Shown here: piece after piece, positions 1-64,000 of the stretch
How the letters are laid out: every line of letters starts with the position of its first letter
Numbering within the stretch: position 1 is the first letter of the stretch
Source: Vitrella brassicaformis CCMP3155
Taxonomy: Eukaryota > Protista > Chromerida
DNA length: 64,000 bases
Direction of reading: 5' to 3'
NCBI GenBank assembly: GCA_001179505.1
Contig: CDMY01000499.1
Span: 248,001 to 312,000 of the forward strand
The notes under the pieces: model-generated
Told to the model about the DNA's origin: nothing
Seen by the model: only the letters and a program-made list of their open reading frames with translations
Database searches by the model: none
Position numbers and translations under genes: made by a program

Positions 1-494
1 CCCAAGAAGGTGGGGCGGGTGGACATCGGAAGGATATCGTCTGAGGAGAAGGTGGGCGTGTTGACGGCGCTGGGGAGGGAGAGAGAGGTGAATTTGGTGG
101 TGGGGCTGGCGCAAGTAGATGTCGATCAGCTGGTGGAGGCGGCAGACGGGTTGCCGATGATCAAGACACTAGCTTTTACCATGACACGTACGCCAACAGA
201 AAGGCCATTTGTGTCCTCCCGTCCTCAGTGGTGCCTTCTGTGTGTTAACCTCCAGTGCCCGATGATGGGCAGTCTGCGGCCAGCGCCGTCCACAACCGCC
301 TCTTATCGCTGATCCCGCGCATCAGGGGCCTGCAGTATGTGACGCTCACGGTCCCCAGCACGACAGCTGAGCAACATGATTCCATCAACTCCTCCCTCCC
401 TGTGGGAACCAACATCGAGGGCTTGAGCATCACCGGCGTCGGCCATGACAGGGGGGACACGTGTGTGGAAATGGCTGCACCTTCCGATGCCTGA
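1..494 (+). CDS. 3' end of a hypothetical protein, 5'-truncated by the window edge
   Basis: Open frame from the window start; a GT-AG intron 188-255 joins ...MT-L-PDDGQSAASAVHNRLL... in frame to TGA at 492-494. No recognisable catalytic motif. Confidence 0.6.
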
Positions 495-1375
495 AGGTGA
501 GAGAATGGCACTCATTCATAAGAAGGGCTGATTCTGTGACCGTGTTAATGTCTGCCCTCTATGTTTTGGTGTTGGTGGTGTTTGTCAGGCTGGCCAGTTG
601 TGTGTGTGTTGACAAGTGACTGACTGACTAACTGACTGACTGGGTGGGTGGCTGGACAGATTTGGCGGACGGGGAGCTTCAATGCAAGCCAAATGCGCTT
701 GGTACTCACCTCTTTCTTTCGGATCTTCGTTTGCCGGTGGCCGACCATTTGTGTGATGCGTGTGTTGCTTTGGCAGACATTTATGTCGTTATGCCGTCTT
801 CGCTGTGTTATTGCCATACCTTATCCCTCGCCCCCCTCCCCCCTGTCGACCGACCCGACCCACAGCGGCGGCAATCCGCCCGCCCGTCGAGACAGTGACG
901 TGTCGGTCGGTTTAGGTGGTCGGGGGAGGGCGGGGGAGAGGGGCAGGACAGGACCATCGAGGCGGCCGGCCTGCATCGGTCATCGTTTGATTTTTTGGTC
1001 AAATGCTGGTTTGGTGCTGCTGAAGTGGCCAGACACAGATTGAGCATCAGCGGCAGAGTCTCCACACACACACACACACGCACAAGACATAAGAACGGCC
1101 AGAAACAGGTAACCCTTGACTCACTGCATGCGCAGTCCCCTGCATCGCTGTGTCAAGGGTCACACCATCCATCCCCTCCCTCCCTCCCTCCCTACATTAA
1201 CCCCACCCACTATCACACCACCCTAGGCAGCAGCTTGTTCTCGATCCCAATCCACACCTCTGCACACACACAGAGACAGACAGACAGACAGACAGCACTG
1301 GAGTGTGAGGTCTGGTGGGAAGGGGCTCGTTGAGAAGCATGTCGCAGAACAAGGCCTCAGCCACATATATCACGG

Positions 1376-2009
1376 TCACCCCCTCAATACATCCCGAAGC
1401 CCCCAGGGTATGTCCTCTTCTTCAATGACTCCCTTTTCCCACAGCGTCTTGACCAAGTGCTCCACCTTCTCCGCTGTGTCAGGCAGCTCCTCCAGTTCTC
1501 CCATCAGCCACTCGAGAGAGTGACAAAACCTCTTTCGGAGCAGTGGATTCCGCGCCTGCGTGTCCACGATGCGGTCCTTTATCTCAGATAGCTCCGCCGC
1601 TCCTTCCTTCATCTCACGTAGCTCCTTGACCTCCTCCCTCTTCGCGGTTCATCATCTTTGATCCCTTCCCTTCGCTCAAGTGAAGAAGGCAGATCGTCCT
1701 CATCAAGCACTCCCTTCTTCACCAAAGCGGCGGAAAGTCCGCAGCAGCAGTGGCGGTCTGCACGTTTGCCGCCGTTTCCTCCAGCCGCTCCTTCAGCTTC
1801 TTGACTTGCTTCGTGAGCCGTTGCACTTGCTCCCTCAGCTGAGTGTCATCACTGGCCCCACTGCGGCGGGCCGTGGCGCAGATTGGCCTCATTCGGGTGA
1901 GCAGCAGACGATTGTCGGGGACGAAGGCATTGGCGAAGGAGATGCCATTGGCTGCAAGAAGCGCCAGAAGTGAGACGACGAGATGGGCCGTCTTCCTCCG
2001 CTGATCCAT
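1376..2009 (-). CDS. Small hypothetical protein with signal peptide and putative plastid-type bipartite leader, coiled-coil
   Basis: ATG 2009 gives MDQRRKTAHLVVSLLALLAANGISFANAFVP (hydrophobic stretch then A-F), an R/S/T-rich segment and a coiled coil (LREQVQRLTKQVKKLKERLEE). A second coding block EEVKELREMKEG...RDVLRG* ends at 1376; joining them needs an atypical purine-rich intron (~1638-1721) or frameshifts. Confidence 0.5.
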
Positions 2010-2368
2010 GATTCCCGACAGATGACTTCGCCCGATCTCGATAGTTGACGAGTCGTAGCGCCAAGGGACGCTGCGAAAGCGCCAGGAATCGGGGGATCCC
2101 TTCGCAGCTCGCCCACCTGCGAGCTTCCAAGCTCGCAAATCTCGAATCCCGTTGATTTTGCCTCCTGTCGTCCCTTGGACGGCGCTCAGCCGACATCTGT
2201 CCTTTCTGTGGGCACAAATCGTGAGGAGAGTGGTGTTGGTTTCGGAAGGAGGCCTGCCGGTGTCCTCTTGCGGCGATGTCTGGCTCGACATCGTCGTTGA
2301 CGCCCGAGTGTGGCGCTCGTAGCGAGCGGGGCGGGTGTCTTGACGGCGGTGGTGGTGGGGCCACTCCG

Positions 2369-5300
2369 ATGCACTGCCTGGACGCGCTGTTCAACGAGCT
2401 GACGTGTATCCTCTACAACCGGAACGACCCCCAGAGGCTCAACAAGTGCCAGAGGGTACTCGAGAGCTACAGGGGCACAGGTCAGTCAGCTCGACACACA
2501 CAACACACACAGCACAACGACAGACAGACACGGTTGTCTTTGGTGTCTTGTGCCGTGTGTGCAGACTGGATACTGCACAGCACCATCCCGGAGATCAAGG
2601 GCTTCCAAATCTATGGCTACAGCCGGTAAGAACGACACAAAGACAGACAACCGCAACACAACACCGCCCTCACAGCGCCACGTGTCTACTCTGCTTACTC
2701 GCCTCGCTCTCTGTCTTGCGTGTGTGTGTTGTGTTGTCCAACAGTGCGCAAGTGCGTTCGCAGCCCGATTTGTTTTCTCTGTTGATCCTGACGTGGTCGC
2801 CCAAGTCGCGGAGTGCCATCCACAACCACCCGTGCGAGCGGTGCTTCCTCATGCCACTCCAGGGCGACCTCAGCGAAGTCAGATACTCAGTGGTCGAAGA
2901 AGGACCTGACCAGAGGTCGGTGGGCAACACGGCTCCCTCCCTCCCTCCCTCCCTGCGCACACACACACAGGGATGGGCGTGTCGTGTGCATATGGTCTCG
3001 TCTGGTGTGAGTCAGGGTGCGTGAGATTGGTCGTGACCGCATTCCGCAGAACAAGGCTTGCTGGATCGACGACTCGCACGGATGGTACGTCGTCATGGAG
3101 TGAGATGCAGACAGACAGACAGACAGACGGAATCGTGTGTATGTGTGTTGACACGCAGGCACGCTATAGTCAACGACAGCCATGGCCTGTCGGTGTCGCT
3201 GCACCTCTACATCCCCTCGTTCACCAAGTGAGTGACAACCACACGCACACACACACACACACACACAGCTTGGTCATGTGTTGGTTGGCCTGTGTGTGTT
3301 CAGGTGCAAGATTGTTGACCCGTCGTCGCACAGCATCCGCTGGGTGAACTGCTTCCCCACACAGACGTCGAGGTTCCAACCACTGCACGAACGGTCAGCA
3401 AAGAGAGAGAGAGAGAGAGAGAGCCACCAGCCAGCCAGCCAGCCAGACAGGTGGCAATCTGCTGATGTTGGCCGTGTTTGTGTGTGCACGTCTGGTCTGC
3501 AGTGTGTTTGACACGGCGCGCAACTACCTGAAGAGCCTCGACTGCCCCGCCAGCCGCCCCGTCATCAAACTCAGGACCAAGTGCGACATCGAAGAGATAT
3601 TCAATGAGAAGTAAGCAAAGAACTTAACTTACGTCACCTCACCGATTGATTGATTGATGCACCAAAGATCGGATGGATGGATGGATGGACGTGTGTGTGT
3701 TTGTGTGAAGGTGTTCGTTGGAGTTTTCTGACAATGCGGCCCCGATGGACGACGACTCCATTCTCGCTGCCGTCCAGAACACCTGCGACTTCTCCACAAA
3801 TACCGGTGGGTGTGTCAGGCAGCTGAGCTCAGCTGCCATCCCATGCAGACACAGCAGACAGAAACCAAACCCACACAGGGCAGATGGATGGTCCATATAT
3901 CGCTGGCTGGTTGCTTGCGTGTATCATGATTATCGATCAGGTCACTTGTACTTCTTCAACCAGCTGTTTGCCCGTGCTGACCCGCTGGCCGTGGCGGCCG
4001 ACTGCCTCTCCAACTGCCTCAACGCAAACCTCCTCACCTTCGAGGTAATATGTACCAACCACGGCACGGCAGGCACCCTCTCATCGTGATGTCCCTCCCC
4101 TTGTCAGATGGCCCCCGTGTTTCTGCTGATGGAGAAGCGGCTGCTGCAGCACATGGCGTCATTCCTCGGCTGGTACACCCATTTCGACCCCAACTCGCAA
4201 GACAACGACACGCCGCAGGAGTTCTCACTCTGCGGCGACCGACGGGCGCCCTCACCGGCAGAGCAGCCCACGGCGGCGTCGACCACCGACGAGTCGGCGC
4301 CCAACCTGCTCCCGCCCCCTGCAGACACCTCCAGCAAGCTCAGCGAGGCCTCCACCGACGCATCGCAGTCGCCACGGCTCGATGCCCAGAACCACCCTCC
4401 GTCGACTCGGTGCAGTGCCGGCACAGGGGAGAGGGAGCGGTGTGGGCATGTGGGCGATGTGAGCCGTGAGGTGGTGCCGAGTGTGCTGGTGGATCGGCTG
4501 CGTCGGTCGGATCGGAAGCTGTCGGCGCCCTTTGAGACGTTTGACGGGCTGCTGAATCCAGGGGGGGCGATATCGAACGTCATGGCCCTCAACGTCGCCA
4601 GGCACCACATCGTGCCCGAGGTCAAAGTGAAGGGGGTGTACGGCACGCCCCCACTCGTCATATTCACCTCCGAGCAGGTACGCGAGCGCACACACATTCC
4701 CACCCACTCAGGCGCTCTCACCTCATCGACGTGTGTGTGCGTGTGTGTGTGGATCAGGGCCACGAGTCGATCGAGAAGGCCACAGCGCTGCTGGGTCTCG
4801 GCGTGGAGAACGTGGTGCACGTGCCGGTGTTGCCGTCGACCAACGCCATGGACCCCCAGGCCCTCGCCCACGCCGTGCAGCAGGCGGCCGACGCCGGCAA
4901 GCGCCCCTTCTTCGTCAACTGCACGGCCGCCACGACGGTTGCGGGCGCGTTTGACCCGTTCGAGGCCATTCGAGACGTGTGTGACGAGTGGGGCATGTGG
5001 ATGCACGTCGACGGGGCCGTGGGGGCGTCCTTCCTGCTGCCCCAGGAGGAATACTATAAGAAGCTCTGCAGGTGAGGGACTGGAAGGGAGGTGTATGTGG
5101 AGAGAGGAGAGGTGGCAGGCAAGGCACGTATCTATCGCATTTCGTTGTTGGTGCCGTTGCATCAGGGGCATGGATCGCGCCGACTCTGTGAGCTGGAATC
5201 TGCACAAGCTCCTCGGGGTGCCACTGCAGTGCTCCGCACTGCTCACCAGACACCCTGGTACCGTTCGCACCCCCCACCACGCACACACACAGAGACTCTC

Positions 5301-5723
5301 ACCGACACACGCACACCGTGCTTTGTGTGTCGTCCGTTACGTCTTTCAGGTTTGCTGTCGCGCACGCACAGCACGGTGGCGTGTCCGAATCTGTTCAGCC
5401 ACATCGACACGCCCCTGTGCGACCTCGACTCGTGCTGCTCCACCTTCCAGTACGGCAGGCGGGCCGACGCATTTAAAGCCTGGTGCCTCTGGAAAAAGGT
5501 AATGAGTACCTTCACACGCACACACGCACACACACGCGAGGCACACCTCACCCGCTACTGTGGTGTGTGAATGATCTGGCTTGGCTGGTGTGGGTGTCTG
5601 GCTGTTTGTTGTGTGGTCAGTTGGGTGACCAGGGAATGGCTAATCGCATTCGGCTGGTCTACACCCACACGATGGAGCTGGCCGAGCTCATCCGGACGTT
5701 CCCCAAGAAGTTCTCTTGCCCTG

Positions 5724-5757
<34 letters not shown>

Positions 5758-6597
5758 GCAATCGTCGAACAAGGAGTGTGTGTGGTGTGTGGTGTGTGCC
5801 ACCGGGCAGGTCGTGGTGTGAATCTGCCGACCGAGGTGGAAGTTGAGGAGTCGGTGCCCACCGGCATGCCCAGTGACATCAACCAGGATGCATTCCACCT
5901 GGTATGGGAGCCGGTGAGCTGCAACTGCTGCTTCTGGTGGGTGCCTTACGACCTGCGTAAGCCGTTCGCCCAGCACGGCTGGCAGCACCCCCTCCTGCAC
6001 GAGCACCTCATACACGTCGCACCCGCCATGAAGAGGCAAATGCTCACAGAGGGATCCATCATGGTACTCACACACACACATGGGCAGGCAGGCAGGCAGG
6101 AACATACCCAGTCGGTGTGTGTGTGTGTGTCGGTGTGAGCACAGGTCGACTACCACACGTTGGCCGGGCGTCCCTTCTTCTGGCGTCTGCCTTTGGTCAA
6201 CCCCGACATCTGCCGTGACGACATCTTCAACGTCCTCAGGATCATCAACCGGATCGGTTAGCACACAAACAAAAGCCACACACACCACACCACACCACAC
6301 CACACACGTCGCCAGGTGCATCAAACCCAACACTCTCTCGGTCTCTCTCTCTCCCTCCCCGTGACCATCTCAGGCACCTCTTGTTTTCCGCCCGGCTCTT
6401 ACGCCGTGTCTGTGAGTGAGGCCGATCTGTCCATCGAGGGCGGCCCCATGTGGCAGACCACCATCAACGACGGCGACAGCTCCTCCTGCTCGAGGTCCTC
6501 TGCACGCCGTGTGGCGAGCTTCCCCGGCCCCGAGATGGCGCACGCGGAGGAGATCCGGGAGAGCACTGCAGCCCTCCCCTCCATATGCACATTCTGA
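2369..6597 (+). CDS. CDO/CSAD: Cysteine dioxygenase - PLP-dependent group II decarboxylase (CSAD/GAD-like) fusion protein, ~898 aa
   Basis: Exons 2369-2480, 2565-2625, 2745-2915, 3016-3084, 3159-3227, 3304-3393, 3503-3610, 3711-3805, 3941-4044, 4108-4677, 4758-5071, 5166-5257, 5350-5498, 5621-5723, 5810-6063, 6145-6256, 6374-6597; all GT-AG, phases compatible, total 2697 nt. CDO motifs: YSR, LLILTW, IHNHPCERCF, GWH, SLHLY. Decarboxylase motifs: GHLYFFNQLF, TFEMAPVF, NPGGAISN, TAATTVAGAFDP, MHVDGAVG, SVSWNLHK (PLP Lys codon 5206-5208), QYGRRADAFK. If the last intron is not spliced the protein ends at TAG 6259-6261 (825 aa). Confidence 0.9.
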
Positions 6598-6654
6598 CTG
6601 ACCGATGGCCGGGTGCGGCTGGTGGCGTGAATGAATGTTTATATTTTTTCGCCA

Positions 6655-6954
6655 NNNNNNNNNNNNNNNNNNNNNNNNNNNNNNNNNNNNNNNNNNNNNN
6701 NNNNNNNNNNNNNNNNNNNNNNNNNNNNNNNNNNNNNNNNNNNNNNNNNNNNNNNNNNNNNNNNNNNNNNNNNNNNNNNNNNNNNNNNNNNNNNNNNNNN
6801 NNNNNNNNNNNNNNNNNNNNNNNNNNNNNNNNNNNNNNNNNNNNNNNNNNNNNNNNNNNNNNNNNNNNNNNNNNNNNNNNNNNNNNNNNNNNNNNNNNNN
6901 NNNNNNNNNNNNNNNNNNNNNNNNNNNNNNNNNNNNNNNNNNNNNNNNNNNNNN
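6655..6954. other. Assembly gap (300 N)
   Basis: Run of N, followed by a G run. Confidence 1.
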
Positions 6955-8727
6955 GGGGGTTGGCGATTGGTGACTGGTGTTTGCTTGAGTCGGCAATTGA
7001 TCGTGAGTATCCATGCCATGGTGTTGTGTTTCTTGCTTGCTCCTTCATGACTCATGATTCAATGTATTGGTAGATTGGTAGGTGGTGCTTGGGTGGGGTG
7101 TGTGGGGGAGAGCTGGTGGGGTCACGTCACGTGGCAGCTGCGATAGACGGACGATTGGTTGGTGCATGGCTTGCACAGAGAGACCAGTCCAGCTTCTGGA
7201 GGGAGGGAGGGAGGGAGGGAGGGAGCAGGCCTGTGTGTATTATCTATGTAAGGGGCATCTCGCTCGCCTCGTGCGTTGGCTGCCCTGCTGCCCGCCTGCC
7301 GCCTGCCTACATCTCCCCTCTGTGTCTGTGTGGTGGCCAGGTGTATGTTTGTTTGTGCGGTGCATCATGCGGTATGATGGTGCGGTTCTCTGCTCAGAGA
7401 GAGGGGCGCAGACGAGCGAACAACTGCGGTGTGTTGAGTTTGTTCTGTCTGTCTGTGGGGTGGGGTCGGGTCGCTTGGCTTATTGCTACGTGCGTGTCGG
7501 CTTTATCCACCCATTTCATCCGCGGAGGGCTCTTGCAGCCGGTCTTTATCTCCTTTTGCCTGACTGACTGACTCACCGACCCACCACACCGGTTGCCTAC
7601 GTAATTCACCATGTCCACCCGCCGCCTGAGGCATACACGCCCTACCTACCGACACACGATGCATCACACACCTACACACACACACACACACACACACGCC
7701 CCCTTCTCTCTCTTTGTGAGCTGTTGGTTTACGCCAGTAAGGGTGACCTTGTTTGGCTTGGCTTGGCTTGTTTTATCACGGGAAATGCCGCCTGGCCTGG
7801 TGCGCATATCGACCGACCAGCACGGCTATCTCAGCAAAGGGCAAGGACGTATGAGATCCGGGACTTTTCAGGTTCCATACTGCGTTGCTCGATGTTGTGG
7901 TGAGCCATGCACGTCAGTCAAAGCGTCAACGGCCGGGCGCAGTGTTGCCTGCCTCTTCTCACACACACATCTATCTATGGCGCCTTCATGCGGGCGGTTT
8001 CCTTGCTTGCCTCCCTGCGTCTGCATGGCCTGCAGACGCCTACCTACATGCTCTCAAATGGATGGATGGATGGATGAAGGGGGCTCGCCTGCGACGACGC
8101 AGATTTTGTTGTATCGAGACCTCATAGATGCCTTCTTGCCTTGCTTTGCCTCATTCCTGATGCGCCCGTCATGCCGAGTGTCGGTTCCAGATGCGCCGTG
8201 GCTTCTGCTGGGTGAATGCTTGATGGGCCGCTGTATCGCGGGCAGTCCACACGTCAGTGCCTTCCTTATGGTCTATGCAGTTGTGAGCGGGGGAGCCAGT
8301 GAGCCGTCTGGGCTCTATCTAAGTCAGAGGGGAGAGAGACAGTTTTTTCGTCGGGACTGACGTGGGCGTGACTGTATGCGTGTGTGACTGAGAGCCGGTG
8401 AGATGGTCACATATCCAGATCTGTGTTCGTCCCGTCCCGAGCATTCCACCACGAGACATCTATTACTCGTCGGCACGGAGCGGTCCGCACTGGCCGGCCC
8501 AAACTTCAACACACATTCGACAGACAGACAGACCGAGAGACAAGTCAGAGCACATCGTGTGATAGAGAGACACTTGACGCGCAAAATGGCGTGCGTCGCA
8601 TGCGAAACACAATTCGCTCCACCACAAAGACACAGACACACACAAGTCCGACAAGCCTCATCATCCACCAACCCACCCCCCCTCACCCGCCATGTGCCCA
8701 CACAGGTCGACGGCACCACTCACCCAC

Positions 8728-10051
8728 TCACTGCCGGAGCATTGCCTCTTCCTCCGTGGTGTCTCCGCCCTTGGGCGTCATCATGCCGTCGTCGAGCTTG
8801 ATACGCCAGATGTGGTTGGGCGTCGTGGCGAACAGGTAGCCGCGCCCCTCCCCCTCCATCCCAAGGCCCACATTGACGGCGTGCGATGACCCCCCGAGCC
8901 GCATCAGACCCACCACCTCTCGAGCAGCGGGGTCGATGACGTACAGCCCGCCAGGCCCTCCCGCGAAGATCATGCCAGAGGGGGCCGCCACCATGCCGTC
9001 GATAACGTGACCAAACACGCCGGGGTCCTTCTCCGTGTCGTAGTTGACCGCAACGTACTTGGCGTAGTCGGCGTCGGAGATGACGAGGTCCGCGTCGGTC
9101 ACGTCGTCCAGCGACTGAGGGGCGCTGACAGTGCCGTTGTCTGCAATGGGGAATTGGTACAGCCGCGTGCCGGGGCCGTCGCCCTCTGCGCGCGAGTCGA
9201 TGACGTACAGAGTGCGGCCGTCGTGGGAGATGGCGATGCCATTCGGCCGCTTGAGGGCCGGCGTGAGGAGCTCCAGATGGTTTTCCTCCCCCTCCTCGGT
9301 CACACACAGCCGGTACACGCCGTGGTAGCCCAGCTCGGAGAACTTGTCCAGCGTCGGCTCGCTCTCCAGCCCGTTGAGCCAGCCGTATGGCGGGTCGGTG
9401 AAGAATATCTCATACAAGACAGTCGAGTTGAGCTTCCGCGCGCCCTCCCCCTGACCGCTGAAGACGGCCGCGTCGTTGGGCGAGTTGAGTCGCGTGCCGT
9501 TGTACTCGGTCGCCTCCTCGACCAGGTCGTCGCCGTACTTGTTGTCTGCAGTGAAGGACGTGTTGAGGTGGGCCTTTACGAGCCGGCGGCCCTTCTGCAG
9601 ACAGATGTGGACAATGTTGGGGTCCAGGGGGTCGACGGCCATGCCGTTGGCGCCCTCGGCCGCGTTGGAGATGAGGGCCACGGTGGTGTTGGTGGAAGGC
9701 GTGTACTGCAAAATAGAGTTCAGCCCTGACACACAGGACAGAACAGACATCGCCCTCCACACACACACACACACACACGCAGCCAGGCAGCTTCGTCGTA
9801 AGCACGTGATACACACCAGGGTCAACGAAGAGCAGCGACTTGGACGGCTCGTGCCACACGGGCCCCTCAGGGTAGCCGAGGCCGCTCACGACCAGCTCTG
9901 CCTCCTCCTGAGCGAATATCTTGCCCACTGATGCGTTGGTCAGCAGCTCAAAGCCGCTGCGGCTGGCGTCGAGGCCTTTCCAGTTCGGCTCGAACTGTGC
10001 TGCGGCCAGGGACGCGCACAGTACGGCGAGGGCAACGAGGCGGAAGGTCAT
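8728..10051 (-). CDS. Secreted SMP-30/gluconolactonase/LRE-family beta-propeller protein
   Basis: Exons 10051-9817 and 9725-8728. Signal peptide MTFRLVALAVLCASLAAAQ; family motifs YPEGPVW, GANGM, NSPND, FFTDPPYG, RPNGIAISHDGRTLYV, IDGM with the metal-binding E/N/N/D residues present. Confidence 0.85.
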
Positions 10052-10132
10052 GCCGATCCACCAGAGTTGATATCTAGAGGACAGTCTGGCTTTTTTGTGT
10101 TTGCTTCCTTTTTTGGGGGGGGGGGGGGGGGG

Positions 10133-10432
10133 NNNNNNNNNNNNNNNNNNNNNNNNNNNNNNNNNNNNNNNNNNNNNNNNNNNNNNNNNNNNNNNNNNNN
10201 NNNNNNNNNNNNNNNNNNNNNNNNNNNNNNNNNNNNNNNNNNNNNNNNNNNNNNNNNNNNNNNNNNNNNNNNNNNNNNNNNNNNNNNNNNNNNNNNNNNN
10301 NNNNNNNNNNNNNNNNNNNNNNNNNNNNNNNNNNNNNNNNNNNNNNNNNNNNNNNNNNNNNNNNNNNNNNNNNNNNNNNNNNNNNNNNNNNNNNNNNNNN
10401 NNNNNNNNNNNNNNNNNNNNNNNNNNNNNNNN
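10133..10432. other. Assembly gap (300 N)
   Basis: Run of N preceded by an 18-G homopolymer. Confidence 1.
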
Positions 10433-10509
10433 GAATTCTAGTACAATTATTTCAGCGCCGTTTTAAAAGGACGACGCCATTTGTTGAAAGCGGAGGCCAA
10501 CGCGGAGCC

Positions 10510-13500
10510 ATGGATGGGCCGCCCTTGCAAGAGAGCGCCTGCTCGCTTCCTGCCGCCGAATCTTCTCCGCCTTCAAGACGCACCGCCATGACCAAACGCG
10601 CCTCGCCAAGCGCCTCGCCAAGGCGACCCCTGTCCTTCTCCATCTGTGGTGAGCCAGTAGATGACAGACAACCATGCCTTTCTGCAGCGCTGCAGGCCAC
10701 TGCGCTAGCTATTGTTTGTTGCGCTGTCGCCGTGTTCAGCTGCCGTGCTGCTGTATGTGGTCCCTTTCTTCTCGTGCAATAATTCCAATGTGGCAGCAGC
10801 ACCGGCCGGCTCGAATGGCATTTCCCTGTCCGAAGACAAGTGGTGGAACCCCTTCCCGGCCGACAACAGCAGCAGTGGCGAGGGGGGGAGGGCCCCTTCT
10901 GCCACTGCTACTGCTACTGCTGCTGCCACTTCGACAGGGGGCAACAACGTCAGAGGTCAGGACCCCAGCAACCACGACCACAAGGTGTCGGCATACGCCT
11001 CAGCAAACAGCACACAAGGCGCTGAGGAGCTCACCGACGCCGACCTATTGACCAATCCTCTCGCCGCCAAGACCCAGAGGGAAGAGGAGCCGGAGGAGGC
11101 AGAGGTGGAGGTGGATGTGGCGGCAGAAGGAGAGGAAGAACAAACACCGCCCCCGGCCGACACCGGCAGTGTCAACGAGCCCGAGCCCGAGCCCGAGACC
11201 ATGCCCGAGAAGAAGGCAAACGTGGCGATGCGGTCGGTGTGTTTCGAGTCGGGTCTCGAGTATGGGATCAAGGGCCAGGAGGGCACAGCCGCCCCTCTGG
11301 CCGTGGTGGGGGAGGTGCCTGGCGTGGCGTCCGCCCCCGACTGTCAGCAGGAGTGCCTTGCGCAGGAGGCGTGCACGCACTTCACATGGGACTCGCAGGA
11401 GCTGCTGTGCAGCCTCAAGAACTTGCCGAAGAGTGAGAGCGAGCAGGAGACCCTCAAGGCCGACTCGACCGTCACATCAGGCCCTCGTGTGTGCGGTGAG
11501 ATGCCATGCCCCACCCAGCCACCCACCTAGCCGCTGGCAGGCACTCACACACTTCTGATCTGATTGGTGTCTGCGCGTGCCTGCCTGCCTGCAGGTGTGG
11601 ACATCCCTTATTGCGCCGAGCTGGACGTTGACATAGATGCGGAGGGCAGCGGGATGGTGGAAGACTCGCCCTCGCCCAAGGCGTGTTCTGAGTCGTGCCG
11701 CGAGACTCGAGAGTGCGACTTGTTCGTGTGGGGATGGGGCGGCGAGAACACCACTTGCTGGATGAAGAAGCTGCCCCTCAATGGGAAGATCCCCAAGGCC
11801 GGCGTCGTGTCGGGCACCAAATCATGCTCTTGTAAGCAGAGCGGTGTGGTGACAAACAGTGAACACTCACAGCACCAATCTATCAAATCAATCGTCTTTT
11901 CCCTCCCTCCCTTTTGTCTGTCGTCAGCGCCCGACATTGGGCACACGTACCAGAAGGCCTCCATGAAGCCATTCGCCTCGAGCTCACTGGCCATCCCGGT
12001 CCCCGACGACCCGCCATGCTTCACCCTTGGCCAGTCCATCAAGGGCACAGAGGAGGCCGTCCTTGAGAGGACCGAGTCGGCCGAGCGGTGCCAGACGCTC
12101 TGCCAGATGTCCGGGACCTGCAAGGCCTTCACATTCGACGTGCTCACTAACATGTGTCGGCTCGAGGCGGACGAGGGGGCTTCGCGTGTGGAGGCCCTGG
12201 CGACTTTTGTGTCGGGCCCCCGCACCTGTGGGTGGCCTCGATTCACCGACGATGCCGGGGCGGCCGGGACAGAGGGGCTGTCAACGGAGACGGCCGGCAA
12301 TGTGACCCCTCAGGCTGGCGCCGCGATCGGTGCGGACGACTGGTTCGTGGAGGCGACTTTGGCCAAGATGGACCTGAAGCAGAAGATCTCGCAGATGGTC
12401 ATCGTGCCCATCGTGTTCCTGCAAGACCCGGCCATGCTGGAGGAGTGGTCCATCGGTGGCCTCTTGTGGATCCCCGGCTGGTTCAGAGGCGAGAAGTCGT
12501 CCAAGGGCATCGTCAACGCGTGGGACAACTTCTACGACAACGCCATCAAGCCCACAGGCGGGCGGGTCCCCATCCCGCCCCTCATCGCCACGGACGCCAT
12601 CCACGGCCACAACAACATGCCCGGCGCGACACTATTCCCACATAACATAGGTCTCGGGTGTGCCAACGACACCGACCTGATGCGGCGGATCGGCAGGGCA
12701 ACGGCTGCTGAGGTGTCTGTCACGGGCGTGGACTGGACCTTGGCGCCCACTGTGGCCGTGACGCGTGACGACAGGTGGGGGCGGACCTACGAGTCGTTCG
12801 CTGAGGAGCCATACACCGCCAAGAGACTCATCGGCGCCCTCGTCAGGGGGATTCAGGTGTGCTGGTGAACGGAGAGAGAGACACGCCGACACAGAGAGGT
12901 GTGTGTGTGTGAGTGCGCAGGGCGAGTCGGATGACCCCAAGACCTTTTTGAAGGACGGTAAGTTGCTGACGACGTGCAAGCACTTCATCGGCGACGGTGC
13001 GCCGGTGGGCGGTATCACCGACGGCAACGTGCTGCTGGGCGAGGAAGAGCTGAGACGAGTGCACCTGCCGCCGTTCAGGGCGTGCATGTCGGATGGCAAG
13101 GCGCAGGCAGTGATGCCCTCGTTCACCCTCTTCAACGGCGTGCACATGCACGCCTACAAATTCCTTATCACCGACGTGCTCAAGGTGACTTGATAGATAC
13201 CCATTTGTCGCGCATCCTCTCTCTCTGTTGGCTCCTTCAGCACACATTTGACTTTGACGGCTTGGTGGTGGGAGATTGGAGTGCGCACAGGGCGGTCAAG
13301 GGCTGCACGGTCATCGACTGCCCGGAGACCATCAATGCGGGCGTGGACATGCTCATGGTCGGCGACGGCATGGACAACTGGCAGAAGTTCATCACCAATA
13401 CCATGCGGCGCGTCAGGGAAGGCACCATCCCCCTCTACCGGATCGACGACGCCGTCCGACGCATCCTCACCGTCAAGATGAGGTACGGCCTCATCGGACC

Positions 13501-14508
13501 CGACGGCTCCAAAGTCAAGGGCAAGCCATCCACACGGAAATACGCCAACCAATACGACCTCCTCCACTCAACCGAGCACGCCGCACTCGCGCGCGAGGCC
13601 GTCCGCAAGTCACTCGTCCTTCTGAAGAACAACAACGCCGCGCTGCCACTGCCCAAGGGCGGGAGTGTGTGGGTGGTGTCTCGGCTGACGGCCGGCCGCA
13701 AGGTGCTGCCAGGGAAGCCGCCGTACGAGGGCGCCGACTCGCCTTTGGCCAACTGGATCCCCGCCATGACGGGGGCGTGGTCGCTGGAGTGGCAGGGCGA
13801 CAACATCGGCAACAAGGAGTTCCCTCAGGCCACGTCGGTGTGGAAGGGCATCAAGCTTAAGGCCGCTCACTACGGCGGCAGTGCGTACCTGAGCGAGATG
13901 GAGGCGGACGACAGGCCCCCTGAGGCCGTCGACACGGTGGTGGTGGTGCTGGGGGAGCTGCCCTATGCCGAGGTGTATGGCGACCTCGGAGAGACCAGCC
14001 TGGCACTGCACGCCAGGTGGCCAACGCACCTGTGTGTGTGATGTGATGGACTGATGCATTTCTCCCTACCTATGTGTGTGGTGTCTGTCTGACCGTCAGG
14101 TACCCCCGTGACCTCGAGCTGCTGGATAAGGTCAAGGCGACTGTGTCGACGAGCACCAAAGTGGTGTGTGTGCTGCTGTCCGGCCGCCCGCTGTACGTCA
14201 ACCCCCATCTCAACCGATGCGACGCCTTCGTGGCCGCCTGGCTGCCGGGCACCGAAGGCGGCCTGGGCATCGCTGACGTCCTCTACGGCGACAGACCCTT
14301 CTCGGCCAAACTCAGCTACTCGTGGCCAGCACGGCCCTGCCAGGCCGTGGTCAACGATGGGAGCGGTGAGGTCCCGCTGTTCCCCTTCGGCCATGGGTTC
14401 ACTTATGAGGAGGGTGCGCCTGAGCTGGGGTGGCTGGAGGAGTTCTGGGCGGAGGAGTGCGCCAACCAGGGCATCGTCATGCGAAAGCGATTCGAGCAGA
14501 GCCAATGA
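10510..14508 (+). CDS. Three PAN/Apple domains + GH3 beta-glucosidase/beta-glucan exohydrolase; N-terminal hydrophobic segment; start uncertain
   Basis: Three Cys-patterned Apple repeats (C...CQQECLAQEAC.HFTW...C.LK...SGPRVC and two similar). GH3 motifs DAIHGHNN, FPHNIGLG, APTVAVTRDDRWGRTYESF, KHFIGDG, nucleophile in VVGDW (13274-13276), AVRKSLVLLKN, acid/base in GELPYAE (13970-13972), AAWLPGTEG, LFPFGHG. Introns start at 11496, 11832, ~12857, ~13185, 14017. The frames of 10510-10782 and 10709 onward do not join cleanly, so the 5' end is unresolved. Confidence 0.85.
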
Positions 14509-15944
14509 TATGATGCTCGTCTGGTGGTGGTGCCTGGGGTGAGTGTGCAGATCAGATGATGGGATATGGGCGGTAGGTGGGGGGCTGCGTGTGCTCGACG
14601 TGTGGATGGATGGATGCCGGTGGGTGCAGGCAGATGAGATAGATGGTAGGTACGAGTAAGTGTGCAAGTGTCTTTCTCTGTCTGTGGATCGATTCGATGG
14701 GGTGATACTCACATCACACGCATCACACAAATGGGGGCTGGCTGGACGTGCCCACAAGGTGCACACACACATCCCTGTTTGCACATGTGTGTGCACTAAT
14801 TCACCACTGGATGGACGGCGGCACATAGCATAACATCGATAGCTAGCTAGATATCATCGCACTCACTTGCAAAGCCGACAGACAGACAGACAGACAGACG
14901 AGTGTGTCTCCTCTGCAGCACTTTTGTTTATGTGTGGGTGGCGCTGCGTGGCGTGGGGCGGCGGGCGTTTTGTAATTTGAGATGGTCTCTTCTTGTGCTG
15001 CGGGTGCATCAGACCTGGTGTGTCAATCAGTTGTGTCGTTGCCCAAGCCATCGCACTGACTGACTGACAATCCGCCTTTATGGTTTTAGCCGTACGTATA
15101 TCCACGTATGTATACTTCCAAAAGATCGGAGGTTTGGTAAGGCCAGGCGTCTGTCTATCGCCTCGTGTGCACGTCTGTCTGTCTGTCTGCCCGGCTGTCT
15201 GTCTCTTTGTGGATAACACTGGATGTGCAATCAATGTGGCTGAGGACTCACTCGGTTGTGTGCACTTGCTTCCCTTGCGTGTCTGTGCCGTGCGGTGGTG
15301 CGGTGCTGCGGTGAAGACCTCAGAACATTTATAATACACAATTGAGAACAACACATCAGGATTGGTCCACTTCATGAAAGGAAGACACGGACAGACACAC
15401 AACACATGCACCACTGACTGCATCGCCCGTCCGCACCTTTTTCAGTCAGCTACACGCACCAACAAGAGATCGACGCAGTGTCACTCACTCATTCGCAGCC
15501 ACCTATCTGGTGAATGAATCGTCCAATGAATCACCCATCGCGCCATCCATCCACCCATCGCCCTCTCATCTTTATTGTATAGCTAGCGAAGCCGTTTAAT
15601 GAGGACCGAGGGCCACACATACCGATATATATAGGGACCATTCGAGTCTTCAAGGTGCGATGGTTCGAGTTCTTCGATTTGCTGCTTTTACTCGGCTAAT
15701 GCGTTTTCTCGCCGGCCGGCCGGCCGGCCGGCCCAGGCAGGCGAGCAGGTGGGCCGGTCAGGAAGCACGCAGCACACGACACACCTCTCCCCTCTCCACC
15801 CACCCACGGACCGCCCCACAGCTAAGGAAAAACTTTCGGCGAAGCCGCTCGTCTATCTGACACACAAACAGGGCACGGCAGTGGAGCACGGTGCGGCCTG
15901 TGGCGTCGATTTAGTGGGGATCTCATGTCACCTGGGGAGTATGG

Positions 15945-18677
15945 TCAGCGTTCTGCTGCCGATGCCGATGCCGATGCCGATGCTAGCGGCACGCGCAGAC
16001 GGCCCTGATTGATGCACACACGTGATTGATTGATTTCTGTCCGGCTGTCTGTCTGGCTGGCTGTCTGGTTGAGTGAATGAATGTATACCGTGTTGTCGTT
16101 CTTGTAGACGTCGTCGATCCAGTTCATCAGGTGGCCCACTCGCCCACTGTGTTTTCGCTCACCATCGTAGTACTGAAGCACGACCTGAGACACCGTCTTC
16201 CCACGCAGAGAAGCCAAATTCCTCCCGTCAAACGCCATCTGTATCACACACCCGAACGAAAAGAGAGAGACAGACCAGTGAGTGGATGGGGTGGAGGTGT
16301 GCTCGCTACACCTCGCTGCACTGACCTCCTCAACGACCTCAAGGGCAGCGTGTGCCTTCTGCTTCTTTAGGGCCGCCACCAGGTCCACATGCGACAGCAT
16401 GTGGAGCTTGTCGACGTACTCACTGCTCCCCCCTCCACGTTCATCACCCTCCCCGTCGGCCACCAAGTCTACCACCTCACCCTGCTGATGCCCGACACCG
16501 CTCGCACCTTCCGGCCCACGCCCATCCCGTGTTTTTGCCCCGGACGCACCCGTCTCTACCTTGACCCGAGACGCACCCTGCACCCTCTCGGCGGATGCTA
16601 CTGCTACTGCCGCTGCTGCTGCTGCTGCTGGAGGGTCATGTTGCCCACCCATCTGCTCCTGCTTGATGGTGGTTCCGCCCTGACGGCTGTGCTGGTTGTA
16701 GTCGGCTGGTGGTGTGTCGGCGAGCTCCGTCTTGACGACAGCACTGGGTGCAGGAGGTGGCTGTGGCTGTGTCTGTGGCTGTGGGTGCCCCTCACCGTCC
16801 CTCTCCCCGGCAGCTCCCACCGCTGGCCGCTCCTCATGCTGCTGGTCCTGGTGCATAGGGTGGTTCTCTTGCTGCGGTGGCTGGTCCACTGTCAGTGGTG
16901 GCTGCGGCGATGGGGCCTCAGCCATCGCTGAGTTGCCATGAGATGCGGGGACTGTGGCGGCGAGAGGGCGGGGAGGCAGAGGTGGAACTGGTGGCGGCGG
17001 GGGAGGCGGCGCAGCCATGTTGTGACGGATGTGACGGCCTGAGAGGCAGCAGCAGACAGAGCTGTCGGCAGGTTCAACACAGACAGGCTCGGTGTGGGTA
17101 TGTCGAACCTGCCGCCAGGGTCGCAGCAGCAGCGCCACTTGCCGACGCCCGTCGGCCCGTGGGGCGTGGACCATCGCCGACCACACCATCTACGACACCT
17201 CTCCCTTGGCCCTCCCCCTCCCCAGCCCCCTGCCTCTGCGAGAGTCGCCTCTGTTTTGACGATACACCCCCGTGGTCAGCAGATGCCTCACGTTGACGCA
17301 AGGTGCCGCGCCGGCGCTTTCCAGAATGGGCCAGAGGAACCGGCACCCCTTTTTCTCCGAGCTTCCTGGTCATGTGCTGCCATTGCCACGAAGAGGAGGC
17401 CTTCCTCGTGATCTTCAGGCGGATGCGGAGAATCGGAATCCTTGCCCGGGGACGAGTAGCGGAGGTCGAATGTGACACCGTTGGCGACCTCCTTGGAGAT
17501 GCATGAGCCGTATTTGGCCATGAAGGACCGACGGCAGTCCTCCTCCACACTGTTGGGCTGCCCATCCCCATCCGTGGCCGACTCGTCAGGACCGCCAGCA
17601 GCGGCGGCAGCGGCAGCGGCAGCGGCAGCGGCAGCGGCAGCGGCAGCGGCAGCAGGAGGTGGTGCGTCCATAGCCACATCTGACGTACACACAGACACAG
17701 CAACGTGCATGCGGCACGGGCGGCTCTTTCCATTGGGTCCCTGCCCACCCTCTTGCTCCATATCGCCATCCGCCATTCTGCGGTACTCATCATCGTTCTT
17801 GTCAGAGTGCACTGACGCAACCAGACACATACACAGAAGGAAATGACACTCGTGACACGCGGTGCCCGTCTATGTGTCTGACTCGTCAGGTCTGATGACG
17901 ACGGTGCCCCTGCCGCCGCAGCGTCCCTCGCCGATGCCAGCCGGCCCATGCCATCTCGCTGCCCTCCCTCACCCTCACCTCCCCCTCCCTGGTCCGTTGG
18001 TGCAGCGCCACTCGCTTCTCGCTGATCGTCCGTGTTGGTGAGAGCTGCCGCTGCGGGGTCAGGGGGGTGGGGTGGGGGATGGTGGCCCACGTGTTGCTGC
18101 TGCTGCTGCTGCTGCTTCTGGTCTGGGTGATGCTGCACGGCACCGAGTGCGATGTGAGGGCCGTGGTGGGTGGAGGCACCGTCTGGTGCATCGGGTCACG
18201 TGACTTGGGGGCCTCCTCACCCACACCACCTTGCCGTTTGGCTGGCCTGCAACCACATGACCGACACACACAAGCGGGAGGGCAGGAATGAACGGAGGCA
18301 GGCAGGCTTCACAGTGGCGTGTGTCGGGTGGTGTGTGTACCTAGGTTGGCGAAGACGACCATCGTGGGTCGGCCGTCCTCGTCGTTGGCCTGCATCATGT
18401 TGATCGTCGGACCGCCCCGATGATGCGTCAGCAGGGCATTGCAGGCCAGCTCAAACCGAGGGATGATGGACGCGAATCCATACGGCGGGGGCAAGCCGGC
18501 CAGATCTACGCCCTGGCGCTGCCCCGTCTGTCTGTCGACGAATTCGAAGCGGTAGCCACGCCCCTGAGGCTCCTGACGCTCTCGACACTCGATGGCCTCA
18601 AGCTGCCGCACATTCGTCTTTTGCGCTTCAAACGCCTCGCAGATCTGCCGGGCGATGGCCGGGGCTTCGCTGCCCAT
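15945..18677 (-). CDS. Multi-exon low-complexity hypothetical protein (polyA/polyQ/Pro-rich); exon chain not fully resolved
   Basis: Coding-like blocks MGSEAPAIARQICEAF...VVFANL, DVAMDAPPP(A)n...SFMAKYGS..., MAAPPPP...KAHAALE, MAFDGRNLASLRGKTVSQVVL... separated by GT-AG introns with AC/GT repeats. One junction near 18250-18130 does not phase, so this may be two genes or contain a frameshift. Confidence 0.5.
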
Positions 18678-18871
18678 CCTCTCCGCCCTACAAGCTACCG
18701 AAACCGGGTCGAGATGCGAGCTTAGCCGAATGAGAATAGCCGTCCCGCCAACAGGTCCGCTCGTGTTGAGATCACAGGTCAGCCTCCCATCCTTGCACAG
18801 ATCTCCCTTCATTTCCCTCCATTTTGTTCCTCTTGCTGCAGACGGCTGGTGCTTGCCGTTACCCTGGTGGG

Positions 18872-19993
18872 ATGTCCGAGGAGCTCCGCAGCCACACCAT
18901 ATGGGACCAGGAGTGGGAGCCTGCACTGGAAGAGCCAAGCTCTCGCCGCCTGAGGGAGCTGCTCGGGGCCCAGGGCTGCTCCAAGGTCCAGATGTACAGC
19001 GATGGTGGCAGCTATCCTGCCACCATGGATCTTGCGGCCGGAGCCGCCTGCCGCACCATCACATCGGCTGACGATGTCACTCGTCTGTGTCAAGAAGGGG
19101 CCGACGCGGATGCGGCCCTTGAGGTGCACCTGGCGTCCCGTCGAGTGCCGCCTGTTGGGTTGCTGTCCTTGGTCATCATCGACGCCATCATCATCCGCAA
19201 CACCGACACGCGTCTGACCCTCCCTCTGTGGCCATCTCGCGAGCTGCAGCAGGCGGTCCTCGAAGCACTCATCGATGCCGGGGCCGATGCCAACCGTCGG
19301 CCGGGTGAAGGTTTTCGGCCTCTGCCGGCGGCCCGCTCGCGTGCCAACGCCACGGCCGTCGATGCACTGCTCAGGGCTGGTGCGGTCACCCAAGGGATGT
19401 ACCTGGCTTTCCTCCCAAACCAGCCATACCTTCCGTCCCCTCCATGCCCCCAGTACGAGGCCGACCTGCTGAAGGCGTACCGTCGTCTGCTTCAACATGA
19501 TCCCACACTTGCAAGTGAAGAGTTCCGCGACGGCGAGCACACGCTGACCCCCATCCACACGTCCGGGATGGCGGAGGGCTTGATGTCGGCGGAGTTCCTG
19601 CGCTCCTTCCTCACCCTGCTGGCCGAGCACGGCGTTTCCATCACGGCCAGGAATGGTGATAGCTATACGCCCCTCGGCAGCGCCGTGCTCGCGGGTGCGC
19701 CGTGTGTGGTGGAGTGGCTGTGCCAGCGTCTCGGGAGGGAGGAGACCAACAAGAGGCAGCACACAGACGCAGAGGGCATCTCGCTGCTGGAGTATGCTGG
19801 GCATTTCCTGTCCTGCCATCTGAGAGACAAGGCGGCACAGGAGACGGTCGACAGGGCCAGGCAGGTGATCCGCACACTCCTGCGGCACGGTGCGGACATC
19901 CAGCTGATGGGGACCACCACACCACACCGGCGCTTCGTCCGCAAACTCGTGCAGGACATCGGCAAGGAGATGAACCAGCCGAGCGCCCCACCA

Positions 19994-20025
<32 letters not shown>

Positions 20026-21726
20026 GCAGGAGAGTGGTGCCGCCAAGGCCGCCAAGATCGCCGCGAAGCTCATCAGGGAGGAGGCTAGGGAGAAGGTCAA
20101 GAAAGCCAAGAGAGGCGGCAAGAAGGGCGGCAAGGGCGGCGGACACCCGCAGCAGCACGAGCAGCAGCAGCACGGGCAGCAGCAGCAGTCAGTGTCAATG
20201 GAGTGTGAGGTGGTTGATGACGAGGGACCAAGCAGGTGGGCTGACCCATACACCCACGAGTGGCCGTCAGATGGGCAGGGAGGACTTGTGTTCTGTCGGT
20301 CTGTCTGTCTGTCTGTCTTCAGTGTGGCTACTGGTGAGGTCGAAACCGACGCAGACGAGCAGCCGCCCTCCACCTCATCTGCCGACCCACAATCGTAACC
20401 ACACACAGCCACAGTGAAGACGGCCTCATTGCCTCACTGACACGCTCTCTCCCTCTCCCTTGTGTGTCTGTGCAGTGCTGCCCCTTCACCGTCGTGTGAT
20501 GTTTCATCTGCCGTCCCTGCCCCCGCCACTTCGCCTGTCGATCGTGAGGACAGCGATGGAGAGTTCGTGCCCGTCGTCAGGGGTCGTAAGAAACCAAACA
20601 AGAAGGCACGCCCACACCTACAGTCCGACCAACAAGAGCCGGCCCCACACGCCAGCATGCACCTGTGACCCAAACACAGCCGCTCAAGTAAGCCGAATAC
20701 CATAGTCACTCGAATGGCTGCCCACTCCATGTGTGCGTACGTGTGTGTGTGGTGTAGTACTGGTGGTGGGCCTTTCTCATCTTGTGCTGTACGGCGGCCT
20801 CCTGCCGGCCGTGGGCTGGGCGCTCACATACCCACCCAAACACGCGCACACCGGTACGCACACACTCAAAGAGAGATATATGTGCATCATCTGTATGTCA
20901 TGTGTGCATCGTGTTTGTGTGTCAGCGGCCCCCCGCCTCTCGTCCCGATGGCTGCTGTGCGGCCGTCGATCAGCGCCTCGGCATTGCCCCCCCGACCACA
21001 GCACCCCCCTCCCCGCGGGCTTGTGCGCCCACTCGCCGCATCTGTGCGTCAGGGTGCCGATCGACCAGCAGCATCGCCCAGCTGCAATGACACCAACACA
21101 GCATTGGCACACCGGACGCCCGTACCGGCCGGCAGCAGCTCACACGCAGCGGATGGACAGAGAGGGCGCTGTGGCGGGGCACAGGGCGGATTTGGGACGA
21201 CCACTGATGGTGCTGCCGAGCATCTGGTGGGTCAACTGAGCCAACAGGATCAGGAGAACGACGCGTTGATACGGCAGCTGCAAGAGGCCCAATGGAAGTG
21301 AGCGAATCGACATGGAACGACATCCATCCATCCATCCGTCCTTCCATCCATCCATCCGTCCATCCATCCATCCGTCCATGCATCCATCCATCCATATGTC
21401 TCCCTCCCCGTGTGTGACACTACCCCTCAGGCTTGCCCAGGCCACCTCAGCATCTTCCAGCAGTGTGGATGAGGTTCTCCTGTGCGACGTCTGCATGGAC
21501 AACTACAAGTCCATCCTGCTCATCCCATGTGTAAGCACACACAAACACTCTCTTTGTATGGGCGTTATCGTCTCATGTTTCTTTGTTGCCCATGCACGTG
21601 TGGATGCAGCGCCACATCTGTCTGTGTGGTGGGTGTGCTGGCGTGTTGATGAGCGGTCCCCCGGCCGACCGATCCTGCCCGAGGTGCCGACAGCATATCA
21701 CAGACACGCAGCAGGTGTACTTGTGA
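18872..21726 (+). CDS. Ankyrin-repeat protein with C-terminal C3HC4 RING finger (putative E3 ligase)
   Basis: Ankyrin-like repeats ([23 protein letters not shown]), polyQ linker, phase-compatible exons to [17 protein letters not shown]|RHICLCGGC...[16 protein letters not shown] (TGA 21724-21726). Confidence 0.8.
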
Positions 21727-22713
21727 GAGAAGCGAAGCGGATGGCGGGGAGGGAGAGAGGGAGCCGGAGAAGGGAAGTGTTTTGGTGGTTGTAGCGTATC
21801 TCATGTGTCAGGAGCACTCTCGTGTGAGTAGATGTCTTGTTCCCTCATTGCCAATTCACTCTCATGTGCCTGTTTACCGTCTGTATGGGGGCGTGACTCA
21901 GCTGTATCTAGCTAGCTGTTTATCGATCTGTGTACTCTGTGTGTATTTGTACGTATGCATCGCATCGCGCGACGAAAACTGGTATGTGCTAGCGTGTCTT
22001 GGTTGTCGACTTAGCCTGCTCTTATGCGACGTGGTGCAGTAGGTAGAGATCGATCATAGGTCCTTGGATTTTGCAACACATGCCTTGCCACAAATGTCAT
22101 GATGTGCACTGAGTGCATCGCTCTACTCGACCCCGTGCTGTCTGCCCTTGCCCCTCACTTCCTCTAGCAGTCGATCGGCGTCGCTGCTGCTTTCACAAAA
22201 CCAACCTTCCCGTTCACCTACCCACGCACATGCTACCCTCACCCTGCGTGTTCAGATATTTGTGTCTCGCTCACTCATCACATACAAACGACTAAAGATA
22301 GACTGTAGGCAGCTGTATTCTGCCTGCCATGTTTGTCTGCATGACGTCAGCTCACCCATCAAGTCAGTCGTTCGGCACATGCACTCGGACTGAGACACAA
22401 GGCAGGAAGGAAGCTCAGACTCAACCACTCCACCCACCGGCCAGAAAAGGCACGACCCACCCACAGGCACACCAAGCAAGGGAATGGGATGAGAGAGAAC
22501 AGCTGTGGGTCTCATACTTGCATTCTTCGTCTTGTGAATGCATGGCTGAACGCTGTCAGTGTCTCTGCTGGGTGGGGGATCTCTCTCGTGTGCTGCCATG
22601 AAGAACGGAAGACGATCGATCGATGAATTGATTCATCATCAACAATGGCCGCATGGCTCATCAAGCTATGCATCAAGTCGGTGTCCACCCATCAATCAAG
22701 ATCAATCAATCAG

Positions 22714-24220
22714 TCATGATCTATCACGATCCGTCCCCCAATCGATCACATCTTCGTCTAGGCTGAACCGCCGCAGCAGCCCGCGGAACAGCGGCATGGA
22801 CACGGGGAAGCGCACGTTCATCGGCTGGGAGGCATCGGCAGCAGGCAACTCAGTCGTCTGCAGCTCGATCTTGCCGCCCCACACAAGGAGGCGAGCCGCG
22901 ACCGTCTCACCGGGTCTGATGCCGCAGAGGATCACCCGACGCGATATGATGTCGTTGCCGCGACTGCACGTTATCCCTGAGAGCGCCCCGATCTCCTCAG
23001 GAAGGGCGTCACCGAGCAGGGACAGAAATCGGCTGTCGTTTTCACCCACGTCCGCCTTGATGTGGGTGCAGGCAGGCAGGGACGTGGACTTGCCTTCGCG
23101 AGAGGCCTGTTGCGATGAGGTGGGGAGCGGGGGAACGAAGATGTTGCTGAGTAGGAAGGAAGTGAAGGAGCTGCGTGCCAAAGGAAACTTCTCGCCGTCC
23201 ATGGGCGGGTCGTACGCGTCGGTTGTCATCCAGATGTCATCGGTGGCCACCCATCTCGATGTAGGCAGATCCACTACTGGATCGTGTCTGTCGTAGCTCT
23301 CAATGTAGCAGTGGTTGGCAGGCAAATCCGCCAACGGCACCACACGGCAATGGTGCAGCAGCGAATCGGCCGGGATGATGAAGTAGCCGGGCCCAGCGGT
23401 CTGCAACGCCATGTTGCGTCCGTCGGTGGGATCCGCCAGCAGGTGGCCCACCATCCGGTAGATGCCCATCATGAGAGGGAATCGGTCGAAGCTCGCGCGC
23501 GTCGGCAGGTTGGCAGCCACCCACAGGGCCGACACGATCAGCGGCAGCGTGCTGTGGGACGTCATGGAGTAGATGATGGCCAGCCGCAAGAGCATACCCA
23601 TCCGCTTCCACTCGCTGCCGCCCTGGTCGAGCACGTAGGCGAACCGCAGGAAGTACTCGAATCGGCTAAGGTTGAAGAACCGGACAGTGTTGCGGTTGAC
23701 GTCAATGAGTCCGGTGAGCTGATGACGGGCCAGCAGGCCGTCGACCCGGGCCAGGAGGACCTCGGCGGTGACGAGTGCGGCGCCGAGTGAGCGAGAGGTC
23801 GCGCGCAGGGGGAGCAGCTCGGTTAGCGGAAGGCATCGCATTACTCGGGCACGCCACAGCTCAATCGGGACGTCACCAGTCCGATCACGCCTGCATGCAC
23901 AGAGAAGGCACAGAGCCGTGACAGATGTGAATCAGCCACACTTTCTCTCGGCTGACCGACCCAGCGTGAGGTCGCACAAAAGAGGCGGCAATCGGCGGCC
24001 TCACGGGAGAGGAGGTGGGAGGGGCGATGGGGGGGGACGGCGGCATGCCGAAGACGGTCGGCGGGACGAGAGTGGGCCGAATGGCAATGGGACGCATGTG
24101 GGCGGCTGCAAGAGGCGGGACGACAGGAACATGGATGAAATGCGACCCAGGATGTGACGGACGAGCCGGAGGGCCCGTGGACGGCCTTTCCGAAGGGTTG
24201 CCGTAGCCCGGCGGCAACAT
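22714..24220 (-). CDS. Hypothetical protein with Pro-rich N-terminus and F-box-like segment
   Basis: Exon 1 MLPPGYGNP...RPHA spliced (phase 2) to exon 2 RDRTGDVPIELWRARVMRCLPLTELLPLRATSR... (F-box-like spacing), open to stop at 22714. Confidence 0.65.
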
Positions 24221-24657
24221 TGTCACTCAATAGTGGGATGCATTGCGGCCATTGGAGAGGGCGTGGACAGCTGGCCGACTCGCCAAAACCGGAGCATCAG
24301 GAGGAGGGGGAAGGAAGGTTTCTAAGGTTTCTCTGCCGATCCTCCCTCTCGGGCGGTTTCACGGAATGTTGTGGCAGATGCAGGGTACATCCGACGCCTG
24401 GAGGCCGGCTGGCCCTGGTGTAGCTGCCGGTCTCCCATTGTTGATTCATTCATCAAACAGTCCTGGATAGCTGGTCCCAGGCGAAACAAGGGCACCAAGG
24501 CATGCCTCCTGAGAAAGGTCAGCCGCCGCTGCGGCGCCGCACCGAATGCAAACGAGGGGGAGAAAGGCGAAGCACGCGGAAGCAACTCTCTGTGATGTGC
24601 AGATGGCCTGGCCGTGTAGGATGGATGGAGTCGCTGTTTGAAGTCCTTTGGTAGGCG

Positions 24658-27343
24658 ATGGCTGCTGCGTCCTCTCATTCATCGGCAGATCGCAGCCGTC
24701 GTGCAGCCAGGTGAGTGGCAGAAAGGAGGGGAGGAGCCAGGGGACATGCAGGTGGCCGCCTGTGTCCTTGATCTATTCAGAGTGGCGAGGGGCAGCTCGA
24801 CGCCCTGCTCAGACCGCAGGGCTTCTCTCTCGGCACGATCGTCGGCGGGGATGGCAGCGAGTGCAGCAGCCCCGCCAACCGACAGCTGGCGTCCGCCATT
24901 ATGTGCCGCACGCCCCAGCCAGATGCTCAAGTCCGGGGACTCTGCCGTGAGGAAGGAGCTGATGCCGACATCAGCATCCTTCTGGCCATGCACCATCCAC
25001 ACTCACCCGCCAAACACATGAAGCCCATCAGCCTGCTCTCCCTGGCCATCGACGGGGCCGACAGCTCTGTTTGTGTCTGGGGGACAAACGACAGGGACCT
25101 CCACCTCCCTCAGTGGCCCTCTCATGAGGTGCAGCGGGCGGTGCTCGAGGCGCTCATCGCCTGTGGAGCAGACTCGAACGGCGGCACACCGAAACCCCTG
25201 GAGGTGGCACGCTGGTGCGGCAATCTGACGGCTGTGGAGGTGCTACTCAAGAATGGGGCGGCTGTGCGAGGCCTGCGCCTTGGCCACCTCCTACCTGGAG
25301 ATCTCCTTCCCTCCTCCCCCCGCCCCGAGTATTACAGCGCCCTGATAGCCGTCTACCGCCGGCTGCTCGAGCATGACCCGACACTGGCGACCGAGAAGGA
25401 CGACGACAGCGACACCCCCATGCACGCGGCACTCAACACAGAGACGTCGCGTCCACTGCCATCGGAGCTCCTGTGCTCCCACCTCGACCTACTGGCCGAG
25501 CACGGGGCCTCCCTCACCGCCAGGAATGCAGGGGGCAACACGCCCCTCGATTGCGCTGTGATGCTGGCTGTGCCGAGTGCGGTGGAGTGGCTGTGTGAGC
25601 GTCTCGGGAGGGAGGAGATCAACAAGAGGAGTGGGAAATTCATGCCGCTGGAGCTTGTGGCCGTGTATGCCAGTGCGAAGCTGCAAGACCTTTCAGCTGA
25701 CAAGGTCGACAGACTGAAGGAGGTGATCCGCGTGCTGCTGCAGCATGGCGCGTCCCCCGACCGCATGCGTGCTGACCCTCATCCGCGCAGCTTGGTGTCG
25801 GACATAGAGCGAGAGATGTCCCAGCGGCCCCCCTCCCCGCCCCGCTGCATTCCCCCAATCATCGAGTGCCCATCTCCCTCCACCCCACAGCAGCAGCAGC
25901 AGCAGCAGCAGCTCCCGCCACAGGTCAAGAAGGCGGCAGATATGGCCAAGACCATGGCAAAGAAGGCGAGCAAGGGCGGATCGACCACAGTCAGAAGGGT
26001 CAAGATGGCGTCGACTGATGGTGGGCCGGTGGACACTATCGGCTTCGTCTTTGAGCTCACCGGCCTGCAGCATACGCAGTGGGCGGCCGACGCGACTGAG
26101 GGGGCGTTGCAAACGGCCATGTCAGCTGGGCGGGCCGTTGTGGATTACTGGCGGAACAAGATGGCCTCACCTTCAACATTGGCGGATCTTGTTTCTCTGA
26201 CGGACTCCATAGACCTCGGCAACAGCTCCACGATGCAGTTCTTTTTGCGGCGAATCGCAGGTATGCGCGCATTCACACGTGCAGGCGGGCGGGCGGACAA
26301 GAGGGGCAGCACGTCCGTACTTTTACGTGTCCGTCCCTTCTCTTTGTGTGACAGGGTCTGTGGTCAGTGAGCGAGCGGCTCGCGGCGCGTCTGTTCCCAC
26401 TGCACCACCCCAATCCGACCGCCCCATTCCTCTCACTACCGCAGTGGTTTTCATCCTCGCACTCATCAAGACCGACAAACAGCTCATTAGTCGCTGCCAG
26501 CCCGAAGAGCGGTTTGCATTGCGGCAGCTGAGGGCGACTTCCCAGGCCACTTGCGATTCCGCTGGTGGCGAGCGCGTGGGACTCAACATGGCTACCCACG
26601 ATGCATTCGGCTCGGCTGAGCTGCCCGTCGTGTGGGCTGGGGCAGTGGGCTTCCGCGAGGTGACAGAAGCGTGTATCAGCATGCTTGCCATCCTGCTGGG
26701 CGGCCTGTCGGAGCCCCAGCGGCGCGTCATCAGAGAGACGGCCGAAGCCGCAGGGGCTCGTTCAGGTCTGCTTCAAGATGCCGCCAGTCGGTCCACGGCG
26801 GCCAGCGGTGGTCTTCCAGCACTCTCAGACACTCATGGCAGCCAGGTGAACCGACAGAAACGTGTCATGCAGCGGCTAACCCACTCATCGGTCCGGTCCC
26901 TCTGTGTGTGTCATTCTGCCTGTTTCGACCAGTCTGGCGCCATAGCGTTGGCGAGCAGCCCATCATCATCTTCATCGGCTACCCCGCCCTCCCTGCCGCC
27001 CCTCCCGCCCTCAGCACACGACGGTGCCATGGGCAAGAAGGCGAACAGCACCACCACTAACAGGAAGGGCAGCAACCAGCCACGAGAGACGGGAGCAGCA
27101 GAGTGCGTCGGGCGGCTGGCAGATGAGGGCACCACAGGGGGTCGACGAGGCAGCGGACGGCACAGGCAGTGGATGTCGTCTGAGGCGATGGACGGAGAGG
27201 CGCCCGAGTCACCGACAGCAGCACGCAGTAGCTGGGCAACGCGTGGCCGTGGCGTCCATTCGCTTCTCAGTCCATTCGCTGCCGCCAGCAGCCACGGTCC
27301 TAGCACAATGTCGTCCTCATCAGCTGCCTGGCCCTCCTCGTAA
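24658..27343 (+). CDS. Ankyrin-repeat protein, paralogue 2, with unrelated C-terminal region
   Basis: Shares the module seen in 18872-21726 (LPQWPSHEVQRAVLEALIACGAD, YRRLLEHDPTLA, LLAEHGASLTARN, VEWLCERLGREEINKR). C-terminal exons after introns at ~26261 and ~26846. 5' exon junction tentative. Confidence 0.7.
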
Positions 27344-27406
27344 GCCACCCGTCGTCTTGCGCATCCCGCAAAGAGCTTCTCTTGTCGCCTTGTTATTTGT
27401 GGCAGT

Positions 27407-30400
27407 ATGCCGTCGGGTGTGCCAGTCGGGGATGGATCTTCGTGTGACGGCAATCGGGCTTCGTCCAAACTGAGAGTGCCCCCGGGCAGCAGCAAGGTGC
27501 GCGATCTCCAAAGGAGAAGACTGAGTCGACGGGTGGAATCAAAACATGTCACGTGTCGCTTGGGTGTTGGATTGAATACAGACGACGAGTAACAGTGCCG
27601 TTGGTTCGCACTTGGAGCAGGCGGAGAGTCTGCTGGGGTGTCAAGGCCTCTCTTTGGCGAGCTTTGACGTCCATTGCAAGACGCCGACGGCCACGAGTGC
27701 CTCTGCCTCTCGAGAGCTGCTGTGTCGGACCATGTGCCGCACCCTCACAGGCGGCGAGGTACGGCGGCTGTTTCGAGAGAAAGGAGCTGATGCGAATACG
27801 ACGCTTGGGATCAAAGGCGAGCAGCCATTGACGGTTCGGAGCGGTGAAGGGGAGCCATTGATGCAACTGCCCCGGCCAGCAGCCCGTGTGAGCGTGCTGT
27901 GCCTCGCAGTGGACGACGACTTCGACAGCTGTCCTCCCGTCTGGTCGGCCGTGACCCAGCACCTCAAGCTCCCCACCTGGCCCTCTCGCCGAGTGCAACG
28001 AGATGTCATGGAGGCGCTCGTCAAATGCGGTGCTGACGTGAATGAGGGCGTGCGGGGCCTCTGTCCCCTCAATGTGGCCCACATGATGGCCAACATCACG
28101 GCGACCGAGGTGCTGCTCGAGAGTGGGGCGGCTGTGCGTGATGAAGGGGATGATGCCCCACTGGTCGAGACGTCGGATGGGGCGAGAAGAATATCCTCGG
28201 CGCTGGCGATCGGCTTCACCCCCAAATATGCAGCCCCGTCACATCCCACACCTTCATACGAGACGGCCCTGCTCGAATTCTATCGTCGGCTGTTCGAGTA
28301 CGAACCGACACTCGCGAGCCGCCACTTCTCTGGGATGACGGCCATGCACTCTGCCTCCCAGGCCCCGCCCGGCTTGTCGGCAGCCTTCATGCGCGGCTAT
28401 CTCGACTTGTTGGTGGCAAAGGGTGCCTCCCTCGATGCCAGAACCGATGATGGGAACTCGTCCCTCAGCATGGTTGCATACTGTGGTGACGCTGGCCTTC
28501 CAGTGGTCGAGTGGCTGTGTGAGCGGCTCGGGCCCGACGAGATCAACAGCGAGAACCACAATGCTGTGGGCCTGACGGGAACAGCACTGCGTGCGGCGGC
28601 GCATCGCCTCGCGGAGCAGCTCAGCAAAGAGGGGACCCCACCCGAACAGATCGACCGACAAAGGCAGATCATCCGCACTCTGTTGCGATATGGTGCGGAC
28701 ATCGGCCTCCCCCCACCGACAGCTCCTTGCGGCAGTACGCGCGCGATCTAGTGCTGGAGATCCAGCAAGGGATGCAGCAGTCTGCGGCGAATGGTGCGGG
28801 TAGCTCTCAGCCGAGTGGGCCGTCAGTGCCCTCCACCGCTCCATCCACAAGGTAAGGCAGACGAGAACCATACTGGCGTGACGAATGCCTCACTGGTTGC
28901 TCTCTATGGCTGTGGTGTGGTGTGTGCAGCCGGTCACGTGCTCCGATCGACGAGGACGCCCGTCAGCCGTCTTCGTCAAGTGCTGACACGTGAGCCGTGC
29001 ACTCGATTGAGACGATGGACAGCACCACCATCATTCTGACGTCTTATATCTGTCTGTGGCTGCTCTCCTGTTTGCAGTAGTGCTGCTGCTGCGGCCTCTG
29101 CTGCTGCGAGTGCCTCTGCGTCTGTGCCGTGCACCACTGCCGAGAGATGGAAGGACACTGGCAATGCTCTGTTTTTGGCCGACAAGTATCTCGACGCTTA
29201 CCGCTCGTACCTCAAGGTGGGCCACACACACAATGACTGTCACGTCTGACCCGTCGATGCAAATGGCTTCCTTCTATGATGTCTGTGTGGCGTCAGGGCA
29301 TCCGAGCAGAGCGTGAGACCCTCGCCGAGCTGCTCATTCGCCGCTCCCAGTGCCTCATCGGGATGGGGAGCTACCTCAGTGCCTTCATCGACGTCACCAC
29401 CTCCCTGCGTATCCTCCCGCCCCCACACTCCATCGAGCCAGGCAGCAAGTACGCCATCCTCCAGGAGATCGCCATGATTGTCTACAAGCCCCTCATCGCG
29501 CAACTCACCGGTGCAGCCTACAACAATGATATCCAGGACGTCGATCTGCCATCGAAAGGAGCGATCGCGGCACTCATGACGGACGCCATGACGCAGCTGT
29601 GCTCGACAGACCGGCCGGTCGTCGAGGCACCGCAGCAAGTGACGGATGCGCTCACGGAGGGCGCGGCGCTGCAGGACGGCGAGAGATATCTCGAAGCACA
29701 GGACGTCTTCACCGCTGGTCTGGCGGCCGCTGATGTGTCGACCCTCGTGGCCCTGCTGAGCAACGCGGCTGCGTGTCTGCTCAAGCCGGAGCTCATCAAG
29801 GAGGGCGGGCCGGACGCCGTCGGCTGTGCTGCCGCCGCATTCCATCTGAGCTGCCTGAAGGGGCCCTGCCAGCAGCTGAGTGCCATCCAGCAGAAGATCC
29901 TCTTTCGGCTGGGCCAGGGGCTGCTGGCGGAGCGGCTGTTCGATGCTGCAAGTGCCGTCGTCCAGGCACTCACCAAATATGTAAGCTGCAATGGGACGCT
30001 CATTAGATGGTGACGATTGTGTGGCTGTATGTATCTCTGTCAGGGTTTGGAGGGTCAGATGGCGGCAGATGTCACCACGCTGCAGCGGCGCATCCGCACC
30101 CACGCGGCCAATGCCAGCGGTGTGTACGATTGGGCGGCCATCTACCGACAGGCAAAGGACAACGCGCAGAACAGACAGCTCGGCAGGACCACGCTCATCG
30201 ACGTGGCTGAGTACGTCGGGCCAGTCGCCATCCGCCACGCCGCCGACAGCCAGCCGAGCGTCGTCGCCACACAGGATGTTCCGCCGGGGCAGCTCCTTAT
30301 TGTCCAGAAGCCCGTCGTGGTGGAGCGGGCATCGTCGCAAGACAGTGGGCGATTCGACGAGCGGCTGGTGGCACGGCTGGCCTCGCAGTGTGACAGCTGG

Positions 30401-31557
30401 CACCCTCGGCTGGTCTCTCAGCTGTGCTGTCTGCCGCCCAGCAGGGGACAGCCGTCGGCCATCCGGGGGCCTCCAGCTCCCGAGACGTGTCTAGGGCTGC
30501 CCCCGGCCTATTTTCCCCTGGTGCCGCGGTTCATCTGGTCCGCCGCCGGGGAGGAGTTCGGTCCTCCCGTGGCACAGATTGACAGCGACCCTGACCGCCT
30601 CCGCCGGCTGGTGGATTTCAACACCCGCACTGCTGACGATATCATTGAGACCTCCATGCAGGCCCTCATTTCTGCTGTGGATGAGTCAGCTGATCGTCTT
30701 TGGACAGCCTCAGGTGAGTAAGGCTTCTCATCAAGCAGAGAGCTGCAGATAGAGCACTGTCTGACATGAGTTTTGCGATGCATGCAGATGGCCTGTGGCC
30801 GTTGCCATCGCTGTTGAGCCACGCCGGAGCGAAGCGCAATGCCATCTGGTAAGCCACGCACTCGCAAGAATGGCACTGTCGAGACGGCGCAGGCTCATTT
30901 GTGCTGCCTGGTTCGCGCAGGTATGTCGTTCTTAAGGACCTCATGGTGGTCCGTGCCGCCCGCCCCATCGCCCGCGGCAACGAGGTCACCGTCTCCTACT
31001 GGGACCTGTCCGTCACCAGTACAGCCGCGAAGCTTTCTGGCGCGAGGGAGCTGGCGAGGCGATATGACCTTCCCGATCCGCTGCACCAGTACAGCCCGCG
31101 TGTGGCAAGGGTGATCGAGCAGGTGGATCAGCGGCTGCAGGTGGTGCGGCAGAGGCGCCCAGCTGGAGGGGAGACCTTGCGTGAGCTGGCCGAGATGCTG
31201 CAGAGAGTGCGCGCCCTGAACGTCGACACCGTCATGGTCCCGCGGCTGCTGGCGCTGCAGTTGCTGTGTCTGCTCGAGAGGAGGCGAGTGGCGGAAGCGG
31301 TGGCAGTGGCTCGTGAGTCGGTTGCCAGCTCCCGTGCACTGCTATCCTATGACATCCATGACATCCGCGAGCTAGCAATATCTCTGTCAGCACTCTCCGT
31401 TGTCAGAGGCACCAACCGGAGAGAGGCCCTGGCCGGGATCGCGGGGGCCTGTGAGGTCATGTTCGGGACGGCCGAGGCCCTGAGCATCCTTTACCTGACA
31501 GACCGACACAACTCGCCTGCACCATGCATTCGTCGATGGATGGACGGATGTGTGTGA
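27407..31557 (+). CDS. Ankyrin + TPR + SET-domain protein (paralogue 3), interrupted by one frameshift at ~28710
   Basis: ATG 27407, intron 27497-27581, ankyrin module, frameshift in a C-run, then TPR motifs (AERWKDTGNALF..KYLDAYRSYLK; LAELLIRRSQCLIGMG) and split SET motifs (VGPVAIR...VVATQDVPPGQLLIVQKP; GLWPLPSLLSHAG.KRNA; MVVRAARPIARGNEVTVSY). 3' end runs up to the gap and may be incomplete. Confidence 0.75.
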
Positions 31558-31588
31558 GAGGAGAGGGGCCTTCCGCCTTTGCTCTCGG

Positions 31589-31888
31589 NNNNNNNNNNNN
31601 NNNNNNNNNNNNNNNNNNNNNNNNNNNNNNNNNNNNNNNNNNNNNNNNNNNNNNNNNNNNNNNNNNNNNNNNNNNNNNNNNNNNNNNNNNNNNNNNNNNN
31701 NNNNNNNNNNNNNNNNNNNNNNNNNNNNNNNNNNNNNNNNNNNNNNNNNNNNNNNNNNNNNNNNNNNNNNNNNNNNNNNNNNNNNNNNNNNNNNNNNNNN
31801 NNNNNNNNNNNNNNNNNNNNNNNNNNNNNNNNNNNNNNNNNNNNNNNNNNNNNNNNNNNNNNNNNNNNNNNNNNNNNNNNNNNNNNNN
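31589..31888. other. Assembly gap (300 N)
   Basis: Run of N followed by a G run. Confidence 1.
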
Positions 31889-31980
31889 GGGGGGGGAACA
31901 GGGTAGGGCAGGGCAGGGCAGCCTCTGTGTGTGTGTTGTGTGCGTGTTGCATTTGTGTGCGTCAAGTGGTCGTACTCATT

Positions 31981-34900
31981 GGTGTCAAGTGCTGGCCAGC
32001 CATGTGTCCGTCTGAGCCCCATGGATGGGCTCAACGATCACATGGCATGCCGGGCCGGGCCGCTGCTGGAGATGTCATGACTCGCCGCTCGACGGGTGCG
32101 CGTGGAGAGTGCCAACGTGCTTGTGCATAGGTGCTACTTGCATATCTCTCTCTATCCATACGTTGTCTTGTTCACCGCAGGCAGGAGGGACACATGATGC
32201 TATGCTTGTGGGGGGGGTGTCTCGGTGTGTATAACGTCCGGGCGCGGCGGGTAGTCCATTACATGGCATGCAGACAGACACCTGCAGTGTGTTATGTGTA
32301 TAGCTAAATGTCATCTCATCTCTTGTTGGTCTGTCTGTCTCTCTGTTTGTCCGTGCGGTGCGTCACTTCAAGCAAATCACAGATTGAGTATGAATGACAA
32401 TCCAATTCAAATCAATCAGCTGCTGTGCACGTCAAGTCGACTCTCTCAAAGTGGCATCACTGCCAAAGATCACATGAGATGAGACGTCTGTGAGGCTAAA
32501 CATGAGACCCGTGAGACTGTCACAAAATATACGATCACCAGCAGATATAAAATGTAGACAGCGATGTGACGGACATCGGAGGAATCGAGTACCCGATTCC
32601 CCCGGCACACCCCACGATGGCCGGCCGATTTCGCCCACAGCTGATGTGGCAGGATGCCACACCCACCTTTTGTGTGGGGTGGCTGCCATGTACGGATGCG
32701 AAGAAGATATTGTCGGGATCCGTCTCGTCGAGCCATAACTTGAAAGACTCCTCTTGCAGCGTCAGGCCCTGCGCACTTACAAAGCGACCGGAGGGCGGTG
32801 CGAACGACACCTGCAGACAGACATTAATCACAGCAACGCAAAGACAGAGACAGGTACAGTGAGGGTCATTTGAGCTCACCGTCCTCATGCGTCTGCGGAC
32901 GTTTCGGACGATGACCTCGGTGCCATTGCCGTGGTGGACGTCGAAGTCCACAATGGCGACTCGCTCCACCCCTTCACACACGGATACATCCGAAATCGAT
33001 GGGAATGTGGCTTGTTGTGCCTGTGGTCTGCTAGCTTGCTTACCTTCCCTCCAATATCGTGCTCGAGCGTGAGCCGCCCCAATCGCCACATTGTTAAGGA
33101 GGCAAAAGCCCTGGCTGCCAACACTGTGAGACACACGGACAGCACAAACATCCATCTATGTGCCGTGCACGTTGTCTTTCTGTGAGTGTATGTATGCCAG
33201 GTTGCCGTGGTAGTCCTGACACACAGAACACAACACAACACAACCTCATCTGATCTGCCGCATCCATGCACTTCGTAATCATACCGGTACGTTGGCCTCG
33301 ACGTGCTTCATTCAGCGACCTGCGGTGCAGGACGGTACATCCGTTGAAGTCTCGGGCGTTGCACAAGGGGCTGGGGTGCTCGAAAGCAACCAACAACTGT
33401 AGGCACTTCAACACATCCCCGCGGCACTCCTCGAGCCCTGACAGATACATACACAGATACGTGCACCCAGGCCATCCATGCTCATTCATGGCCTCCCCTC
33501 CCTCCCTCTCTCCCTCCTTTCCTCGCTGCCTCCCCTACTGACGCACCAGCTTGCGCCATGGCGAGTGTGATGGTGGGGATGCCGTTATACCCTCCTCGCA
33601 AGCTCAGCGGGTCGTCATTGATGAAGAATCCCATCTTGCCCTTGCCCTTGCCCTTCCCCACGCCGCCGCCACTGACGGGCTGGGCCGCTTGGCCCTTCGC
33701 TGCCTCCATCAGGGCCCGCAGAAACGTGGGCTTAGCGTGCAACAAGCAGAGCTTGGCCGGCGACAGCTCCACGCCATTCCCTCCCCCACGCGCACCGCCC
33801 ATACCTGCAAACAAACAAAGACCCATCTTCATGAGTCGTGGAGTGCTTTTTTCGCTTACACACCGTTCTGGTAATAGGGAAGAGCCAGCGCCCTCTTGAA
33901 GGCCTGGATGGGTGCGTCGAAGTAGATCATGTCGTTGAGTTCCCATCCGTCGAATGCGGCCAGCTCCTCTTGCTCGTCATTGGCGTCCTTGCGCCGAGCG
34001 ATGGCGGCTGAGATGCCCGTGGCCTCGCTGCCTTGCTGCCTTCGGGCGAAGGAAGGGAAGAGAGGGCCGCTCCAAGTTCAACACCTTCTATCAAAAAACA
34101 GTTGGCCCGCAGTCTCTGATATCGCGATGAATCTCGACCGTCCCGCACTCCGTTTCGGTCAGAATTTTCCTGCGCGGACATTCACAAGCGTTCAAACACA
34201 CAGCACTTGTGCATTTGCTGGTTGGTTTGCTTCTCTTTTCTTGTGTGTTGGTGTGTGGCCGTTTGTGTTGGAATGGGTGACTCGTTGATGAGATGTGATA
34301 CGATGAATGCTTCCAGCCAAAGATCAAATGTCAGTTGGTGAGGCTAAACCTCAGACGGTCACCAGACGATCAGCAGCATCAGCTGCGCAATAGCGCCACT
34401 CACATGTAATGAAATGGAGGCAGCGATAATGCCTCCCTTCACGCCGTGGCCATGATGTCTGTCCACACACATCACATGAAAGGGATGGCACGCGTGGCGG
34501 ACGTCAGCAGAATCGATCAACACCGATGCACACACATTGGCCGGCCAATTATGTGCGCCAAAGTCATCAGACGCGACAAACAGATATGATTCCACCTTGT
34601 GCAGGGCGCCTCACCCACCTCACCCACAATGCCAAGCACCTGCGCTCTCCCGGGTAAGGCATCTATCGACTCGTCGACCGTCCGTCCGTCTGTCTGCCTG
34701 TCTGCCTGTCTGCCTGTCTGCCTGTCTGCCTGTCTGCCTGTCTGCCTGTCTGCCTGTCTGTCTCCTTGTGAGCTGCGAGGGCGTGTAAACATGCAATGTG
34801 GCTTTTGTCTACGTAGGCTGACCGACCTTGGTGGGTGCATCCCTTCCGTGTCAAAAGGAACATTCAGAACACCACAAACACTCGATCATGGATGGATCCA

Positions 34901-35570
34901 CAGGCAGCAAATCCAATTAATCAATGCGCACACATGGTGAACGGGAGACACAGACACAAAACACAGTTCGGAAACAATACAGGGAGGATGGATGAGAGAG
35001 GGAAGAAACGAAGAGACGAAGAGAGGAAGAGAGGGAAGAAACGAAGACACCAACCGACCAAGCAACCAACGTGACGGCAGGCACCGGCAGGAGGAAGTCA
35101 GAGTGGCGGACAGACGGCTGTGTGCGTGTGTGTCACCGAGCATCACATCCATTCTCATGTCATGTGCCTGCCTGCCTGTCTGCCTGTCTGCCTGAGGCTG
35201 GCAAGCTGAATTCCGAAACAATACAGAGAGGACGGAACAGAGAATGAGCAAGAAAGAGAGAGAGAGAAAGAACCGAAAAGGAATCGATACCCACACAATG
35301 GCCGGCCCTCCACAGCAAGACTAGACTAGGCCTCAATCAACACATGTAGCCATCTATGCGATTACATCCGCCAAACGCAGATATCTGAGACATCGCAAAC
35401 ACAGATAAGACACCAATGTGCAGGGCGCTTCACCGCCCCCACCACCCACTTACCAGTAATTGCCTGATCGTCTGCGGGGGTCACGCACGCCGCTGCAGCG
35501 ACGCACTGGACGCCCCTGCGCACACGCACGTCACCACACAACACACACCACATCCATCACCATGCTGCTG
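31981..35570. repeat. Segmental duplication unit A (partner 43762-48040)
   Basis: Near-identical blocks: 31981-32588 vs 43762-44342; 33530-33970 vs 45870-46310; 34060-34200 vs 47130-47310; 35040-35560 vs 47520-48030. Confidence 0.9.
32687..34060 (-). pseudogene. Internally deleted ankyrin-HDAC pseudogene
   Basis: Exon remnants matching the gene at 35586-41234 (ELNDMIY, AKLCLLHAKP, CTVLHR, DYHGNLA, GFCLLNNVAIG, DFDVHHGNG, FFASVH). No in-frame ATG, a frameshift after LHR, a ~1.6 kb deletion after DYHGNLA (~33196), a donor changed to GC at 32686 and loss of all downstream exons. Confidence 0.8.
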
Positions 35571-35585
35571 CGCGCACACCTGCAT

Positions 35586-38500
35586 TCACTCATTCGTCTG
35601 CTGCTCACCCTCATTCGGATTGACGGCCGTAGAGGGTACCGCTCCGATGGCGTTAGCGGCAAACAGCTCCGCTTGACGTTGCTGCTCCACTTGACAGTTC
35701 TGCACACAGCATACAGCCACAGCCACATAGACACACAGACACACAGACACACAGATGGTCCAAGACACCCGCTCTCGCGTCCCTCCCTCCCTCTCTCTCT
35801 CTGTTATCTGCTGACCTCTGTCTCCTCCTTGGCTTTCTTTGCCTTCTTCCTTCGCCGCCTCGTCTCACTCTCAGAGGAGCCAGAGGAGCTGCTGTTGTTA
35901 CTGTCGCTGCCGCTGCCGCTGCCGCTGCCGCTGCCGCTGCCGCTGCGGCTGTCCTGGCCGCTGTCGTCGCCGCTGTCGTCGCCGCTGTCCTGGCCGCTGT
36001 CGTCGCCGCTGTCGTCGCCGCTGTCGTCGCCGCTGTCGTCGCGCTTCCTCTTTGCCTTCTCCCTCTGCCGCCTCGTGTCACTCTCAGAGGAGCCAGAGGA
36101 GCTGCTGCTGTTATTGTCGCTGCCGCTGCCGCTGCGGCTGTCCTGGCCGCTGTCGTCGCCCCTGTCGTCGCCCCTGTCGTCGCGCTTCCTCTTGCGCTCA
36201 TCACGGTCACTGTCAGCAGCGTCTTCACCGATGTCCTGGTCCTCCTCATCGCCTACAAACCTGCGACAGAGACGCTTGGACCTGATAAAAAGAGGACACG
36301 GGAATGCCACCCCATGCTGCATTGGACTGGTGAGGTGGATCTTCATTTGTTTATACGATTGCTTACGCGGGTGGTTGTCCCTCTGGTTGCATGTAGCCGA
36401 AGGGCATGGATGGGAGTCGTCCCTCAGGTCCCCCCTGCACCTCCCGCAGCCGCTCCACCGCCCACTCGCCCGTGAGCGCCTTCTCGTCGGGCGGCGGCGG
36501 GTAGCCTGCCCCCGGGGACATCTCCTCGGCACGGGGACGCTTCGGCACACGAGCAGGGTACTGGAACGGCGTGTCGCTGGCGAAACAACAGACGAGTGAG
36601 TGAACAGCAGTCATCGATTCGCAAGTAGGTGTCTGGGTAAAGGGTCTTACTTGGGTGTTGAGCATGAGATGACGAGTTGCTGGTGTTGTTCGAGAGCCTG
36701 CTCTGCCTTGTCTGGATCCACCTCATGGGTGTAGCCACGTCGGGTGGGGGTGTACATGAGGGCCTTGACGTGTGCCGCCACGCTCTGGGCGAAGGGAGAG
36801 AGCGCGTTACCACGAGTGTTATACCCTCCCTCCAGTACCGACACTGATGAATCGATACAGACACAGAAATACAGCGTGCATCGGCAAATGCGGGTCTTGT
36901 GTTTGTGCTTGTCATTCGTTGCCGGCCTACCAACTCTGGCGTTTCCATGATCGTTTGCGACGGTCATGAGCTTCTGAGTGGCCCACTCGTAGTCCCACTC
37001 AGTCAGAATAGACATAGTATGGCCGCCCAGGTCATCCTCTTTGTGGCCGTCAAACCCCGCCGAGATGAAGATGATGTCTGTACACCACACAGAAGGGTAA
37101 AAGAGGAAGAATGAAGGGACTCGCTGTCATCGCTGTCTGTCTGTCTGTCTGTCTTACCTGGTTTGAATTTCCTGAGTGGCTGGAGCACCTCGGTCTCAAA
37201 GTGGAGCCGGAAGCCATACACCTTCTCCCTGAAGGCATGCTCTGTCCGCTCCTTCAGCCAGCGCCGCGCCATCCCGCCTTCGCCACCATTCTCACCCGCC
37301 CCCTCATGCTGCTGTGACGCATCCATCCCCTCGAGGCCGGCTAGCCTGTGCTGCTCGTCAGTGTTGGTGCAGTACATGAGGGGGCGGAGGGGTACATTGA
37401 TGATGGTGGGGGAGGGGCCAAGGGGGGGCGAGCCGACACTCTCGCTGCCCTGCACGTTGGGGCGGTCGTGTGTGGGGCCGCCGGTCCCGGGGTAGAAATT
37501 GGTCGACGGATCATAGACTGGAAAGAGAACAAAAGGCACCGGAGACAGACCAATCAGATGGTGATGTTGTGGCTTGCTTTGTGGTGTGGTTACCATGTAT
37601 GGATGCGAAGAATATGTTGTCTGGATCCGTCTCGTCGAGCCACAGCTGGAAGGCGTCCTCCGTCAACGTCAGGCTCTGCGCCCGCACGAAGTGGCCTGAA
37701 CCAGCTGGGAACGACACCTGCGCCCGCATGAAGCGGTCTGAACCAGCTGGGAACGACACCTGCACACAGCCGCCACAACACCGGAAAGACAGAGACAGAT
37801 AGAGTGGGGGCCAGTTATTCGTATTAGGGAAGGACCGATGAGTTGAGCTCACCTTCTGCTGCCTGACGCGTCTTCGGACATTTCGCACGATGACCTCCGT
37901 GCCGTTCCCATGGTGGACGTTGAAATCCACGATAGCGACCCGCTCCACACCTACACATTCACTCATTCACATACACACAGGCGATTAGAAAGCAACATCA
38001 GATAACGTACCGTGCCTCCGATGGACTGCGCGAGCGTAGGCAGCCCCGATGGCCACATTGTTGAGCAGACAAAAGCCTTGGCTGCCCACACTGTGAGACA
38101 CACGGACAGCACAAACATTCATCCATCCATCTGCCCATTGTTTGTGAGTGTATGTGGTTGGTATGCATGTGTACATGAGGTCTTCGTCTTGAGTGTCCTC
38201 CACGTTGGCCCCAGCTGGACCCAAATGGTGACCGGGTGGACGGACTGCGCACAGCAAGGAAAAACCAACAAGATGCATGCATACATCCACGAATCACATG
38301 TCTCTTTGCACGTACTTGCGCAGAAGGCATTTCTGATGTTGGTCGTTGGGTCCATGACCTGGTCCACCTGCATTTTAAGGCACATGGCTTGACTAAGCTT
38401 TGGCATTAAGAGGAGGTCTCTGGTGGTGTTCTGCAACAACCTACCGCCTCAATGACCGCGCCCGCAGCACACATGGCCGCACTGAGCGAGTGGGAGCTCA

Positions 38501-41234
38501 GCGGAGTGTCTCCGTCGAAATCTACATGAAGCATACACCACACAGGGGAAATGGATATGTAGCCAAGGCTGTTGGCGTGTGGTCTGGCATCTCACCTGCC
38601 CGAGCGCCGGGGTTGTCCCGAATCTGCTGGGTGCTGACGCATCAAGAGGGAGAATACACAGGTGCAGATGTTCACTGCTTGCTCATTTCATGCCGTCTCG
38701 CTGTTGGCTGCTTACGCCGCTTTGAGGCTGTCGATGTATTTGAGTTCGTGGACGCGGAGGATGTCTGCCATACTGACGGGGAGCGGGTCACTGATGAGCA
38801 CAGTGCTCTGGAAGCCCGCCGTTTGCAACACACCGAGCCGCTCCTTCACCAACACCTGCAGGCATGTATTGAGCAGTCATCTGCGGTTGATTGTCTGTGT
38901 GTCCATTTGGTGTAGCTGACCTCCATTCGTGTGGCATTTTCTGGCGTGTCCTGGATTCGCTGAAACCGCGTATTGGGGTCGTCTGAGGGCTCGGGCAGCT
39001 CCAGGTGCTTGCTGCACACAAACGTACGCAACCAGAGCGACAATCGATACAGCCGTACCATGCACGTGTGCAGTGAACACATTTTCGGGGAGCTTACGGG
39101 CACTCTGGGTGCGTGATGATTGCAGTGCGGAGCTTGGTGGGTATGCCCGACTCTGAGTTGCCCTCTCCCAACAGCAAAGGGCCGTCCTGCCGCAATTGGC
39201 ATACCTGGGACTTGATCGACTCGATCGACACTAAAGACACACAGACAGACAGGCAGGCAGGCAGACAGACAGAAACATGGATATGAGACCCTCGTTGGAT
39301 CCCTTTCCAGCTGACTGACCAGGCTCAGCTTCCCGCTCCTGCAGAACGTCAATGACGTGGGCGAACTCATCTTGGTAACCACAGTGCAGAGCTGCCTGGC
39401 GAAACTCATCCATCACTTCCTGAACACATACATGGCCAACAACAGGAAGCACAATGAGGGCGCCAAATCAAAGCATCTGCATGGACGTCATTCTTGTGCG
39501 TCATCTGCTGCTCACATCCTTAATCTTTTCCCCGCGCGCAGCGAAGATCAGCAAGGCCATCAGACAACGCCACGCACCCCTGTTGGCAACAAATGGAATA
39601 ACAAAACAGTCAGCGTCTATGGCCAATTCCATCTATGCATCGTATCGTCATTATCTTGCCTTTCGATGGCTCTGAGTATGTGGGCCTTGGTGACTTGGAT
39701 GCCTCCCTCCACGAGCGGCTCGACGCACATCCATGCATCCGGCGTCCGCGAGTCGATGGCGTAATCGAGCGCCAGGTTGCCATAGTGGTCCTGGCACACA
39801 GCAACCGGGCGCATGCAGCAGACGGGCTTGATTCATGTCTTTTATGTGTGCATACCGGTATCCTGGGGTCTACGTGATCGAGGAGAAACTGAACGAGATC
39901 TGCGGCGCCAGCCTGGGCAGCGCGGTGCAGCACGGTGCAGCCGAGGAAGTCACGAGCGTCACACGAGGGGCTGGGGTGCTCGAAACCAACCAATAACTTG
40001 AGGCACTCCAGCACGTCACCGCGGTACTCCTCAAACCCTGACAGGTACACACACCAGAGGTGCACCCAGTCCATCCATGAATGCTGGTGTGATGTCATTG
40101 AGTGCCTCCCCGCCTCCCTTCCTCCCCTAACAACGCACCAGCCATCGCCAGAGGAAGAATGATGGTGGGTATGTTGTTGTAGCCCCCCTCCAGGCTCAGA
40201 ATGTCCTCATTCAGCCACGCCCCCTTGCCCTTCCCCTTCCCCTTTCCCTTCCCCTTCCCCTTTCCCAGGCCGCCGCTGCTCTCGATGTGGTGGGCCGCGC
40301 GGACGACCTCTACAGCTGTGCGCATCAGGGCCTGCAGAAACTTCGCTTTGGCGTGCAATAAACACAATTTCGCCGGCGGCAGCTCAGCGCAATTCGCACC
40401 GTCACCCACAATGCCAATACCTGCAAACAAACAGACTACGAATATAAGAAGACCTGTGTCTCTGTGAGTCGTGCTTTTTTCCCTTCCATTACGGGATTGG
40501 TAATGTGGGAGCCCCAGTGCTGTCTCGAAGTCCTCGAAGTTGTCGGAGTATATCATATCCCCCAGCTCCCGTCCGTAGAATCTGTCGAAGTTGTCTCGCG
40601 TAATGAATTGGCGCACGATGACATCTTCAGGGAGGATATCGGCGATCTCACCGACGGGTCTGCCGCCGGGCGAAGGAGTGAAGAGGTTGGGGAGGAGCGG
40701 CTGGGAAGGCATATTATCTTGGTCCATGGAAGAGGTCTCCTCCTCCTCTTCCTCGCTCTCTTCGTCCTCATCCGCGGCCGGCTCCTCGTCCTGGTCCTGC
40801 AGCTCGATGTCTGCGTCATGGGATGGCTGTTCGGTGTCCATCTGATCGTATTCGCCGCCCTCGACATCCATCAGATTCTCCTTACTCTGCCCGCTCAACC
40901 GGCCCACCCCCTCCCCGTTGATGTGCACCTCCTCGTTGAACCGCACTTTCTTCATGGGTCGGCTCGGCAGCGAGGGAGGAGGCACATGGACCAATGGCTG
41001 CACGGCCGCTGCACTGGCCGAGGCACTCGCCGAGGCACTGGCCGATGCACTCGCCGAGGCACTGGCCAATGCACTCGCTGCTGCCGGGCCGCTTTGAAGA
41101 CGCCCGCCGTCTGTCGGTGGCCGTTGCCGCTTGGACCCATTCCCATTGCCCATACCGAGCCCCCTCCCGTCTGGCGGCAAGTCGTCATCCTCCCACCTCA
41201 GCCTGCGGCGGTATGCAGGGGATGGCTGCGTCAT
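35586..41234 (-). CDS. Ankyrin-repeat + class II-type histone deacetylase domain protein with acidic D/S/G tail
   Basis: Continuous phase-compatible exon chain from ATG 41234 to TGA 35586: ANK repeats (CTVLHRAA, GNLALDYA), HDAC motifs THPEC...TPENATR, ILRVH..YI, IRPPGHH, GFCLLNNVAIG, DFNVHHGNG, FYPGTG, SAGFDGH, LEGGY. One GC-AG intron (39659-39580). May extend upstream to 43003. Confidence 0.85.
35820..36200 (-). repeat. Coding hierarchical repeat: two ~200-nt blocks, each with 12-nt (DDSG) and 6-nt (GS) sub-repeats
   Basis: Block ctcactctcagaggagccagaggagctgctg...gctgccgct...gtcctggccgctgtcgtcgcc occurs at ~35860-36040 and ~36075-36190. Confidence 0.9.
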
Positions 41235-43003
41235 GCAGGGGATGGTTGCGTCATGCGGGGGGCAGGGGATGGCTGTGTCATCCGTGGGGCGTTGAGCTGC
41301 TCATCTCTGCGGCGCAATGCAGGGGCTGCTTGAGTCATGCGGGGAACGCTCGGCGTCACCGCGGGTTGCTGCTGCTGCTGCTCACGCGGACGCTCATTGC
41401 CACTGGGCTGCACACACACACAGACAGACATGCACATACACAGGTGATGTGGGTGGCTGTGTTGTGTGTGTGTGTGAGTGTGTGTGTGGGCGGGGAGGGG
41501 GCAGGGGCGACGGACGTACTCACCTTGGCGGGCACCCCAGTGCGTTTGCGCAGGTCCCATATCTTCTTGCGGTCGCCCACGATGCGCATCGCGGCCATCT
41601 CCTGCTCGCTGCACACGACACACAACATACCATACCACGTCGGGAGGTAAGCCATGAGCAGCTCTCTCTCTCTCTCTCTGTGTGTGTGTGTCTATGTGTG
41701 TGTGTGTGTGTCTGTGTCTGTGTCTGTCTGTCTGTGTGTGTTATGCGGCTTACAGCTTTTCGATGTCCTCCTCAAGTCGGTACACCTGGCGATACTCCTG
41801 GACACGACCATGCATGGAGACCGATGCATAAAATGCTGCTGTGTTGTGTCCCTCCCTCCCTCCGTCACTCCGTCCCCCACTCACCGCAGCATTGGCTGGT
41901 GCCGTGGCAGCGAACGCGCCCCTGCCGGTGCCAGAAGGCTGCTGCTGCTCGCCTGTGGGCTCCTCCTCGTCCTCGTCCAGGTCGATGGTGATGACCTCAC
42001 GGTCAGAAGGGGGCTGGGGAGGCCCCGTGGCATGCACCTGAAGGAAGGAAGGAATGAACCACACGCACACAGGGAACGGGTAGGCGCCTTTATCTCCCTC
42101 CCTCTCGCCCTCCCTCCCTCCCTCCCTCCCTCCCTCTGTCTGTCTGTCTGTCTGTCTGCTTTGTGGGTGTGTGTGAGGGTGCTGATCCACTGGTACCTGG
42201 CGGCCCATGCCCAAACCTGGACCTGCGGGTGCTCCGATGCCCCTGGGTGGCTGCGGCTTGGGCCGCACCTCCTTGCCCAACACGTTGCTGGCCACCTGGC
42301 CACTCACACCAACAACAACACCACTGACACGACCACCACCACGGCCGGCTGAAGCAGCTGCTGCCGCCGCTGCAGGGGCGGCCACCTGCTGCACCTGGAG
42401 TGGCTGCTGGTGCTGCATAGGCACCTGGTTGCTCTCCTCCCGCCCGGTATACTGCTGCTGCTGGGGCTGCTGGTATTGGTACTGCTGCTGTTGCATCATG
42501 CCGAGCAAGCCAGGTCCCTCCCGCATGGGCTGCGATGGCATGGTGGGAATGGGCGACTCTTGCGGGGGCGGCGAGAGCGTCTCCTCAAACCCAGACGCAC
42601 CCGAGTTGCGGCCGGACGTGAACGGCGGTGTGGTGATGAACGGCGGCTGCAGCACCTCCATCCGCTCCACCTCCTTGTGGTGTTCGATCAGCCGACGGGT
42701 CGCGGCCTTCATCCGCGCCGTCCGGGCGAGCTGGTCGGTGATGTCGGGCTTCTTGCGACGCATCCCTGGGGCGAGGATGGCCGGTGCGCGGGTGCCGGGG
42801 TGCCCCATGTACTTCTTCAGGAACTTGTTCAGGAAGCCCACTTGCGCAACGAGCGGGTTCCCCGTGCCGTGTCGCTGGCGAGGCAAGTGGGCCCTGCCCG
42901 AGCCGACCCTGCCTGGGGGCGGGTTGTGCCGCTGCCAGAACAGCCAGGCACTGGGCCCTTCGTCCTCCATCGCGCCCATCATCGGCTCCATTGGCTCGGT
43001 CAC
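41231..43003 (-). CDS. Q/P-rich 5' exons (MTEPMEPMMG...), either the N-terminus of the HDAC gene or a separate gene ending at a TGA overlapping the HDAC ATG
   Basis: Exons 43003-41753, ~41607-41524 and ~41407 onward splice in phase and end at TGA 41233-41231, which overlaps ATG 41234-41232 inside an MTQPSPA tandem repeat. Confidence 0.6.
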
Positions 43004-43299
43004 CTCAGAGGGATGTGGGACACGTCAAATGAGAGTTGAAAACGGTGGTGCTCCGCGGGTTCGACACACAGAAGACAGCGGGAAGCTTCTAACTAAAGGA
43101 AATGTGCACGTGTGAAGTGCGAGTGCACTCCACTAAGGGCAGCCCCCAGTGGCCCCCCAAGCTCGCATCACACACTCGAGAAGGAGGCACCGTAGGCATG
43201 GAGGCACCTGCATGCACCATGTAGCATGGAGATGTATACTTCCTGAAGATCTGCACTGCTGACAGTCGGCTGACAGACGTATCTGCACGCACTCATTGG

Positions 43300-43411
43300 C
43301 TTTGCTTCGTCCGTGGACCGTCGCTGTGGCCGTCCTCTCAGGTACGTGGGCAATGGCCACGAAGGCGTGATCACTGCGTTTCGCTGTGCCTGCCGTGTGT
43401 GGCTGTGTGTC

Positions 43412-43450
<39 letters not shown>

Positions 43451-43653
43451 CATCAGCGATATGCGGCTACGTCTTTGTGTCATCCCCTCTCGACCCCGTC
43501 ATCGTGCCGTTCCATGACGTGGCGCCCATGCCCACCGGGGCCTTCCCCATTCAGACCTTCCTGAATGCCTCCAGGACCGCTCTTGCGTGTGTGCAGGGTG
43601 GGGAGGCCTTCGCAGCTGACAAGAACGGCTTTGTCTACACAGGCACCTCAGAA
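43300..43653 (+). pseudogene. Orphan exon(s) of an unknown gene
   Basis: Coding-like block ICGYVFVSSPLDPVIVPFHDVAPMPTGAFPIQTFLNAS...FVYTGTSE bounded by cag and gtgggc with a typical AC/GT intron upstream; the downstream sequence passes into the duplicated unit with no further exon. Confidence 0.35.
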
Positions 43654-44459
43654 GGTGGGCGCTGCGGATCGGACGGGAGAAGGATGGATGGATGGATGGA
43701 TGGATGTGTCTGGTGGATGACGACACATGGAGCACGTCACCTTCACCGCACCACACAGAATGGTGTCAAGCGCTGGCCAGCCATGTGTCCATCTGAGCCC
43801 CATGGATGGGCTCAACGATCACATGGCATGCCGGGCCGGGCTGGGGCGCTGCTGAAGGTGTCATGACTCGCCGATTAATGCATTCACTCTCACGTACTTG
43901 TCCATCATAGGTACTGCATGTCCCTTGATGTGATCCATACTTGTCTGCTTACCGCATGCAGGAGGGACACATCATGCTATGCTTGTGCGGGTGTGTCTCG
44001 GTGTGTATAACGTCCGGGTGCGGCGGGTAGTCCATTACATGGCATGCAGACAGACACCTGCAGTGTGTTATGTGTAGCGAAATGTCATCTCATCTCCTCT
44101 CTGCCTGTCTGTCTGTTCGTGCGGTGCGTCACTTCAAGCAAATTACAGGTTGAGTACGAATGACAATCCAATCCAATCAGCTCACCTCAGCTCCTGTGCA
44201 AGTCAGGTCCCCTCTCTCAAAATGGCATCACTGCCAAAGATCAGATGAGATGAGATGTCTGTGAGGCGAAACATGACCCGTGAGACTGTCACCAACAAAT
44301 ATAAAATGTAGACAGCGATGTGACGGACATCGGAGGAATCGATGAACACGGATGCGCACACAGCGGCCGGCCATTCAGGAATGGTGGGCGAAAGTCACCT
44401 GAGACACGACACCGATATGTCTCTCTGCTGCCTGCTGGTGGCTGCGTTTGTCTTCGCTT

Positions 44460-45620
44460 ACCAGTGATTTTGCCTTTTGCCTCTTTCTCCTCTCGCTTGC
44501 GGGATGGCGATAAGAAGACGCTGTCGAGGTCGACCACGACGGTGGTCTTGCTGTTGATGATGGCCGCGCTGAGGGCCGCCTCGATCATGGCCGTCATGGC
44601 CGCCTCAGCCTCGGTGATGAACCATCCATTGGTGGCGCGATGCTGCCCGGGTGAGGGCTGAACGATGGCCAGCGGCAGGCAGGCCGCCTTGGGCAACAGC
44701 GGGTACCCCTTGCTCTCCCGCCCTCTGTAGATGTTGACGCCCGCGCAGTAGGTCACTTGGATCGACTTGACGCCGGACAGCGCGCCCCATCCTGTGTTGG
44801 TCCGCAGGTGCTCGCACAGATCCGAGCGGCCGACGAGACCACCACGTTCCTCCAGATACAGGTCCTTGAGTTGAGTCTTCTGCTGCGCCACGTGTGTGGC
44901 CAGTGAGAGTGCCTGGGAGTCGATTCCAGGAAAGCCGAAGGGGTTGCTGGGTTTGTGGGGCAGGAACGTCAGGAGGAGGGTCGCCGCGGGGTCCTCCTTC
45001 TCAATCTTGAGAGCGCTGAAATTGAGAAGGGATAGATGGATGGATTGATTGACGAATCGATATCCTTCTCCCTCCCTGCCTCCCTCCTGTCTGCCTGCCT
45101 GCCTGCCTGCCCGTTGTGTGTGGCTAGGTACTTACACGTCCACCCAGTCGGCGGCGTGCAGGGACAGGTTGACCCCGTCCCAGGTGCTCCGATACGGCGG
45201 CATCATGTAGGGGTCCTTCTCTTGAATGACCTTGAGCTCGGGGGTGTAGTCGAAGTCCGAACCGTAGAAGAACACCGAGCCGCCGGTGCTCTCCTCGTTG
45301 CGCAGCCCGCCACGCGCGAAGCTGGTGATCTTGGCCCCCAGCTGGAGCAGGCGTTTCTGGTGTAGATCCAACGTCTCGGTAGCCGCCTCGATGTTGAGCT
45401 GCCGCACGGCGGGCAGCGACACCTCATAGTACCGAGGGGTCGGGGAGACAGTGGATTGGACCGTCTGGGGCGGAGGCATGAGGTGGCTGGCCGTCCACTG
45501 GTAGCCGAACTTGAGTGCGTGTTCGTTGGCGTCGAGAATCGCGTTTCGGGCGTTCCTGAGGAACTGCTTCCGCAGAGGTTCGGGAGGGGGCACCGGGTAG
45601 GGGGATGGGTCGTAGGGCCC
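44460..45620 (-). pseudogene. Truncated bacterial-type PARG / TIGR02452 (DUF2263)-like macrodomain, catalytic motif degenerate
   Basis: Two exons (45620-45136 and ~45015-44462, phase 2) give ...SLHAADWVDVALKIEKEDPAATLLLTF..KPSNPFGFPGIDSQALSLA...CAGVNIYRGRESKGYPLLP...IEAALSAAIINSKTTVVVD, matching by eye the order of macrodomain-PARG motifs. Family call from memory of the consensus, not a search. Confidence 0.5.
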
Positions 45621-47000
45621 GCAGAAACTTTGGCTTAGCGTGCAATAAACACAATTTGGCCGGCGGCAGCTCAGCGCGATTCGCACCGTCACCCACAATG
45701 TCAATACCTGCAGACAAACAGACCACGAAGATACAGACCACGAAGATAAGAAGACCCGTGTCTCTGTGAGTCGTGCTTTTTTCCCTTCCATTACGGGATT
45801 GGTAATGTGGGGCCTCCCTCCCTCCCTCCCTCCCTCCTTTCCTCACTCCCTCCTTTCCTTACTCCGTTCCCTACTGACGCACCAGCTTGTGCCATGGCGA
45901 GTGTGATGGTGGGGATGCCGTTGTACCCTCCTCGCAAGCTCAGCGGGTCGTCATTGATGAAGAATCCCATCTTGCCCTTGCCCTTGCCCTTCCCAAGGCC
46001 ACCGCTACTGACGGCTTGGGCCGCTTGGCCCTTCGCTGCCTCCATCAGGGCCCGCAGAAACGTGGGCTTAGCGTGCAACAAGCAGAGCTTGGCCGGCGGC
46101 AGCTCCACGCCATTCCCACCCCCACGAGCAATGCCCATACCTGCAAACAAACAAAGATCCGTGAGTCATGTGGAGTGTTTTTTTCGCTTACACACCGTTC
46201 TGGTAGTAGGGAAGAGCCAGCGCTCTCTTGAAGGCCTGGATGGGTGCGTCGGAGTAGATCATGTCGTTGAGTTCCCATCCGTCGAATGCGGCCAGCTCCT
46301 CTTGCTTACTGCTGCTGAATGAGCACTCGCTGTCCTCGCCAGGCGCCTCCCCTCTTCCTCGCCGTCGTCACGACTCCTCTTGTTCGGGCGGTGGGGCGGC
46401 TGCAGCTCCTCTGCTGGCACTCCGTTGGACATAGACCCCTGCTGCTGCTGCTGCTGCTGCTGTCTCTGCTGCTGCTCCATCGGCTGCTCCAGATCGGCGA
46501 TGGATAAGTCTTCGACGATGGGCTCCTCCTTCTCATCGATGATAGCGCCGTACTGCTGCTGCTGCTCCTGCTCTTCCTGGTTGATCGGGTCAACCGGCAC
46601 CAGAAGCGGCCCAATGGCATCAAATCCTTCCTCAGCCCTCATCTCCCTCTCCCTCTCCCTTTCCCTCTGCATTCGTTGTTTGTTTCTTTGGTGTTCCAGC
46701 CACAGCCGTACCGAGATTCTCATGTGGGCGGTCAGCTGGGCATTCGTCTTGGGTGTCCCCATCAGGCGACAGGCATAGCGGCGGGGCCCCATTCTGGTAA
46801 TGTGGCAGCTCCAGTGCTGTCTTATTGGAGTAGATTATGTCGTTGAGTTCTCGTCCATGGAATTCCTTGAAGTTGTCTCGCGTGAGGAACAAGCGCTCGA
46901 TGAAATCTTCGGGGAGGCCGGGCTGGTATGGACGCATCTCCTCCTGCTCTTCCAGCTCGTCAGCAGCAGCATCTGAATGGTCAAGACACACACACATATA
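45620..47000 (-). pseudogene. Stacked partial duplicates of the ankyrin-HDAC N-terminal exons
   Basis: Three fragments: FLTRDNFKEFHGRELNDIIY...LPHYQN; FDGWELNDMIY...LPYYQN|...AKLCLLHAKP...GGYNGIPTI; PHYQSR|...AKLCLLHAKPKFLRAL. None continues into ANK/HDAC exons. Confidence 0.7.
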
Positions 47001-48103
47001 TATGGGGCATTCCCTTCTCCCCTCCTTCAGCCCGGTAACGAAGGCCCAAGAACAGCTGTGCGGGGAGCCGCGCGATTGTCTGCATCCGCTCGATGCACAT
47101 CTTACAATTCTTCCGCCGTCTCTTCGGAAGGAAAGAGAGGGCCGCCCCAAGTTGCACTGCAGCGAGGTTGCCAAACCATGTCCATAGAAATCTTTCACAT
47201 CACCTTTCATCGGAAAAAAAGTTGGCCGCAGTCTCTGATATCGCGATGAATCTCGACCGCCCCGACTGTTTTGCATCGGTCAGAATTTTCCTGCGCGGAC
47301 ATTCACAGGCGTTCAAAACACCATGGACTCAGGTCCACACGCACTGTTCAACAGCCAACAAATCGCATGCACAGTTCACATTGATGAAACGAACAGATGC
47401 ACCCCATCCACAAACACCACAGGAAGGCACAGTACATCACATCACATCACATCACAGCGCATCTCCACCTCTCCCTCCCCTGTCTGCACGAGCCAGCCGG
47501 TCCAAAATCGATCAGCCACAACACCAACTGACCAAGCAACCAACGTGACGGCAGGCACCGGCAGGAAGAGGTCAGAGTGGCGGACAGACGGCTGTGTGTG
47601 TGTGTGTGAGACTGAGCATCCCATGCATTCTTGCCATGTCAACACATGCCTGCCTGCCTGAGGCTGGCAAGCTGAATTCGGAAACAATACAAAGGATGGA
47701 TAAGAGAATGAGCAAGGAAGAGACAGAGAGGAAGAACCGAAAAGGAATCGACACCCACACAATGGCCGGCCCTCCACAGCAAGACTGGACTAGGCCTCAA
47801 TCAACACATGTAGCCATCTATGCGATTATATCCGCCAAACTCTCTCAGATATCTGAGACACCGCAAACACAGATAAGACACCAATGTGCAGGGGGCTTCA
47901 GCCACCCACTCACCCACCCACTCACCAGTAATTGCCTGATCGTCTGCGGGGGTCAGGCACGCCGCGGCAGCGGCGCACTGGACGCCCCTGCAAACACGCA
48001 CGTCGCCACACAACACACACCACATCCATCCGTCCATCTGTGAGTCGATGCATCAGTCTGTCTGTCTGCGTGATATGCACACAGACCTGCCGCGGCCTCA
48101 TTG

Positions 48104-50291
<2,188 letters not shown>

Positions 50292-50634
50292 TGATCCCTG
50301 TTCCTGCCTACCAACGTCACACGCGACAGAATCTGAGCGGTCTTTGCAAGCTCGCAAAAAGTGCGAGCTCCTGCGTTTGAGCAAGAAGGGAAGAAGCGGT
50401 GCCGAGGGAATGTTGTGAGCGCATCGGGCTTGTTTGAAGGGCAGCTGCCATCTACAGGCGAAAGGTGAGCCGAGACGCACTCTGTCAGCGCAGTGGTACA
50501 AAAGGTGTCAGCGAGGCAGCCAGGAGAGGCCGTGGGAAGGCAGCACAGGATGGGTGCGCCGCTCGCTGCACCAATGATGTCTCGACGAGTGTGTTCCTCT
50601 CACTCATGGCCGTCAGATCTGTCCTGCTGTGACG

Positions 50635-52808
50635 ATGGGTTCTCGCCGCCGTCGCGTTGCGCATGGGGAGGGAGGGGACGATGACGACGACAAGGACGCT
50701 TTCGAAGACGACGCTCAGTCAGAAGGTACCTCTGACAGACAGACCAGGCAGCAAGCGACGTGCGGCGAGGAGGACCATGTGCGCCTGTCTGTGAGTCCGT
50801 TCGTGTGTGCAGCTAGCGCCCTGTCTGACCTGGAGACCAAGCCAGCCGCTGCTGCAGCGGCTGCAGCAGCAGCTCAGCCTGACGGAGCAGCACAGCAAGG
50901 TCAGTCACCACCCACCGCACGGCATCCACTCATTCCGAGACGTGTCGTGTGTGTGTGTGTGTGTGTGAGGTTCTCCCTCCTCGGCCCTCCCGAACGGCGA
51001 GGTGGCGCATGGCGACGATGACAACGACAAGGGCGGCAAACGATGGTCCGACCACGAGCAGGAGCAGCAGCAGGACGGGGGAGACGTCAAGACAAAGGAA
51101 GGCGACACCATCAACGGCGACGAGGGCGCCGGCTCTCCTGCTGCCGCTGCCGCGGCTGCTGCTGCTGACACGGCGGAGGCTGGCCGGGCGGAGGAGGCCA
51201 AACCCGAGAAGGTGAGGGACTTGTGATTTGTGCGGACGTGTCGGCGTGCGTGTGAGGCAATGGTGGGTTGTGTGGTTTGTGTGTGTTGATTGCGGCTCAG
51301 GAGGTGATAGACAAGAACGACCCGACGTACGTGCCACGAGCTGCGCGGTATTTTTTGCACGACGATCGGATGGAGGATGGCGCGGGTGAGGGAGGCGACA
51401 AGGCGCAGAGGGCGCAGCGAGATACGTAAGCAACCCGACCCACCCGACACACACCACCACCACAGGCGGACAGACAGCTGGACGTATGCACTCCCCTTGC
51501 TTCGTTTCGCGCGCTCTGCAGTCGTTTCCGTCGTCGCGACCCGTTTGCGTCTATGGAGAAGAAGTGGGTCCACGACAAGTTCTACGAAATGGAAGAGGAC
51601 ATTGCACGAAGGGGAGGTACGCAACATCACATTGAAATAACCCTGTCTCGTCTCAACACATACATGCGCTCCATCCCTATTCCACCCATCCATTAATGGG
51701 TCAGCTCGTGGCTACGGCCGTCCTCGTGGCCGTGGCGGTCCCCCCCGCGGCCGCCTGTCGCCCTTCAACAGCCCCGGGGGGCGCCCCCGCGGCTCAGGCA
51801 TCATCTACCTCTCCAAGGGCAGGGCGTCGGGCGGCATGGGCGGACCCCCCGAGCGGCCCCCATACATGTCCCATCCGCACCACCAGGAGGAGGAGCCCTA
51901 CATGCAGGACGACGACCAGTGGGAGGCCTCAGGCGCCCCGCCGCCCAGGGGCAGGGGCAGAGGGCCCCGTGCTCGGCCGTTCGGGCAGGAGTGGCGCGGC
52001 GGCGAGTGGCGTGGCGGCCGGGGGGGCGGTATGCGGGGTGGTCGTGGTGGCGGGGTGGGTGGGGGCTACGGCCAGGGGGGAGGGGGGATGATGCACGGCG
52101 ACGAGAACTACGAGTCGCCACGACAAAGGTACCTGCCGACCTGGGACACAGCCAGCAGCGGAATGTATGTGATCGGTCTGCGGCCTCCATATGTGTGTGT
52201 GTGCAGTGGTGGGTATGGCGGTGGTGGCGGGAGTGGGTGGGCGCCCGCTCCCAGGGGACGTGGCTCACCCATGAGGGGCGGACGCGGAGGTCAGAAACAC
52301 GACACACATACGCGCTGCACCAACCCACAGATTCATCAACCACTGTGATGTGTCTCCCCCCGGTCGTTGATGCGGTGCATTCTCGTTCAGGTTATGGCGG
52401 TCGTGGCCGCGGCTATCAGAACGAGCACGACGACCGCGACAGGTAGGACACGACGGACAGCGTAGCGTCTCACAAGGACGTCACGTACACAGAGGAACGC
52501 GCTCATTCCGCCTGCGTGTGTATTGTATTGTGTTGGCCTGACCAGGTACCCCCAGCAGGGCGACTGGTCCGACTCGGCCGGATACGACCAGCGACACCAG
52601 CAACAAGTAAGTCCGCCCGCCACACACGACACGGCACGGGATAGGAGAGAGATGTATCCGTCCGTGAGAGTCCCATGTATGTATGTGATTGTGTGTGGCT
52701 GCGCTGTGTCCGTCGTGTGTGCAGGATTGGGGCATGCAGGGCGGCCGTCGGGGCGGCAGGGGCGGCGGGCGAACCATGAGATACTCAGAGATGGCATACG
52801 ACGGCTGA
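50635..52808 (+). CDS. CASC3: CASC3/Barentsz/MLN51 exon-junction-complex subunit (Btz domain, RGG-rich tail)
   Basis: Btz/SELOR motifs DKNDPTYVPRAARYFLHDDR and KKWVHDKFYE, RGG repeats, C-terminal RYSEM; phase-compatible exons ending at TGA 52806-52808. Confidence 0.85.
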
Positions 52809-54096
52809 CAAGACAGTGAGACGGAGAGGGGGAGGGGGCCCTGACAAACAAGACCCATCACCATCACATCAGTCAGTATCGTTCCTCGGCTGCCTGCGTG
52901 TGTTTTAAGGGAGGATGGAAGTGACTGTGTGGGTGAGCGGGAAGAGGTCTGCCTAGCGGGGAGGGGGGGAGGGAGGGAGGGGAGGTGCGTGTGTGATGGT
53001 GTGTGTACCATGAATGATCCGTTCATCACACTAATCAATCGGTAGACGAGTCTTTTCTTCCTTCCCCCGGCAGCCACCCTCAGTGTCCTCTCTCTCTCCT
53101 TCAATTTTCCCATACTGATGGGATCGCTGTCGTTCGTTTTGGGTCATGATGTGCTGTGTGTCCTGTCGCCGTGTGATGGAGCCGTGGTTTGGCCCCCAGC
53201 AATCATCGAACGGTTGCTTCGGGGTGGGCTGCGGACCTTCACAAGTGACTGACGCACCAACAAATGGACCGAATGGATGAGCGGATGGATGGGCTCGTGG
53301 CTGCGTGACGCGATGACCTAGCTGTCGCCCCACATATCACATCACATCAGTGGGAGGAAGAGGACAACACTAACTCTTTTTGGTTCGTACGATGCACACA
53401 CACTCACACGTCGAGAGGGAAGACAGCCGTCTGGATGGATCAATTAGGGTCGTGTGCCGTCCGTTCCCTCCCTCCCTCCCTCCGGTGCCGTGTGTTGTGT
53501 GTGTCGTGTCCTTGCGTTGCTAGGAGCATGGTGATGACTCAAGATGGCTGGATGGATGGCTGGATGGATGGACACACTCATGTGTTGAGAAGAGAGAGAC
53601 AGAGACGACGACATCAGCCAATCGATGCGGCGCGTGTATGCCACGTCATACGAGCGCCATATGCATTGGAGGGTGGCGTCGATACTGTCTCTTTCTTCCT
53701 CCTGTGAGTGAGAATGAGTGCTGACTGCTGACCCTTGATTGCTCAACAGCTGACTGACACCTTTGAGCGCCCTCATTTAAAGGAGGACTCTTCTTCGGTG
53801 GGCGCGCCGCATGCGAGTTGCCTCTGCTGCACAATTGGGGTCGTGGCGGGCGCTGGGTGGGATCACTGACGTCCGCCGTGAAGGACACGAGGTGCAATCG
53901 TGACGAACCTCTACACTGCCATTTTTCCGTCAGCCGGCGCTGGCCGACAGAGATCTCACCCTGGCCAAATCGTCCCAGCTCGGATGCAGTTGATGGCACT
54001 ACCTTAGCCTGAATTTCTCGGCAGGAGACGGAGACGGTCCACACTTTAAAATTTGCGTTGGCAAAAACTCTTTGCCGGGTGTCTGAAGAATCCGCA

Positions 54097-55379
54097 ATGC
54101 CACCTGCTTCGCGGCCTCTGCCTCTGTACCATCGCAGCCACCGTCACATCTATCTCAACCCAGGCCCTGTCCGCCTCACTCCATCGCACCACCCCGTTTG
54201 CCCCATCATCCACCTCCCGCCCCGCATTATCTGATTGCCCCACCACCCAATAATCAGGAGGACTATCCAAAGGAAGTACCGGTGTGGCAGGCGGGGGAGG
54301 GGACAGACGGCTGGTACGAGAACCTTTGGACGGGGGAGGCCGAGTATTGGGAAAGGGTGGACCCTTTGTGGTGGGAGGTGCATAGTGAGAAGGAGGGCCC
54401 CTGCTGGTGGTTCAGTGCGGCTGCCGCCAGATGTCGCCTCGCATGTCAGGAGGCCGCAGAGTCTATCAAGGCCGCCTGTGACGAGGCCAAAGAGTGCATC
54501 AAGGAGATCCCATAAGAATTACACATTCTCGGTATTTCTTGGAGGAGGAAGGAGGGCGGGCGATAGTTGTGATTGTGTGCATGGCGTTTCTCCCTCTCAG
54601 ATTGACCCGACGGGCTGCGGGGAGGCTGGCGTGGAGAAGTTGGCTGATGGTGCAGAGCTGTGGTGCTGGCCAATGTGAGAAGGGCATCTGCGAGGGTGAG
54701 TGAATTTGCCATGATGTATCCCATCGATCGACCCATCCGACACGCACAAACGCAATACGGTGCGCTGGCCAGACATGTGCGTCCATCGTTTGTGCGCATC
54801 CGTCTCTCCCTTGTGCAGATCATCGGACGGGCGATCCTTCAAGCCATCGTGGCCATCGGGGGCCGACCTCGATTACAAACCACCCTACGGACAGCTTTTC
54901 CCCAAATGGAGGGCGTGGACGGTGGGCCACTTCGTGTGGCCATTCTTCATTATACAGCGTTTCCAGTATGTGTGCAGATCGTTCACAGGGACATGAAGAT
55001 GTTGAATGTCCTGTATGAGGCCACTGAGGCCGCCGACGGCAAGGTCAAGGTCATCGACTTTGACCCTGCACACCTCGAGGACCTGCCCCACCAACCCTTT
55101 GAAGAACATCTTCGTCGGCACACCAACCTTCATCGTAGAGTACTCACACGCACACGATGGGAACCCATAAACGCAATCACTGTTTCTGGTGCATTCATGC
55201 AGTCGCCTGAGACGTTCAGATTCGTGTACTCGGAACAGACAGACCTCTGGCAGTGCGGCGTCATAATGTAGGCACACACACACATAGACCCCCACCACAC
55301 ACACATTTCTCCACTTGTTGTGTGTTCCTTGAGCATCAACTAACACATGCACACACCTACACACGGAATGAAACGATGC

Positions 55380-55413
<34 letters not shown>

Positions 55414-56101
55414 GCCGCAGCGGGGCGAATGCGACGAAGAGAACCACAACATGCTGGTCCAACACCTGGCGCACGTACACAAGGCAAGCACACAACAACT
55501 TGTGCGCCAAAAACTTTGCAAGTCTCTCTGTGTTGTTCGGTGCAGGGCCCGCACTTTCCCCCCGAAGCATTGGAGCGCTTCCCGGAGGCGTGTGACCTCC
55601 TTCGCACCTTGCTGACAGTGGTTCCGGACCGCAGATGCAAATCTGGTATGTCCACACAGATGGTCCCATTCTTATACATATACGCATATCCTGTGTCTGT
55701 TTGTGTTGGTATGTCTGTCAGCACAACACGCACTGAAGCACAAGTGGTTCACCGGTCCATGGCGGTGCAGAATTGCGCACGATTACGAGGTGAGCGATGA
55801 AGGCAACAGCCAAGGGAGGGCGGGACTTTGCGCGTGTGCAGGACCCCAATGGCTCACCGAACATGCCGAGAGTCAAGGAGGGCGATGTGGTGCTGGTATT
55901 GCGAAGTGAACGACTCGGCTGGTCGATCGGGCGCAAGCTCATCGACGGCAGAGACATCCCCGACGAGCCCACAGGTACATACGCCTGTGTGCATGGTAGA
56001 AGGCAGAGAGGGAGAGACCTTGGCCACGTGTGTATGTTGTGTGTGTGTGTTGGCTGACAGGACACTTTCCAACGGGCACCATCGAGAACCCTCCCCTGTG
56101 A
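54097..56101 (+). pseudogene. Ser/Thr protein kinase + C-terminal SH3, multiply disrupted
   Basis: Motifs VLGKGG, HRDMKMLN, KVKVIDFD, FVGTPTFI|SPE, DLWQCGVI, ACDLLRTLL...PDRR, ALKHKWF; SH3 AHDYE|...VKEGDVVLVL...GWSIG...|GHFP. Frameshifts near 54330-54365, 54660-54690 and 55065-55110, and an in-frame TAA at 54513-54515. Start tentative. Confidence 0.75.
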
Positions 56102-57153
56102 CGGTATGACCACCGCCAAGACCTCGTGCAGCTGTGGTTAGTACGTACTATCGACGCGGGGCACACCGGCACGGCTGAGATACTGTGCTGTGGTTTATGC
56201 CATGTAGAGAGGAGCGAGGGGAGGGGAGAGGCAAGAGAGGCACCGATTGGCTGCTGCGAATCGCTGCTCACATTTTATATCCGTCGTACGTGATTCACCG
56301 ACTCATGCGTTCGTGCGGATTGTGTGAGAGACACGGCTTGGCGTCTGTTGGCTGTCTGTCCGTCTGTCTGTCTGTCTGTCCGGCTGTGGCAAGTCATTCC
56401 TCGGGAGTGCGTGCCTTTTATCGGTGTTGACTTCCCTTCGGGGAGGCTCGCCTTTATCGGCGATACCGATTCCTACGGGGGCTCCGCTCGTACTGTGTGC
56501 AGATGTGTGTATTAATCGCTGTCTCCATTTTATATCTGAGTGGCTGGTGTTCTCACATCCGTGTCATTGGGTGAGACAGATACTCACAGCGGCGCAGCGA
56601 GGCCGAAGGAATACATGTTGGCAAGTGGTGGCGGCCTTGCAACGTCCAGCCCTCATCGACGTGGCCACATCTCGTGTGCCGATGTGCTCATTTGCTTCGC
56701 TTCTCTGCCTTGCTGGCCACTTCCGGTACTCTTACTTGTTGTCTGGTCTGCAGCTGGGTATTGACTGAGTGGTACACTTACGTGCCTTTGTATGCTGGTG
56801 CGAAGATGGATGAACCATTCGTTACAATGAAGGATGAGTCCGCCCGTCCGTCCACCCGGCCCATACACCATGGACAAACAAATCAGTACACATACAGTCT
56901 CATGTATGTCATTCCATCGTACACGTTCGCTGATTATGCACACCAATGGCCAACAGTTACACATCGGCGAAATAGGGAAAACCGTCATACTATGACAGCA
57001 GACCGTCTCTCACCCTGTCTCGTCTGTCTGAGCTCATATACACACACACGTCGGTATACACGTGTCGCCACGACAGAAAAATGAGCAGCAATGGCGGCAG
57101 TCGGTTCGTGAATGCCCTCCCCTGCCCTGTTCTCCCTCCCATTGGCTGGCTGG

Positions 57154-58528
57154 TCATCCCTCCTGCAGGCTGACTTGGCTGCCGTGGAAGGCATAGAGGC
57201 CGCCATTAGTGAGGCCGCTGTTGTCCGCCGCACCGCTGCAGATGAAAGCTGCAATGTCCTCGAGCTTCGTCCACCTACCATACCAGGGAGAGGACAGAGA
57301 GGCATGACACACACACACGCGTCAACCGTTGTGCGCGTGGCGTGCGAGGCTTACGTGGATTGGTCGGCATCTGGCATAGCTACCCTGTTGGCCTCCGTGT
57401 CGATGATCGTTGGGAGAATGCCGACCGTCTTCGACCCTGGTGGGTGAAGGAGGAGAGGGATGCCAATCAATCAGTGATTGATTGACGTGGCCTGCCAGGC
57501 CCAAATACCTTCTGGCATCCCGCTGCCCTCTGACGCGAGGGACTTGACCAGATGGTGAACGAGCGCCTTAGACGCCTGCATGCCACACATACCGATCAAT
57601 GCTTCACGCGATGGGTCAGTCAGTGGTGTGTGGGTGTGTGAGTGGTAATGGTCTGACCCCATACGAGATGGTCTGCGGCGTCGGGTTGAGGGCCGCGGCA
57701 GCGCCAGGCAGAAACAAGGTGCCAAAGGGCTGCACACACCTCACAAAGGAGTCGTTCTAAGCTGCCCATCTGTCGGCCAGCTCGGCTCTCGTTCACCTTG
57801 AGGTGTCGTTGTGCAATGACGGCACTGACGAGCGATGGACCAACGGATGAATGGATCATCCTCGCCGCGTCATCTGCACACGAACACACCATCATCCATG
57901 CCTTGTTGGCTTCTTGTCGTCCCGCTTCAACCCCGCTCACCGAGGAACGTTGCACTCTTGAGGTTCCCCATCGCAAAGCCCCCACTCATACAGACGATGG
58001 CGTCCAGCGGCACCCCTCGGTTGCCCAAGTACGCCTGCACCTTCATAGAACGGCCAGCCACAGCCCACAGGCACACACGATGATTGGTTGGAGGCATCAT
58101 ATCATAATGGCGCCTGCCTGCCTGCCTACGTGGCACATAAGCTAGCCTACCTGCAGGCCCTTCTGCAGCTGCTGGCCCTGCTCCATCAAAGTGGCGCTCT
58201 CCATGTGGACGAAAGTGTCGGGGCCTTCGCCTGACAGCGAATGAGCATATCCACTCATCTGTCCATCTGTCCATCTGTTTGTCGTCATCTCGGTGCATCT
58301 GCCCACTGACTGACATTTGGCGAGGTCACATCCGATGACCGCCCAGCCTTTCAAGCGAAATGCCGACACCAAATGACGGCCAACACCGCCGCAACTGAAT
58401 GAAAGAAAGAGCGTGCACGCAGAGAGGAGTCAGTGAATGGCCAGCGGGACAATCGACAGGGATGCCAAGGGTCTGCAGGTGTCATCTGCTTACCAGCCGT
58501 AGATGAGCACAGACAGCTTCGATGTCAT
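57154..58528 (-). CDS. QDPR: Dihydropteridine reductase (SDR family)
   Basis: Spliced product MTSKLSVLIYGCCGGVGRHLVSAFRLKGWAVIGCD...LDAIVCMSGGFAMGN...AQRHLKPFGTLFLPGAAAALNPTPQTISYGASKALVHHLVKSLASEGSGMPEGSKTVGILPTIIDTEANRVAMPDADQSTWTKLEDIAAF..., colinear with the QDPR consensus including YxxxK. Not visible as a single ORF in the track. Last exon boundary slightly uncertain. Confidence 0.9.
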
Positions 58529-58859
58529 TGATGCAGGCCAGGCCTCCCGGACAGACAACCAGGGCGGGAAACCTGTGATGGATCTCAGTTACTCAAGATG
58601 ACGCCAAGCAACCAGGCAACCTCCTCTGACGGCTCAACGCCCTGAGGCAACCGAAGGGAGATCTGTGCGAGCTTATACCTGATCGCTCACCCGCTGCCCT
58701 TTTCCCACTTTCCGCTCGGCAGGGCGAAGCACACGGAGGTGAGGAAAGCTATTCCTGAGAGATCTTGTCGGAACGAGAAGCGGTTGCCTTCCGTGTGGTG
58801 CAGACTTGTGAATGGACTGCTCTGCTATGTGCAAGTGAGGCCGAAAGGAGTGCTGCAGG

Positions 58860-59021
58860 TGAGTAGAGCATGTCGTCCACGACAGCCACCACCCATAAGC
58901 CGCTCTCGTCGTGTGTGAAGATGCATGGCTCGACGCTGCTCTGTGTGAATCCGATGCTGCTCAGGTAGTCCACCAGAGTCACGTGCCAGGCCCTGGGTGC
59001 TTCCTTGAGACGTTTGGGCTG
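58860..59021 (-). mobile_element. Ty1/copia reverse transcriptase (RVT_2) remnant
   Basis: Intronless open segment RLKEAPRAWHVTLVDYLSSIGFTQSSVEPCIFTHDESGLWVVAVVDDML matches the copia RT consensus (LKQAPRAW...GF..S..DPC.F...YVDD); no LTR, gag or integrase nearby. Confidence 0.8.
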
Positions 59022-59062
59022 TACCCGGCTGCGGCGGCAGTGTCGGCGGCGGCGTTGCAGCC

Positions 59063-60620
59063 ATGGATGAGATGCGAAAGCAGCTGGCCGACTTGATGGG
59101 CACCATCGTCGACGATAGCCAGGGAGGGAAGAAGAAGCGCTTTGACGATGACGACGTCTGCAAGAACTACCTGTGCGGCATCTGCCCAAAAGACCTTCTC
59201 AGACATACGGTATGGTACCAAGCAACAGACCAGATCTGCACACTTTGCCCCGTCTCGGAACCACTGCTTCCTTCCTTCGTGTGTGTGTGTGGGCAGCGGC
59301 TGACAATGGGCGACTGCGGCTTGGTCCACTCCGATGCACTTAAGGCCGAGTGAGCAAGCTAAGCCCATACATTCCTAGGTCCTGTTGATGCATCCGATGC
59401 AATGTGCCCAAAAGGTACGAGTCGCGTCGGCGGAAGCAGCGCTACGGTTACGAGGAGGATCTGCTGGCCGACTTGGACAAGCTGCTGGCCGAGTGTGACC
59501 GCAAGATCGCCAAGGCCCAGCAGCGGGTGGAGGACGACGAACGCGACTTCGACAACAGACTGCGCGAGGCCGAGGGCGATGAGGACGTCAAGCGCCTCAA
59601 CAACATCATCGAAGCTAGGATGAAAGAGGTCAGGCAGACACACACAGACAGAGCACGGCGTAGCGGAGTGTGTGTGTGTGTGTGTCTCTGTGTCTGTGTG
59701 TCTGTGGTGTGTCAGGCAGAGGATTTGGGTGCGTCGGGTGACGTAGGCGGGTCGATGAAGGCGATGCAGGAGGTGTCGGTTCTCGAGTCCCAGAAGAAGG
59801 ACCTCATCATCAACAAAGCCGTACACAAGATGAAGACATCAGCCGACGGAAGTCAGTGAGCCACACGACAACCAAGACATTTCTGTGTGCCTATGTTTGC
59901 CTGTGTTGGTGTGGTTTGCAATAATCAGGCTCAGCCCAGGCGCAGTACGTGGCGGCGCTCCGGAGTCAGGAGAGGATGCGCATGACGGTGTGCGACGTCT
60001 GCGGGGCATACCTCAACGCCAACAACAGAGAGGGTAGGGGACACGGGCAGCCAGCCACACAGGGTGTGTGTCGGCTCACTCCTCTCTCTCTGTGTGTGTG
60101 TGTGCAGGCGACGAGAAGCGTGCCAGCGACCATCGGTCGGGCAAGATCCACATCGCCTTCCTCCAGATGCGCGAGAAAGCCAAAGAAATAAAGGTAGGTC
60201 AGCCACAAGCCCACACCCACACCCAAGTCCACACCCAGTTCATGTTTCGTTCCTCAGAAGTGGCTGGCCGACGACGCGCCGACCGAGTGGGCCCCCACCG
60301 CCTCCCCCCCCCCTGACGCCGACCGTGGCTGGTCCAAGGACCGCTCTTCCAAGGACCGCTCCGCATCCTCGGCCAACGACCACAGGTGGCGCAGCAGAAG
60401 CAGGGACAGAGACAGAGACCGCGACAGAGATAGAGCCCGAGACCGCGACAGAGACCGAGAGCGAGACCGGTACGACTCACCCCGGGGGAGGAAATCGCGG
60501 CGGAGGGACGACAGCCGAGAGAGGGACCGGGAGAGGGACAGAGATCGAGATCGGTCGAGGCGGGGCTATCGTGAGAGGGAGGAGTCGGGGGGCAGGGAGG
60601 GGAGGCGGTACAGGGACTGA
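59063..60620 (+). CDS. LUC7: LUC7-like U1 snRNP-associated splicing factor
   Basis: MDEMRKQLADLMG, zinc finger 1 VCKNYLCGICP...GDCGLVH, zinc finger 2 VCDVCGAYL...DHRSGKIH, RD/RS-rich tail; TGA 60618-60620. Confidence 0.92.
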
Positions 60621-61638
60621 CTGAGTAAGTGACGGAAAGAGGGAGGGTGGGTGAGGAGCGAGAATGGGGATCGTGCGATGAGAACAGCAGAAGGGGCACA
60701 GAGAAGGCGGGATTGGGTGATCGTCTCTTGCTGCGTTTGGTGGCCGGGCCTTTGTAGAGTCGGCGCCATGTTGCCGGGAGCTGCCTTCGGCATCGCGTCA
60801 GGCAGTTCCAGCCACCATGGCGCACGCAACACAAAGGCCGGCGTGAAAACGCAAATGGATCAGAATGCTAACGTGTTGTTGCCGCTCCTCGGCGCTGTGT
60901 GTGAGGCGTGGGTTGTCGATCTCGAGGCTGGCGGCGCGGTCTGTCTTGCCGTCGTCATCCCCCGATGGCACACACAGCTCAGAGGGGATCACACATCTTC
61001 ACCTATGTCGGCACGGTTGTCTGTGTCTGTCTGATGTGCTCAGACCAATTAAGGGAGTGTGTACGTCCCGTCCCCTCCGTGAATAACAACCTTCAATGAC
61101 CCATGTCTGTCTGTCTGTCTGTATCCATGTATCCATGCCATGCAGCAGCTGCTGGTCTCGGTTCCGAGTCTGAAAAAGTTCTCTCACCTTACCACCTCGC
61201 CCATCCATACATATACTACCCCGAAGAGCCCCCAAGACACTTCATTCTCTCACTCAATCTTGATCTCACCCAACACACTAAACACACACACGCACGAACT
61301 ACAGACACTCTGCCGGGCAATTCTTTCTCTCTCTCCCGGCCGGCACATGTGGCATACACAGAGAAATAAAGAGAGGATACACTCACGCCCCCTCCCCTCC
61401 CCTCCCCCGGGGCGATAGACGGACTAGGCGGCCAGTGCAGACAGAGTACGGACACACACGCACACGCACCATACCTCTAGGCACACGAACGACACGCAAC
61501 ACGCACATCTTGACCAAAAAGAAGGTGTGCTCATGAAGCACTTGCCAGCCCTCGCCAGGCTGCTGGTCACAACTTCGTCACACCCCAGCTCCCCTCAAGT
61601 CGTGGGCTGGCCATGGAGGGGTCTGTTCAGCTATCTGT

Positions 61639-61943
61639 CTATCCTCGCGCAGCAGCGGGGCCCTCCGACTGTCTGCCGCTGTCCTCGCCATCGCCCGAGC
61701 GTTGCTCCGACTCTCTATATGCCCTCCTGCGCCAGTACTCACACTCAGCCTGGCAGGGAACACACAGATCACACACGGAGCAAACAGAGAGATAGAGGTG
61801 AGATAGAGAGAGTCTCCCTTGTCGGCACGGGGACCGTGGCGTACCTTGTATCGGCTGGCCTCCCTGCCCAGTTCCTCCCTCTCGCGAAGCAACTTCTTGA
61901 TCAGCTGCTCTTGGAGGGCCACTCTCTTCCACATCAATGACAA
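61639..61943 (-). CDS. Small two-exon coiled-coil hypothetical protein
   Basis: MSLMWKRVALQEQLIKKLLREREELGREASRYK|gtacgc...ccag|AECEYWRRRAY...AAARG*; clean phase-0 intron, but short and head-to-head with the subtilisin. Confidence 0.4.
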
Positions 61944-62088
61944 GACGCCGGCAAAACCCCAAACTCCAGAATGGGCGGCTTCGTCGCAGAAGAAAGAGGT
62001 TCGAGGGAATCAAACGGCAGAAAACGGCTTCGTACAAGTGAAGGTGTAAATGTAAACGGAATGTTTTTCGGCGTTTTTGGCGGCATAC

Positions 62089-64000
62089 ATGAGGGAAGCG
62101 AGGCAGCCCCCTGAGCCGTGCCCCTCAGCGCACGCCTCATCAGACAGCGACTCCGCCCAGCCTCGAAAGCGACGACGGCGGTTCATCCGCCGGTGGCTCA
62201 TGTGGGGATGGGCGACGCTGAGCCTATGCATGGTCCTGGAGGGCAGCCGCATCGCCCACGCTCTCTCAGCCGACTTTATGATCAGCGAGGGGAGAGGGAG
62301 AGGGCTATCCTCCGCAGCAGGTTACACTCACGGCTACGAGGGTCTGGGAGGGGTTCTGCACGCCGGCCCTCGTGTGCTCGACGTCCTGCTGCCCATTGCC
62401 GCCGCGATGGATAAAGTGCTGTCGCTTCCCTTTGTCGTCATCCAGATGGCTCTGCCGCTCACGGCCGTCGAGGCCGCTCCGGCACCAACACGTGGGCGGG
62501 GGAGAAAGGAAGAGAACACCATTATATTGGCGTTCAAGGACGATGACGGCAAGGGGGAGAGAAGGCGGCTTGGGGCAGAGGATCGGCGGGCGGCGAGGCG
62601 GGCATTCTGGCAGCGGTTTTCGTCGACCATTCTTCCGTCCGCTCTATCTCAATCGCCAGACGAGGGCGGGGATGCGGACGTACCCCCCTCTCGCGCATTG
62701 GGCGCCCTGCTTCCGCCCGGGGAGCTGCTGGACAGGCTGACGCTGCCGTTGAAAAGCCTTCTGCGACAGGAGGGAGACGGTGAGGACGCCAACATCGAGT
62801 CGGACTATCTCTCTGCGCTCAACATGGAGGTCTTGACGTTCCCCACCCCCGCCCCGGAGGACGACCGACCGGGGCCCTTCCCTTTGCCTTTGGACCGACT
62901 GCTGGCCAAGCTGAGGGCCGACCCCCTGGTTGAGAGTGCGAGTCATGACGAGGTTTTGGCCATGGACGGGGGTTGGAAGGAGCAGGCAGAGACGGAGGGG
63001 CAGAGTGAGGAGAGCATCGGGAGGGTGGAGGGAGAGTGGGAGAAGAGGACTGAGCTGTCGGCCAGCTTGGCGACGGCCGACCTCCCCAACGACCCGGATG
63101 TGCTGAAACAGGTGGGTGTGTGCGCCAACCAACAAGGCACACACATCATGGTATGGTTTGTGCGAATGGTTGTGTGTGTCCTGCTGATGCTCAGTGGGCG
63201 CACATGGACTCACGGGGGGTCGGCCTCAAGACGCCGGGTGAGTGGGCAAAGTGCGGTGGTGACGGAGATGAAATGAATGCTGCGAGTGTTTGTGTCCGTG
63301 TGCCCGTGTGTGCTCAGAGGCGTGGTCGATATGGACAGGTGTCCCCCAGGCCTCGGAAGATGACATGTACACCTACGACACCAACAAACAGATCGTCGCT
63401 GTCCTCGACAGGTAAGTGGCTGGCTGGGCGGGCGGGCGGGCGGGCGGGTACTCGACCAATTGGCGGACCATGCCTCCCTTGTTTGCAGCGGCGTGCAGTA
63501 TGATCATCTCGACTTGGCCGACAACATGTGGCGCAACGAGGCCGAGTGCAATGGCAAGAGGGGCATCGATGATGACCATAACGGATTCATCGTAACCACG
63601 CACCGCCATGCTCATGCTGATGCCAGTGGCCAGGCGGTGCACACACTCCTCTGTGTGTGTCGTTTAGGATGACTGTCACGGTTACGACTTCGTGGGCAAC
63701 ACCGGGCGGCCGTATGACGACAATGGGCACGGCACTCACACGGCGGGCGTCATTGCGGCCATCCCCAACAACAGGCGGGGCGTGGTCGGGGTGTGCTGGC
63801 GATGCAAGGTGGGCTGGGAAGGGACGACAGGACACACACACACACACATGGATGGATGGATGGATGGATGGATGGCTTCATCGTGTGTCAGATCATGGCT
63901 GTGAAGGTCCTTGACAAAGAGTGAGTGACATACGTGACAGAGGCGAAGCGGGCAGAGAAACATCGATCACATCTATATCTATATATCGCTCTGTCTCTCT
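62089..64000 (+). CDS. Subtilisin-like serine protease (S8), 3'-truncated by the window edge
   Basis: Basic stretch plus hydrophobic segment near the N-terminus, long prodomain, LPNDP, catalytic Asp in IVAVLD|SG (63407-63409), DLADNMWRN...DDDHNGF, catalytic His in HGTHTAG (63728-63730). The catalytic Ser lies beyond the window. Confidence 0.9.

What the first reader, a model, noticed from the sequence alone, without database searches (positions are those of the whole stretch)
2369..6597. Natural cysteine dioxygenase-decarboxylase fusion: candidate single-polypeptide hypotaurine/taurine synthase
Seen in sequence: the fragmented ORF track hides that 17 phase-compatible exons make one ~898-aa frame. 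Residues 1-~190 are a complete CDO cupin: Y58/R60 equivalents (YSR), Fe ligands H86/H88 (codons 2821, 2827) and H140 (3160), C93 (2842) and the S-H-Y triad (SLHLY, 3196-3210). The frame runs with no stop through exons 6-7 (...FQPLHER|VFDTARNYLK...) into a full group II PLP decarboxylase. Established: CDO oxidises cysteine to cysteine sulfinate and CSAD decarboxylates it to hypotaurine; in animals these are separate genes. Inference: the fusion links consecutive steps and may channel the intermediate, giving a marine alveolate a compact route to a sulfur osmolyte/antioxidant. I cannot confirm it is unreported, as similar fusions may exist in other algae.
Basis: partly seen in the sequence, partly recalled or inferred. 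Interest (0 to 1): 0.92.

Follow-up and report, generated by a model that had tools for sequence, protein, structure and literature searches.

The report
Fused cysteine dioxygenase–decarboxylase gene
The alga Vitrella brassicaformis makes one spliced mRNA for a single protein that joins cysteine dioxygenase to a CSAD/GAD-type decarboxylase; the same fusion occurs across its parasite relatives, but the decarboxylase half lacks a normally universal catalytic tyrosine, so its product is uncertain.

Summary
Seventeen GT..AG exons (2369-6597) give an 898-aa protein. Spliced RNA contigs from four runs join exon 6 (last exon of the cysteine dioxygenase, CDO, part) to exon 7 (first decarboxylase exon) in frame. 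The public database holds exactly this protein. The organism is Vitrella brassicaformis CCMP3155; its record CEM18328.1 has 929 aa because it starts at an upstream in-frame ATG.

The CDO half keeps every catalytic residue of mammalian CDO1. The C-terminal half belongs to the GAD/CSAD/GADL1 group II PLP decarboxylases; its best solved match is human cysteine sulfinic acid decarboxylase (CSAD), and it keeps the PLP Lys, Asp and His.

The fusion is not unique. The same architecture occurs in Colpodella, Selenidium, three Perkinsus species, four coccidians and several metagenomic protists. All fused decarboxylases included in the tree (coccidians left out) form one clade, which suggests a single old fusion. 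These proteins carry only automated names, and ten literature searches found no description.

The hypotaurine-synthase reading is plausible but unproven. The selectivity motif is F-x19-N-x-L, not the CSAD form F-x19-S-x-Y. The whole fused clade has lost the conserved catalytic loop (Asn632 replaces the Tyr). In coccidians the PLP lysine is also gone.

The scan had already noted the motif on this same window.

The parts
2144..6654 (+). Extent of the mature mRNA as seen in assembled RNA contigs (5' UTR from about 2144; 3' UTR runs up to the assembly gap that starts at 6655)
   Evidence: contigs of 2980/2980/2837 nt in runs X1, X7, X8
2276..2368 (+). In-frame upstream ATG and 31 extra N-terminal codons, used by the public model CEM18328.1 (929 aa). 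It is not hydrophobic and has no signal-peptide look
2369..3393 (+). Exons 1-6 (2369-2480, 2565-2625, 2745-2915, 3016-3084, 3159-3227, 3304-3393): cysteine dioxygenase type I cupin, residues 1-190
2821..2844 (+). Codons for Fe ligands His84 and His86 (rat H86/H88) and for Cys91 (rat C93, cross-link partner)
3160..3210 (+). His139 (rat H140, third Fe ligand) and Ser151-x-His153-x-Tyr155 (rat S153/H155/Y157)
3394..3502 (+). Intron 6. It lies inside the conserved junction block PLHER|VFD that links the two enzymes and is removed in all RNA contigs
3503..6256 (+). Exons 7-16 (3503-3610, 3711-3805, 3941-4044, 4108-4677, 4758-5071, 5166-5257, 5350-5498, 5621-5723, 5810-6063, 6145-6256): group II PLP decarboxylase of the GAD/CSAD/GADL1 family
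3967..4035 (+). Substrate-selectivity positions: Phe268 (3967-3969), Asn288 (4027-4029), Leu290 (4033-4035), giving F-x19-N-x-L
   Evidence: motif definition from the preprint read
4177..4542 (+). 122-residue Ser/Pro/Asp/Arg-rich insertion (residues 317-438) within exon 10; predicted disordered and not conserved among relatives
5206..5208 (+). Codon of the PLP-binding lysine (Lys602, in SWNLHK)
5370..5465 (+). Degenerate catalytic loop (residues 626-657). Asn632 (5388-5390) sits where all unfused relatives have the catalytic Tyr, and DTGDK is replaced by DSCCS
6374..6597 (+). Exon 17: C-terminal tail. Its start (CFPPGS) is conserved in relatives; the rest is disordered. The stop codon is at 6595-6597

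Best explanation
This is one expressed nuclear gene of Vitrella brassicaformis. It encodes a two-enzyme polypeptide.

The N-terminal 190 residues are an Arg-type, Cys-Tyr-type cysteine dioxygenase. It should oxidise L-cysteine to cysteine sulfinate using Fe(II) and O2.

The N-terminal helix of an acidic-amino-acid PLP decarboxylase of the GAD/CSAD/GADL1 family follows directly, with no spacer. That half most likely takes the cysteine sulfinate made next door and removes its alpha-carboxyl, giving hypotaurine, the precursor of taurine.

What is shown: the fusion itself, its expression, its conservation across Myzozoa, and intact active-site residues in both halves.

What is inferred: the substrate and product of the decarboxylase half (from the fusion partner and family membership), any channelling, and any osmolyte or antioxidant role.
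For: - Spliced RNA contigs in four runs join the two halves in frame.
- The identical 898-aa protein is in the public collection, and the 929-aa genome model is CEM18328.1.
- Pfam finds CDO_I plus Pyridoxal_deC, both above their cut-offs.
- The CDO half aligns to rat and human CDO1 with Y58, R60, H86, H88, C93, H140, S153, H155 and Y157 all identical. These residues are invariant in 12 fused homologues.
- The decarboxylase half matches human CSAD best (2jis, 2e-85; Foldseek 2.6e-27), closely followed by GADL1, mouse CSAD and GAD67/65.
- The PLP Lys602, Asp568 and the FWR arginine (Arg801) are invariant or nearly invariant in 14 non-coccidian fusions. The His485 position shows His in every row but one, where the Perkinsus chesapeaki model has a gap.
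- The same CDO_I plus Pyridoxal_deC architecture occurs in Colpodella, Selenidium, three Perkinsus species, four coccidians and metagenomic protists.
- The junction block PLH(E/D)R(V/I)F is gap-free across them.
- All fused decarboxylases in the tree form one clade with SH-aLRT 100.
- A fungal CSAD-related enzyme reported as a major determinant of taurine production also has Asn at the middle motif position (Y-x19-N-x-H; preprint 10.64898/2026.08.27.747329). The Asn is therefore compatible with a role in taurine synthesis.
Against: - The CSAD signature F-x19-S-x-Y is not met: Vitrella has F-x19-N-x-L.
- The catalytic-loop Tyr (CSAD chain position K+30) is Asn632, and the conserved YLFQxDK...DTGDK loop is degenerate in every member of the fused clade. 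It is kept in every unfused relative examined, and the Tyr even in the aromatic-decarboxylase outgroups.
- In DOPA decarboxylase this Tyr is responsible for C-alpha protonation, and Y332F stops amine formation (PMC7497351).
- The clade lies outside animal CSAD/GADL1 and GAD, so there is no orthology-based assignment.
- No metabolite data for hypotaurine or taurine in chromerids or perkinsids were found.
- In coccidians the decarboxylase half has lost the PLP lysine while CDO stays intact. The CDO half can therefore be useful without a working decarboxylase.
Confidence: 0.58

Rival explanations
1. The decarboxylase half has changed chemistry. Without the loop Tyr it cannot protonate C-alpha. 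It therefore carries out decarboxylation-dependent oxidative deamination, or abortive transamination, of cysteine sulfinate. The product would be sulfinoacetaldehyde, expected to break down to acetaldehyde and sulfite, plus ammonia. On this reading the fusion is a cysteine-disposal or sulfite-releasing route rather than an osmolyte synthase.
For: The catalytic-loop Tyr is lost (Asn632) and the loop is degenerate in the whole fused clade, while the PLP Lys, Asp and His stay conserved. The clade has a long stem branch of 0.99. DDC Y332F and the natural Phe-for-Tyr aromatic aldehyde synthases show exactly this switch (PMC7497351).
Against: The precedent is in aromatic decarboxylases with Phe at this position, not in acidic-amino-acid decarboxylases with Asn or a rebuilt loop. 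Colpodella, P0151 and P0152 keep a Tyr near this position, so the clade is not uniform. Another residue, water, or the fused CDO domain could supply the proton. The breakdown of sulfinoacetaldehyde is stated from memory.
Confidence: 0.15
2. The two halves work on unrelated substrates. The decarboxylase acts on aspartate, glutamate or cysteate (giving beta-alanine, GABA or taurine), and the fusion serves co-regulation or assembly rather than consecutive catalysis.
For: The motif mixes a CSAD-like Phe with a GAD-like Asn. PDB scores for CSAD, GADL1 and GAD are close, at 290 to 269 bits. The family is known to be promiscuous among acidic amino acids: GADL1 acts on Asp, cysteine sulfinate and cysteine (PMC7367687).
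Against: A fusion conserved from Perkinsus to chromerids with a gap-free junction is the classic signature of enzymes in one pathway, and cysteine sulfinate is the only product of the CDO half. No GAD-type Ser at position 94 is seen in any fused member.
Confidence: 0.12
3. In Vitrella, as in coccidians, the decarboxylase half is a non-catalytic scaffold (for example a dimerisation module for the CDO half).
For: Four coccidian orthologues read H-A-F instead of H-K-L at the PLP lysine, and the three aligned have also lost FFNQLF, yet all four keep all CDO residues. The catalytic loop is degenerate in all fused members.
Against: Vitrella and 13 other non-coccidian fusions keep Lys602, Asp568, Asn599 and many other active-site-region residues invariant over a very deep divergence, and His485 in all but one gapped row. 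That is not expected for a dead domain.
Confidence: 0.06
4. The fusion is an artefact: two adjacent genes merged by annotation, read-through or chimeric assembly.
For: An ATG at 3465 opens a frame that runs into exon 7, and the unspliced reading of exon 6 stops at 3509-3511. A two-gene reading is therefore formally possible from the DNA alone.
Against: Intron 6 is precisely removed, with zero intron depth, in contigs from four runs, at least three samples and three studies. The junction sequence is conserved in more than 15 homologues from independent genomes and transcriptomes, including intronless ones.
Confidence: 0.02

Closest known systems
Mammalian two-enzyme taurine pathway: CDO1 plus CSAD (PDB 2b5h/2ic1 and 2jis/6zek)
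   Same: The same two folds in the same pathway order. The CDO half has the identical 3-His Fe site, Arg60/Tyr58 and the Cys93-Tyr157 pair. The decarboxylase half has the PLP Lys, Asp and His and an FFR-type arginine. CSAD is the best solved match.
   Different: Here the two are one polypeptide with no spacer. The decarboxylase has F-x19-N-x-L instead of F-x19-S-x-Y, Asn instead of the catalytic-loop Tyr, a 122-residue disordered insertion and a C-terminal tail. It is not an orthologue of animal CSAD.
Cyanobacterial CDO and CSAD of Synechococcus (Agnello et al. 2013; known here only as cited)
   Same: A microbial CDO/CSAD route to hypotaurine, with a variant selectivity motif (W-x19-S-x-Y).
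   Different: No fusion is mentioned where these enzymes are cited. The Ser and Tyr of the motif are kept there, whereas here they are Asn and Leu.
Candida albicans Csd1, a CSAD-related enzyme (preprint 10.64898/2026.08.27.747329)
   Same: A divergent CSAD-family enzyme with Asn at the middle motif position (Y-x19-N-x-H), reported as a major determinant of taurine production.
   Different: It is described as a CSAD-related protein, with no fusion to a CDO mentioned. The state of its catalytic loop was not examined here.
DOPA decarboxylase Y332F and natural aromatic aldehyde synthases (PMC7497351)
   Same: Group II PLP decarboxylases in which the mobile-loop Tyr is absent. They decarboxylate and then oxidatively deaminate instead of releasing the amine.
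   Different: They act on aromatic substrates and have Phe at the position within an otherwise conserved loop. Here the whole loop is rebuilt, and the substrate is presumably an acidic sulfinate.
Synthetic cdo/csad taurine pathway engineered in Chlamydomonas (Tevatia et al. 2019; title seen in the reference list of PMC13474568)
   Same: Co-expression of the same two activities in an alga to make taurine.
   Different: It is man-made, and the paper itself was not read. The Vitrella gene is a natural and ancient fusion.

Membership tests
Cysteine dioxygenase type I (Pfam PF05995), Arg-type true CDO | Sequence matches the family model above the curated cut-off | tested here: met
   62 bits against a cut-off of 23, residues 50-166. 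Rat and human CDO1 are the best PDB matches, 8e-19 to 3e-18.
Cysteine dioxygenase type I (Pfam PF05995), Arg-type true CDO | Three-histidine Fe(II) site (rat H86, H88, H140) | tested here: met
   His84, His86 and His139 align to them and are invariant in 12 fusions.
Cysteine dioxygenase type I (Pfam PF05995), Arg-type true CDO | Arg60 and Tyr58, which bind the cysteine carboxylate. These distinguish CDO from Gln-type mercaptopropionate dioxygenases (the distinction is stated from memory) | tested here: met
   The Y56-S-R58 motif aligns to rat Y58-T-R60 and is invariant.
Cysteine dioxygenase type I (Pfam PF05995), Arg-type true CDO | Cys93-Tyr157 cross-link pair and the Ser153-His155-Tyr157 triad | tested here: met
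   Cys91, Ser151, His153 and Tyr155 are present and invariant. Formation of the thioether itself is not testable here.
Cysteine dioxygenase type I (Pfam PF05995), Arg-type true CDO | Oxidises L-cysteine to cysteine sulfinate | not testable with these tools
   Needs an enzyme assay.
Group II PLP decarboxylase, GAD/CSAD/GADL1 branch (Pfam PF00282) | Sequence and fold match | tested here: met
   196 bits against a cut-off of 27. CSAD, GADL1 and GAD are the top PDB hits by sequence and by fold. In the tree it sits inside the 99-supported ingroup that excludes the aromatic decarboxylases.
Group II PLP decarboxylase, GAD/CSAD/GADL1 branch (Pfam PF00282) | PLP lysine, PLP-ring Asp and the stacking His | tested here: met
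   Lys602 and Asp568 are conserved in all non-coccidian fusions. The His485 position is His in all but one row, which has a gap.
Group II PLP decarboxylase, GAD/CSAD/GADL1 branch (Pfam PF00282) | Mobile catalytic loop with the C-alpha proton-donor Tyr (DDC Y332; the Tyr of xYLFQ in GAD and CSAD) | tested here: not met
   Asn632 aligns to the CSAD Tyr. The loop motif is kept in every unfused family row (the aromatic outgroups keep the Tyr) and in no fused row. The role of the Tyr is taken from PMC7497351.
Cysteine sulfinic acid decarboxylase (CSAD) in the strict sense | Selectivity motif F/W-x19-S-x-Y | tested here: not met
   Vitrella has F268-x19-N288-x-L290. Perkinsus has F-x19-N-x-Y. The motif is as quoted.
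Cysteine sulfinic acid decarboxylase (CSAD) in the strict sense | Orthology with animal CSAD | tested here: not met
   The fused clade is sister to unfused protist and green-alga enzymes and lies outside the animal CSAD/GADL1 and GAD clades.
Cysteine sulfinic acid decarboxylase (CSAD) in the strict sense | Decarboxylates cysteine sulfinate to hypotaurine | not testable with these tools
   Supported only indirectly, by the conserved fusion to CDO.

The most novel reading that the evidence does not exclude
After fusing to CDO, the fused clade lost the catalytic loop, and with it the proton-donor Tyr, of its decarboxylase. One reading is that the CDO domain or the conserved junction now closes the neighbouring active site and supplies the missing function, making a built-in channel. 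The other is that the enzyme no longer releases an amine at all and turns cysteine, via cysteine sulfinate, into sulfinoacetaldehyde (then sulfite plus acetaldehyde). That would be a previously undescribed O2-dependent route of cysteine breakdown in Myzozoa.
Probability: 0.15. Interest if true: 0.8.

Novelty: new variant of a known kind. Interest (0 to 1): 0.55.

Why it matters
Both enzymes are textbook, but a natural single-chain CDO-decarboxylase appears not to have been studied.

Its conservation from Perkinsus (an oyster parasite living in taurine-rich tissue) through chromerids, colpodellids and gregarines to coccidia makes it a lineage marker. It is also direct genetic evidence that these protists oxidise cysteine to cysteine sulfinate and process it further.

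It offers a ready-made test case for substrate channelling between an Fe dioxygenase and a PLP enzyme.

It is also a natural experiment on what a GAD/CSAD-type enzyme does without its catalytic-loop tyrosine.

The dead decarboxylase half in coccidians shows a stepwise decay of the second activity.

Practical interest is modest: a compact one-gene route for engineering hypotaurine or taurine production, if the activity is confirmed.

Tried and rejected
- **Two-gene reading.** I considered a CDO ending at the stop at 3509-3511 and a decarboxylase starting at ATG 3465. The RNA contigs and the conserved junction reject it.
- **Exon 16 ending at TAG 6259-6261 (825 aa).** The RNA contigs splice 6256 to 6374, and the CFPPG motif of exon 17 is conserved.
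- **First laying of reads.** The joint table was swamped by microsatellite false joints at 3108-3128, 3671-3689 and 6083-6100. A narrower second laying gave clean pieces.
- **Pfam on single exons.** This was only weakly informative for the short exons. It was superseded once the whole protein was retrieved from the database.
- **NCBIfam.** No equivalog matched either half.
- **Literature.** Ten searches for a natural CDO-decarboxylase fusion, for CDO in Toxoplasma or Perkinsus, and for taurine or hypotaurine in Perkinsus or chromerids found nothing relevant. Agnello et al. 2013 is not held, so the motif is quoted second-hand.
- **Bacterial origin of the metagenome fusion P0016.** Rejected: its contig carries RabGAP-TBC, LRR and cytochrome-b5-desaturase genes, so it comes from a compact eukaryotic genome.
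- **P0184 and P0186 as unfused members of the clade.** Rejected: both are truncated gene calls that begin at the internal Met of CFLM.
- **Neighbouring genes.** The long ORFs within about 10 kb downstream show no obvious link to sulfur metabolism (judged by eye only).
- **Dinoflagellates and ciliates.** No fusion turned up, but the searches were capped at 8000 candidates, so absence is not shown.
Full report
**Observation**

I rebuilt the gene from the raw sequence. Seventeen exons have canonical GT..AG borders: 2369-2480, 2565-2625, 2745-2915, 3016-3084, 3159-3227, 3304-3393, 3503-3610, 3711-3805, 3941-4044, 4108-4677, 4758-5071, 5166-5257, 5350-5498, 5621-5723, 5810-6063, 6145-6256 and 6374-6597. 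They splice into one frame of 898 codons.

Sequencing runs that hold about half of the sampled words of the 4229-base query, roughly what a spliced mRNA should hold, were laid on the stretch. In runs X1, X7 and X8 a single contig (2980, 2980 and 2837 nt) covers 2144..6654 with the introns missing. The 535 contig letters between exon 3 and exon 10 equal the summed length of exons 4-9.

A second, narrower laying shows the critical junction directly. In four runs one contig covers 3304-3391 and 3502-3612 back to back. Depth inside intron 6 is zero. The overhanging letters are the end of exon 5 and the start of exon 8.

**Identity**

An exhaustive HMMER search with exon 11 returned an 898-aa protein that is 100% identical at residues 484-587, exactly as the model predicts. 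Cluster look-up shows the organism is Vitrella brassicaformis CCMP3155. The genome annotation CEM18328.1 (UniRef A0A0G4FUQ6, auto-named 'cysteine dioxygenase') has 929 aa because it starts at the in-frame ATG at 2276, and an MMETSP transcript also encodes it. The gene model is therefore already public. What is not public, as far as ten full-text searches show, is any description of it.

**The CDO half**

Pfam CDO_I scores 62 bits, residues 50-166. The alignment to rat CDO1 (2b5h) puts identical residues at Y58, R60, H86, H88, C93, H140, S153, H155 and Y157. All of these are invariant in 12 fused homologues. Every testable defining feature of an Arg-type, cross-link-capable cysteine dioxygenase is met.

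**The decarboxylase half**

Pfam Pyridoxal_deC scores 196 bits. The best solved relatives are human CSAD (2e-85), GADL1, mouse CSAD, GAD67 and GAD65, within about 20 bits of each other. Foldseek on an AlphaFold model gives the same order.

Lys602 (PLP), Asp568 and the FWR arginine (Arg801) are invariant or nearly so in 14 non-coccidian fusions. His485 is His in every row but one gapped Perkinsus chesapeaki model. That the arginine binds the distal acid group is from memory of the GAD structures.

A 122-residue Ser/Pro-rich insertion (residues 317-438) and the last 50 residues are predicted disordered.

**Distribution**

The CDO_I plus Pyridoxal_deC architecture is found in the following:
- Colpodella angusta
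- Selenidium pygospionis
- Perkinsus marinus, P. olseni and P. chesapeaki
- Hammondia, Neospora, Besnoitia and Cystoisospora
- two unnamed Logan assemblies
- a set of 740-791-aa metagenome proteins

One of the metagenome proteins lies on a compact, intron-poor eukaryotic contig next to RabGAP, LRR and cytochrome-b5-desaturase genes. Two apparent decarboxylase-only members are truncated gene calls.

A maximum-likelihood tree of 48 decarboxylase domains, with the four very divergent coccidians left out, gives these results:
- All fused sequences fall in one clade (SH-aLRT 100, stem length 0.99).
- The metagenome set is sister to Perkinsus.
- The fused clade is sister (99) to unfused protist and green-alga enzymes.
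- It lies outside the animal GAD and CSAD/GADL1 clades.

The junction block PLH(E/D)R(V/I)F is gap-free across the family, and Vitrella intron 6 lies inside it. The simplest reading is one fusion in an early myzozoan.

**Mechanism**

Shown: one polypeptide, both active-site sets intact in Vitrella, and deep conservation. Inferred: the CDO half makes cysteine sulfinate and the adjoining acidic-amino-acid decarboxylase consumes it, giving hypotaurine.

Three results temper this.

1. The CSAD selectivity signature F/W-x19-S-x-Y (quoted in the preprint 10.64898/2026.08.27.747329) reads F-x19-N-x-L in Vitrella and F-x19-N-x-Y in Perkinsus. The same preprint reports a fungal enzyme with Y-x19-N-x-H as a major determinant of taurine production, so Asn is not disqualifying.
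2. Every unfused family row keeps the mobile loop x-Y-[LI]-F-Q-x-D-K ... D-T-G-D-K, and the aromatic outgroups keep its Tyr. Every fused member has a loop of variable length and sequence. Vitrella has Asn632 where CSAD has the Tyr, within a single transcript-verified exon. In DOPA decarboxylase this Tyr is responsible for C-alpha protonation. Y332F and the natural Phe variants become decarboxylation-dependent oxidative deaminases that make aldehydes (PMC7497351). The product here could therefore differ from the plain amine.
3. In all four coccidians the PLP lysine is Ala (H-A-F for H-K-L), while all CDO residues persist. The CDO activity is useful on its own, and the second half can decay.

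I therefore put the hypotaurine-synthase reading at about 0.58. The rivals are altered chemistry (0.15), another acidic substrate (0.12), a scaffold-only domain (0.06) and an artefact (0.02). Nothing here tests channelling.

**Comparison with what is known**

The protein works like the mammalian CDO1 plus CSAD pair. The CDO half passes every residue-level membership test. The second half is a member of the GAD/CSAD/GADL1 branch by sequence and fold. It fails two defining features of a canonical CSAD (motif and orthology) and one of group II decarboxylases in general (the loop Tyr). It should therefore not be filed as 'a CSAD', although it may well work like one.

**Verdict**

This is a real, expressed and ancient natural fusion of two consecutive taurine-pathway enzymes. 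It is present in public databases only under automated names and is apparently undescribed. I rate it a new variant of a known kind, with an unexplained loss of the catalytic loop that makes the biochemistry worth testing. Interest is 0.55.

Noticed in passing
P0156, P0157, P0158, P0162 (Hammondia, Neospora, Besnoitia, Cystoisospora orthologues): In coccidians the fused protein is 1438-1645 aa. The PLP lysine is replaced by Ala (TW.AHAF). In the three aligned the FFNQLF and NPGGA motifs are also gone. All CDO catalytic residues are intact in the two checked by pattern (Hammondia, Cystoisospora) and in the alignment. It looks like a live dioxygenase tied to a dead decarboxylase.
   Followed up: partly
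P0011 (779 aa, ENA metagenome): A different fusion: a cystathionine-beta-synthase / cysteine-synthase / cysteate-synthase-like PALP domain joined to a GAD/CSAD-family decarboxylase. That decarboxylase has the motif Y-x19-N-x-H and a canonical AAYLFQ loop. This is a second, independent link between this decarboxylase family and sulfur amino-acid metabolism. The gene call seems to read through an intron and is cut at its end.
   Followed up: partly
L001:1137-3401 and the proteins P0016, P0183, P0185, P0187, P0188, P0189: Intronless 740-791-aa versions of the fusion sit on compact eukaryotic contigs with intergenic gaps of about 100 bp. In the tree they are sister to Perkinsus, so they probably come from uncultured perkinsid-like protists.
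   Followed up: partly
window 2481-6373 (the 16 introns of this gene): Many introns carry (AC)n near the donor and (GT)n near the acceptor, which can pair. Folding gives z-scores of -2.7, -2.3, -1.8, -1.7 and -1.6 for 5 of 16 introns. The rest are near zero or positive against dinucleotide-preserving shuffles, so any structure signal is weak and not general.
   Followed up: partly
window 2276-2368: An in-frame ATG 93 nt upstream of the CDO start lies inside the transcript and is the first ATG I could see in it by eye. It adds 31 Gly/Ser-rich residues with no hydrophobic stretch. Public models disagree on the start (898 against 929 aa).
   Followed up: partly
window 6655-6954 and about 10130-10430: There are runs of N (assembly gaps). 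The first starts right after the 3' UTR of this gene, and the RNA contigs extend about 8 letters into it.
   Followed up: no
window 8728-9825 (-) and 10712-14508 (+): The neighbouring long ORFs look, by eye only, like a beta-propeller lactonase/strictosidine-synthase-type protein and a cysteine-rich N-terminal module followed by a family-3 glycoside-hydrolase-like protein. Nothing suggests a link to sulfur metabolism.
   Followed up: no
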